DNA of 29,769 nucleotides, taken from contig CACZSJ010000172.1 in the NCBI GenBank assembly GCA_902783825.1, forward strand, positions 1-29,769. Reading direction: 5' to 3'. Of the stretch, positions 1 to 29,769 are shown one piece after another. This DNA is from Oscillospiraceae bacterium (GTDB taxonomy: Bacteria > Bacillota > Clostridia > Oscillospirales > Oscillospiraceae). Numbering within the stretch: position 1 is the stretch's first letter; each line of letters starts with the position of its first letter. The notes below the pieces were generated by a model. That model did not search any database and was not told the DNA's origin. It was given only the letters and a program-made list of their open reading frames with translations. A program made the position numbers and the translations under genes.

Positions 1-1478
1 GGGAACAAAATTACGTCGCGAATGGAGTTGCAGCCAGTCAGCAGCATCACACAGCGGTCAATGCCAATGCCCAGGCCGCCGGTGGGCGGCATGCCGTATT
101 CCAGCGCGTTGATAAAGTCCTCGTCCATCATTCCCGCTTCGTCGTCGCCCTTGGCGCGCAGTTCTACCTGCTTGAGGAAGCGCTGCTTCTGGTCAATGGG
201 ATCGTTCAACTCTGAGAACGCGTTGCCCATCTCGCTGGCGCAGATGAACAGTTCAAAACGCTCTGTCAACCGCGAATCCGCCGGGCTTCGCTTGGCCAGG
301 GGGGACACATCGACCGGATGCATGGTGATAAAGGTCGGCTGGATCAGCTTTTCCTCCACCTTCTGGTCAAAGCATTCATACAGAGCATGTCCCCAAGTGG
401 GTTCCACTTTCTTCATGTCAACGCCCAGGTCCATGGCAGCCTGGACAGCCGCCTCATCCCCGTCGATCTCCATAAAGTCCACGCCCAGGTATTCCTTGAC
501 CGCCTCGGCCATGGTCATGCGCCGGAAGCCGGGGGCAAGGCTGACCTCGTGGCCCTGCCAGGTGACGTCATAGGTGCCCAGGATCTCCTTAGCCGCCCCA
601 GAAAGCAGCTCTTCAAAAAGATCCATCACATCCACGTAATCCGCGTAGGCCTCGTAGAGCTCCACGGTGGTAAACTCCGGATTGTGCCGGGTATCCATTC
701 CCTCGTTGCGGAAAATCCGCCCGATCTCATACACCCGCTCCACGCCGCCGACGATCAGACGCTTCAAATTCAGCTCTGTTGCTATGCGCAGATACAGGTC
801 CATGTCCAGGGTGTTGTGGTGGGTGATAAATGGCCGGGCCGTCGCGCCGCCGGAGATGGTATTGAATACCGGCGTTTCCACTTCCATATAGCCCCTCGCG
901 TCCAGGAAGCGGCGGACATAGCTGATAAAGCGGGAGCGGATTTCAAAGTTACGCCGGCTCTCATCGCTCATGATCAGATCCACATAGCGCTGGCGATATT
1001 TCAGCTCCGTATTGGTCATGCCGTGGAACTTCTCCGGCAGAGGCCGCAAGGACTTGGCCAGCAGCGTCACCTTTTCCACGTGCACGGAAATTTCTTCCGT
1101 CTTGGTCTTGAAAACATAGCCGCTTACGCCAATGATGTCGCCGATATCGTACTTGCGAAAATCGGCAAACTCCTGGGCACTGACCGCATCGGCACGGATA
1201 TAGAGCTGGATCTGTCCCCTATCGTCTTTGATGTGACAGAAAATTGCCTTGCCCATGCCGCGCTTGGACATGATGCGACCGGCAACGGAGACCGGCTTAT
1301 TCTCAAAGCTCTCATAAGCGGCCTTGATCTCCTCCGACCAGGCCGTCCGGACAAAACGGGTCTGCTGGAAGGGATCTCTCCCCTCCTGCTGCAAAGCGGC
1401 CAGCTTATCCCGGCGCACCTGCAGGATCTCGGAAAGCTCCTGCTCCTGGGCGCCGCTGTTGTTCATCTCTTCACTCAT
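1..1478 (-). CDS. lysS: Lysine--tRNA ligase, class II (3' end runs off the window)
   Basis: Manual translation from ATG at 1478 (SD GAGGA) gives MSEEMNN...[14 protein letters not shown]...[12 protein letters not shown]...YRQRYVDL...[18 protein letters not shown]...IRDVILFP at the window edge. Absent from the ORF track because it has no stop in the window. Confidence 0.97.
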
Positions 1479-1499
1479 AGGATTCCTCACATATTTCGC

Positions 1500-1988
1500 T
1501 TACTTATTCTCCACGGACAGGATCTTGAACACAAGCTCTCCGGCGGGCGCGTGAATGGTCACCGTCTCTCCCGCCCGGTGGCCGATCAGCCCCTGGCCAA
1601 CAGGAGAGTCGTCGGAAATCCGTCCGGCGCGGGGATTGGCCTCCTGGGAACCCACGATCTCATAGGTCTCCTCAAAATTGTCCTCCACGTCACATACGCG
1701 CACAATGCTGCTGAGGGTCACCGTGTCTTTGGGTACGTCGTACTCAATATTATCCACGATCTCCGCGTTCTCGATCAGCACCTTCAGTTCGGCAATTTTA
1801 GAATAGAGCTTGCCCTGCTCGGTCTTGGCCTCGTCGTACTCGCTGTTTTCCGACAGGTCGCCAAAGCTGCGGGCTTCCTTAATCTGCTCGGCAACTTCCT
1901 TTTCCCGAACCGTCTCCAAATAATAGAGCTCCTCTTTCAGCGCCTCCAAGCGCTCCTGGCTCATTTTAAATCTGCTGGTGTTGGTCAT
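1500..1988 (-). CDS. greA: Transcription elongation factor GreA
   Basis: ARSFGDLSENSEYDEAK and ISDDSPVGQGLIG motifs. Start moved from 2015 to ATG 1988 because of an AAAGGAG SD. Confidence 0.96.
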   Translation of the reverse strand: MTNTSRFKMSQERLEALKEELYYLETVREKEVAEQIKEARSFGDLSENSEYDEAKTEQGKLYSKIAELKVLIENAEIVDNIEYDVPKDTVTLSSIVRVCDVEDNFEETYEIVGSQEANPRAGRISDDSPVGQGLIGHRAGETVTIHAPAGELVFKILSVENK

Positions 1989-2054
1989 GAAAGCAGATCT
2001 CCTTTCCCTTGTCAACTTGCATTGCGCCGGCTGGTTGCGGCGCTATGAATCCAT

Positions 2055-2083
2055 ATTATACGGTTGCAAACAGTCCCTGTCAA
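2055..2083 (-). promoter_or_regulatory. Sigma-A promoter for greA-lysS
   Basis: Perfect TTGACA (2083-2078), 17 bp, TATAAT (2060-2055). The -35 overlaps the stop codon of the upstream S41 gene. Confidence 0.85.
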
Positions 2084-3327
2084 CTCAAAAATCGCAGGGC
2101 GGCCATCAGCTGATCGTCGTCTGAAATGCTGGCAGTACCGTCCGAAACGCCGGTGGTTCCCTGGGTGGTTCCCGCGGTGGATTCATCCCGGTTGTATACG
2201 ATGGTATCCGGGACCACACCGCCGTTTTTCGAGATGTCGATCCCCATGGGCGTTAAATAGCTATGGGTGGAGAGGCGGATCGCACTTCCATCCGAAAGCA
2301 CAATCGTCTCCTGGGACCTGGTATTGCCGGTGGTCGCTTCTCCCATCACCGTCGCCCACTGGTATTCCTGCAGCACCGCCGCACACAGCTCCGCCTCGCG
2401 GAAGGTGGCCGCATTTACCAGAACCACGGTGGGAAACTGAATGCACATCACGTCCGACTCGGTGACGATCTCTTCCCCGTTCTTGCTCACCTCGGAGAAA
2501 AGCCGTCCGCCCGGGAGCAAATAGTCCAGCAGCGTCGTCACCTCGCTGGTCAGCCCGCCGGGATTGTTGCGCAGATCCAGAACAAAGGCCACCGCGCCTT
2601 GGGCCATCAAATCTTCAATCGCCTGCACCGAAGCCTCTCCGCTGCCGGCCTCAAAATTGGCGATCTGCAGGTAGCCGGCGCCGGTTTTTTCCATGCGGTA
2701 ATTGACGGCGCTGGCGTTGGCGCCGGTACAGTCTACCTCAATCGTGTCGCCCGAGCTGATGGTCAGAACAAATTTCACGTTCAGCTTGCTGCGGATCAGC
2801 GTGCGCAGCTGATCCACCGACATTCCCGCTACCGGTTCTCCATCCACCGCCGTGATGACCATTCCCGCGCCGACGCCGGCCCAGGCAGCCGGTGAACCGG
2901 GATAGACCGCGATCACCTGAAAGCCGCCGCCGGTCTCGTCCCGCACAAAGGACAGGCCGATATCCGCGTAATCGTTGGAGGCGGAAAGCTGATAGGCCCG
3001 ATATTCATCCGGGGTCATATAGTAGCTCCAATCGTCCCCCAGGCCGGCAACCATGGCCGCCGCCGCAGAGTCTCCCATGGACTTGCGATCCACCGGATCG
3101 ATGAAGGCCTCATCCAGCAGGTTTTTGATCTCCACATAGTGCATCGCCTCGTCATAATCGGCTTTGCCGCCCACCTGGTGAATCAGTTTGGTATACGTCA
3201 GCGCATAAATGCCGCCGCAAAAAAGGATCAGCAGCAGGAACACATATTTCAATCGAATGCCGACGTTGAAAAACGCGGCAACAACGCGTCCCACCCGGCG
3301 AAAAAATCTCCTTGATAGCCTACCCAC
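2080..3327 (-). CDS. S41A/CtpA-family PDZ protein, predicted catalytically inactive
   Basis: GTG start with AGGAGG SD; N-terminal hydrophobic anchor; PDZ (VIAVYPGSPAAWAGV); DLRNNPGG motif; C-terminal DDQLMAA. The catalytic motifs read NAATFREAE and TTGNT instead of NxxSASASE and TFGKG. Confidence 0.85.
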   Translation of the reverse strand: MGRLSRRFFRRVGRVVAAFFNVGIRLKYVFLLLILFCGGIYALTYTKLIHQVGGKADYDEAMHYVEIKNLLDEAFIDPVDRKSMGDSAAAAMVAGLGDDWSYYMTPDEYRAYQLSASNDYADIGLSFVRDETGGGFQVIAVYPGSPAAWAGVGAGMVITAVDGEPVAGMSVDQLRTLIRSKLNVKFVLTISSGDTIEVDCTGANASAVNYRMEKTGAGYLQIANFEAGSGEASVQAIEDLMAQGAVAFVLDLRNNPGGLTSEVTTLLDYLLPGGRLFSEVSKNGEEIVTESDVMCIQFPTVVLVNAATFREAELCAAVLQEYQWATVMGEATTGNTRSQETIVLSDGSAIRLSTHSYLTPMGIDISKNGGVVPDTIVYNRDESTAGTTQGTTGVSDGTASISDDDQLMAALRFLS

Positions 3328-3362
3328 ACGATCCCTCCTGTGTTCTCTGTAATCATGGCGTA

Positions 3363-3408
3363 GCCGGACAGCGAAAACCGCTGCCCGGCAGACGGCGCAA
3401 AACGCCGT
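3363..3408. other. Two adjacent stem-loops in the M23/S41 intergenic region
   Basis: GCCGGACAGCG-AAAAC-CGCTGCCCGGC (3363-3389, one mismatch) and ACGGCG-CAAAA-CGCCGT (3392-3408). No U-tract follows on the transcribed (-) strand. Confidence 0.6.
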
Positions 3409-3419
3409 GTCTTATCTCT

Positions 3420-4772
3420 TTAAACTCCGGCTTCCGATGAAAAACTCAGGCCGGAAAAAAACTGCTCGGGATCTGTACGGCTGCCGCCGGACCAGATCTC
3501 AAAATGACAGTGCGGACCTGTGGAAAGGCCGCTGCTGCCCACATAGCCGATGGTGCTTCCCTTGTTGACGCTCTGCCCTTCGCTGACGCTCACCGAAGAC
3601 ATGTGCGCATACAAGGTCGTATACCCGTTCCCGTGATCCAGGATCACGCAATTGCCATAGCCGTCCCCTGAGTTGCCGGCCCGAACCACGCTCCCGGTAT
3701 CCGCCGCCACAATGGCGGCGCCATAACCCGCGCCAACATCCAGGCCGCTGTGATACTTCTCCGTCTTGTACACCGGATGGATCCGCAACCCAAAGCGGCT
3801 GGTCACATAGGTACAGGAAGGAACCGGCCATGAGAAGGAGCCTGTTCCCATCACGGCTGGCGGCTTGGGTGCGGGCGTACTCTCGGCAGCCGACTGCTGT
3901 TGCTGCTGTTGCTGCTGCTGAGCCTCCTGTTGTGCCCTTCTGGCTGCTTCCGCCTGCGCAGCTGCCCGGGCCGCCGCTTCTTCCGCCTCTCGCTGGCGGC
4001 GAAGCTCTTCCTGGCGCTGCCGTTCCAGCTCCGCCATCAGAGCCTGCAGCTCCCGATCTGCCTGTTCTTCGATGGCCAGGATCTGTTCATATTCTTCCTG
4101 GCGGTTTTCAATATCTTCCTGCAGATCCCGGATCAGCGCCACGGCCTCGTCAATTTCCACCTCCAGCGCCTTCTGCTCAGTCCGAAGCTGTTCCTGCTTT
4201 CCCTGCAGCTCTGTTCGGACTATTTCGTACTCCGCCTTGACCTGCTCGGTATTCTCCCGGGCGGCAATATACGCTTCCTCCAGCTCTCTGTCGCTGGCCA
4301 TGATCTGCCCCATGTCGTCCAGGACAGTCAGAAACTCGCCCAGATTGGAGGTACGCAGCACCATGGACAAAAGCCCATAGCCGCCATTTTCCTCCATGGC
4401 TCGCACCCGAATCCGATAGCGGGCAAGCTGTTCCTCCTCCAGCGCCTTTGCCGCCGCCACTTCCGCTGCCTTTTCGGCGATCATATCGTCGTAAAGCGCG
4501 ATTTCCTGGCTGTTGAGCTGCATCTGCTCCAGGGTGTATATGTTGCGTTCGTCCATGGCTTGTTTCCGTTCCAGGACGCTCGCCTGCTGGGATTCCAGCT
4601 CGTCCACGACGGCCTGTTTGGCCTCGCGTTGAGCCGAAAGCTCATCCCGCTTGGCCCGCATGGCGTTTACATCCTCCTGGGTCACCGCGTATGCCGGAAC
4701 CGGCAGGACGGCAATCGTCAAGATCAAAGCCAAAGCAAGCGCAATGAGACTTTGCAATTTCTTGTTGCTCAT
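3420..4772 (-). CDS. Secreted coiled-coil M23 peptidoglycan endopeptidase (FtsEX-associated, EnvC/CwlO-like architecture), copy 2
   Basis: Signal peptide ending AYA; long coiled coil; Q/A/P-rich linker; M23 motifs HSGLD, YAHMS and GPHCHFE intact. Confidence 0.9.
   Translation of the reverse strand: MSNKKLQSLIALALALILTIAVLPVPAYAVTQEDVNAMRAKRDELSAQREAKQAVVDELESQQASVLERKQAMDERNIYTLEQMQLNSQEIALYDDMIAEKAAEVAAAKALEEEQLARYRIRVRAMEENGGYGLLSMVLRTSNLGEFLTVLDDMGQIMASDRELEEAYIAARENTEQVKAEYEIVRTELQGKQEQLRTEQKALEVEIDEAVALIRDLQEDIENRQEEYEQILAIEEQADRELQALMAELERQRQEELRRQREAEEAAARAAAQAEAARRAQQEAQQQQQQQQQSAAESTPAPKPPAVMGTGSFSWPVPSCTYVTSRFGLRIHPVYKTEKYHSGLDVGAGYGAAIVAADTGSVVRAGNSGDGYGNCVILDHGNGYTTLYAHMSSVSVSEGQSVNKGSTIGYVGSSGLSTGPHCHFEIWSGGSRTDPEQFFSGLSFSSEAGV
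3894..3920 (-). repeat. (CAG/CAA)9 encoding poly-Gln in the M23 copy 2 linker
   Basis: ctgctgttgctgctgttgctgctgctg read directly, in frame as Q9. Confidence 0.9.
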
Positions 4773-4797
4773 AGTAAGTAAAACCGGGGAACTACCC

Positions 4798-6141
4798 TCA
4801 GCAGTTCCAGTGACTCAGTCCCGAAAAGAATGCTTCCGGATCCGTAGGCGTACCGTTGAGCCGCACTTCAAAATGACAGTGGGTTCCGGTGGAGCGCCCG
4901 GTGGATCCCAGGTAACCCAAAGTGGTGCCCGCGCTCACGCTCTGCCCATAGCTGACCGCCACGGACGACATGTGCGCATACACCGTCTGGTAACCGTTTC
5001 CATGGTCAATGGTAACATAGTTGCCGTAGCCCGAGCCGCCGTTTCCCGCGGCAATCACCGTGCCGGCAGCCGCAGCCACAATGGGCTGTCCATCGTTGCC
5101 AAAGCCGTCGATATCGATGCCTGCGTGGCCCGCCGTTTCCCCAGTGAAAGGATCTTCCCGAGAACCGAAGCGACTGGTTACGCGGGAACTGCTGGGAACC
5201 GGCCACATAAAGCTGGCGCTTCCCGTGGCCGCGCCGGGATTCAAACCGTCGCTTCCGCCGTCAGAGCTTCCGCCATCCGCAGCACCTCCGTTTTCCGGAG
5301 CGCCGCCCTGTTCCTGCTGCGCTGCAGCAGCGGCAGCAGCGGCAGCCGCGGCAGCCGCGGCCGCTTCCTGGCGCTTCTGCTCCTCATATGCCGCAATCAT
5401 CCGGGTCAGCTCATCCGAAGCCTGCTGCTCTGCGGCCTGCTCCGCTTCATATTGACTCATAGCCGTCTCAATGGCTTCGGACAGCTCTGCAAGCTCCCCT
5501 TCCGCCTGGGCTACCTGCGCCTGAATGGCAGCCTGCTCCTCCCGGAGCTCTGCCTGCTTCTCCTCGCATTCAGCCCGGACTTCCTCGTATTCCGCCTTGA
5601 TCTGCTCCGTTTCCTGGCGGGCAGCCCGGTATTGCCGCTCCAGCGCCTTGTCGCTTTCCATGATTTCGCCCATATCCTCCAGGCCGGAAAGCAGCTCGCT
5701 GAAGTTGCTGGAATGTACCACAACAGACAGGAAATTATAGCCGCCGCTCTCCTCCATGGCCCGGATGCGCGTGCGATACCGGGTAAGCTGATCCTGCTCA
5801 CGGGTCAGGGCCGCATTCAGCTCCTGGGATTTTTCTTCAATGATCTGGTCATACATGGCGATTTCTTCCGCCGTCAGCCGAAGGGCTTCCAGAGCGTTGC
5901 TGTTTTGCAGATCCAGCGCCGCCTTCAGATCCAGGACGGTCGCCTGCTGATCCCGCAGGCCGGAAAGGCGTTCCTCCGCCTCCGCAGCCCGGGCGGCCGC
6001 TTCATTCTTGCGCTGACGCAGCGCGTCGATATCGCCTTGATTCACCGCGTGGGCCGTAGGGATGATGCTGGCCATCAAAGACAGCACCATCAACAAGGCC
6101 AGCAGTATCGCGATGAAAGAAACCACTCTTTTCCTCTTCAT
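4798..6141 (-). CDS. Secreted coiled-coil M23 peptidoglycan endopeptidase, copy 1
   Basis: Signal peptide ending AHA; coiled coil; A/G/S-rich linker; HAGID, YAHMS and GTHCHFE intact. Clear paralogue of 3420-4772 (AVNQGDIDALR vs AVTQEDVNAMR; FFSGLS in both). Confidence 0.9.
   Translation of the reverse strand: MKRKRVVSFIAILLALLMVLSLMASIIPTAHAVNQGDIDALRQRKNEAAARAAEAEERLSGLRDQQATVLDLKAALDLQNSNALEALRLTAEEIAMYDQIIEEKSQELNAALTREQDQLTRYRTRIRAMEESGGYNFLSVVVHSSNFSELLSGLEDMGEIMESDKALERQYRAARQETEQIKAEYEEVRAECEEKQAELREEQAAIQAQVAQAEGELAELSEAIETAMSQYEAEQAAEQQASDELTRMIAAYEEQKRQEAAAAAAAAAAAAAAAQQEQGGAPENGGAADGGSSDGGSDGLNPGAATGSASFMWPVPSSSRVTSRFGSREDPFTGETAGHAGIDIDGFGNDGQPIVAAAAGTVIAAGNGGSGYGNYVTIDHGNGYQTVYAHMSSVAVSYGQSVSAGTTLGYLGSTGRSTGTHCHFEVRLNGTPTDPEAFFSGLSHWNC
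5320..5364 (-). repeat. (GCN)15 encoding poly-Ala in the M23 copy 1 linker
   Basis: 15 consecutive Ala codons counted in frame between QE and QQEQ. Confidence 0.9.
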
Positions 6142-6163
6142 ACCGACACCCCTACCCTAAGCT

Positions 6164-7051
6164 TTACACTTGCAAATAGTTGCGGATGGCGTTGACGCCG
6201 CCAAACACACCAACCAATATACCGGTGCCCAGGTAGAAGGCCAGAACCGGGAACATCACTTCCTTGAAAGACACCAGCGTGATGAAGCTCCCCGTCAGGG
6301 TTCCCATCAGCCGCCCGGTCAGCAGACCATACAAGCCCCATTCCGCCAAAAACGCCAGGCCGCCGCCCAAAATGCCCAGAACAAGGCCTTCCACCACAAA
6401 GGGGAGGCGGATAAAGCTGTTGGTGGCGCCCACCATCTTCATGATGGCGATTTCTTCCCGCCGGCCAAAGGTTGCAAGCTTGACGGTGTTGGACATGATG
6501 AACACCGAAACGAACACCAGAATCACCGTCAGGATCAGGGAAATGATGCTTACAACATTACGGATCGTCACAAAGGTATCCGCATACTCCAGGTGCGCTT
6601 TGACTTTCGCGATTCCGTCCACCGCTTCCAGGGCCGCCTTGGTCTGCGCCATCTCCGCGATATCATCCAGATGGATCACGAAGCGATGGCGGAACACCGT
6701 CTCGTCGATGCCCTCCATCAGATCCGCGTCATACTGGCCCATAAAGTTGTCCATCGCCTGCGTGCGGGACACAAATTCCACCGATTCCACATTGTCCACT
6801 GCCGCCAGAGCGCTCTCCAGGGCCTGAGCGGCTGATTCTTCCGCAATGCTGTCATCCACGAAAGCCACCACTTCGTTCTGGCTCTCCAGCTCTTTAATCA
6901 ATGCGTCGATGTTCCGGGACAGCAGGGCTACGCTGCCAATGATAATCAGGCAGGCCATGATAATGGTCACCGTTGCAAAGGACATAAAACTGTGGGTTTT
7001 AATGCTGCGGAAGCCTTCCCGGATCAGATATCCGGCTCTGTTAAATATCAT
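6164..7051 (-). CDS. ftsX: Cell division / wall hydrolase activator permease FtsX
   Basis: One N-terminal TM, an extracellular loop and three further TMs; RREEIAIMKMVGAT and PFVVEG motifs; overlaps ftsE. Confidence 0.95.
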   Translation of the reverse strand: MIFNRAGYLIREGFRSIKTHSFMSFATVTIIMACLIIIGSVALLSRNIDALIKELESQNEVVAFVDDSIAEESAAQALESALAAVDNVESVEFVSRTQAMDNFMGQYDADLMEGIDETVFRHRFVIHLDDIAEMAQTKAALEAVDGIAKVKAHLEYADTFVTIRNVVSIISLILTVILVFVSVFIMSNTVKLATFGRREEIAIMKMVGATNSFIRLPFVVEGLVLGILGGGLAFLAEWGLYGLLTGRLMGTLTGSFITLVSFKEVMFPVLAFYLGTGILVGVFGGVNAIRNYLQV

Positions 7052-7727
7052 AGTCGTAATACCCTATTCCGTCACCGATCACGCGACCACCCTTGATGGT
7101 AATGGTACGCTTGGTAAGCGCGTTGACCAGTTCCTTTTCGTGGGTGACCACCAGTACCGTCGTCCCCATTTCGTTGATCTTTTCCAGCAGGAGCATCAGC
7201 TCCAGACTGAGCGTCGGGTCCAGGTTTCCCGTGGGCTCGTCCGCCACGATCATACGCGGATTGTTTACCAGCGCCCGGGCAATCGCCACACGCTGCTGTT
7301 CACCGCCGGACAGCTCGCTTGGCAGGCGGTTTCCTCGCCCCTCCAGGCCGACCAGCTCCAACACATAATCAACCCGCTGTTTGATTTCCCGCCTGCGCGC
7401 GCCAACGACACGCATGGCAAAAGCCACGTTGTCGAAAACATTCATGTTCTCGATCAAGCGATAATCCTGGAATACGACGCCCAGGGTCCTGCGGACCTTG
7501 GGCAGTTTTCCTCTTTTTATGCCGCTCATATCAAAGTCGTTGACGACCACCTTGCCGGACTTGGCATAGACCTCTCCGGTCAAGAGCTTCATCAGGGTCG
7601 TTTTCCCGGAGCCGGAAGGCCCCACCAGGAAAACAAACTCCCCCTCGTCAACGTTCAGATCTACGTTGTCCAGCGCCACAGTGCCGCTGCTGTCGTAGAC
7701 CACGGTCACTCCGTCCAATTGTACCAT
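7041..7727 (-). CDS. ftsE: Cell division ABC ATPase FtsE
   Basis: GPSGSGKTT, VVFQDYRL, LSGGEQQRV and ADEPTGNLD motifs; GGAGGA SD; adjacent to ftsX. Confidence 0.95.
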   Translation of the reverse strand: MVQLDGVTVVYDSSGTVALDNVDLNVDEGEFVFLVGPSGSGKTTLMKLLTGEVYAKSGKVVVNDFDMSGIKRGKLPKVRRTLGVVFQDYRLIENMNVFDNVAFAMRVVGARRREIKQRVDYVLELVGLEGRGNRLPSELSGGEQQRVAIARALVNNPRMIVADEPTGNLDPTLSLELMLLLEKINEMGTTVLVVTHEKELVNALTKRTITIKGGRVIGDGIGYYDYDI

Positions 7728-7772
7728 TGCTTATCCTCCAGGGTTTTGCTGATGTTCCGAAACGCGTCCCTC

Positions 7773-8864
7773 TCAATACTTGCTGTTGAGGGAATCCAGA
7801 TACATTTTCACCATCATCGCGACCTTAAACACAATGGCGTGATCAAACTCACGCAGGTCCAAGCCCGTGATTTTCTTGATCTTCTCCAGCCGATACACCA
7901 GGGTATTGCGGTGTACATAGAGCTTCCGCGACGTTTCGGAGACGTTCAGGTTGTTCTCAAAGAACTTGTTGATGGTCTCCAAAGTATCTTCATCCAAGGT
8001 TTCAATGGGATTTTTCTTGAACACCTCGTTGAGGAACATTTCACACAGAGTCGTGGGGAGCTGATAAATGATGCGCCCCAGACCCAGGCTTTCATAGTTG
8101 ATAACAGTCTTTTCGCTTTCGAACACCCGGCCCACTTCAATGGCCACCTGGGCCTCCTTGTACCGGTCGGCCAGCTCCCTGAGATGCCGGGCAACTGTGC
8201 TGATGCCGATCACGCATCGAATCCCCAGCTCTTCATACAGGGCAGCCTCGATATTGCGCGCAGCCTTAAAGACTTCCTCCTGATAGCTGGCCGTAGGCAG
8301 CGCCTTGACCACCACAATGTCATTTTCATTGATGTTCAGAACAAAGTCCTTCTGCTTGTCCGGGAACAGCCGCTGGATCACTTCCACTGCCGCCACATCG
8401 GAGTTTTCCATCTGGCGCACCAGCAGCACACTGCGAGGCTCGTCCGTGACAAAATGCAGCTCCTTGGCCCGGACGTACACGTCCCCGGGCAGGATGTTGT
8501 CTGAAATGATGTTCTTTACGAACGCGGCCTTGTTGTGCTTTTCCTCATAGTTGCTCTTGGCCTCGTTAAAAGCCACCGCAGCCACGGCACAAATCGTCTT
8601 GGCCATTTGATCCGTTCCCTCAGAGAACGCAGCATAGTCCAGCTTTGCACTGTCAGAGTGCAAAGCGCTGTATGTGCGGATCCCGGTCGCCATGGTCTGC
8701 CCGGCGGCATCCAGCTCGTAGGCATGGAAGTCCTCCAGCCGGGAGCCGATCATCGCCAGCTCGCTGCTGGCCACGACGAAGCCCTGCTCGTCAACAACCC
8801 CGATGGTCCTGTCCACGGCATCCTTCATCTGAATAATCACATTCTGGAAAATTCTGCTGGACAT
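7773..8864 (-). CDS. CdaR/PucR-family transcriptional regulator
   Basis: C-terminal HTH LNVSETSRKLYVHRNTLVYRLEKI; central GGDEF-like region. Start at ATG 8864 with AGGAGG SD. Confidence 0.88.
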   Translation of the reverse strand: MSSRIFQNVIIQMKDAVDRTIGVVDEQGFVVASSELAMIGSRLEDFHAYELDAAGQTMATGIRTYSALHSDSAKLDYAAFSEGTDQMAKTICAVAAVAFNEAKSNYEEKHNKAAFVKNIISDNILPGDVYVRAKELHFVTDEPRSVLLVRQMENSDVAAVEVIQRLFPDKQKDFVLNINENDIVVVKALPTASYQEEVFKAARNIEAALYEELGIRCVIGISTVARHLRELADRYKEAQVAIEVGRVFESEKTVINYESLGLGRIIYQLPTTLCEMFLNEVFKKNPIETLDEDTLETINKFFENNLNVSETSRKLYVHRNTLVYRLEKIKKITGLDLREFDHAIVFKVAMMVKMYLDSLNSKY

Positions 8865-8946
8865 AAAAACGCCTCCTATGTTCGGCGGTAAGGCCATCAT
8901 GCCCAATATGGCAAATTTACCATACTACCGCCGCTCTCTTTAGCAT

Positions 8947-8975
8947 ATAATAACTCCATACTATGTGATTTTCAA
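8947..8975 (-). promoter_or_regulatory. Sigma-A promoter for the cdaR-like/ftsEX operon
   Basis: TTGAAA (8975-8970), 17 bp, TATTAT (8952-8947). Confidence 0.65.
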
Positions 8976-9027
8976 TAGAAAATGCGTTTCTCTTTTGTTA
9001 ATTTTTTTCGTTTTCTGTTGTATGCGC

Positions 9028-9783
9028 TCAATTTTCGTAGGAATCCAGCGTCGTTTTTGACCATTTTTCCATGGGAACTGCGCAGAACAGTTTGCACAAA
9101 TCCGCTTCTGTCAGCTCCCGGAATGCCCCCGGAGCCAGATCTTTCTCCAGGCACAGTTCACCGATGGCCAAGCGTCGAAGCTCCCGCACCGGTTTGCCCC
9201 GAGCGGCCAGCATGCGTCTGACCTGATGGTACTTCCCTTCCACCACCCGCACCAAGCAGCGCTGGTCTCCCAGAGGCTCCAGCAGCGCAGGCAGACAGCG
9301 GGTACCGTCCGCCAGAACCAGGCCGCACGCAAAAGCGGCGGTGTCTTCCGCATCCGGTTCTCCCTCGACTTTTGCATAATACAGCTTTTCAACGCAGGAT
9401 TTTGGCGAAATCACACGATGGGCGAATTCCCCGTCGTCTGTCAGAATCAGCAGCCCGTCGGTATCCTTATCCAGGCGACCCACAGGAAAAATCCCTCTAC
9501 CACACAGAGAAGGCATCAGATCCAGAACGGTTTTTTGCTCTCGATCCTCCGTCGCCGTGACAATGCCCAGAGGCTTGTTCATCATATAATAATGATGGGC
9601 GCGGTACTGCAGCGCCTCCCCGTCCAGCGCCACCGTTTCCCGGGTCGGATCCACCTTCCGTTCAGGATGCTTCTCCAAGCTTCCATCCACCGTGACCCTG
9701 CCGCTTTTGACAACGGCTCTGCTTTCTTTCCGGGAGGCAATGCCCATATCAGAAAGCAGTTTGTCCAGTCTAATCTGCGGCAT
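9028..9783 (-). CDS. rsuA: rRNA pseudouridine synthase, RsuA/RluB family
   Basis: N-terminal S4 domain (IRLDKLLS); NKPLG; catalytic GRLDKDTDGL; EGKYHQVRRM. GGAAGGAG SD. Confidence 0.88.
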   Translation of the reverse strand: MPQIRLDKLLSDMGIASRKESRAVVKSGRVTVDGSLEKHPERKVDPTRETVALDGEALQYRAHHYYMMNKPLGIVTATEDREQKTVLDLMPSLCGRGIFPVGRLDKDTDGLLILTDDGEFAHRVISPKSCVEKLYYAKVEGEPDAEDTAAFACGLVLADGTRCLPALLEPLGDQRCLVRVVEGKYHQVRRMLAARGKPVRELRRLAIGELCLEKDLAPGAFRELTEADLCKLFCAVPMEKWSKTTLDSYEN

Positions 9784-9814
9784 ACAGCTCTCCTTCCTTG
9801 CGTTGCGCCCGGGT

Positions 9815-9843
9815 AGTATAGCACATTTTTAACTTTTTTGCAA
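9815..9843 (-). promoter_or_regulatory. Sigma-A promoter for rsuA
   Basis: TTGCAA, 17 bp, TATACT, with a TG extension. Confidence 0.7.
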
Positions 9844-9926
9844 CCTTTGAACCGGATTTGTATCTTTTTTCCAGAGGGCACATAGCGGCGCACATGCGTG
9901 AATAAGCTGTATCGGAGGTGATCGCC

Positions 9927-10370
9927 ATGGCCCAAAGCAGCCGTGTTTTTACCAAGAAGAAAGCCTTGATCGGCGTTCTGCTCGCCGCCGTAATTCTGCT
10001 TGCGCTGATCCTTTTCAGAAGCTGTTCCGCCGCCCGCGTCAATCTGTCTACCACAGAGGGGCGCATGGACTTCCTCAGCTCACTGGGATGGGAGGCAGAC
10101 GCAGCCACAGAAGAATACAAGCGGGTGCTGATTCCCGGGAAATTGGAGGGGGCGCTGGCCGACTACAATGCCATGCAGCTGGAGCAGGGCTGTGATCTCA
10201 GCCGACATCTGAGTGAGCGCTGCGATCAGTACAGCTACCGGATCACCAATTACCCCAACTGTGACCAAACCGTTTTGGTAACACTGTATGTGCAGGACGG
10301 CAGGCTGATCGCCGGTGACATCCACAGCACCGCCCTTAACGGCTTCATGCACGGCTTGAAAGCGCAATAG
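9927..10370 (+). CDS. Single-pass membrane protein, DUF4830-like
   Basis: GGAGGTG SD before ATG 9927; basic N-terminus plus one TM; C-terminal TLYVQDGRLIAGDIHS...FMHGL resembles DUF4830 (recognised from memory). Confidence 0.7.
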   Translation: MAQSSRVFTKKKALIGVLLAAVILLALILFRSCSAARVNLSTTEGRMDFLSSLGWEADAATEEYKRVLIPGKLEGALADYNAMQLEQGCDLSRHLSERCDQYSYRITNYPNCDQTVLVTLYVQDGRLIAGDIHSTALNGFMHGLKAQ

Positions 10371-10404
10371 CCTCTCACGCAATCCGGTCTCCGCCATCCT
10401 CGTC

Positions 10405-10441
10405 AAAAAGCAAGTCCGCACTGTCTGCGGACTTGCTTTTT
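10405..10441. terminator. Bidirectional intrinsic terminator
   Basis: AAAAAGCAAGTCCGCA-ctgtc-TGCGGACTTGCTTTTT, a perfect 16-bp stem between the convergent DUF4830-like gene and gpmI. Confidence 0.9.
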
Positions 10442-10465
10442 ATTATTGTTCTTTTATTCGTTCTT

Positions 10466-11977
10466 TTATTCTGCCAGGCAAACGCCGGTCATTTCCGCGG
10501 GCTGTTCCAGCCCCATCAGCTTGAGGATCGTGGGCGCGATATCGGCCAGCCGACCGGGCTTGAGCCGGATCCCCGCCTTCCGCACGCAGAAAGGAACCGG
10601 ATTCGTGGTGTGGGCCGTATTGACATCGCCGTCCTGGTCAAACATACAATCGGCGTTGCCGTGGTCGGCGGTGACCACCAGGACCACATCCTCATGCTTT
10701 TCCACTTCGGCCAAAATGCGGCCCATGCATCCGTCTACCGTCTCCACCGCTTTGACGGCGGCCTCCATGACGCCGGTATGACCCACCATGTCGCAGTTGG
10801 CAAAGTTGCAGACAATCAGTGCGTACTGTTCCGATGCGATGGCTTCAACCACCTTGTCGGCTACCGGCTCCGCGCTCATCTGGGGGATCAAATCATAGGT
10901 GGCGTATTCCTTGGGGGAAGGCACCAAACAGCGTTCTTCCCCGGGGCAGACCCGTTCCACGCCACCGTTAAAGAAGAAGGTCACATGGGCATACTTCTCG
11001 GTCTCGGCCACGCGGAACTGCTTGAGACCCTGTGCGCTGATATAGTCGCCCAAAGTGTTTTCGATGACCTCCGGCGGATAGGCGATGGGCAGGGTCAGGC
11101 TCTCGTCATACTGGGCTGTGCAGACGTAAGACAGCGGAAAAACCTCTTTCTTGCGCGGAAAACCGTCAAACTCCTCCAGATTCAGCGCCCAGGTCATTTC
11201 CCGAGCCCGGTCCGGACGGAAGTTCATGAAGATCACGCTGTCGCCCGGCTGGATTACGCCCTCGGGGCAGACCACCACAGGCTTGACAAATTCATCCGTG
11301 ACTTCCTGCGCATAGCTCGCTTCCACCGCGTGCACCGGATCCGGATCCAAAACGCCCTCGCCGCAGACAATGGCGTTGTAGCCGATCTCCACGCGCTCCC
11401 AGCGCTTGTCTCGATCCATGCCGTAAAAACGTCCCTGGATGGTCGCAATCCGGGCGTTCCCCAGCGCCTGGCATTTTTCCTGCAGCCTGGCTACAAAGCC
11501 GGAGCCGCTGGTGGGCGGCACATCCCGCCCGTCCAGGAAGCAATGGACATAGACCTGCTCCACGCCCCTCTGTTTGGCCATATCCAAAATCCCGAAAATA
11601 TGCTCGATATGGCTGTGTACGCCGCCATCAGAGAGCAGCCCCAGAATATGCAGCTTCTTTCCATGGGCTTTGGCGTCTTCCATCGCCTTGATGTAGACGG
11701 GATTTTGAAAGAATTTCCCGTTCTGGATCTCCTGGCTCATCTTGGGCAGGATCTGAAAAACCACCCGACCAGCGCCGATGTTGGTATGACCCACCTCGGA
11801 ATTGCCCATCTGTCCCTCCGGCAGCCCCACATCCAGACCGGAAGCCTGCAGCTGGGTACAGGGATACCGAGAGAACAGCCGATCCAGATTGGGCGTTTTT
11901 GCCTGGGCTATGGCATTCCCGGCCGTGGGTGCGGCCAGGCCGAACCCATCCAGGATAATGAATACCGCTTTGTTCAT
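10466..11977 (-). CDS. gpmI: 2,3-bisphosphoglycerate-independent phosphoglycerate mutase
   Basis: IILDGFG, QMGNSEVGHTNIGAGR, AETEKYAHVTFFFNGG, NCDMVGHTG and TADHGNAD motifs. Confidence 0.97.
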   Translation of the reverse strand: MNKAVFIILDGFGLAAPTAGNAIAQAKTPNLDRLFSRYPCTQLQASGLDVGLPEGQMGNSEVGHTNIGAGRVVFQILPKMSQEIQNGKFFQNPVYIKAMEDAKAHGKKLHILGLLSDGGVHSHIEHIFGILDMAKQRGVEQVYVHCFLDGRDVPPTSGSGFVARLQEKCQALGNARIATIQGRFYGMDRDKRWERVEIGYNAIVCGEGVLDPDPVHAVEASYAQEVTDEFVKPVVVCPEGVIQPGDSVIFMNFRPDRAREMTWALNLEEFDGFPRKKEVFPLSYVCTAQYDESLTLPIAYPPEVIENTLGDYISAQGLKQFRVAETEKYAHVTFFFNGGVERVCPGEERCLVPSPKEYATYDLIPQMSAEPVADKVVEAIASEQYALIVCNFANCDMVGHTGVMEAAVKAVETVDGCMGRILAEVEKHEDVVLVVTADHGNADCMFDQDGDVNTAHTTNPVPFCVRKAGIRLKPGRLADIAPTILKLMGLEQPAEMTGVCLAE

Positions 11978-11983
11978 GTAAGA

Positions 11984-12757
11984 TTACTCCTGCGCCGTGG
12001 CCGCGACAATGGCCGCAAAATCTGCCGGCTTCAGGGATGCGCCGCCGATGAGGCCGCCGTCGATATCCGGCTGGGCCAACAGCTCCGCCGCGTTTTTGGC
12101 GTTCATGCTGCCGCCGTAGAGAATGCTGATGGCGCGGGCGGGCCGGGCGCCGTACATCTTGCGAACAACCGCGCGGATCTCCTCGCAAACCTCCTGCGCC
12201 TGCTGCGCAGTAGCTGTTCTTCCGGTGCCGATGGCCCAGATGGGCTCATAAGCGATAATGCAGCGGCGCAGCTGGGCGGCAGTGATTCCACCGAGAGCTG
12301 CCTTGACCTGATAAGTCACATATTCCATCGTCAGATCCATTTCCCGCTGTTCCAGGCTCTCTCCCACGCAGATGATGGGCTGAACGCCGTTGGCCAGCAG
12401 GGCCTTGGCCTTGGCGTTGACGAGCATATCGTCCTCGCCGTGGTACTCACGCCGCTCGGAGTGGCCCACAATGCAGTACTTGACCCCAGCATCAGCCAAC
12501 TGCTCGGCAGAGATTTCGCCGGTGTACGCCCCCTTGTCGAAGCAAGAAACGTCCTGTGCGCCGGTGGCAACCTTGCAATCTTTGCCCGCTTTGATCATGG
12601 CGGGAACCATGACGGCAGGCGTGCACAGCACCACGTCGCAGCTGCGGGTCTTGGGCAGGCTTGCTTTCAGTTCTTCCATAAAAGGCTTGATCTGAGAGCT
12701 GAGCATATTCATCTTCCAGTTCCCGGCGATCACCGTCTTGCGATATTTTCTGTTCAT
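11984..12757 (-). CDS. tpiA: Triose-phosphate isomerase
   Basis: AGNWKMN, GHSERR, AYEPIWAIGTG and LIGGASL motifs. Confidence 0.97.
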   Translation of the reverse strand: MNRKYRKTVIAGNWKMNMLSSQIKPFMEELKASLPKTRSCDVVLCTPAVMVPAMIKAGKDCKVATGAQDVSCFDKGAYTGEISAEQLADAGVKYCIVGHSERREYHGEDDMLVNAKAKALLANGVQPIICVGESLEQREMDLTMEYVTYQVKAALGGITAAQLRRCIIAYEPIWAIGTGRTATAQQAQEVCEEIRAVVRKMYGARPARAISILYGGSMNAKNAAELLAQPDIDGGLIGGASLKPADFAAIVAATAQE

Positions 12758-12782
12758 CGTTTTCTTCCTTTCCTATGCAGAA

Positions 12783-13973
12783 TTACTTATCCAATAGGCA
12801 AGCCACGCCCGGCAGCTCCTGGCCCTCCAGGAACTCCAGAGACGCACCGCCGCCGGTGGAAATATGGGTAATGCTGTCGGCATAGCCCAGCTTTTCCACC
12901 GCAGAAGCGGAATCGCCGCCGCCTACGATGGTAATGGCGCCGGATTCAGCCAGGGCCTTGGCCATCGCCTTGGTGCCGCCGGCGAAAGCATCGAATTCAA
13001 ACACACCCATGGGCCCGTTCCAAACGATGGTGCCAGCGCCCTTGACGGCCTCACCAAACAGCTCCGCCGTCTTCGGCCCGATATCCATACCCATGAGATC
13101 CTCCGGAATATCTTCCTCCACCAGTACAGGCTCGGCGTCGGCGGCAAACTCTGCGGCGCAGAGATTGTCGACGGGCAGCAGGAAGCGAACACCCTTGGCC
13201 GCGGCCTTGGCGATCATATCACCTGCATACTCGATCCGATCCTCTTCCAGCAGGGACTTGCCGATCTGGAAACCCTGGGCTTTTTTGAAGGTATAGGCCA
13301 TGCCGCCGCCGATGATGATGGTGTCGGCCTTCTCCAGCAAATTGTTGATGACGTTGATCTTGTCCGAAACCTTGGCGCCGCCCAGCACCGCCACGAAGGG
13401 ACGCTTGGGGTCCTCCAGCGCCTTGCCCATAATGGACAGTTCCTTGTCCACCAGCAGGCCCGAGTAGGCAGGCAGATAGGCCGCCACGCCGGCGGTGGAG
13501 GCATGGGCTCGGTGCACAGTGCCGAAGGCGTCGGATACGAAGATCTCCGCCATGTCGGCCAGTGCCTTGGCGAAGTCTTCGCCGTTTTTCTCTTCCCGGA
13601 TATCAAAACGCAGATTCTCCAGCAGCATGATCTGCCCCGGCTGCAGCGCGGCAGCCTTGGCTTGGGCGTCTTCTCCGATGATATCCGCAGCGAAAATAAC
13701 CTCCTGGCCCAGCAGCTCGGACAGGCGCTGAGCCACGGGTGCCAGGCTCAGTTTGCTTTTCCACTCGCCTTTGGGCTTACCCAGATGGGAGCAGGCAATC
13801 ACAGCCGCTCCGTTTTCCAGCAGATACCGAATCGTAGGCAGCGCCGCAACAATGCGCTTGTCACTGGTGATCGCCCCGGTCTCCTTATCCTGCGGCACGT
13901 TGAAATCGCAGCGGAGCAGGATCTTTTTTCCTTTTACATCCACATCGTAGATCGTCTTCTTGTTGTAGTTCAT
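12783..13973 (-). CDS. pgk: Phosphoglycerate kinase
   Basis: [36 protein letters not shown] and [15 protein letters not shown] motifs. Confidence 0.97.
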
Positions 13974-14003
13974 ATCATATCCTCCTAAAAATGGTACACA
14001 AAT

Positions 14004-14489
14004 TTAATCATCCGCCATGATGCCTGTCTCCAGCAGACCGGGAAAGCCCTGTTGGCGCAGCGCCTCATAGGTCAGAATGGCAACAGAATTGGATAGATTC
14101 AGACTGCGCGCCTGCCCGCGCATGGGGATGCGGAGACAGCGGTGCCGGTATTTTTCCAGCAGCCAGGCCGGCAGCCCCGCCGTTTCTTTGCCGAAGAGCA
14201 GCGCCACCGATCCGCTCAGATCCGCCTCATGATAGGCTCGAGGCGCCTTGGTGCTGGCCAGATAAAGATGCTCGTCCCCGTTCTTTGCAAAATAGGAATC
14301 CAAATCGGGATAAGTGCTTATGTTGACCAAATGCCAATAGTCCAAGCCGCAGCGTTTTACCCATTTATCCGAGATTTCAAAGCCCAGCGGCTCAATCAGG
14401 TGCAAGCTGGCGCCGGTAACCGCACATGTGCGTGCAATCGCACCGGTGTTGTGGGGGATTTCCGGTTCCAGCAACACAATATCCACCAT
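14004..14489 (-). CDS. trmL: tRNA (cytidine/uridine34-2'-O)-methyltransferase, SPOUT
   Basis: EPEIPHNTG, GLDYW, LLFGKETAGL and RSLNLSNSVA motifs; GGAGG SD. Confidence 0.92.
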   Translation of the reverse strand: MVDIVLLEPEIPHNTGAIARTCAVTGASLHLIEPLGFEISDKWVKRCGLDYWHLVNISTYPDLDSYFAKNGDEHLYLASTKAPRAYHEADLSGSVALLFGKETAGLPAWLLEKYRHRCLRIPMRGQARSLNLSNSVAILTYEALRQQGFPGLLETGIMADD

Positions 14490-14556
14490 GCCGCCACCTC
14501 CTGCTCACCCAGCATCATCGCCAAAGATTTGTTATTACTTTATCCAGATCGATACC

Positions 14557-14565
14557 ATATTAGCA
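14557..14565 (-). promoter_or_regulatory. Possible extended -10 promoter for trmL(-pgk-tpiA-gpmI)
   Basis: TGcTAATAT on the - strand; no convincing -35 at 17 bp. Confidence 0.4.
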
Positions 14566-14611
14566 CAAAAACCAAAAAAATCATGCACTTTTTTTCGATT
14601 TTGAGGATTTC

Positions 14612-14640
14612 TTGCATATTCCACAAAACTGCGTTATAAT
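14612..14640 (+). promoter_or_regulatory. Sigma-A promoter for the radical SAM gene
   Basis: TTGCAT, 17 bp, TATAAT. Confidence 0.7.
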
Positions 14641-14719
14641 CGGCCTTGGAAAAGCGGGATTTCTTGGCATTTTGTATATGGCCATTTGCCCCTCATTCTC
14701 TGGAATCGAGGTTTGTCCC

Positions 14720-15643
14720 ATGGAGTATCTCTGTAACGATTGTCCGCGTCGCTGCAATGCGCTGCGGACCGATACCCAGCCCGGCGGTTTTTGTGCCAGT
14801 CCTGCCCTGCCGCGGGTCATCCGGGCCGCGCCTCACTTCGGCGAGGAGCCCTGCATCAGCGGCACTCGGGGCGCGGGAACCGTGTTCTTTTGCGGCTGCA
14901 ATCTTCGCTGCGTTTTCTGTCAGAACCGGGAAATCAGTCAGACAAGCTGCGGGAAAACGCTCAGCGTTCCCCAACTGCGCGATCTGTTCTGCCGTCTGCG
15001 GGATCAGGGCGTTCACAACATCGACCTGGTCACTCCGGGACACTTCGTCCGCGCCATCGCCCAGGCTCTGGATGGTCTGGAGCTGGGGATTCCGGTTGTC
15101 TGGAACAGCTCCGCCTATGAGAGCGTGGAAACGCTTCGACGACTGGAAGGATTGGTGCAGGTGTACATGCCCGATCTGAAATACTGGAAAGCAGAGCCGG
15201 CCCGTCGCTACTCTGCCGCAGCAGACTATCCCCAGACAGCGACCGCGGCCATCCGGGAAATGGTCCGGCAGCGAGGTCCCTACGTGCTGGACGAGGAAGG
15301 CATTTTACAATCCGGTGTTCTGATCCGCCATCTGATTCTGCCGGGGCAGGACCTGGCCGCTATGGATGTGATGGATTTTGCTGCAGAATCCTTTCCCCAC
15401 GGCAGCGTTTTGTTCTCCCTGATGAGCCAGTATACGCCCATGCCCGGTCTGGATCGCTATCCGGAACTGTCTTCTCCCATCTCTCCGGAAAGCCACGCTT
15501 CGCTCTGCTCCTATCTGCAAAAAAGCGGCCTGGAGGGCTACTGGCAGGATCCGGATTCCGCCACGCAGGAGAGTATCCCAGATTTTGACTATACCGGTCT
15601 TGACAGAACCCCCGATTTCATCAATAATACAAGCAGGGAATAA
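14720..15643 (+). CDS. Radical SAM protein, PflX-like (PFL-activating-enzyme-related)
   Basis: N-terminal CxxCPRRC; PHFGEEPCISG; CNLRCVFC (CxxxCxxC); LIRHLILPG; LMSQYTP. Start at ATG 14720 (upstream GAGG). Confidence 0.85.
   Translation: MEYLCNDCPRRCNALRTDTQPGGFCASPALPRVIRAAPHFGEEPCISGTRGAGTVFFCGCNLRCVFCQNREISQTSCGKTLSVPQLRDLFCRLRDQGVHNIDLVTPGHFVRAIAQALDGLELGIPVVWNSSAYESVETLRRLEGLVQVYMPDLKYWKAEPARRYSAAADYPQTATAAIREMVRQRGPYVLDEEGILQSGVLIRHLILPGQDLAAMDVMDFAAESFPHGSVLFSLMSQYTPMPGLDRYPELSSPISPESHASLCSYLQKSGLEGYWQDPDSATQESIPDFDYTGLDRTPDFINNTSRE
15600..15628 (+). promoter_or_regulatory. Putative sigma-A promoter inside the 3' end of the radical SAM gene
   Basis: TTGACA, 17 bp, AATAAT, 64 bp upstream of ATG 15693. 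Confidence 0.55.
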
Positions 15644-15692
15644 GCACGATACCGAACCATCAACGATACAAGATATAAAAGGAGAAACGACT

Positions 15693-16715
15693 ATGGACTA
15701 CAACGAAATCCTTGCCTCTGCACGTCAGTGCGTTGGCCCCTACTGCAAAGCCTGCCCCGTATGCAACGGCCGCGCCTGCGGCAACGCCATGCCCGGCCCC
15801 GGCAGCAAGGTCCCCGGCAACGCAGCCGCCCGCAACTTTGACAAGTGGCAGGAAGTCTGCGTCAACATGGACACCCTGTGTCCCAACGTAGACCCGGATA
15901 TCTCCTTTGAGATGTTCGGCCACCGTTTTGTCGCCCCTGTTTTCGCCGCCCCGCTGGGCGCCCTGCCCATGCATTACGGCGACAAGTACAACGACCAGCA
16001 GTACAACGCCATTCTGGTCAAAGCCGCGGCGGACTATGGCCTCATGGCCCTCACAGGCGACGGCGTCGATCCGGAGATCATGAAGGCTGCCGTGGTGGAC
16101 ATGGGCAAGTCCGGCGGCATGGGCTGCCCCACCATCAAGCCCTGGAACAAGGAGTTCGTCTTTGAGAAGCTGGACGCGGTCAAGGCCGGAAAGATCTTTG
16201 CCGTGGCTATGGACGTAGACGGCGCGGGTCTTCCCTTCCTGAAGGCCATGAACCCCAACGCGGGCAGCAAGTCCGTAGAGGAGATGCGGGAAATCATTTC
16301 CTACGCCCAGATGCCCTTCATTGTCAAGGGGATCATGACCCCGGCCGGCGCCCTGAAGGCCGCGGAAGCCGGCGCCAGCGCCATCGTGGTATCCAATCAC
16401 GGCGGCCGTGTTCAGGGCGGCGTACCCTCCACGGCGGAAGTTCTGCCCGCCATCGCGGAAGCGGTAAAGGGCAAGCTGACCATCCTGGTAGACGGCGGCA
16501 TCCGCTCCGGTGTGGACGTATTCCGCGCTCTGGCTCTGGGTGCGGACGCGGTGCTGATCGGCCGCCCGGTGCTCACCGCCATTTACGGCGGCGGCGCCGA
16601 GGGCTTCCGGGTGTACATGGACAAGATTCTGGGCGAGTTGAAGTCCACCATGACCATGTGCGGCGCGGCCAGCCTGCAGGAAATCACCCGGGACAAGGTC
16701 TGGCTGGAGAAGTAA
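15693..16715 (+). CDS. FMN-dependent alpha-hydroxy-acid dehydrogenase/oxidase family (lactate/glycolate oxidase-like)
   Basis: AAAGGAG SD; VKGI, VSNHGGR (catalytic His) and VDGGIRSGVDVFRALALGADAVLIGRP motifs; Cys-rich N-terminus. Confidence 0.9.
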   Translation: MDYNEILASARQCVGPYCKACPVCNGRACGNAMPGPGSKVPGNAAARNFDKWQEVCVNMDTLCPNVDPDISFEMFGHRFVAPVFAAPLGALPMHYGDKYNDQQYNAILVKAAADYGLMALTGDGVDPEIMKAAVVDMGKSGGMGCPTIKPWNKEFVFEKLDAVKAGKIFAVAMDVDGAGLPFLKAMNPNAGSKSVEEMREIISYAQMPFIVKGIMTPAGALKAAEAGASAIVVSNHGGRVQGGVPSTAEVLPAIAEAVKGKLTILVDGGIRSGVDVFRALALGADAVLIGRPVLTAIYGGGAEGFRVYMDKILGELKSTMTMCGAASLQEITRDKVWLEK

Positions 16716-16765
16716 GCGCCCCCTTTCCTGTCGCTTGTCCTTATTTGAACAACAGAACCGATGAA

Positions 16766-16798
16766 AAAACAGACTGCGCAGAAAGCGCAGTCTGTTTT
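16766..16798. terminator. Bidirectional intrinsic terminator
   Basis: AAAACAGACTGCGC-agaaa-GCGCAGTCTGTTTT between convergent genes. Confidence 0.9.
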
Positions 16799-16829
16799 AT
16801 GTTTATTGTGTTGTGTTAACCATTTGAGT

Positions 16830-17891
16830 TCAGCAGCCTGTCTCTTGCTTTACGATGCGCTCCATCTCCATCCACTTCTCTTCCATGTCGCGCAGCAGCT
16901 GAAACTGGGTGCGGCAGCGATCCAGATTTTGCTCCGGACGGTCGATAGAGAAATATCGGTCTCCTTCCAGGTAATCCGCCAGAAAACGGATGCCGCATTC
17001 CAGCGTCATGGTATACGCGCCCAAAGGCAGCGCCTGCCGCTCACTCCGGCTCAGGCTCGGACAGGCTTCGACGAAGCCGCGGGTAAAGACCCGAAACAGC
17101 TCCAAATCCAGAGAAACCTTGGAAAGATCCCGCTCATCCTCTTCTGCTGTCGAGGCGCCGAAACGGATCGCATCACCAAAATCGAACACAGCCAGACCGG
17201 GCATCACAGTATCCAGATCGATGACGCAAAGGGCGCGGCGGCTGTCCTGATCCAGCAGGACGTTGTTGATCTTGGTATCGTTGTGGGTCACCCGAATGGG
17301 AAGCAGCCCCAGCTCACGCATATGTTGCAGCCGACAGCCGCGTTCCTGCCGGGCATAAGCGAAGCGCAATTCTTCCTGCACCAGGGATGCTCTTCCCACC
17401 CGATCCGCCTGCTCTGCCTGGCGCAGCTGTCGATAGCGCTCTGGAGTGTTATGGAAATCTATAATGGTTTCTTCCAAGCGCTCCACCGGGAAGTTTCGCA
17501 GCGTGTACTGGAAGCGACCAAAGGCCCTGGCACACTCCAGAAAATCCTCCCGACTCTCCGGGCGCTGCAGGCAGAGGCTGTTATCCACGAAACGGTAAGC
17601 GCGCCAGCAGCCGCCCTGCCGATCGTTGTAATAGCTCTGTCCATCCCGGGTATCCAGATAGCGGATCATCGCCGGATTCTCTCCCCCCAGCTGCAGGAAA
17701 GCGCTGATCTCCGCCATGTTGTGCATCAGCGCCTCCACATTTGGAAAAACGTGTCGGTTGATCCACTGGAGGATATACTTCTCTCCGCAGTCCGTAGTGA
17801 TCAGATAGGTTTCGTTGATGTGCCCGCTTTTCAGCTGCTCGCAGGTCACCGGCTTTCCGTGAACGGGGAATTGATAGATCGCTTCTTTCAC
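16830..17891 (-). CDS. APH/choline-kinase-fold phosphotransferase, N-acetylhexosamine 1-kinase (NahK)-like
   Basis: GHINETY, FHNTPERY, RVTHNDTKINNVL, IDLDTVMPG, DFGDAIR and LADYLEGDRYF motifs; GTG start. Confidence 0.75.
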   Translation of the reverse strand: MKEAIYQFPVHGKPVTCEQLKSGHINETYLITTDCGEKYILQWINRHVFPNVEALMHNMAEISAFLQLGGENPAMIRYLDTRDGQSYYNDRQGGCWRAYRFVDNSLCLQRPESREDFLECARAFGRFQYTLRNFPVERLEETIIDFHNTPERYRQLRQAEQADRVGRASLVQEELRFAYARQERGCRLQHMRELGLLPIRVTHNDTKINNVLLDQDSRRALCVIDLDTVMPGLAVFDFGDAIRFGASTAEEDERDLSKVSLDLELFRVFTRGFVEACPSLSRSERQALPLGAYTMTLECGIRFLADYLEGDRYFSIDRPEQNLDRCRTQFQLLRDMEEKWMEMERIVKQETGC

Positions 17892-17942
17892 AATTCTCTC
17901 TCTCTTTTCTTCCCATCTCAGGCCGTCTTAACGCCCAAGGGA

Positions 17943-19175
17943 TTATTGTTGTCGTTCTTGCTGCGCAACAAGCTGGATCAGATGCAGGAGAATTTCCACC
18001 GTCTGATCCATGCTTTCCACACTGATGTGCTCATAGGGGCCGTGGAAGCCGTCGCCTCCTGTACCCAGGTTGGGACAGGGAAGGCCACGGAAGGATAGCT
18101 GCGCGCCGTCTGTCCCCCCTCGAATGGGTACGGATCGGGGCGACAGTCCCGCTTTGCGGATGGCTTCTTTCGCCATTTCCACCACTTCGGTGCATTCCTG
18201 CAGCTTTTCCGCCATGTTCCGGTACTGCTGCCGAATCCTCAGGTCAGCCGTACCCTCTCCATACTTTTGATTGATTGCCTGTGCAATCTCCTCCAAACGT
18301 TGCAAACGGACGCGGAAGATCTCGGCGTCGTGATCCCGGACGATATAATCCATCTCCGCTCGCTCTACGCTTCCCTTTATCTCCGTCAGGTGATAAAAGC
18401 CCTGGTATCCTTCCGTTTGCGCCGGTGTCTCCCCTTCAGGCAGCATAGCGTTGATCTCCATGGCTACGAGCCCGGCATTGATCATTTTGCCCTTGGCGCT
18501 GCCTGGGTGGACATTGAAGCCATGGATTTCCCAGTGGGCAGACGCGGCGTTAAAGGTCTCGTAGTTGATCTCTTCCGGCGCGCCGCCATCCACCGTAAAC
18601 GCAAAATCCGCGGCCAGGCGTTCCAGATCCAGCAGAGCTGCGCCATGTCCCACTTCTTCATCCGGTGTAAAGCACACGGCGATTCTCCCGTGGGGCAGTC
18701 CTTTCGCCAAGACTTGCTCGCAGGCGGTGAGAATCTCCGCCACACCTGCCTTATCGTCCGCTCCCAGAACGGTGGTGCCGTCCGTGGTAATCAGGGTATG
18801 TCCCAGCCGCCCCGCCAGGCCGGGAAAACGTGCCGGAGACAACACACGTCCGCTGTCTCCCAGGGAAATCTCCTGTCCGTTGTAGTCGGGGTGAAGCAAC
18901 GGTCTCACATTTTCCCCGGAAAAATCCGGAACGGTGTCAATGTGGGCAATCAGCCCCAACGCCGGGCTGTTCTCGCAGCCGGGGCTGGCGGGCAGCGCGC
19001 CATATACGTAGGCATGCTCGTCCTCATAAACCTCCGCAAAGCCCATCTGCTGCATCTCCTGTGCCAGCAGACGGCTCAAATCAAACTGTCTCAGCGTGCT
19101 GGGGGTCTGCGCCGCGTCCTCGGCGCTGGCTGTGTGAACCTGTGCATAGCGGATCAGTCTTTCATACGCTCGCAT
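17943..19175 (-). CDS. pepT: Peptidase T (M20B tripeptide aminopeptidase)
   Basis: AHIDT, LGADDKAG, FTPDEEVG, FTVDGG, HPGSAK, IRGGTDG and FHGPYE motifs. Its SD TAAGGAGG contains the ylmH stop codon. Confidence 0.95.
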   Translation of the reverse strand: MRAYERLIRYAQVHTASAEDAAQTPSTLRQFDLSRLLAQEMQQMGFAEVYEDEHAYVYGALPASPGCENSPALGLIAHIDTVPDFSGENVRPLLHPDYNGQEISLGDSGRVLSPARFPGLAGRLGHTLITTDGTTVLGADDKAGVAEILTACEQVLAKGLPHGRIAVCFTPDEEVGHGAALLDLERLAADFAFTVDGGAPEEINYETFNAASAHWEIHGFNVHPGSAKGKMINAGLVAMEINAMLPEGETPAQTEGYQGFYHLTEIKGSVERAEMDYIVRDHDAEIFRVRLQRLEEIAQAINQKYGEGTADLRIRQQYRNMAEKLQECTEVVEMAKEAIRKAGLSPRSVPIRGGTDGAQLSFRGLPCPNLGTGGDGFHGPYEHISVESMDQTVEILLHLIQLVAQQERQQ

Positions 19176-19185
19176 GGCAACCTCC

Positions 19186-19932
19186 TTACAAATACAGCTC
19201 CGCGTACACGAACTGCCGTCCCTTCCGAGAGGCGCCGCCGAAGCCGGTGATTTTTCCCTTTCCCATTCCCCGGAGAGACAAGACGTCTCCCTCGTGGACC
19301 AAACAGTCCGGTTTAAGGGACTGTGAATAGTTTAAACTGACACTGCCGGCGGCGATCTGACGGGCAGCTTCCGTCCGGGACAGTTTGAACAGCCCGGCCA
19401 GCACCGCATCCAGCCGCGTGCTCTGCACCGTAAAGCTCCTCTCTTCCACCCGCCGCTCCAGCCGCGGCACTGCATCCGGCGTTATTTCCTCCGCCGTCAC
19501 GCTCACCCGCCCCGCCTGATGCAGGTTCAACAGGTGCTGTAAAACACTGGGCAGGCAGAAAATCCAGGCGGTCTCCCCGTCTATGAGAATGTCGCCGACC
19601 CATTCCCGTCCCACGCCCATGCCCAGAACCGCGCCCAGATAGTCCCGATGTCCGGGGCGCCCGAAATGGGCCGTCAGTTTCATGGCGCGCAAATACGCCT
19701 TCGGCTCAAATGCCTCTGCATCCTGCTCCTCCGGCAGGAAAAAGCCCAGGGTCCGCTCGCTGTCCGGCTGTCCGCCGTAAAACAGCAGCCGACAGCCCAC
19801 CCGCTTTTTTCCCCAGGTCTCCAGCTGGAAACGCTCCGCCGGGCTAAGAAACCCAGTCACGGTAACGCAGCCTTTGCGTTGACAGCGGTCAAGCAAATCC
19901 TCCGCCCGCCGCAGCAATTCATGATTTTCCAT
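19186..19932 (-). CDS. ylmH: YlmH/Sll1252-family S4-domain RNA-binding protein
   Basis: TGFLSP, GGxxxSER, HRDYLGAVLGMGVGREWVGDI and C-terminal S4 (STRLDAVLAGLFKLSR...GDVLSLRGMGK); 248 aa. Confidence 0.88.
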   Translation of the reverse strand: MENHELLRRAEDLLDRCQRKGCVTVTGFLSPAERFQLETWGKKRVGCRLLFYGGQPDSERTLGFFLPEEQDAEAFEPKAYLRAMKLTAHFGRPGHRDYLGAVLGMGVGREWVGDILIDGETAWIFCLPSVLQHLLNLHQAGRVSVTAEEITPDAVPRLERRVEERSFTVQSTRLDAVLAGLFKLSRTEAARQIAAGSVSLNYSQSLKPDCLVHEGDVLSLRGMGKGKITGFGGASRKGRQFVYAELYL

Positions 19933-22504
19933 CTTTCAGCCTCGTTTTGTGTGCGTTGCGGTTGCTGTCCTCCAGCACCGTCCGAATCCTCGCCAGCACG
20001 TCCTGCACCTCCACAGCAAACTCCGTCGAGGAGCTGCGCAGTACGCCGGAGCGAAGCGCTGACAGTCGGATCAAATTGTCGCTGGTGATCACACGCACCG
20101 CGTAGTTTCTGCCGATTTCTCCCACCAGGCGTTCAATATAGGCGTCTCCGGTCTCCCCGTCCTTGGTAAAGGCCACGTGGATGTTGTGGTACTCGCTGCG
20201 CTGCCCGGGATTGCCGGGCCTCCGGTAGCCGTCAAAAACCAGCACCAGCTCCGCCCGGGTGTATGCGCAATAACTGGACAGCATGTCCATCAACCTGCTT
20301 CGGGCCAGATCCAACTGCTCAGCCGCCAGGGCCTTGAGTTCTTCCCAGGCAAAGATCAGATTGTACCCGTCTACAATCAGGTACTGTTGTTTTTGCTCCG
20401 TAGGCGGCGGGGCCTCCGGCGCCTCGTTGCGCACGGGCGCAGAATAAGAGCGGCGACGGATCGGCCCGAATTCCCGCTCCATGATCGCCTCCAGCTCTCG
20501 CTGGTCAATGCTGATGCTCCGGTGAACCGCCGGTTCCGGATCATCTTTGGTTCCCGGGAGACAAGTCTCCAAATGCATGTATGCGGGCACCTGATCCCAC
20601 TTGACCAAGAACCCCGCCCCGTGGGCGCAAAACACGGAATCCGCCGTGTTCTCCGGATCCCGCTCGGGATCGTAGCCCATGCTTTCCACCAGCTCCTGCT
20701 GTCTGCTGCACGGCCGGTATCCGTCCGGCTGCAGGCTGATTCTTCCCCGCCCGTGGGTATAGGCCAGAAGCTCCGTCTGATACTCGCCCAGCCCGGCAAC
20801 CGGCGCGCTGCCCTTCAGGCACAGCATGCCGTCCTGCAGTTCCTCCGGAGAGTCGAAACTGCCGTCCATGCTGCGGATGTCGCTGATGGCCCGACCGATC
20901 TGCTCGGCTGGAACTTCCAGGGAGAAGGCATACCAGGGCTCCAGGAGCACGGAACGCGCCTGCATCAGCCCCTGCCGCACCGCACGCCAGGCCGCCTGAC
21001 GAAAATCGCCGCCTTCTGTGTGTTTCAAGTGCGCCTTGCCCGCACACAGCGTGATTTTGATATCGGTAATGGGTGAAGCGGTCAGCACACCCAAATGTTG
21101 TTTCTCCTGCAAATTGGACAGGATCAGCCGTTGCCAGTTTCGATCCAGCTCGTCCTCGGGACAAGTGCTGTCCAGCACGATCCCGCTGCCCGGAGGCAGC
21201 GGCTCCAAAAGAAGATGCACTTCCGCGTAGTGGCGCAGGGGCTCAAAATGGCCCACGCCCTCCACGGTGTCCGCTATGGTCTCCCGGTACAGAATCCGCC
21301 CTCTGTCCAACGTCAGCTCCACGTCAAAGCGATCCCGGACCAGACGTTTGAACACCTCCGCCTGTACTTTGCCCATCAAGCGCACGGATATTTGCCGCTG
21401 CGCCGCATCCCAGTCCACGTGCAGCTGGGGATCCTCTTCATCCAGCAGCTGCAGCTTGGGCAGAAGCTGCGCCGCGTCCACTCCCTGAGGCAGGCCGAGC
21501 CGATAGCTGACAACCGGCTCCAGCAATCGCGGCGCCGCGTCCGGCTCCCCGCCCAATCCCTGGCCCGGCCAGGTGGCGCTGAGGCCCAGCACTGCGCAGA
21601 TTTCTCCCGCTTCCACCGTCTCCACCGTCTCATATTTCGTTCCGGAATACAAGCGAAGCTGGGTGCATTTTTCTTCCCGTTCTTCGCCCCTCTCGTCCCG
21701 ATAGCGCAGCGGCATCCGCACCCGGAGGCTTCCACCGGTCAGCCGCAGGTAGCTCAGACGTTGCCCCTGGGTATCCCGGCCAATTTGAAACACCCGCGCA
21801 GCGAAGTCCTCCCTGGGCTGCGGCACAGGCGCATAGCGGTCCAAGGCATCCAGCAGCGCGTCAACGCCATCCAGCTTGAGGCCGGAACCAAACAGGCAGG
21901 GTACCAGCTCACGCCCGGCAATCAGCCCGGCAATCTCTCGCTGCTCCAAACACCCGTTCTCCAAATAGCGCTCCATGGCCTGCTCGCTGCGAAGGGCAAG
22001 ACCTTCCCAAAAAGCTTCGTCCTGTCTGGAAAAATTCAGGCATTTATCCCCCAGCCGTTTTTGCAGCTGCGCTGTCAGCGCCGTTTCTCCAGGCCCCGGC
22101 AAGTCCATCTTACTGACAAACACAAAGCAGGGCACCTGATACTGCTCCAGCAGCCGCCAAAGCGTCTCTGTGTGGGCTTGTACGCCGTCGGTTCCGCTGA
22201 TGACAAGCACCGCGCAGTCCAAAACCGAAAGACACCTCTCCGTTTCTGCGGAGAAATCCGCATGTCCCGGCGTGTCCAGCAAGGTCACAGACGTATGAGG
22301 CAGGGTGAAGCGCGCCTGCTTGGAAAAGATGGTAATGCCCCGCTCCCGCTCCAGCCAGTGCGTATCCAGATAGCTGTCCCGATGGTCTACCCGGCCAAGT
22401 TTTTTGATTTTTCCCGCACGATACAGCATGGCCTCGACCAGGGTGGTTTTCCCTGCGTCCGCATGAGCCAGAATGCCGATCACAGTCTTTCGTTCCGTTT
22501 GCAT
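19919..22504 (-). CDS. TetM/EF-G-like translational GTPase fused to a C-terminal YacP/Rae1 NYN ribonuclease domain
   Basis: G1 AHADAGKTT, G2 ERERGITI, G3 DTPGH, G4 SKMD; EF-G-like domains II-V (HFEPLRHYAEVHL, HLKHTEGGDFRQA, LLEPWY); NYN motifs LIVDGYN, VFDG, ETGD and TSD. Start placed at ATG 22504; the track's TTG 22540 falls on the -35 box. Confidence 0.9.
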   Translation of the reverse strand: MQTERKTVIGILAHADAGKTTLVEAMLYRAGKIKKLGRVDHRDSYLDTHWLERERGITIFSKQARFTLPHTSVTLLDTPGHADFSAETERCLSVLDCAVLVISGTDGVQAHTETLWRLLEQYQVPCFVFVSKMDLPGPGETALTAQLQKRLGDKCLNFSRQDEAFWEGLALRSEQAMERYLENGCLEQREIAGLIAGRELVPCLFGSGLKLDGVDALLDALDRYAPVPQPREDFAARVFQIGRDTQGQRLSYLRLTGGSLRVRMPLRYRDERGEEREEKCTQLRLYSGTKYETVETVEAGEICAVLGLSATWPGQGLGGEPDAAPRLLEPVVSYRLGLPQGVDAAQLLPKLQLLDEEDPQLHVDWDAAQRQISVRLMGKVQAEVFKRLVRDRFDVELTLDRGRILYRETIADTVEGVGHFEPLRHYAEVHLLLEPLPPGSGIVLDSTCPEDELDRNWQRLILSNLQEKQHLGVLTASPITDIKITLCAGKAHLKHTEGGDFRQAAWRAVRQGLMQARSVLLEPWYAFSLEVPAEQIGRAISDIRSMDGSFDSPEELQDGMLCLKGSAPVAGLGEYQTELLAYTHGRGRISLQPDGYRPCSRQQELVESMGYDPERDPENTADSVFCAHGAGFLVKWDQVPAYMHLETCLPGTKDDPEPAVHRSISIDQRELEAIMEREFGPIRRRSYSAPVRNEAPEAPPPTEQKQQYLIVDGYNLIFAWEELKALAAEQLDLARSRLMDMLSSYCAYTRAELVLVFDGYRRPGNPGQRSEYHNIHVAFTKDGETGDAYIERLVGEIGRNYAVRVITSDNLIRLSALRSGVLRSSSTEFAVEVQDVLARIRTVLEDSNRNAHKTRLKDGKS

Positions 22505-22511
22505 GGGAAGA

Positions 22512-22540
22512 ATTGTATCAGTTTCCCCGGAAATAATCAA
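22512..22540 (-). promoter_or_regulatory. Sigma-A promoter for the GTPase-NYN operon, +1 predicted at the start codon
   Basis: TTGATT (22540-22535), 17 bp ending in TGA, TACAAT (22517-22512), 7 nt, ATG (22504). Confidence 0.7.
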
Positions 22541-22631
22541 CCGCTATTCCCTATTCTCCGTCAACTGCCTGCCTCCCTGTCATTTTTGTGCAAAATATTG
22601 TAGGTTTTTCCGAAACTTTGGCTACCATTTT

Positions 22632-22651
22632 TGTTAAAGCTATGTTATAAT
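22632..22651 (+). promoter_or_regulatory. OmpR/WalR-type direct repeat overlapping an extended -10
   Basis: TGTTAA-agcta-TGTTAT (22632-22648) matches TGTWAH-N5-TGTWAH; TGtTATAAT at 22643-22651. Confidence 0.55.
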
Positions 22652-22709
22652 TACTTGTCACATTGCAACCTGGCAGAAATAGTACTCTCAGTAAGGGGGA
22701 TTCAATAGA

Positions 22710-23405
22710 ATGAAACTCAAAAAGATTCTTGTTCTGGAAGACGAGGCCAGCATCCGCAGTTTCGTGGTCATCAACCTGCGCCGCAGCGGATATGAGCCCA
22801 TTGAGGCAGAATCCGGCGTTGACGCTCTGGAAAAGCTGAAGATGAATCCGGACATCTGTCTGGCGCTTTTGGACGTGATGCTGCCGGACATCGATGGCTT
22901 TGAGGTCTGTCGTCGGATTCGCGCCTCCGGCTCCAAGATGGGCGTCATCATGCTCACAGCCAAAAGTCAGGAGATCGACAAGGTCACAGGTCTGATGACC
23001 GGCGCGGACGACTACGTGACCAAGCCCTTCTCCCCCGCCGAGCTGACCGCCCGGGTGGACGCGCTGATTCGCCGTCTGGGCATCGATGACATTGACAAGG
23101 CCAGCAACGAAATCGTCAGCGGCCCATTCCTGCTCAACACCCGCAACCGCACCCTGGAGAAAAATGGCCAGCGTGTAAAGCTGACCCAGATCGAATATCT
23201 GCTGATGCGGCTCTTTTTGCAGAACCCCGGCCGCGCCATGTCCCGGGAAGACATTCTCTCTTCCGTGTGGGGCAATGAGTTCACGGGAGAACTGAAAACC
23301 GTTGACGTGAATATCCGTCGGCTGCGCATTAAGATCGAATCCGATCCCACCGAGCCTGAATACCTGACCACGGTTTGGGGCTACGGCTATAAGTGGGGCT
23401 ACTGA
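22710..23405 (+). CDS. OmpR/PhoB-family response regulator (WalR/PhoP-like)
   Basis: LEDE, LLDVMLP (phospho-Asp), GADDYVTKPFS, and winged helix TVDVNIRRLRIKIE...TVWGYGY; AAGGGGG SD. Confidence 0.93.
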   Translation: MKLKKILVLEDEASIRSFVVINLRRSGYEPIEAESGVDALEKLKMNPDICLALLDVMLPDIDGFEVCRRIRASGSKMGVIMLTAKSQEIDKVTGLMTGADDYVTKPFSPAELTARVDALIRRLGIDDIDKASNEIVSGPFLLNTRNRTLEKNGQRVKLTQIEYLLMRLFLQNPGRAMSREDILSSVWGNEFTGELKTVDVNIRRLRIKIESDPTEPEYLTTVWGYGYKWGY

Positions 23406-23464
23406 GTCCTTTTCTGCCCGCCGGGCGGGCAAGATCGCGTTCTCTTGAGTGAGGTTGACAGATC

Positions 23465-24454
23465 GTGAAAAATCTGAAGATCCAGCTACTTCTGGCCGGT
23501 ATCGCGGTTTTGGCGCTGCTGTTGCTGGGTGTGTGGGCAGTAACCCGTGCCATGCCGACTCTTGCCATGGGCGCCATGGTGGCGGTATGTCTGAGCGTCA
23601 TCCTGCTGATTGTCTGGTTCTGGCGCAGTGTGTCGGACCCCATTGATCAGCTTACAGACTTCGCCGCACAGATCGCCGCCGGCAGCTACGGAAGCCAGTT
23701 GGAAAAAAGAAGTGACAATGAAATAGGACGCCTGACGGACGCTATCAACAACATGTCCCAACAGGTCGCCATGGCGGAAAAAACCCGTACTGAGTTTATT
23801 TCCCAGGTCTCCCACGAGCTGCGCACGCCCTTGACAGCCATCACCGGCTGGGCGGAGACCATTGCCTACGATCCCTCGGTGCAGGACGACTCCCTGCGCG
23901 GGATCCACATCATCTCCAAAGAGGCGGAGCGCCTGACCGGTCTGGTCACGGAGCTTCTGGAGTTCACCCGGATTCAGGACGGCCGTTTCAATCTGCGCAT
24001 CGAGCTGATCGATATTGCCTCGGAGTTGGAAGACGCCATCTTCACCTACGGGGAGCTGATGCGTCAGGCTGGCATCACCATCAACTATTCGCAACCGCCC
24101 ACGGAGATCCCATTGATCCCCGGCGACCCGGAGCGGCTCAAGCAGGTTTTTCTCAATCTGCTGGACAACGCTATGAACCACGGTGGGGACGGAAAACTGG
24201 TAGACGTTTCTCTCCGGCTCAAGGAGGACGGTGTCCATATCCGTGTTCGGGACTATGGCCACGGCATCCCCGAGGCAGAGCTTCCCCACGTCAAGGAAAA
24301 GTTCTACAAAGGCAGCTCCAAGAACCGAGGCACCGGTATTGGTCTTGCCGTCTGCGATGAGATCATCTCCCGCCACAAGGGCAGTATGACCGTGGAAAAC
24401 GCCGTGGGCGGCGGCTGTCTGGTGACGATCGTGCTGCCCATGTCATCCAAATAA
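23465..24454 (+). CDS. HAMP-domain sensor histidine kinase lacking an extracellular sensor loop
   Basis: Two closely spaced TMs; HAMP; H-box SHELRTPLT; N-box LNLLDNA; G1 DYGHGI; G2 GTGIGL. GTG start with GAGG SD. Confidence 0.9.
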   Translation: MKNLKIQLLLAGIAVLALLLLGVWAVTRAMPTLAMGAMVAVCLSVILLIVWFWRSVSDPIDQLTDFAAQIAAGSYGSQLEKRSDNEIGRLTDAINNMSQQVAMAEKTRTEFISQVSHELRTPLTAITGWAETIAYDPSVQDDSLRGIHIISKEAERLTGLVTELLEFTRIQDGRFNLRIELIDIASELEDAIFTYGELMRQAGITINYSQPPTEIPLIPGDPERLKQVFLNLLDNAMNHGGDGKLVDVSLRLKEDGVHIRVRDYGHGIPEAELPHVKEKFYKGSSKNRGTGIGLAVCDEIISRHKGSMTVENAVGGGCLVTIVLPMSSK

Positions 24455-24476
24455 CTGCAATTCTTAGGAGAACACC

Positions 24477-25430
24477 ATGCCCCAAAGCAACAATTCCTGC
24501 GCCTTCCGCACCTCTATTGGCGGTCAGGCGCTGATCGAAGGCATTTTGATGCGCGGCCCCCGAAAGCAGGCTATCGTCTGCCGCACCGCGGACGGACTGG
24601 TGGAAAAGGTGGAAGATGTATCCACCATACGGGATCGCTACCCAGTGTTAAAGCTGCCCTTTCTGCGCGGATGCGTCACCTTTGTCGAATCCATGGTCAA
24701 GGGGATGCAGGCGCTGACTTATTCAGCCAATCTCGTTCCTCTGGAAGAACAGGGAGAGCCGGATAAGCTGGATCAGTGGATCGAAGCCCATTTCTCCGCA
24801 GAAAAAGCCCAGAAGTTGATTATCGGCGTGGCTGTGGTTTTGGGCATCGGCCTTGCCCTGCTGCTGTTTGTCTTTCTTCCCACGATTCTGGTGGGCCTGC
24901 TCCGACCGCTTACTCGCAGCTACCTGATCCGCAACCTCTCTGAGGGCGCGGTCAAGGTGGCTGTCCTTCTGCTGTATATGGCCTTGGTTTCCCGGATGCA
25001 GGATGTCCAACGTCTGTTTTCTTATCACGGTGCCGAGCATAAAGCCATTTTCTGCTACGAACATGGTAAGGCGCTGACGATAGAAAACGTGCGCGAGGAA
25101 TCCCGTTTCCATCCGCGCTGCGGCACCAGCTTTTTGCTGGTGGTCGTTTTGGTAAGCATTCTGGTCAATGCCCTGGTGCGGGTGGATCAGATCTTTGCCC
25201 GCATCGCATGGCACCTGCTTCTGCTGCCCCTGGTGGTGGGCATCAGCTATGAAATCAACCGCTGGTGCGGTGGCCATGACAACTGGCTGTCCGCCCTCCT
25301 TTCCGCTCCCGGGAAGTGGCTGCAGCATCTCACCACCAAGGAGCCGGACGACAACATGATCGCCTGTGCTATCCGCTCCATGGAGCTGGTCATCCCCGAG
25401 GAGAAAGGCTCCGATCTCTGGGGTAGTTGA
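24477..25430 (+). CDS. DUF1385 membrane protein
   Basis: IGGQALIEGILMR, PFLRG, YHGAEHK, RFHPRCGTSF and GISYE motifs; AGGAG SD; lies before prmC. Confidence 0.88.
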   Translation: MPQSNNSCAFRTSIGGQALIEGILMRGPRKQAIVCRTADGLVEKVEDVSTIRDRYPVLKLPFLRGCVTFVESMVKGMQALTYSANLVPLEEQGEPDKLDQWIEAHFSAEKAQKLIIGVAVVLGIGLALLLFVFLPTILVGLLRPLTRSYLIRNLSEGAVKVAVLLLYMALVSRMQDVQRLFSYHGAEHKAIFCYEHGKALTIENVREESRFHPRCGTSFLLVVVLVSILVNALVRVDQIFARIAWHLLLLPLVVGISYEINRWCGGHDNWLSALLSAPGKWLQHLTTKEPDDNMIACAIRSMELVIPEEKGSDLWGS

Positions 25431-25470
25431 GCCCCCCAACACTCTGCCGCAAGGCAGAAGGGAGACAAGC

Positions 25471-26346
25471 ATGAAAACCTATAACGATATTTACATGACA
25501 GCAAGAACCGCGCTTCTGCAGCACGGCGTGGAGGCCTATAATCTGGAGGCTCGGCTACTGGTGGCCCAGGCTGCAGGCAAATCGGTTCCGGAGCTGCTGC
25601 GGGATCTCAAGCTCTATACCACCGACGCTGTGGAAGCCCGGGTTCTGGAATATCTGGATCGGAGGCTCCAGGGAGAGCCGGTGGCCTACATTACCGGCGC
25701 CTGGGAGTTTTATGGTCTGCCCATGCTTGTCACCCGGGACGTATTGATTCCCCGCATGGATACGGAGCTGCTGGTGGACACCGCCAAATCCCTGCTCATC
25801 GGCAAGAATATGAACGCCCGGATTCTGGATCTTTGCTGCGGCAGTGGCTGCATCACATGCGCACTCGGCCACGAGCTGCCCGCCACCAAGCTGGTAGCGG
25901 TGGATTTCAGCGCGCGGGCGCTGGAGGTTTGCCGAAAGAATCTGGCGGCCAATCGGCTCAGCAGCCGGGTCATCTGCATCCAGTCGGACGCCTCCGCTTC
26001 TCCCCCCTTGGGCATCGGGCAATTCGATATGATCGTATCGAACCCTCCTTATATCCCCAGCGCGGAGCTGCAAAGCCTGGATCGCTCGGTCCGGAGTTTT
26101 GAGCCGGCCATGGCCCTGGACGGAGGAGAGGACGGCCTACGCTTTTACAAGAGCATCATCAAGTATTGGAAATCTCTCCTCCGTCCCGGCGGCTACCTGC
26201 TCTTTGAGGTGGGCGAAGGACAGGCGGAGACGGTTAAGGACATGATCCTTTCCGCGGGCTTTGCCTCCGCGGATACCCGGACAGACACCCAAGGCATCCA
26301 GCGGGTCGTCTACGGAAAAGCATACGCAGACAGTGAACTGTATTGA
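25471..26346 (+). CDS. prmC: Release factor glutamine methyltransferase
   Basis: GEPVAYITG, VLIPRMDTE, LDLCCGSGCI, VSNPPYI, ALDGGEDGL and FEVGEGQ motifs. Start at ATG 25471 (GGGAG SD). Confidence 0.95.
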   Translation: MKTYNDIYMTARTALLQHGVEAYNLEARLLVAQAAGKSVPELLRDLKLYTTDAVEARVLEYLDRRLQGEPVAYITGAWEFYGLPMLVTRDVLIPRMDTELLVDTAKSLLIGKNMNARILDLCCGSGCITCALGHELPATKLVAVDFSARALEVCRKNLAANRLSSRVICIQSDASASPPLGIGQFDMIVSNPPYIPSAELQSLDRSVRSFEPAMALDGGEDGLRFYKSIIKYWKSLLRPGGYLLFEVGEGQAETVKDMILSAGFASADTRTDTQGIQRVVYGKAYADSELY

Positions 26347-26367
26347 ATAAGATAAGGAGACAGAACC

Positions 26368-27474
26368 ATGGCTGAAAAGAAAAAGATTCCCGCAATTGTA
26401 ACGCCTGCCAGCAGCGATAAGAAAAAGGCCCTGGAGACCGCCATCGCCAAAATTGAAAAAGACTATGGCAAGGGCACCATCATGCGGCTGGGCGACGATA
26501 TCCCCGTGAACGTGGAAGCTCTGTCCACCGGTTCCCTCTCTCTGGATCTGGCACTGGGCATCGGCGGCGTTCCCCGTGGACGTATCGTGGAAATCTACGG
26601 CCCTGAGGCTTCCGGTAAAACCACGCTGGCTCTGCACGTCGTGGCTTCCGCTCAGAAAAGCGGCGGAGACGCCGCCTACATCGATGTGGAGCACGCGCTA
26701 GAGCCGGCCTACGCCCGCGCTTTGGGCGTAGACATCGACAGTCTTCTGATTTCTCAGCCGGACACCGGCGAGCAGGCTCTGGATATCGCCGAATCCCTGG
26801 TTCGCTCCGGCGCCATTGACGTCCTGGTGGTGGACTCTGTTGCGGCACTGATCCCCCGGGTTGAGCTGGAGGGCGAAGTGGGCGATACCGTAGTTGGCGC
26901 CCTGGCACGGCTGATGAGTCAGGCCATGCGCCGTCTGGCCGGCGCCATCGCCAAGAACAACTGCACCGTAATCTTCATCAACCAGCTGCGCCAGAAGATC
27001 GGTGTGATGTACGGCAACCCCGAGACCACACCCGGCGGTTTGGCCCTCAAGTACTATGCCTCTGTGCGCATTGACGTGCGTCGGATCGAAACGCTGAAGG
27101 TCAACGGGGAGATGATCGGCAATCGCACCCGCGCCAAGGTGGTCAAGAACAAGGTCGCGCCCCCCTTCCGGGAGGCGGAATTCGACATCATGTACGGAGA
27201 GGGCATCTCCCGCGTGGGCGAAATCGTAGATATGGGCGTCAAGCTGGAGATCATCGACAAGGCTGGCGCCTGGTTCACCGTGGATGGGCAGCGGATTCAA
27301 GGTCGTGACGCCGTCAAAGAATTTCTCAACGAAAACGACGAGATCCGGGAGAAGATCGAGCAGGAGATCCGCGATAACGCCTATAAGCTCATGTCTCCTC
27401 AGTCCCGGAAAGCCGCGCAGGTTTCCGGCCGCGCCGGTGTGGACGTAAGCGCGGCAGACTTTGACGGGGACTGA
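26368..27474 (+). CDS. recA: Recombinase A
   Basis: [49 protein letters not shown] and KNKVAPPF motifs. Confidence 0.98.
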
Positions 27475-27477
27475 TTC

Positions 27478-28089
27478 ATGATCGTTTCTGCCATCCGGCA
27501 GACCTCTGCCGACAGGCTGCTGGTCCTGCTGGAGGATGGGAGTGAAATACGCTCCACCCTGGGCGTCGTCACCGCGTTGCGGCTTTTTGCGGGCCGGGAC
27601 CTGGAGGACGCGGAGCTGGAGCTTCTGCGCCGGGATTCTGCCAGAGCCCTGGGACGGGAGCGCGCGCTGGAACTGATTTCCCGCCGTGCTATGTCCCGAA
27701 AAGAGCTGCGGGATAAACTTCTGCGCAAGGGCGAAAGCGAAGATACCGCTGCATACTGCGCCGACTGGCTCAGTGAAAACGGCTTTCTGGACGAGGAGAG
27801 CTACGCCGCCGCCGTAGCGCGGCACTATGGCGCCCGAGGCTACGGTCAGGGGCGCGTTCGTCAGGAGCTGAGCCGTCGGGGTCTCCCCCGAGAGCTGTGG
27901 CCCGAAGCAATGGCGTCCATGCCCGAGCCGGACGAAAAGCTGGATAAGCTGATCGCTTCCCGGCTCAAGGATCCACAGGATCCGGTACAGGTTCGCAAAG
28001 TCAGCCAGGCGCTGTATCGCCGCGGCTACACCTGGGAAGACATCCGCTCCGCGCTCCGGCGTCACGAAGCACAAATAGAGGAAACCTGA
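27478..28089 (+). CDS. recX: Regulatory protein RecX
   Basis: Directly after recA; SRKELRDKL, GFLDEESYA, GYGQGRVRQELSRRG and LYRRGY helical repeats. Confidence 0.9.
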   Translation: MIVSAIRQTSADRLLVLLEDGSEIRSTLGVVTALRLFAGRDLEDAELELLRRDSARALGRERALELISRRAMSRKELRDKLLRKGESEDTAAYCADWLSENGFLDEESYAAAVARHYGARGYGQGRVRQELSRRGLPRELWPEAMASMPEPDEKLDKLIASRLKDPQDPVQVRKVSQALYRRGYTWEDIRSALRRHEAQIEET

Positions 28090-29408
28090 TGGAAGCAAAC
28101 TATGCATTGATTTCCCTTGGCTGTGCCAAGAATCTTGTCAACAGTGAACAGATGCTCTATCTGATGGATCAGGCCGGCTTTCAGCTGGTCCCGGACCCGG
28201 ATGGTGCAGATCTTGTTATTGTCAACACATGCGGCTTTATTGACGCCGCCAAAACCGAAGCCATCGACACGATCCTGCAGATGGCGCAGCTGAAGCAGGT
28301 CGGGCGTCTGGGCGGCATCATCGTCACCGGCTGTCTGGCGGAGCGCTATCAGGCGGAGATTCTGCAAGAGCTGCCTGAGATCGACGCGGTACTGGGCGTC
28401 GGCAGCTTTGGCGAAATCGTCTCGGCAGCCAAAGCCGTTTTGAGCGGCCGCCAGCTGCAGCTCTTTGGCGACAGAAACGCGGCTGTGGAGGAAATTCCCC
28501 GAGTTGTCAGCACCGGCCCCGCCTGGGCATATCTGCGCATTGCAGAAGGCTGCGACAACTACTGCGCTTTCTGCGCCATCCCCTACATTCGCGGCCGCTA
28601 TCGTTCCCGGCCCCTGGAAAGCATTCTAGAGGAAGCCCAGGAGCTGGCTGCGCATGGAATACGGGAGCTGATCGTCATTGCCCAGGATATTACCCGTTAC
28701 GGAACGGATCTGTACGGCAAGCGCTGTCTGGCTCAGCTTTGCCGGGAACTGGGGAAAATCCCTGGCGTGGAATGGATTCGGCTGCACTATCTCTATCCCG
28801 ACCAGTTTGACGACGAGTTGATCCGGGAGATTGCCGACAACGAAAAGATTGTCAAATACCTGGACATTCCCATTCAGCACATCAACAACCAGATCCTCAA
28901 GCGCATGAACCGCAAGGGCACCGGTGAAGAGATCCGCGCCCTGTTTCAGACCCTGCGGCAGCGGATTCCCGGCCTGGTGCTGCGCACCAGCCTGATTGCC
29001 GGCCTGCCCGGCGAGGGCGAGGCGGAATTTGAAGAACTCTGTGATTTCTTGCGGCAGGCCAAGATTGAGCGGGTCGGCGTTTTCCCCTTCTCTCCCGAGG
29101 AGGGCACCGCCGCCGCCCGCATGGATCGTCCGGATGAAGAAACCGCCCAGCGCCGAGCGGACTTGATTTTGCAATTGCAGGCGGAGATCATGGACGACTT
29201 TTGCCAAAGCCTGGTGGGAAAGGTTCTCCCTGTTCTTTGTGAGCAATATGATGAAGAGCTGCGGCGCTTTGTGGGGCGCTGCTATGCCGACTCCCCCGAA
29301 ATCGACGGCCAGGTGCTGGTTGAAGGCGGTCGGGAAGGGCAAATCGTTCCCGTGCGCATCACCGCAGCTGAAAACGGCATCCTCTATGGGGAGGAGGTTT
29401 CCGCGTGA
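28089..29408 (+). CDS. rimO: Ribosomal protein S12 methylthiotransferase
   Basis: SLGCAKNLVNSE, VNTCGFI, TGCL, IAEGCDNYCAFC, YLDIPIQH and DSPEIDG motifs; start overlaps the recX stop. Confidence 0.93.
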   Translation: MEANYALISLGCAKNLVNSEQMLYLMDQAGFQLVPDPDGADLVIVNTCGFIDAAKTEAIDTILQMAQLKQVGRLGGIIVTGCLAERYQAEILQELPEIDAVLGVGSFGEIVSAAKAVLSGRQLQLFGDRNAAVEEIPRVVSTGPAWAYLRIAEGCDNYCAFCAIPYIRGRYRSRPLESILEEAQELAAHGIRELIVIAQDITRYGTDLYGKRCLAQLCRELGKIPGVEWIRLHYLYPDQFDDELIREIADNEKIVKYLDIPIQHINNQILKRMNRKGTGEEIRALFQTLRQRIPGLVLRTSLIAGLPGEGEAEFEELCDFLRQAKIERVGVFPFSPEEGTAAARMDRPDEETAQRRADLILQLQAEIMDDFCQSLVGKVLPVLCEQYDEELRRFVGRCYADSPEIDGQVLVEGGREGQIVPVRITAAENGILYGEEVSA

Positions 29409-29769
29409 CCACAGCGAATAAAATTACCATCTTCCGCATCCTGATGATCCCGGTCTTTCTGCTCCTGGCCTATGCCGGGCGCTTTGGCTGGGCCTTGATC
29501 GTCTACCTGCTTGCCTGTCTCAGCGACATGGCAGATGGGTACATAGCCCGCCACTACAATCAGATCACCGACTTTGGCAAGTTCATGGATCCTCTGGCCG
29601 ACAAGATGCTGGTGCTGTCCGCCATGTGCTTTTTTGTGGAGCGCCTCCAGATGCCCGGTTGGGTAGTGGCGGTGGTGCTGTTTCGTGAATTCGCCGTCTC
29701 AGGCATGCGGCTGGTCGCGGTGGAACAGGGGCGGGTCATTGCCGCCGCCTGGTCTGGCAAAATCAAAAC
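29405..29769 (+). CDS. pgsA: CDP-diacylglycerol--glycerol-3-phosphate 3-phosphatidyltransferase (3' end runs off the window)
   Basis: GTG overlapping the rimO TGA. Manual translation MTTANKITIFRILMIP...SDMADGYIAR...TDFGKFMDPLADKMLV...REFAVSGMR...WSGKIK shows the CDP-alcohol phosphotransferase motif. Confidence 0.93.
   Translation, partial: MTTANKITIFRILMIPVFLLLAYAGRFGWALIVYLLACLSDMADGYIARHYNQITDFGKFMDPLADKMLVLSAMCFFVERLQMPGWVVAVVLFREFAVSGMRLVAVEQGRVIAAAWSGKIK

Follow-up and report, generated by a model that had tools for sequence, protein, structure and literature searches.

Predicted loss of catalysis in a conserved Ctp-family protein of the ftsEX-M23 gene cluster of rumen Oscillospiraceae

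The closest described relatives of the protein examined here are CtpA of P. aeruginosa, which works with LbcA, and CtpA of H. pylori (MEROPS S41A; 7rpq, 8sxe, 9jr1; sequence E 6e-36, Foldseek E 7e-29). The catalytic triad of the P. aeruginosa enzyme is Ser302, Lys327 and Gln331 (PMC8764530), and one report describes its degradation of M23 and other wall hydrolases (PMC6050968). The Firmicute relative, B. subtilis CtpB (4c2c to 4c2h), is an active sporulation signalling protease. Replacement of the nucleophile, by S302A in CtpA or S309A in CtpB, leaves either enzyme protease-dead (PMC8764530, PMC3808539). The S309A form of CtpB retains peptide binding at the PDZ domain and the ability to switch conformation (PMC3808539).

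Other folds provide examples of proteins that have lost catalysis and regulate by binding. This principle applies to the degenerate LytM factors EnvC, NlpD and DipM and to the C. difficile Csp pseudoproteases, and EnvC regulates by binding in the FtsEX pathway. These proteins have M23 and subtilisin folds, whereas in the system described here the M23 proteins look active from their sequences and it is the Ctp that appears dead. The classic non-peptidase member of the S41 fold is interphotoreceptor retinoid-binding protein (IRBP/RBP3). Its solved chains match the S41 region of our protein by sequence (9frx, E 1.5e-18; 7jti; 1j7x), but IRBP is a vertebrate lipid-binding repeat protein of unrelated biology, without a PDZ domain or membrane anchor. 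A literature search of incomplete coverage turned up no description of a bacterial pseudo-Ctp, nor of a Ctp within ftsEX-M23 clusters.

The window analysed here is the whole of a 29,769-nucleotide stretch of DNA from an Oscillospiraceae bacterium (assembly GCA_902783825.1, contig CACZSJ010000172.1, positions 1 to 29,769). It carries an S41/Ctp-family gene with the following features.

2080-3327, minus strand: S41/Ctp-family gene (P0001) for a predicted pseudo-protease of 415 aa, stop included; intact ORF with Pfam S41 and PDZ matches and a CtpA/CtpB/D1P fold
3333-3339, minus strand: Shine-Dalgarno sequence AGGAGGG (reading 3339 to 3333), 5 nt 5' of the GTG start codon, from sequence reading
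3175-3252, minus strand: N-terminal membrane anchor, residues ~26-51, preceded by an Arg-rich stretch; a hydrophobic run in the translation and helix 26-51 in the model
2749-2967, minus strand: PDZ domain, residues ~121-193, with carboxylate-binding loop Y120-A-D122-I-G124 (Pfam PDZ_6, PDZ, PDZ_2)
2200-2679, minus strand: S41 peptidase-fold domain, residues 217-376 (PF03572; block pLDDT mostly 89-95)
2398-2400, minus strand: codon CGC, Arg310, at the catalytic Ser position by alignment to CtpA Ser302
2395-2397, minus strand: codon GAG, Glu311; by species comparison, Ala in 97% of other genera and Glu fixed in 88/92 genus species
2323-2325, minus strand: codon AAT, Asn335, at the catalytic Lys position by alignment to CtpA Lys327; synonymous strain variant AAC in run X1
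2320-2322, minus strand: codon ACC, Thr336, in place of the usual Gly; fixed in 90/92 genus species by species comparison
2311-2313, minus strand: codon CAG, Gln339, the one residue of the Ser-Lys-Gln triad that is kept (triad role, PMC3808539); invariant in all alignments
2086-2118, minus strand: C-terminal helix with D404, Q406 and A410, conserved within and outside the genus; helix 405-414 in the model

The reading frame carries every element that the original prediction had listed around the altered active site: a Shine-Dalgarno sequence, an anchor, a PDZ domain, the DLRNNPGG motif and a C-terminal motif, DDDQL. Also present are VLVNAATFREAE and TTGNT. By the positive-inside rule, the anchor would be of type II, placing the body of the protein outside the cell. 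The PDZ domain (PDZ_6, residues 138-190, 38.3 bits) precedes the protease core, which matches Peptidase_S41 (PF03572) with E 6e-32 and 110.9 bits against a cut-off of 24. An AlphaFold2 model has a mean pLDDT of 84.7, with the S41 core mostly at 89-95, and its best Foldseek matches are CtpA (8sxg, 9jr1), CtpB (4c2c) and D1 protease (E 1e-29 to 1e-24; probability 1.00 to CtpA, CtpB and D1P).

Like P. aeruginosa and H. pylori CtpA, the protein thus combines N-terminal helices with a PDZ domain, an S41 core and a C-terminal helix, and it follows the domain plan of CtpB. Its C-terminal helix is probably the counterpart of the dimerisation helix of CtpA, by analogy with PMC8764530. Unlike these CtpA proteins, it has Arg and Asn in place of the dyad, a membrane anchor and a TIGR00225 score below the cut-off; unlike the P. 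aeruginosa system, no LbcA-like gene is seen near the S41 gene. It differs from CtpB in being, by its sequence, naturally dead, and in lying within an ftsEX-M23 cluster.

In a HMMER alignment against the CtpA of P. aeruginosa (7rpq for the wild type, 7rqh for S302A), the stretches around both catalytic motifs are free of gaps, and R310 pairs with Ser302, N335 with Lys327 and Q339 with Gln331. In the model, residue 310 begins helix 310-321, which is where the S41 nucleophile is located. The S41A motif G-[ST]-x-S-A-[SA]-E has Arg310 where the nucleophile Ser should be, T-x-G-K-G has Asn335 in place of the general-base Lys, and the triad Gln (Gln338 in CtpB) is retained as Gln339. The original prediction had put Arg at the catalytic Ser and Asn at the catalytic Lys, and both the codons and the register hold up. 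From alignment and model, we identify a protein that keeps the family fold with its catalytic residues replaced, that is, an S41/Ctp homologue predicted to be catalytically dead. On these residues, it would be unable to act by degrading targets, as CtpA does.

Automated annotation had been expected to call the protein an active peptidase, which is accurate in part. Pfam Peptidase_S41 is found, but orthologues are named 'PDZ domain-containing protein' by NCBI, not peptidase, and the NCBIfam model TIGR00225 ('prc') gives 167.2 bits against a cut-off of 218.6 (active relatives, 192-228 bits). Because of this name and this score, not every pipeline would label the protein an active peptidase.

The replaced residues are not private to one assembly. 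Of the 121 protein clusters closest to the query (61-100% identity), 105 have R at position 310 and 107 have N at position 335, and about 105 have the R/N combination. The S41 ORF is intact in 96/100 sampled species of the genus. NG86 dN/dS is 0.014-0.06 for close orthologue pairs without the dyad, and a comparison of the query with its nearest species gives 0.12; these values indicate purifying selection. The estimates are confined to close pairs. Omega values of 0.3-0.8, obtained where dN exceeded 0.1, were discarded, since NG86 dS plateaus at ~0.6 in this GC-rich, codon-biased lineage and distant-pair omega is not meaningful. Three strain differences in run X1 fall inside the gene, one of them in the Asn335 codon, and all are synonymous. 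The suggestion that this is a pseudo-protease, not a decaying pseudogene, is well founded: neither dyad residue remains, the gene is uninterrupted and under strong purifying selection, and the state is common to many species.

An active ctpA elsewhere in the same genome had been considered. A Pfam profile search of the source genome (86.5% complete, 245 contigs) found no other S41 gene, and 71/97 genus genomes with an S41 match have just the one copy. Active-type S41 copies occur in two genus genomes (L032 in G208 and L034 in G180), and these were rejected as paralogues: on the tree, both fall among other genera. A greA gene of its own follows each copy, and L032 is also preceded by an M23 gene; both copies are probably bin contamination.

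Comparison with other members of the family places the change. Orthologues from other Oscillospiraceae genera (33-46% identity) have the same locus, length and architecture, and those of 75/76 genera keep Ser and Lys, in SYSAAE and GKG. Loss of the dyad is also seen in at least one further genus of the family (G100, with Cys/Ser) and in several database clusters. In the genus of the query, an uncultured group of rumen Oscillospiraceae that forms a single clade on the tree (SH-aLRT support 100%), both residues are kept in only 5/92 species. Proteolytic activity may persist in part of the genus, since these five species retain the dyad. Parsimony requires at least 16 changes at position 310 and at least 13 at position 335 within the genus, and 14 residue combinations are found. 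The original prediction took Ser to Arg and Lys to Asn as the defining changes, and here it needs correction. Positions 310 and 335 vary freely, whereas the fixed changes are A311E and G336T, which adjoin the dyad positions. These comparisons establish dyad loss, at the level of sequence, as a lineage-specific release of constraint in the ancestor of one large rumen genus.

Much of the remaining protein did not share in this release. Of 34 sites that are invariant in other genera, 19 are unchanged in the genus and 2 more have only one change; the constrained sites that are retained include D251, R253, G257, G258, E313, G329, G334 and Q339. Further positions away from the old active site (K68, R81, E213, T215, A217, I376 and N379) are newly conserved. 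In the PDZ loop, Y120, I123 and G124 are conserved. Position 122, the first Gly of the carboxylate-binding loop, is invariant in 30 other genera, but two thirds of the genus have D, N or S there. Because this Gly is relaxed, classical C-terminus recognition may also be altered.

The S41 gene lies next to genes for wall hydrolysis and its control, which are arranged in the window as follows.

7773-8906, minus strand: PucR-type regulator, first gene of the conserved cluster (Pfam HTH_30, GGDEF_2; same position in 26/26 loci)
7041-7727, minus strand: ftsE, ABC ATPase (Pfam ABC_tran), with an 11-nt overlap with ftsX by coordinates
6164-7051, minus strand: ftsX, with extracellular and permease domains (Pfam FtsX_ECD, FtsX)
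4798-6141, minus strand: M23b (P0123), with signal peptide, putative PcsB-like coiled coil and an M23 domain whose metal ligands are intact (Pfam M23; translation)
3420-4772, minus strand: M23a (P0122), with signal peptide, coiled coil, M23 domain with intact HxxxD and HxH, and conserved C-terminal tail DPEQFFSGLSFSSEAGV (Pfam M23; translation)
2055-2083, minus strand: sigma-70-like promoter, a perfect TTGACA-17-TATAAT that overlaps the S41 stop codon (consensus match only)

The promoter presumably drives greA, which would make the S41 gene the last of the ftsEX cluster. The full six-gene cluster is found in 26/26 long loci. The order M23-S41-greA holds in 88/92 genus loci and 29/30 loci from other genera, and an M23 gene is upstream of the S41 gene in 117/122 loci. 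Sequence and position mark the S41 protein as a direct descendant of the active Ctp with which the pucR-ftsE-ftsX-M23-ctp cluster of Oscillospiraceae ends. All runs matched to 1500-9000 consist of contigs. Those from RNA libraries, which would indicate transcription, are small and cover short pieces only, within the S41 gene just 2128-2302 (X8); DNA carry-over is possible, and the uncovered parts carry no information either way.

Two M23 genes occur in 12/12 genus loci (the window and 11 others) versus 2/15 other genera, and active orthologues are mostly accompanied by a single M23 gene. In both M23 proteins, a signal peptide and an M23 domain accompany a long region rich in Glu, Ala and Gln, and M23b scores 26.2 bits with CC_PcsB, just below that model's 27-bit cut-off. 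The tail of M23a is conserved (G441, L442 and G449, each at least 90%). Its last residue varies among V, E, D and A, which is unusual for a PDZ ligand, and inspection found no link between this residue (V or E) and the state of the S41 dyad. The tie between the S41 and M23 proteins is one of gene order, which is equally conserved for active orthologues. M23 duplication and dyad loss are one event of shared ancestry, not a replicated correlation, and two other genera combine two M23 genes with an active Ctp.

We consider it rather probable that this is a catalytically dead Ctp, kept under strong selection, whose part in FtsEX-controlled wall hydrolysis is to bind or regulate without cutting, with the adjacent M23 proteins as its likeliest partners. 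Selection on the Ser-Lys dyad ceased in the ancestor of the rumen genus. The dyad positions then drifted to many residues, Arg310 and Asn335 in the query, and Glu311 and Thr336 became fixed beside them. Strong purifying selection continued to act on the fold, the anchor, the PDZ domain, Gln339, the C-terminal helix and the greater part of the substrate cleft. The protein, probably an oligomer on the outer face of the membrane, may still bind an extended peptide or C-terminal tail without cleaving it. It could thereby hold, position or regulate components of FtsEX-controlled wall hydrolysis non-degradatively, most likely the pair of M23 endopeptidases encoded by the adjoining upstream genes, which have intact catalytic motifs and putative coiled coils. 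Stoichiometric binding would then take the place of the degradative control of hydrolases that CtpA-LbcA and Prc-NlpI exert.

The original prediction pictured a PDZ domain that holds C-termini uncut, so that the protein acts as a scaffold, decoy or inhibitor of its M23 neighbours. This mechanism is plausible: peptide binding survives in CtpB S309A, and conservation extends over most residues of the cleft and the PDZ loop. A single complex prediction with S41 ectodomain residues 50-415 and M23a residues 300-450 scored 0.00, which speaks neither for nor against binding.

Alternatively, the S41 protein might be a conserved non-catalytic scaffold that does not bind its M23 neighbours, either as an oligomeric platform or adaptor for FtsEX or as a protein that hands substrates to another envelope protease. 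The conserved C-terminal helix that matches the CtpA dimerisation helix, the newly conserved positions away from the old active site and the relaxed Gly122 would all suit such a role. However, the invariance of cleft-lining D251, R253, N255, G257, G258, E313 and Q339 is easier to explain by continued binding of peptide in the cleft, and no candidate partner protease is seen in the cluster. We regard this alternative as unlikely.

The fixed residues beside the dyad invite two further ideas. Through A311E and G336T, the former protease tunnel may have acquired a new functional centre, so that, with the C-terminal tail that is conserved in the duplicated hydrolase M23a, the dead Ctp forms a stoichiometric clamp that holds or releases an FtsEX-driven M23 endopeptidase. 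This proposal is speculative and quite improbable; if true, the clamp would be a form of non-degradative autolysin control that is so far undescribed. The other idea is that the protein remains a hydrolase with a rewired centre, in which Glu311 and Thr336, or another pair, replace Ser-Lys. Both residues are nearly invariant and directly adjoin the former catalytic positions, and Gln339 and the DxRxNPGG loop are retained. Residues next to the dyad positions, at a helix start and on a strand, would normally be directed away from the original dyad geometry, however, and Ser and Lys disappeared bit by bit in many lineages instead of being swapped in one step. No Ser or Cys is newly conserved, and chemistry of this kind is not known in clan SK. 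A rewired hydrolase is thus very unlikely. Least credible, and in our judgement almost certainly wrong, is a functionless decaying gene or an assembly or binning artefact, since the fragmented state of this MAG and its subthreshold TIGR00225 score are outweighed by the intact ORFs, low dN/dS, identical residues in >100 independent clusters, synonymous strain variants and confidently predicted fold.

These findings matter beyond this locus. Ctp/Prc proteases are known for keeping cell-wall hydrolases in check by degradation, and here the corresponding member of a conserved FtsEX-M23 cluster has persisted over a very long time with its cutting residues gone. The genus amounts to a natural experiment of ~90 species: the dyad took 14 different forms, the remainder of the protein was kept constrained, and this shows that selection acts on a job of the protein other than proteolysis. 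Because the cutting residues are lost and selection is strong genus-wide, it most likely binds cell-wall proteins and leaves them uncut. Dead and active orthologues at the same locus provide a clean comparison set for finding this job. Tallies of 'S41 peptidases' in rumen and gut protease surveys would include non-enzymes.

The S41 gene of the window is an intact open reading frame of 415 codons (2080-3327, - strand) that starts with GTG. The strong Shine-Dalgarno sequence mentioned in the original prediction is AGGAGGG (3339-3333), 5 nt before the start. The encoded protein is arranged as follows.

N-terminus: Arg-rich, then a hydrophobic helix (residues about 26-51)
Residues 138-190: PDZ domain (Pfam PDZ_6)
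Residues 217-376: Peptidase_S41 domain (PF03572, E 6e-32)
Between the S41 domain and the C-terminal helix: low-complexity Thr/Gly/Ser linker
C-terminal helix: carries the motif DDDQLxxAL

The solved structures closest in sequence are those of P. aeruginosa CtpA (E 6e-36), D1 protease, H. pylori CtpA and B. subtilis CtpB. An AlphaFold2 model built from 131 sequences has a mean pLDDT of 84.7, with the S41 core mostly at 89-95, and its top Foldseek matches are CtpA, CtpB and D1P, all with a probability of 1.00.

Catalytic triads have been defined for CtpA (Ser302-Lys327-Gln331; PMC8764530) and CtpB (Ser309-Lys334-Gln338; PMC3808539), and Ser-to-Ala mutants of both are protease-dead (PMC8764530, PMC3808539). 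Aligned by HMMER with CtpA, both wild type (7rpq) and S302A (7rqh), the protein shows no gap across either motif region, and Arg310 falls on Ser302, Asn335 on Lys327 and Gln339 on Gln331. The codons are CGC (2398-2400) for Arg310 and AAT (2323-2325) for Asn335. In the AlphaFold2 model, residue 310 opens the helix 310-321, which is the usual position of the nucleophile. Alignment, model and codons thus agree with the predicted Arg at the catalytic Ser and Asn at the catalytic Lys. The protein shares the S41 fold with Ctp proteases but lacks two of their defining catalytic features and misses the curated TIGR00225 threshold; it is therefore filed as a non-peptidase homologue of S41 rather than as a Ctp protease. 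The NCBI name for its orthologues is already 'PDZ domain-containing protein'.

Neither assembly error nor decay accounts for these residues. The substitutions are not private to the assembly: of the 121 closest clusters at 90% identity (61-100% identical), 105 have Arg at position 310 and 107 have Asn at position 335. The copy of the gene in a bovine gut metagenome (X1) carries three differences, all synonymous, one of them within the Asn335 codon. NG86 dN/dS is 0.014-0.06 for pairs of closely related species, all without an intact dyad, and 0.12 when the window gene is compared with that of the nearest species (dN 0.109, dS 0.93). The earlier judgement that this is not a decaying pseudogene therefore holds, and the protein is a conserved, lineage-wide pseudo-protease under purifying selection.

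The gene closes a cluster on the - strand, listed here in 5' to 3' order together with what follows it.

7773-8906, - strand: PucR-type regulator (GGDEF_2 + HTH_30), first gene of the cluster
Next, - strand: ftsE, then ftsX
4798-6141, - strand: M23b, an M23 endopeptidase homologue
3420-4772, - strand: M23a, a second M23 endopeptidase homologue
2080-3327, - strand: S41 gene
2055-2083, - strand: promoter-like site TTGACA-17-TATAAT (12/12 match), overlapping the S41 stop codon and ahead of greA
1500-2015: greA, followed by lysS

Two further features of this region were observed. A short GC-rich hairpin (ACGGCG...CGCCGT, 3392-3411) lies within the 92 nt that separate M23a from the S41 gene; no run of T accompanies it on the coding strand, and it may serve in processing or attenuation. 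A single X1 DNA contig skips 100 nt directly upstream of the PucR-type gene (8864-8965), spanning the promoter-like site of that gene (8947-8975), a possible strain-level deletion in the control region of the cluster.

A homologue was sought in 120 other genera of the Oscillospiraceae, each represented by one genome, and was found in 81. Motifs were read in the main, roughly 400-residue copy of 76 genera (31-46% identity to the window protein); SYSAAE...GKG, with Ser and Lys intact, is present in 75, and the sole exception (genome G100, locus L196) has Cys and Ser at the dyad positions. The order M23-S41-greA is kept at 88 of 92 loci in the window's own genus and, outside it, at 29 of 30. All 26 long loci examined carry the complete cluster, with the PucR-type regulator first in each across the family. 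By position, the dead protein is therefore orthologous to an active Ctp, which it replaces.

The members of the window's genus are rumen Oscillospiraceae that have not been cultured and are represented by RUG and RGIG MAGs, and window DNA is matched in bovine gut metagenomes. The gene is present in 96 of 100 sampled species of this rumen genus, and motifs were read in 92 full-length copies, which form a single clade (SH-aLRT support 100%). Both Ser and Lys are kept in only five of these species, and 14 dyad combinations occur.

Residues at the Ser and Lys positions of the dyad (Ser position/Lys position) in 92 rumen-genus species
R/N: 17
S/R: 17
G/K: 14
G/N: 8
A/K: 7
S/K: 5
A/S: 5
K/N: 4
G/R: 4
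R/S: 3
A/D: 3
A/M: 3
G/M: 1
G/Q: 1

By parsimony, on a tree inferred after the motif columns had been removed, position 310 changed at least 16 times and position 335 at least 13 times within the rumen genus; among 30 outgroup genera neither changed. The five S/K species are dispersed over the tree, each beside a species with a lost residue, and the ancestor of the genus therefore likely retained Ser and Lys. The window protein belongs to a subclade of 29 species (99% support), whose members carry Arg or Lys in most cases at position 310 and Asn or Ser at position 335. The Ser-to-Arg and Lys-to-Asn changes originally singled out are thus real in the window, but both dyad positions are hypervariable across the genus, and R/N is not a fixed state. 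What is fixed is two neighbours of the dyad, with Ala311 replaced by Glu in 88 of 92 species and Gly336 by Thr in 90 of 92.

Of 34 sites invariant in other genera, 19 are unchanged in the rumen genus and two more change only once; D98, W100, S101, G124, D251, R253, G257, G258, E313, G329, G334, Q339 and G347 are among those kept. Only a few now vary like ordinary sites: positions 310, 335, Y103 (Y or F), N224, N118 and G122. The release of constraint is thus specific to the dyad and, in part, to the first Gly of the PDZ carboxylate-binding loop, and constraint is retained on the fold, most of the cleft and the C-terminal helix.

The original prediction had raised the question of an active ctpA elsewhere in the genome. 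A Pfam S41 search found no other S41 gene in the window's own genome (1.67 Mb, 245 contigs, 86.5% complete), and 71 of 97 rumen-genus genomes with an S41 match have just the one gene. Additional matches are mostly of a different form, with open frames of about 590-720 residues. Active-type copies in two bins assigned to the genus (G180 and G208) look like contamination. Another member, G143 (3.4 Mb), has 12 S41 matches on contigs C3, C17, C26, C61, C71, C76 and C87, including several tandem genes on C3 (about 600-720 residues); this excess is an expansion or, possibly, a mixed bin.

Among 77 genera of the family with readable motifs, loss of the dyad is confined to the rumen genus and one other. 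In the latter (L196, G100:C28:1876-3692) the loss is independent; the motifs read NENTTCAAEVF and GRRTPGSAQSQ, and DVRDNTS stands in place of DxRxNPG. A database cluster, P0204, resembles this locus. Loss of Ser and/or Lys is also seen in more distant S41 clusters (about 30% identity): P0238 (SGAGE with GN), P0243 (SGNAE with GQ) and P0265 (TAAGE). Loss of catalysis among S41 homologues thus seems to be a recurrent event.

In M23a and M23b alike, a signal peptide and a long coiled-coil-like region accompany an M23 domain that keeps HxxxD and HxH; judged by sequence, the two proteins resemble active FtsEX partners of the PcsB/EnvC type. The window (3420-6141) was compared with loci L128-L154: a pair of M23 genes, M23b then M23a, is found at all 12 rumen-genus loci, counting the window, and in 2 of 15 other genera. 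M23a carries a conserved C-terminal tail beyond its M23 domain (consensus DPEQFFSGLTFSPDAGV; G441, L442 and G449 at least 90% conserved). M23b ends in GLSHWNC or GLSYYNC, and M23a in GLTFSxDAG[VE]. Outgroup M23 proteins mostly stop soon after the domain, and a similar tail is present in a few of the nearest genera. The duplication and the tail coincide with the loss of catalysis in a single lineage, which suggests a connection but does not prove it.

The S41 protein is very probably dead as a Ser-Lys protease and yet functional, and its function we infer throughout. It would be anchored in the membrane with its body extracellular. Oligomerisation by way of the conserved C-terminal helix is probably retained; in CtpA this element is a leucine zipper for dimerisation (PMC8764530). 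An extended peptide is probably still taken into the conserved cleft and PDZ domain; in CtpB S309A, binding and the conformational switch are independent of the Ser hydroxyl (PMC3808539). Tentatively, the partner may be M23a or M23b. In the literature searched, neither a bacterial pseudo-Ctp nor an ftsEX-M23-ctp cluster was found to be described. The protein would work like degenerate LytM factors (for example, EnvC) and Csp pseudoproteases, pseudo-enzymes that regulate by binding. P. aeruginosa CtpA (PMC6050968) and E. coli Prc degrade wall hydrolases, M23 enzymes among them, and control them in this way. On the simplest reading, the rumen genus would have exchanged such degradation for non-cutting binding of FtsEX-linked M23 enzymes.

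Follow-up and report, generated by a model that had tools for sequence, protein, structure and literature searches.

A TetM/EF-G-like GTPase fused to a Rae1-type nuclease domain in Clostridia, and its lineage-restricted coupling to ylmH in the Oscillospiraceae

The handling of stalled ribosomes in Bacillus subtilis involves two factors of direct relevance to this study, Rae1, which feeds trans-translation, and YlmH, which belongs to a separate branch together with MutS2 and RqcH. We know of no mechanistic hand-off between the Rae1 and the YlmH branches. Rae1 acts at stalled or collided ribosomes, where its cleavage site lies some 12 nt upstream of the stalled codon (PMC12407103, PMC13622287). 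Structurally, it is a stand-alone protein, roughly 170 residues long, with an NYN_YacP fold (5MQ8/5MQ9), and its gene lies in the gltX-cysS-mrnC-yacO-yacP operon. YlmH is an RqcP-like factor which binds the 50S-peptidyl-tRNA complex and works with RqcH (Takada 2024, PMC11317155). Its structures (8S1P/8S1U) contain an N-terminal domain, an RRM-like YlmH_RBD and an S4 domain, and its gene is part of the sepF-ylmG-ylmH-divIVA cluster. In other organisms, the SMR-fold nucleases SmrB of E. coli and Cue2 of yeast are recruited by the collision interface and cut the mRNA at stalled or collided ribosomes before rescue.

Fusions of a TetM-like GTPase with an NYN_YacP domain have already been catalogued in Clostridia (Atkinson 2015 BMC Genomics, PMC4342817; Matelska 2017 NAR, PMC5499597). 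These surveys covered about 10 species, discussed tetracycline resistance or rRNA processing, and left the function unassigned. The present analysis addresses such a fusion encoded on contig CACZSJ010000172.1 of an Oscillospiraceae bacterium of the rumen/gut (assembly GCA_902783825.1), where the window, the whole stretch of DNA that was analysed, comprises 29,769 nt. The open reading frames of the fusion gene, ylmH and pepT are all present on its minus strand. The protein belongs to the catalogued family, whose architecture and taxonomic class it shares. An earlier sequence-only reading of the locus had taken the combination to be undescribed, which is wrong for the fusion, as it was published in 2015 and 2017 (PMC4342817, PMC5499597). 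The fusion itself is thus not new, and its two-gene unit with ylmH is limited to one Oscillospiraceae subclade. What sets the present case apart from the earlier surveys is this unit, together with the position of the fusion as the only Rae1 form in the order sample.

The features of the locus are collected in Table 1. The intergenic gaps fusion/ylmH, ylmH/pepT and pepT/APH measure -14, +10 and +51 nt, and the pepT ATG (19173-19175) lies downstream of a Shine-Dalgarno sequence that takes in the ylmH stop codon. The minus strand contains no terminator-like site from 22540 to 17943, and the 51-nt pepT-APH gap holds no significant hairpin (z -0.72). The first clear terminator on this strand 3' of the fusion gene is found only beyond the APH-family gene. 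The genes lie on one strand, the gaps between them are short or negative, and no terminator interrupts them, which are the marks by which operons are recognised. The apparent transcription unit comprises four genes, encoding the fusion, YlmH, PepT and the APH-family kinase; pepT is probably co-transcribed here. The sequence-only reading had the overlap, the ylmH stop within the pepT Shine-Dalgarno and the lack of internal terminators right, and by stopping at three genes it missed the fourth.

Table 1. Features of the fusion-ylmH-pepT locus (window coordinates).
Feature	Coordinates	Strand	Description and basis
Candidate promoter	22512..22540	-	-35 TTGATT, 17-nt spacer, extended -10 TG-n-TACAAT; consensus scan
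Fusion gene	19919..22504	-	EF-G/TetM-like GTPase with C-terminal Rae1/YacP NYN; Pfam, NCBIfam and PDB matches, AF2
G domain, residues 20-238	21827..22483	-	PF00009 at E 8e-49
EF-G-like domains II, III, IV, V, residues 246-614	20699..21805	-	PF22042, PF14492, PF03764, PF00679
C-terminal extension of domain V, residues 614-655	20576..20701	-	Alignment; AF2 pLDDT ~95
Flexible tether, residues 656-718	20387..20575	-	AF2 pLDDT 43-75
NYN_YacP (Rae1-type) domain, residues 719-873 and stop	19919..20386	-	PF05991
Fusion/ylmH overlap ATGGAAAATCATGA	19919..19932	-	14 nt; read directly
ylmH	19186..19932	-	248 aa; N-terminal domain, YlmH_RBD, S4; Pfam
pepT Shine-Dalgarno TAAGGAGG containing the ylmH stop codon	19181..19188	-	Read directly
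pepT	17943..19175	-	410 aa tripeptide aminopeptidase, M20 family; NCBIfam
APH-family phosphotransferase gene	16830..17891	-	353 aa; PF01636 at E 8e-20
Intrinsic terminator	16764..16794	-	10-bp GC-rich stem, 5-nt loop, six-T run; read from sequence

A single promoter upstream of the fusion gene had also been proposed. Promoter-like matches number 4 against 2.3 +/- 1.6 in shuffled sequences, which is no excess, while the element TTGATT-17-TGnTAnAAT is kept at the same distance from the ATG in five genus-level relatives with diverged spacers. The open frame of the fusion extends to a TTG at 22540 (873 aa), and translation likely starts at the ATG at 22504 (861 aa), since the homologues begin about 6-9 residues before the GILAH motif. 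As the candidate promoter ends 7 nt before this ATG, the mRNA would be leaderless or near-leaderless. Among RNA data, a single run, a bovine metatranscriptome, matched any of the stretch (share 0.07). It contains short, identical contigs covering parts of ylmH and of the fusion gene, no contig spanning a gene junction by 31 nt on each side, and no transcription start.

The gene identities given earlier are right. The fusion protein matches, in order, GTP_EFTU, the EF-G domains II, III, IV and C, and NYN_YacP at residues 721-867. Its five-domain body, G1-G4 motifs and catalytic histidine are common to TetM/TetO and EF-G. The motifs read AHADAGKTT (G1), RGITI (G2), DTPGH with the catalytic His93 (G3) and SKMD (G4), and D28, G30, K31, T70, D89-H93, K144 and D146 are invariant in an alignment of 81 diverse homologues. 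Unlike TetM/TetO and EF-G, the fusion carries a conserved C-terminal extension, a tether, a nuclease and a shortened loop I of domain IV, which is 4 residues shorter than in EF-G. The extension of domain V is modelled as a helix followed by a beta-hairpin and a second, short helix, with S635, F637 and G641 invariant. The nuclease is placed after domain V, not on domain IV, and is reached through a mostly disordered tether, in which pLDDT falls below 50 at 668-679 and 695-711 around a short helix at 680-691 (AF2). Tether sequence and length vary among homologues. Overall, the AF2 model (pLDDT 92, pTM 0.77, disordered stretch 660-718) predicts a confident fold with the nuclease attached through a disordered tether some 60 residues long. 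On the curated profiles of the EF-G translocase the fusion stays below the cut-offs, with 270 bits against 659 (TIGR00484) and 315 against 583 (NF009381).

The nuclease module scores 134.4 bits on NYN_YacP (PF05991), for which the gathering score is 24.6, and it aligns to B. subtilis Rae1 (5MQ8) over 135 residues at E 8e-19. The two share the fold, the DGYN motif and the four Asp residues. The site in the fusion consists of DGYN (D724, Y726, N727) with D770, D799 and D821, matching 5MQ8, and both the DGYN and the four Asp are invariant in the 81 diverse homologues. Both the GTPase and the nuclease motifs are intact. Rae1 is a free protein, whereas here the nuclease forms the C-terminal part of an 861-aa GTPase, an arrangement in which recruitment to the ribosome would be intrinsic and possibly under GTP control.

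The fusion family is spread across Clostridia and is far larger than the roughly 10 species of the earlier surveys, the architecture being found in more than 5000 clusters at 90% identity and at least 150 clusters at 50% identity. NYN matches number 88 in 151 genomes of the family and 78 in 301 genomes of the order, and all of them lie in frames of about 850-950 aa, save those cut by contig ends. Of the 198 NYN-positive genomes in the class sample, 195 are single-copy, with either the fusion or a stand-alone protein of 170-215 aa. The present genome has one NYN_YacP gene, the fusion, and no stand-alone rae1. In this lineage the fusion is the form that Rae1 takes, and the distribution in the class fits functional replacement. 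Among the other rescue factors whose co-occurrence had been raised, the genome contains rqcH, smpB and tmRNA, and it also carries mutS2 and an 88-aa S4 open reading frame of RqcP size. RqcH is near-universal in the family (141/151 genomes), so its co-occurrence with the fusion is uninformative.

The ylmH gene is the sole YlmH_RBD gene of the genome by profile search. Its product shares the domains of B. subtilis YlmH, with YlmH_RBD (PF17774) scoring 35.3 bits (cut-off 23) and an S4 domain at 20.2 bits, just below the cut-off of 22.8. Residues 22-240 align to B. subtilis YlmH (8S1P, chain 8S1P_V) at E 4e-22. The difference from B. subtilis lies in the setting, since ylmH here stands outside the division cluster and is translationally coupled to the fusion gene. 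Another contig of the same genome (C175) carries ylmE-sepF-divIVA-ileS, with nothing between sepF and divIVA and without ylmG or ylmH. G159 and G384, from other families of the order, have the canonical cluster. The gene has moved from the sepF-divIVA site to a place behind the fusion gene.

From these features we favour, by a modest preference, a reading in which the fusion docks on stalled or collided ribosomes, cleaves mRNA there and is co-expressed with the ribosome quality-control factor YlmH. That the pair deals with stalled ribosomes is probable. The GTPase module would occupy the factor-binding site of a ribosome with a free or stalled A site, and the mRNA would be cut at or beside this ribosome by the nuclease on its tether. 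By analogy with Rae1, cleavage is presumed to be ribosome-dependent and to feed trans-translation, and the cut would hand upstream ribosomes to tmRNA/SmpB, both of which the genome encodes. YlmH would be made from the same message in fixed proportion to the fusion. Two branches of stalled-ribosome rescue, mRNA cleavage and 50S quality control, would thus be expressed together. This proposed logic is like that of SmrB and Cue2, with an NYN fold in place of SMR and a translational GTPase in place of the collision interface. A defence-system reading was dropped, as none of the four proteins matched PADLOC models.

The comparative evidence for the ylmH link bears both on this proposal and on its main rival, in which the two proteins have separate jobs, ylmH landed once behind the fusion gene, and the arrangement was kept by frame overlap. 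The adjacency is found in 14 of 151 sampled family genomes, representing about 11 genera. In all 14 loci of this clade the fusion gene is followed by ylmH on the same strand, with the ylmH start -19 to +11 nt from the end of the fusion stop codon. This consistency indicates that the start/stop coupling is more than chance, and the translational coupling claimed by the sequence-only reading proved tight throughout. Across the 14 loci, identity drops to 48% for the fusion and 42% for YlmH, and beyond the genus no flanking genes are common to the clade loci. That the pair outlived such divergence, with every flanking gene changed and the coupling kept, speaks against a neutral linkage, as does the homology of both products to proteins acting on the ribosome. 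Additionally, YlmH is commoner in NYN-positive than in NYN-negative genomes, by raw counts that are not phylogeny-corrected, at 83/88 against 35/63 in the family and 77/78 against 162/223 in the order.

Other observations favour the neutral account. A tree of the fusion proteins, which were picked by motif (L012 was omitted, its gene being cut by a contig end), fits one gain of the adjacency with two losses, and because of this one origin the adjacency amounts to a single comparative observation. Outside the clade, the adjacency was not seen in about 60 other fusion-bearing genomes of the family, at least 45 of the order and at least 60 of the class. Elsewhere in the order or class, none of the fusion-bearing genomes that could be checked, more than 100 in number, has it. 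The neighbourhood survey thus extends the earlier observation beyond the genus, and not to the other families, orders and class sample. Within the family, the site of ylmH already varies, with unrelated neighbours such as DUF896, PNP and TSCPD genes. The adjacent copies of YlmH keep the residues that are invariant across all homologues, among them R173, D175, R186 and R221. Retention of the adjacency need not mean selection, since overlapping frames are hard to separate. A predicted complex of fusion residues 414-873 with YlmH scored 0.00, which counts neither way on binding. In one genome (G096, locus L021) a 257-aa open reading frame over the fusion stop was considered as a cryptic YlmH, and was rejected as low-complexity, with no Pfam match and no similarity to YlmH. 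Taken together, the ylmH link is real but narrow, most fusion genes seeming to work without an adjacent ylmH, and we regard neutral linkage as a doubtful, though serious, explanation.

A bolder form of the ribosome-docked cleavage reading would make the fusion a self-contained, GTP-gated rescue enzyme for collided ribosomes. Its EF-G-like body would recognise a stalled or collided ribosome and license the cut, movement driven by GTP would help to split that ribosome, and the 50S-peptidyl-tRNA would pass straight to YlmH made from the same message. We consider this speculative and unlikely. If true, such an enzyme would join cleavage with tmRNA and splitting with RQC, which are separate branches in B. 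subtilis.

The substrate could also be a stable RNA, with the GTPase guiding rRNA or tRNA processing, assembly checking or ribosome decommissioning, and YlmH serving as an assembly or 50S-binding cofactor. YacP was indeed first predicted to act in rRNA/tRNA maturation from its gltX-cysS-mrnC-yacO operon (PMC5499597, PMC4342817), an EF-G-like tether would hold the nuclease near the 16S and 23S rRNA of the factor site, and YlmH does bind the 50S subunit. However, all catalytic and DGYN residues are as in Rae1, and no rRNA-processing genes lie nearby, so that this alternative is distinctly improbable.

The sequence-only reading had gone further and described a pathway of three steps, in which PepT, as the dedicated third partner, clears the peptides released in rescue. 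The identity of PepT is secure, with 528.3 bits against 255 for NF003976 and 440.1 bits against 285.75 for TIGR01882. The junction with ylmH, the Shine-Dalgarno containing the ylmH stop and the uninterrupted path into pepT, would suit such a role, and the arrangement is kept in genus-level relatives. Against it, the neighbouring pepT is seen in just 2 of the 151 family genomes, the present one and one genus mate, and in close metagenomic relatives; pepT was not found in the genus mate G137, and it is located elsewhere in other clade members. A terminator stands directly 3' of ylmH in most of the clade, and the genes 3' of pepT in the relatives encode an unrelated MFS transporter, a CBM9 protein and an APH-family protein. 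PepT is a general tripeptidase. A dedicated role in rescue is very improbable, and the proposal of PepT as a pathway partner falls with the restriction to the genus. The conserved unit, as gene order in the clade indicates, is the fusion-ylmH pair; pepT and the APH-family kinase, whose gene is downstream in the genus relatives too, are passengers in this genus only.

Least credible of all is a tetracycline-resistance ribosomal protection protein, perhaps with added nuclease activity: its top NCBIfam match is tet_protect, one cluster is named 'TetM/TetW/TetO/TetS family' and NCBI names relatives so, and TetM aligns in a single stretch (21-609 to 5-610), but the tet_protect score of 378.7 bits compares with 775 for the equivalog cut-off, and no Tet-specific model reaches its cut-off, those for Tet(M), Tet(Q), Otr(A) and M/W all falling far short. 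Domain IV, which in TetM dislodges the drug, is nearer EF-G (E 2e-8) than TetM (E 7e-4). The family is broad in Clostridia, each genome having a single copy, and its genes lie in housekeeping surroundings free of mobile-element genes.

The tetracycline-resistance naming has a practical side, as relatives are annotated as TetM-family resistance proteins despite scores far below the curated cut-offs, which will inflate resistance-gene counts in gut and rumen metagenomes. The lineage-specific coupling of ylmH is the first genomic hint tying Rae1-type cleavage to the RQC factor YlmH. More broadly, the fusion family offers a natural, testable answer to the question of how Rae1 locates ribosomes that have stalled or collided: with the nuclease covalently joined to a GTPase of the factor site, its binding site, GTP dependence and cleavage position would be directly measurable.

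On the minus strand of the window, four genes lie in one orientation, the last of them encoding an APH-family phosphotransferase. The sequence-only reading had proposed a three-gene ribosome-rescue operon of the fusion, ylmH and pepT. Domain matches and direct reading confirm these genes, the overlap between the first two and the ylmH stop within TAAGGAGG, and no terminator-like site is found on the minus strand within the three genes. Their shared orientation stands, but the fourth gene had gone unmentioned. The gap between pepT and the APH gene folds no better than shuffled sequence and a strong terminator directly follows the APH gene; therefore, the transcription unit in this genome is, judged from sequence, probably of four genes. 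The sole RNA library with window sequence contains pieces identical to parts of ylmH and the fusion gene, but none that bridges a junction.

Features of the minus-strand gene unit in the window
Feature	Position	Strand	Description
Fusion	19919-22540	minus	873-codon open frame; G domain, EF-G domains II, III, IV and V, NYN_YacP at residues 721-867
ylmH	19186-19932	minus	YlmH_RBD and S4; full-length alignment to B. subtilis YlmH 8S1P, E 4e-22
pepT	17943-19175	minus	score 528 bits (cut-off 255)
APH-family phosphotransferase	16830-17891	minus	downstream of pepT
Fusion/ylmH overlap	19919-19932	minus	14 nt; direct sequence reading
TAAGGAGG	19181-19188	minus	contains ylmH stop; direct sequence reading
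Intrinsic terminator	16764-16794	minus	textbook, strong; just 3' of APH gene

The likely start of the fusion is the ATG at 22504, because homologues begin 6-9 residues ahead of the GILAH motif. The gene appears leaderless: positions 22502-22540 (minus) contain TTGATT, a 17-nt spacer and TG-n-TA-n-AAT, ending 7 nt ahead of the ATG, and hold no Shine-Dalgarno sequence. The element, noted in the window and at loci L003, L004, L016 and L017, is kept with its spacing in five genus-level relatives despite differing spacer sequence, and more distant relatives, such as locus L006, have an ordinary leader with GGAGG. The divergent neighbour is a response regulator gene on the plus strand from 22710, followed up to 27474 by histidine kinase, DUF1385, prmC and recA genes, an order kept in genus relatives (L016-L018). 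Two of these genes, DUF1385 and prmC (release-factor methyltransferase), are connected with translation termination; they lie on the opposite strand from the fusion with the two-component system in between. A second S4-domain gene, with a 266-aa frame, is located at 9028-9783 (minus; S4 match 9646-9771).

Both catalytic parts of the fusion protein are intact. An alignment of 81 homologues, only 39-54% identical to the window's protein, shows no variation in G1, G2, G3, the catalytic His93 or the Lys and Asp of G4 on the GTPase side, nor in the DGYN motif and the four active-site Asp on the NYN side. Aligned to the B. subtilis Rae1 sequence from the crystal structure (E 8e-19), the NYN domain matches at all catalytic positions. 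The GTPase body aligns to TetM in a single stretch and to EF-G in separate pieces, and falls far under every curated NCBIfam cut-off (tet_protect 378.7 bits vs 775; EF-G 270 bits vs 659). Its domain IV is closer to EF-G than to TetM; compared with EF-G, loop I lacks four residues. A conserved extension past domain V covers residues 614-655, with S635, F637 and G641 invariant. In the AlphaFold model (pLDDT 92, pTM 0.77), residues 660-718 are mostly disordered and lead into a well-folded NYN domain; the nuclease is therefore predicted to be flexibly tethered to the factor's C-terminal end rather than carried by domain IV, which probes the A site.

The fusion belongs to an already catalogued, functionally uncharacterised family. 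Ten clostridial species were reported to have Tet proteins that carry a YacP-like NYN domain (Atkinson 2015, PMC4342817), and TetM-like/NYN_YacP fusions were listed with an unclear role (Matelska 2017, PMC5499597); no later paper discussing the fusion was found in the searchable literature. Querying with the C-terminal part and requiring full-length proteins gives more than 5000 clusters at 90% identity, with the fusion architecture in all 120 matches listed, and an exhaustive search gives at least 150 clusters at 50% identity. NYN_YacP occurs in 88 of 151 genomes of the window's family, always in frames of about 850-950 aa unless cut by a contig end, and in 78 of 301 order genomes, again in fusion-length frames with the same exception. 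Across the class sample the domain is present in 198 of 300 genomes (single copy in 195), and the 150 matches listed comprise about 95 fusion-length frames and 55 stand-alone frames of 134-216 aa. Since the two forms are near-exclusive, this fits a local replacement of free Rae1 by the fusion. NCBI records call relatives such as protein cluster P0055 a [quoted passage not shown], yet the window's fusion reaches under half the curated cut-off; in metagenomes from gut and rumen, this naming is likely to give rise to false resistance-gene calls.

Comparing NYN and YlmH_RBD match coordinates, the fusion adjoins ylmH in 14 of 151 family genomes, three of them in the window's genus and the rest spread over about ten more genera, so the adjacency in the sequence-only reading extends beyond the genus. 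Both genes are present but apart in about 60 other family genomes. Adjacency is found in none of at least 45 checkable order genomes outside the family and none of at least 60 in the class, and stand-alone rae1 does not adjoin ylmH in any genome of these samples. All 13 fetched loci have the fusion then ylmH on the same strand, with the ylmH start -19 to +11 nt from the end of the fusion stop, while protein identity falls to 48% (fusion) and 42% (YlmH) and no flanking ORF is common to loci beyond the genus. At another locus (L021 3759-4532, genome G096), a 257-aa ORF overlaps the fusion stop by 4 nt; it is low-complexity and was rejected as YlmH, and may be spurious, because it has neither a Pfam match nor YlmH similarity. 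The ylmH of that genome lies elsewhere.

When 33 fusion proteins are placed in a maximum-likelihood tree, the adjacent ones group together and the adjacency label requires three changes (shuffled mean 10.5; 0 of 500 shuffles as low), most plausibly one gain and two losses. Fusion proteins from other families of the order (f9, f10, f30) nest within the window family's non-adjacent group, a placement that may point to horizontal transfer of the fusion gene or to unresolved deep branching. YlmH is encoded once per genome, and ylmH occupies the canonical sepF-yggT-ylmH-divIVA cluster in two other families of the order. On contig C175 of the window's genome (L059 772-2778), the order is ylmE(YggS)-sepF-divIVA-ileS with just 27 nt between sepF and divIVA; ylmG (YGGT) and ylmH are both absent from the site. 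From the tree grouping, the single YlmH and the empty site, ylmH therefore relocated once and has remained coupled to the fusion. This lineage-specific variant was not found described in the searchable literature; the sequence-only reading's statement that it knew of no description does not hold for the fusion itself. Such persistence supports selection for co-expression, although it rests on a single evolutionary event and overlapping frames by themselves resist separation. By raw counts that ignore kinship, YlmH is present in 83/88 family genomes with the fusion vs 35/63 without, and in 77/78 vs 162/223 for the order.

The conserved unit is the fusion-ylmH bicistron. PepT, proposed as a pathway step, fails the reading's own adjacency test: of the sampled family genomes, just the window's and that of one genus mate have pepT next after ylmH. 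In another genus mate no pepT was found, with recD2 downstream instead, and other clade members carry pepT elsewhere. Close metagenomic relatives have fusion-ylmH-pepT, then MFS, CBM9 and APH genes. An obvious intrinsic terminator directly follows ylmH in 6 of 13 related loci. Genomes lacking the adjacency have a different, unrelated gene after the fusion each time (signal peptidase II, adenine deaminase, PLP enzyme, M23 peptidase, DUF445 or S8 peptidase, for example). Overall, the interpretation is partly supported, its PepT step not. The assembly, a 245-contig MAG with 1.67 Mb and 86.5% completeness, contains rqcH (almost universal across the family), smpB, tmRNA, mutS2 and an 88-aa S4 ORF, the size of RqcP, and at this completeness no second NYN or YlmH gene was found. 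Defence-system models match none of the four proteins of the unit.

The cut that B. subtilis Rae1 makes in an mRNA lies about 12 nt upstream of the codon at which the ribosome has stalled, at the ribosome's tail end; on collided ribosomes, such cutting yields trans-translation substrates (PMC12407103, PMC13622287). YlmH binds 50S-peptidyl-tRNA and can stand in for RqcP in RqcH-dependent tailing (PMC11317155). Beyond the observed architecture, intact catalytic motifs, tether, copy numbers and couplings, we infer a mechanism in which the GTPase body would dock in the factor site, the tethered nuclease would cleave nearby mRNA, and the cut would feed tmRNA. With YlmH co-produced with the fusion, both rescue branches would rise together.

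Follow-up and report, generated by a model that had tools for sequence, protein, structure and literature searches.

A Tet/EF-G-like translational GTPase fused to a Rae1-type NYN nuclease in Clostridia: a candidate replacement for Rae1

A gene in which an EF-G/TetM-related GTPase is joined to an intact Rae1-type nuclease domain was confirmed as a real fusion in a 29,769-nucleotide stretch of DNA from an Oscillospiraceae bacterium (contig CACZSJ010000172.1), referred to here as the window. Our main reading, to which we give a probability of roughly 0.55, is that this gene is the Clostridial Rae1, with a NYN nuclease tethered to a GTPase-competent EF-G/Tet-like factor and acting as a GTP-controlled mRNA endonuclease on stalled or collided ribosomes. 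The computed basis for this reading consists of the domain anatomy, catalytic residues that are intact in both modules, the phylogenetic position, the non-overlap with Rae1 and the presence of a rescue toolkit. From these we infer ribosome binding, GTP control, the nature of the RNA substrate and the position of cleavage.

Domain anatomy and catalytic residues

The reading frame runs from an ATG at 22504 to a stop codon at 19919-19921, and is open up to a TTG at 22540 (Table 1). An AlphaFold2 (AF2) model of the 861-amino-acid product had a mean pLDDT of 92.3 and a pTM of 0.78. An earlier note on this DNA had described EF-G-like domains I to V followed by a linker and a NYN domain, and this was borne out by a Pfam domain search, in which GTP_EFTU, EFG_IV, EFG_C and NYN_YacP were matched. 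The full order is EF-G-like domains I to V, a C-terminal module of ∼50 amino acids, a linker of ∼60 amino acids and the YacP/Rae1 NYN domain. All of the strings quoted in the note were located, namely HRSISIDQRELEAIMEREFGPIRRR, VDGYN, VFDG (D758), ETGD (D787), TSD (D809) and HLKHTEGGDF, and the aspartate of VDGYN, which it had placed at 20369-20371, is exactly Asp712.

Table 1. Features of the fusion gene and its locus in window coordinates
Feature	Position	Strand	Residues	Details
Fusion CDS, Tet/EF-G-like translational GTPase + Rae1/YacP NYN nuclease	19919..22504	-		861 aa
G domain	21827..22483	-	8-226	Pfam GTP_EFTU 7.6e-49
Domain II	21575..21805	-	234-310	Pfam EF-G_D2 5.7e-6; beta-barrel in AF2 model
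Domain III	21305..21520	-	329-400	Pfam EFG_III 5.9e-6
Domain IV	20957..21301	-	402-516	Pfam EFG_IV 3e-16
Domain V	20699..20950	-	519-602	Pfam EFG_C 3.3e-18
Family-specific C-terminal module	20570..20710	-	599-645	PC..(27)..SVFCxHGAG..W..V..MH
Variable linker/tether	20387..20569	-	646-706	predicted disordered save short helix
NYN_YacP (Rae1-type) nuclease domain	19940..20380	-	709-855	Pfam 4.7e-39
Catalytic Asp codons	20369-20371; 20231-20233; 20144-20146; 20078-20080	-	D712; D758; D787; D809
ylmH-like gene	19186..19932	-		248 aa; YlmH_RBD + S4; downstream of fusion
pepT (peptidase T)	17943..19175	-		NCBIfam PepT 528 bits vs cut-off 255; third co-oriented cluster gene
Promoter-like site	22505..22540	-		TTGATT-N17-TG-n-TACAAT-N7-ATG; read from sequence; directly before start codon

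The G domain contained a P-loop (AHADAGKT), switch I T58 and a DTPGH motif with the catalytic H81. Comparison of 93 diverse fusions detected invariant residues at D16, G18, K19, T20, T58, D77, P79, G80, H81, K132 and D134. The G1 to G4 motifs and the switch II catalytic His of the GTP_EFTU superfamily (PF00009) were all in place, with S for N in G4: the window protein has SKMD (S131-K-M-D134) and not NKxD, and position 131 was N in 75, S in 9 and T in 9 of the fusions. The serine, as found in 9/93 relatives, is an observation that counts against the explanation of the fusion as a replacement for Rae1. Residues 154-228 paired with residues 160-303 of Thermus thermophilus EF-G, indicating that the G' insertion is reduced and not full. 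The tip of domain IV had two family-specific loops, GVGHFEPLRHYAE at residues 416-428 and GKAHLKHTEGGDFRQA at residues 489-504. In the first of these, G418, H419 and E428 were invariant among the 93 fusions. The second, which includes HLKHTEGGDF at residues 492-501 and aligns to GSYHEVDSSEMAF of EF-G, had H492, K494, H495, T496, D500, F501 and R502 conserved in at least 90%.

The C-terminal module was absent from EF-G and Tet proteins but was kept, according to the alignment, in fusions and in a NYN-less homologue from Ligilactobacillus salivarius. Within this module, S623, F625 and G629 were invariant, and C599 (80/93), C626 (82/93), H628 (71/93) and H644 (88/93) were frequent, in the 93 fusions. 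The AF2 model predicted strands at 623-627 and 630-634 and helices at 602-609 and 636-642 with a high pLDDT. The residue pattern suggests that C599, C626, H628 and H644 may form a putative metal site. In the linker, pLDDT values fell below 50 at residues 659-666 and 684-696, and HRSISIDQRELEAIMEREFGPIRRR spans residues 661-685. A conserved short helix was predicted by AF2 at 668-679 (ELEAIMEREFG; 20465-20503), and this region exhibited conservation of E670 (83/93), I674 (81/93), R677 and G680 in the fusions.

The nuclease domain scored 134.5 bits against a gathering cut-off of 24.6 for NYN_YacP (PF05991), covering profile positions 1-148 of 166, and matched the Bacillus subtilis YacP/Rae1 structures 5MQ8/5MQ9 at 1e-18. 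A D-G-Y-N motif (D712, G713, Y714, N715) was present, and D712, D758, D787 and D809, whose codons were verified against the window sequence, paired with D7, D53, D81 and D104 of Rae1 (PDB 5MQ8; Rae1 numbering from alignment to this structure). In the 93 fusions, D712, Y714, N715, D758, T780, D787 and D809 were invariant. A helix past the nuclease core was predicted by AF2 at residues 826-860, and conserved C-terminal helices have been described for the NYN_YacP family (Matelska 2017, PMC5499597). The fused domain and B. subtilis Rae1 thus have in common the NYN_YacP fold, the GYN motif, the four active-site Asp residues and a long C-terminal helix. Rae1, however, is a stand-alone protein of ∼170 amino acids, whereas the nuclease described here is the C-terminal fifth of an 861-amino-acid protein, behind a GTPase and a tether.

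Relationship to Tet proteins, EF-G and nuclease-less relatives

The best NCBIfam match was tet_protect (NF012153), in one continuous stretch over residues 9-596, with a score of 378.7 bits, below the cut-off of 775. Scores were also below the cut-offs of NF033148 TetM/W/O/S (246.3 versus 1100 bits), Tet(M) (209.3 versus 1420) and EF-G (TIGR00484; 269.8 versus 659.4 bits). Identity to Tet(M), Tet(O), Tet(S), Tet(36) and TetB(P) was 28-30%, the same as to EF-G. The YSPVST sequence of domain IV loop III reaches the tetracycline site. This loop was not found in the fusion: when Tet(M) and Tet(O) sequences annotated on plasmids were aligned, their GLYYSPVSTPADF fell opposite GKAHLKHTEGGDF, in keeping with the earlier observation of HLKHTEGGDF at the domain IV tip instead of the YSPVST of TetM/TetO. 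The replacement loop, AH.KHTEGGDF, was conserved among 93 relatives.

A GTPase phylogeny (a quick IQ-TREE analysis with SH-aLRT support only) was constructed, and EF-G genes from other Clostridia served as comparators in place of the genome's own EF-G. The fusion and NYN-less standalone proteins formed one clade (support, 100) outside and sister to the Tet(M)/(O)/(36)/B(P) clade (support, 100). The five-domain EF-G-like layout and a shortened G' are common to the fusion and Tet(M)/Tet(O) (PDB 3J25, 3J9Y and 4V6V), which are alignable over residues 9-597 versus 5-610. The Tet C-terminal helix, in contrast, is replaced in the fusion by the larger conserved Cys/His module, the NYN domain is added, and the gene is a chromosomal housekeeping gene and not a mobile one. 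The fold of EF-G (Foldseek E about 1e-54 to EF-G chains), its G motifs and its catalytic His are likewise retained, and H492 aligns to the domain IV tip His of T. thermophilus EF-G. The fusion differs from EF-G in that G' is largely absent, domain IV loop I reads GHFEPLRHYAE and the clade is separate.

The NYN-less members of the clade were located inside the fusion clade (support, 100). One of these, LSL_RS10690 of L. salivarius UCC118 plasmid pMP118, has 644 amino acids and is 46% identical across the whole GTPase part. Such 'translation factor GTPase family' proteins of Lactobacillales and some Clostridia have the domain IV tip motifs and C-terminal module in common with the fusion but stop directly after this module, with neither linker nor nuclease, and they too are uncharacterised. 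Their existence indicates that the GTPase has a function of its own, which need not be nuclease delivery, and this counts against the Rae1-replacement explanation. One genome (G344) had two NYN-less GTPase copies plus a standalone Rae1, which were not adjacent. The standalone GTPase was considered as an obligatory partner of standalone Rae1 and rejected, as it was present in only 1/5 complete genomes with standalone Rae1.

One NCBI homologue and one from Agathobacter rectalis were labelled TetM/TetW/TetO/TetS, in agreement with the claim that this architecture is often auto-labelled as tetracycline resistance. A fARGene survey of novel Tet genes (PMC7725328) had nothing on the fusion family. 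The further claim, in the sense that this is not a classical tetracycline ribosomal-protection gene, is well supported computationally by the sub-cut-off tet_protect score, the low identity, the replaced loop, the sister clade and the chromosomal housekeeping context with its unremarkable composition.

Distribution and genomic context

A NYN_YacP domain was detected in 135 of 210 sampled Clostridia genomes. When sorted by frame length, 78 of these had a fusion (724-928 amino acids), 56 a standalone protein (164-213 amino acids) and 1 a domain in a 351-amino-acid frame. No genome among the 210 had both a fusion and a standalone Rae1 above the cut-off, and the same fusion/standalone pattern was observed in a 400-genome sample. 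The single NYN_YacP match in the window genome was the fusion. In a tree of the NYN domain, one branch (SH-aLRT, 99) separated 35 fused from 19 standalone domains, so that fused domains grouped apart from the standalone Clostridial Rae1; this grouping is consistent with a single origin of the fusion. The lack of co-occurrence and the single-branch split make the fusion look like a Clostridial replacement for Rae1. The fusion was present in 37% of the sampled Clostridia species, is common among Clostridia of the gut and rumen, was retained over 150 or more clusters defined at 50% identity, and is single-copy and apparently vertically inherited. Neither form was found in 36% (210 genomes), indicating that the function is dispensable, a point against the Rae1-replacement explanation. 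The architecture had been called known but biochemically uncharacterised, which agrees with the literature: it was catalogued by Atkinson 2015 (PMC4342817) and Matelska 2017 (PMC5499597), and no biochemical or genetic characterisation of any family member was found in the literature searched. The window protein adds a member to this catalogued architecture.

The fusion is followed by ylmH, a ribosome quality-control gene, and pepT. The ylmH ATG precedes the fusion stop codon by 14 nt, producing an overlap, and this is the sole YlmH in the assembly. Both the overlap and the fusion-ylmH-pepT order were also present in three close relatives (L029-L031; 68-76% identity). Across 20 diverse Clostridia fusion loci, no shared neighbour was detected either by tblastn with nine window proteins or by all-versus-all clustering of the three nearest genes to either side, indicating that the ylmH-pepT linkage is lineage specific. 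A conserved operon partner throughout Clostridia was accordingly rejected. The confinement of ylmH linkage to one small lineage was noted as counting against the Rae1-replacement explanation.

The window genome contained tmRNA, RqcH and MutS2 and so, with YlmH, the same rescue partners as Rae1. A full-length EF-G was not found in this assembly, which is 86.5% complete. The fusion gene had no mobile-element neighbours, and there was no G+C anomaly indicative of horizontal transfer (0.60-0.62 for the gene versus 0.52-0.62 for its surroundings). No Shine-Dalgarno sequence was read ahead of the fusion ATG. The promoter-like geometry was the same in L029, and AGGAGG was present instead in L030 and L031. 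In two bovine RNA libraries, just a few short contigs matched the window exactly, and one of them reaches 26 nt upstream of the fusion ATG; DNA carry-over is possible and the contigs are too thin for transcript ends. These contigs are compatible with expression of the fusion gene.

Proposed function and alternatives

Rae1 cleaves at the tail of ribosomes that have stalled and, after collisions, feeds trans-translation, and it has lately been given a central place in a Gram-positive pathway of collision rescue (PMC12407103; PMC13622287). Domains, residues and distribution point to a GTP-controlled mRNA endonuclease as the most likely function of the fusion. The earlier description of a GTP-gated, ribosome-dependent RNase fits the intact G motifs, H81, the invariant NYN aspartates and the non-overlap with Rae1. 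The GTPase module would dock at the factor site when a ribosome has stalled or collided and its A site is free or its translocation blocked, and the conserved domain IV tip would probe the decoding centre. In this docked GTP state, the tethered nuclease would cut RNA within reach. The likeliest target would be mRNA lying at the stalled ribosome's edge, comparable to the cut that B. subtilis Rae1 makes 12 nt upstream of the A site in a stalled ribosome. Hydrolysis of GTP would then release the factor, and the cut mRNA would pass the ribosomes to tmRNA and the RqcH/YlmH pathway. The proposed role resembles that of SmrB in Escherichia coli and Cue2 in yeast, in which mRNA cutting at collided ribosomes produces substrates for tmRNA or rescue (PMC12407103; PMC13622287). 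Those enzymes, however, lack a GTPase and their nuclease is of the unrelated SMR fold, and the likeness is a functional analogy only.

A more tentative possibility is that the GTPase part belongs to a distinct Tet-sister family sensing arrested ribosomes, which in Clostridia captured Rae1 once, generating a GTP-proofread collision nuclease on the trailing ribosome of a disome, whose translocation is blocked. The GTPase part would have its own decoding-centre loops and Cys/His C-terminal module for this role, and the tether of 60 residues, conserved helix included, would bring the NYN active site to the mRNA between the two ribosomes. If true, this would account for the way in which enzymes of the Rae1 type locate the 'tail end' of a ribosome that has stalled.

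Less likely than our main reading is a role in ribosome maturation or decommissioning, whereby the EF-G-like module would dock on ribosomes that are immature, damaged or hibernating, and rRNA (or tRNA), not mRNA, would be what the NYN domain trims or cleaves. YacP-type NYN domains were first predicted to process rRNA/tRNA, from their neighbourhood with mrnC and rRNA methyltransferases (PMC5499597; PMC4342817), rRNA elements are the nearest RNAs from the factor site, and the conserved His/Lys-rich domain IV tip could hold decoding-centre rRNA. However, Rae1, the homologue that has been characterised, cuts mRNA as an endonuclease (PMC12407103; PMC13622287), none of the 23 loci examined had linked rRNA-processing genes, and the fusion and standalone Rae1 never occur together, which argues for the same job. 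It is improbable that the two halves act independently, with the fusion an accident that co-expresses a GTPase and Rae1 without delivery or gating. Both modules do exist as separate, non-adjacent proteins in G344, and the linker is long and predicted to be mostly disordered, but the fused NYN domains form one tree group, the short linker helix is conserved and the fusion displaces standalone Rae1; its persistence over so many clusters suggests selection for the covalent link. Least probable is genuine ribosomal protection, whether from tetracycline or from a different A-site antibiotic, in which the nuclease would serve as an accessory or regulatory add-on, for despite the tet_protect match, the sister position to Tet proteins, the public labels and the novel RNase-based resistance mechanism raised as a possibility by Atkinson 2015 (PMC4342817), the protein is no closer to Tet proteins than to EF-G, falls below every Tet cut-off and outside the Tet clade, has a different conserved motif for YSPVST and is encoded by a widespread, apparently vertical gene with ordinary G+C and no mobile neighbours.

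On the preferred reading of the fusion as the Clostridial Rae1, the welding of a nuclease to a ribosome-docking GTPase in 78 of 135 NYN_YacP-bearing Clostridia is a natural experiment, which suggests that Rae1 is recruited through the factor-binding site. The fusion also lends itself to structural trapping, either by GDPNP or by mutation of His81. Thousands of family genes from gut and rumen bacteria are labelled as TetM/TetW/TetO/TetS resistance, a label that is unsupported by sequence and leads to inflated resistome counts.

Domains and catalytic motifs of the fusion

An ORF scan placed the stop codon of the fusion gene at positions 19919 to 19921 on the minus strand and the start at 22540 (TTG) or 22504 (ATG), with translation from the ATG yielding 861 residues. 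The earlier note had described EF-G-like domains followed by an NYN domain, and this description was correct: every part that it named was detected in a Pfam search, and the strings that it quoted and the Asp codon at 20369 to 20371 were located exactly by translation and a codon check. These results and structure prediction together confirmed the observation. A confident AlphaFold2 model (mean pLDDT, 92.3; pTM, 0.78), for which 93 diverse homologues were used as input, had EF-G chains as its top Foldseek matches (E of about 1e-54) and was poorly ordered only at residues 646 to 706, except for a short helix at 668 to 679.

Features of the fusion and neighboring genes
Feature	Position	Strand	Remarks
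GTP_EFTU	residues 8-226		Pfam
EF-G_D2	residues 234-310		Pfam
EFG_III	residues 329-400		Pfam
EFG_IV	residues 402-516		Pfam
EFG_C	residues 519-602		Pfam
NYN_YacP	residues 709-855		Pfam, 4.7e-39
G4 motif, S-K-M-D (not N-K-x-D)	window 22112-22114	-	sequence; Ser at residue 131
YlmH-type gene (YlmH_RBD + S4)	downstream, 14-nt overlap with fusion	-	only one in assembly
pepT	next after ylmH, downstream of fusion	-	
OmpR/YycF-type response regulator	window 22710-23405	+	upstream of fusion, divergent
Histidine kinase	window 23465-24454		after response regulator
DUF1385, prmC, recA	after histidine kinase		upstream side of fusion

Residues 708 to 842 matched structures of YacP/Rae1 from B. subtilis (5MQ8 and 5MQ9; 1e-18), and D712, D758, D787 and D809 aligned with D7, D53, D81 and D104 of Rae1. 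These four residues, together with Y714, N715 and T780, were invariant in the 93 fusions. By every sequence criterion, the nuclease half qualifies as an orthologue of Rae1. The P-loop, T58, DTPGH81, K132 and D134 were invariant in the fusion family. Residue 131 of the NKxD motif was N in 75, S in 9 and T in 9 of 93 members, and the presence of Ser or Thr in 18 of these argues that S-K-M-D is tolerated in this family and does not mark a defect. Judged from its motifs, the GTPase machinery is intact.

Relationship of the GTPase half to Tet proteins and EF-G

Compared with annotated plasmid genes, the GTPase part exhibited 28 to 30% identity to Tet(M), Tet(O), Tet(S), Tet(36) and TetB(P). Identity to EF-G was 28%, and the fusion scored 270 with the EF-G model against a cut-off of 659. 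Higher levels of identity were detected with an NYN-less "TetM family" protein of Ligilactobacillus salivarius megaplasmids (46%) and with Agathobacter and Monoglobus proteins (51 to 54%). A maximum likelihood tree with an RF3 outgroup (quick search, SH-aLRT support only) contained an EF-G clade (99), a separate clade of the four Tet proteins (100) and a third clade (100) of fusions and NYN-less homologues, which was sister to the Tet clade (joint node, 95) and in which NYN-less members were scattered among fusions. The nearest kin of the fusion's GTPase are NYN-less proteins, not Tet determinants, and this half of the fusion can be classed neither as EF-G nor as a Tet protein.

Tet(M) and Tet(O) carry the tetracycline-dislodging loop GLYYSPVSTPADF, whereas the fusions and the NYN-less homologue have G[KR]AH.KHTEGGDFRQA at the aligned position, which bears out the absence of this loop proposed in the earlier note. 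This loop and a second domain IV tip loop, GVGH[FY]EPLRHYAE, were nearly invariant among the 93 fusions (38 to 76% identical to the window protein) and were also present in the NYN-less homologue. Domain IV bears a distinct, conserved, predicted decoding-centre probe. After domain V, Tet proteins have a short C-terminal helix, whereas the fusion has a conserved module of ~50 residues (599 to 645) with the signature SVFCxHGAG, W636 and H644. Cys599, Cys626, His628 and His644, kept in 71 to 88 of 93 sequences, may constitute a metal site.

NYN-less clade members occurred in some cases in a genome that also has standalone Rae1. Clostridial genome G344 encodes standalone Rae1 and, far from the rae1 gene, two NYN-less paralogues (G344:C1:577258-579189 and 1255709-1257640) of 655 and 647 aa, 40 to 41% identical to the window protein. 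The NYN-less gene of L. salivarius UCC118 plasmid pMP118 (L022:4411-6929; 644 aa, 46% identical) lay in divergent orientation beside an additional rpsN gene, for ribosomal protein S14, and a gene annotated as a small "putative metal homeostasis protein"; these neighbors and the Cys/His positions of the C-terminal module hint at a link of the family to zinc-dependent ribosome remodelling. In another genome, a 666-aa GTPase (G216:C1:1959941-1961830) had a branching position intermediate between the Tet proteins and the fusion clade; it was 34 to 47% identical to the window protein, in an alignment extending only to about residue 610, and may represent a further uncharacterised Tet-like lineage. 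A full-length canonical EF-G gene was not found in the window's assembly (245 contigs), where the best match was a 536-aa frame on contig C169, most likely because the str operon was incompletely assembled rather than because the gene is truly missing.

Distribution, genomic context and start site

Among 210 Clostridia genomes, all at least 90% complete except the window's own, the NYN_YacP domain was detected in 135, with 78 matches in frames of 724 to 928 aa (fusion), 56 in frames of 164 to 213 aa (standalone Rae1) and 1 in a frame of 351 aa. None of the 210 had both forms above the cut-off, and a 400-genome sample gave the same picture. The assembly to which the window belongs (1.67 Mb, 86.5% complete) contained one match, which was the fusion gene. 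A protein search detected thousands of fusion homologues, and at least 150 clusters were counted at the 50% identity level; the spread of the fusion far exceeds that recorded in 2015, when the count was "ten species" (PMC4342817). These numbers indicated that the fusion is the majority form of Rae1 in Clostridia. One branch of an NYN-domain tree (SH-aLRT, 99) parted 35 fused from 19 standalone domains, in keeping with a fusion that occurred once.

The G+C content of the fusion gene was unremarkable, no mobile-element genes were found nearby, and the gene behaves as a housekeeping gene passed on vertically would. The fusion-ylmH-pepT order and the identical 14-nt overlap were present in relatives with 68 to 76% identity, as was, in relatives, the layout from the response regulator to recA. 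At 20 fusion loci of other Clostridial families, neither ylmH nor any other common neighbor was found. A 293-aa ORF just upstream of the fusion (22551 to 23432, minus strand) matched no family and is probably an artefact; the true gene at this place is the response regulator.

Directly 5' of the fusion ATG was the arrangement TTGATT-N17-(TG)n-TACAAT-N7-ATG, without a Shine-Dalgarno sequence (22505 to 22540, minus strand), the spacing that a leaderless mRNA would be expected to have. Close-relative locus L029 (76% identical; L029:5045-5093), where the database gene call begins 26 codons too early, had this arrangement as well, while L030/L031 (68% identical; L030:4970-5003) had an ordinary AAGGAGG spacer instead. 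Several short contigs with full identity to the window came from two bovine metatranscriptome libraries; one spanned the fusion stop and ylmH start (19791 to 19941) and another extended 26 nt 5' of the ATG (22310 to 22530). If RNA-derived, the latter makes it less likely that transcription starts exactly at the ATG; with thin coverage and possible DNA carry-over, these contigs support only the occurrence of the organism in cattle samples.

Models for the function of the fusion

The architecture had been catalogued by Atkinson (2015) and by Matelska et al. (2017). Full-text literature searches found no functional study of the fusion, which was not mentioned in PMC12407103 or PMC13622287. The GTP-gated, ribosome-dependent RNase proposed in the earlier note is a reasonable, unproven interpretation. 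In the general model, to which we assign a probability of about 0.55, the GTPase would dock on arrested ribosomes at their factor site, the mRNA would be cleaved by the NYN domain on its tether, and GTP hydrolysis would time release. By analogy with Rae1, the cut would fall at the trailing edge of the stalled ribosome, which in a disome would adjoin the trailing ribosome on its entry side, a place where a factor could sit. Rae1 cuts at the tail end of a stalled ribosome (PMC12407103) and makes tmRNA substrates after collisions, and tmRNA, RqcH and MutS2 are partners of B. subtilis rescue pathways (PMC13622287); all three are encoded in the window's genome. The main uncertainty is a separate function of the GTPase, to which the existence of NYN-less clade members points.

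It is unlikely that the target is instead rRNA or tRNA, cleaved for maturation or decommissioning. Functional independence of the two halves is improbable, and true antibiotic protection is more doubtful still. With tet_protect, its best curated model, the fusion reached 378.7 bits, short of the cut-off of 775.

Overall, the window gene is a real and typical member of a catalogued, biochemically untouched architecture. It joins two intact catalytic modules by a flexible tether in a genome in which downstream rescue systems are present, and in the Clostridia that carry it, this fusion appears to stand in place of standalone Rae1.
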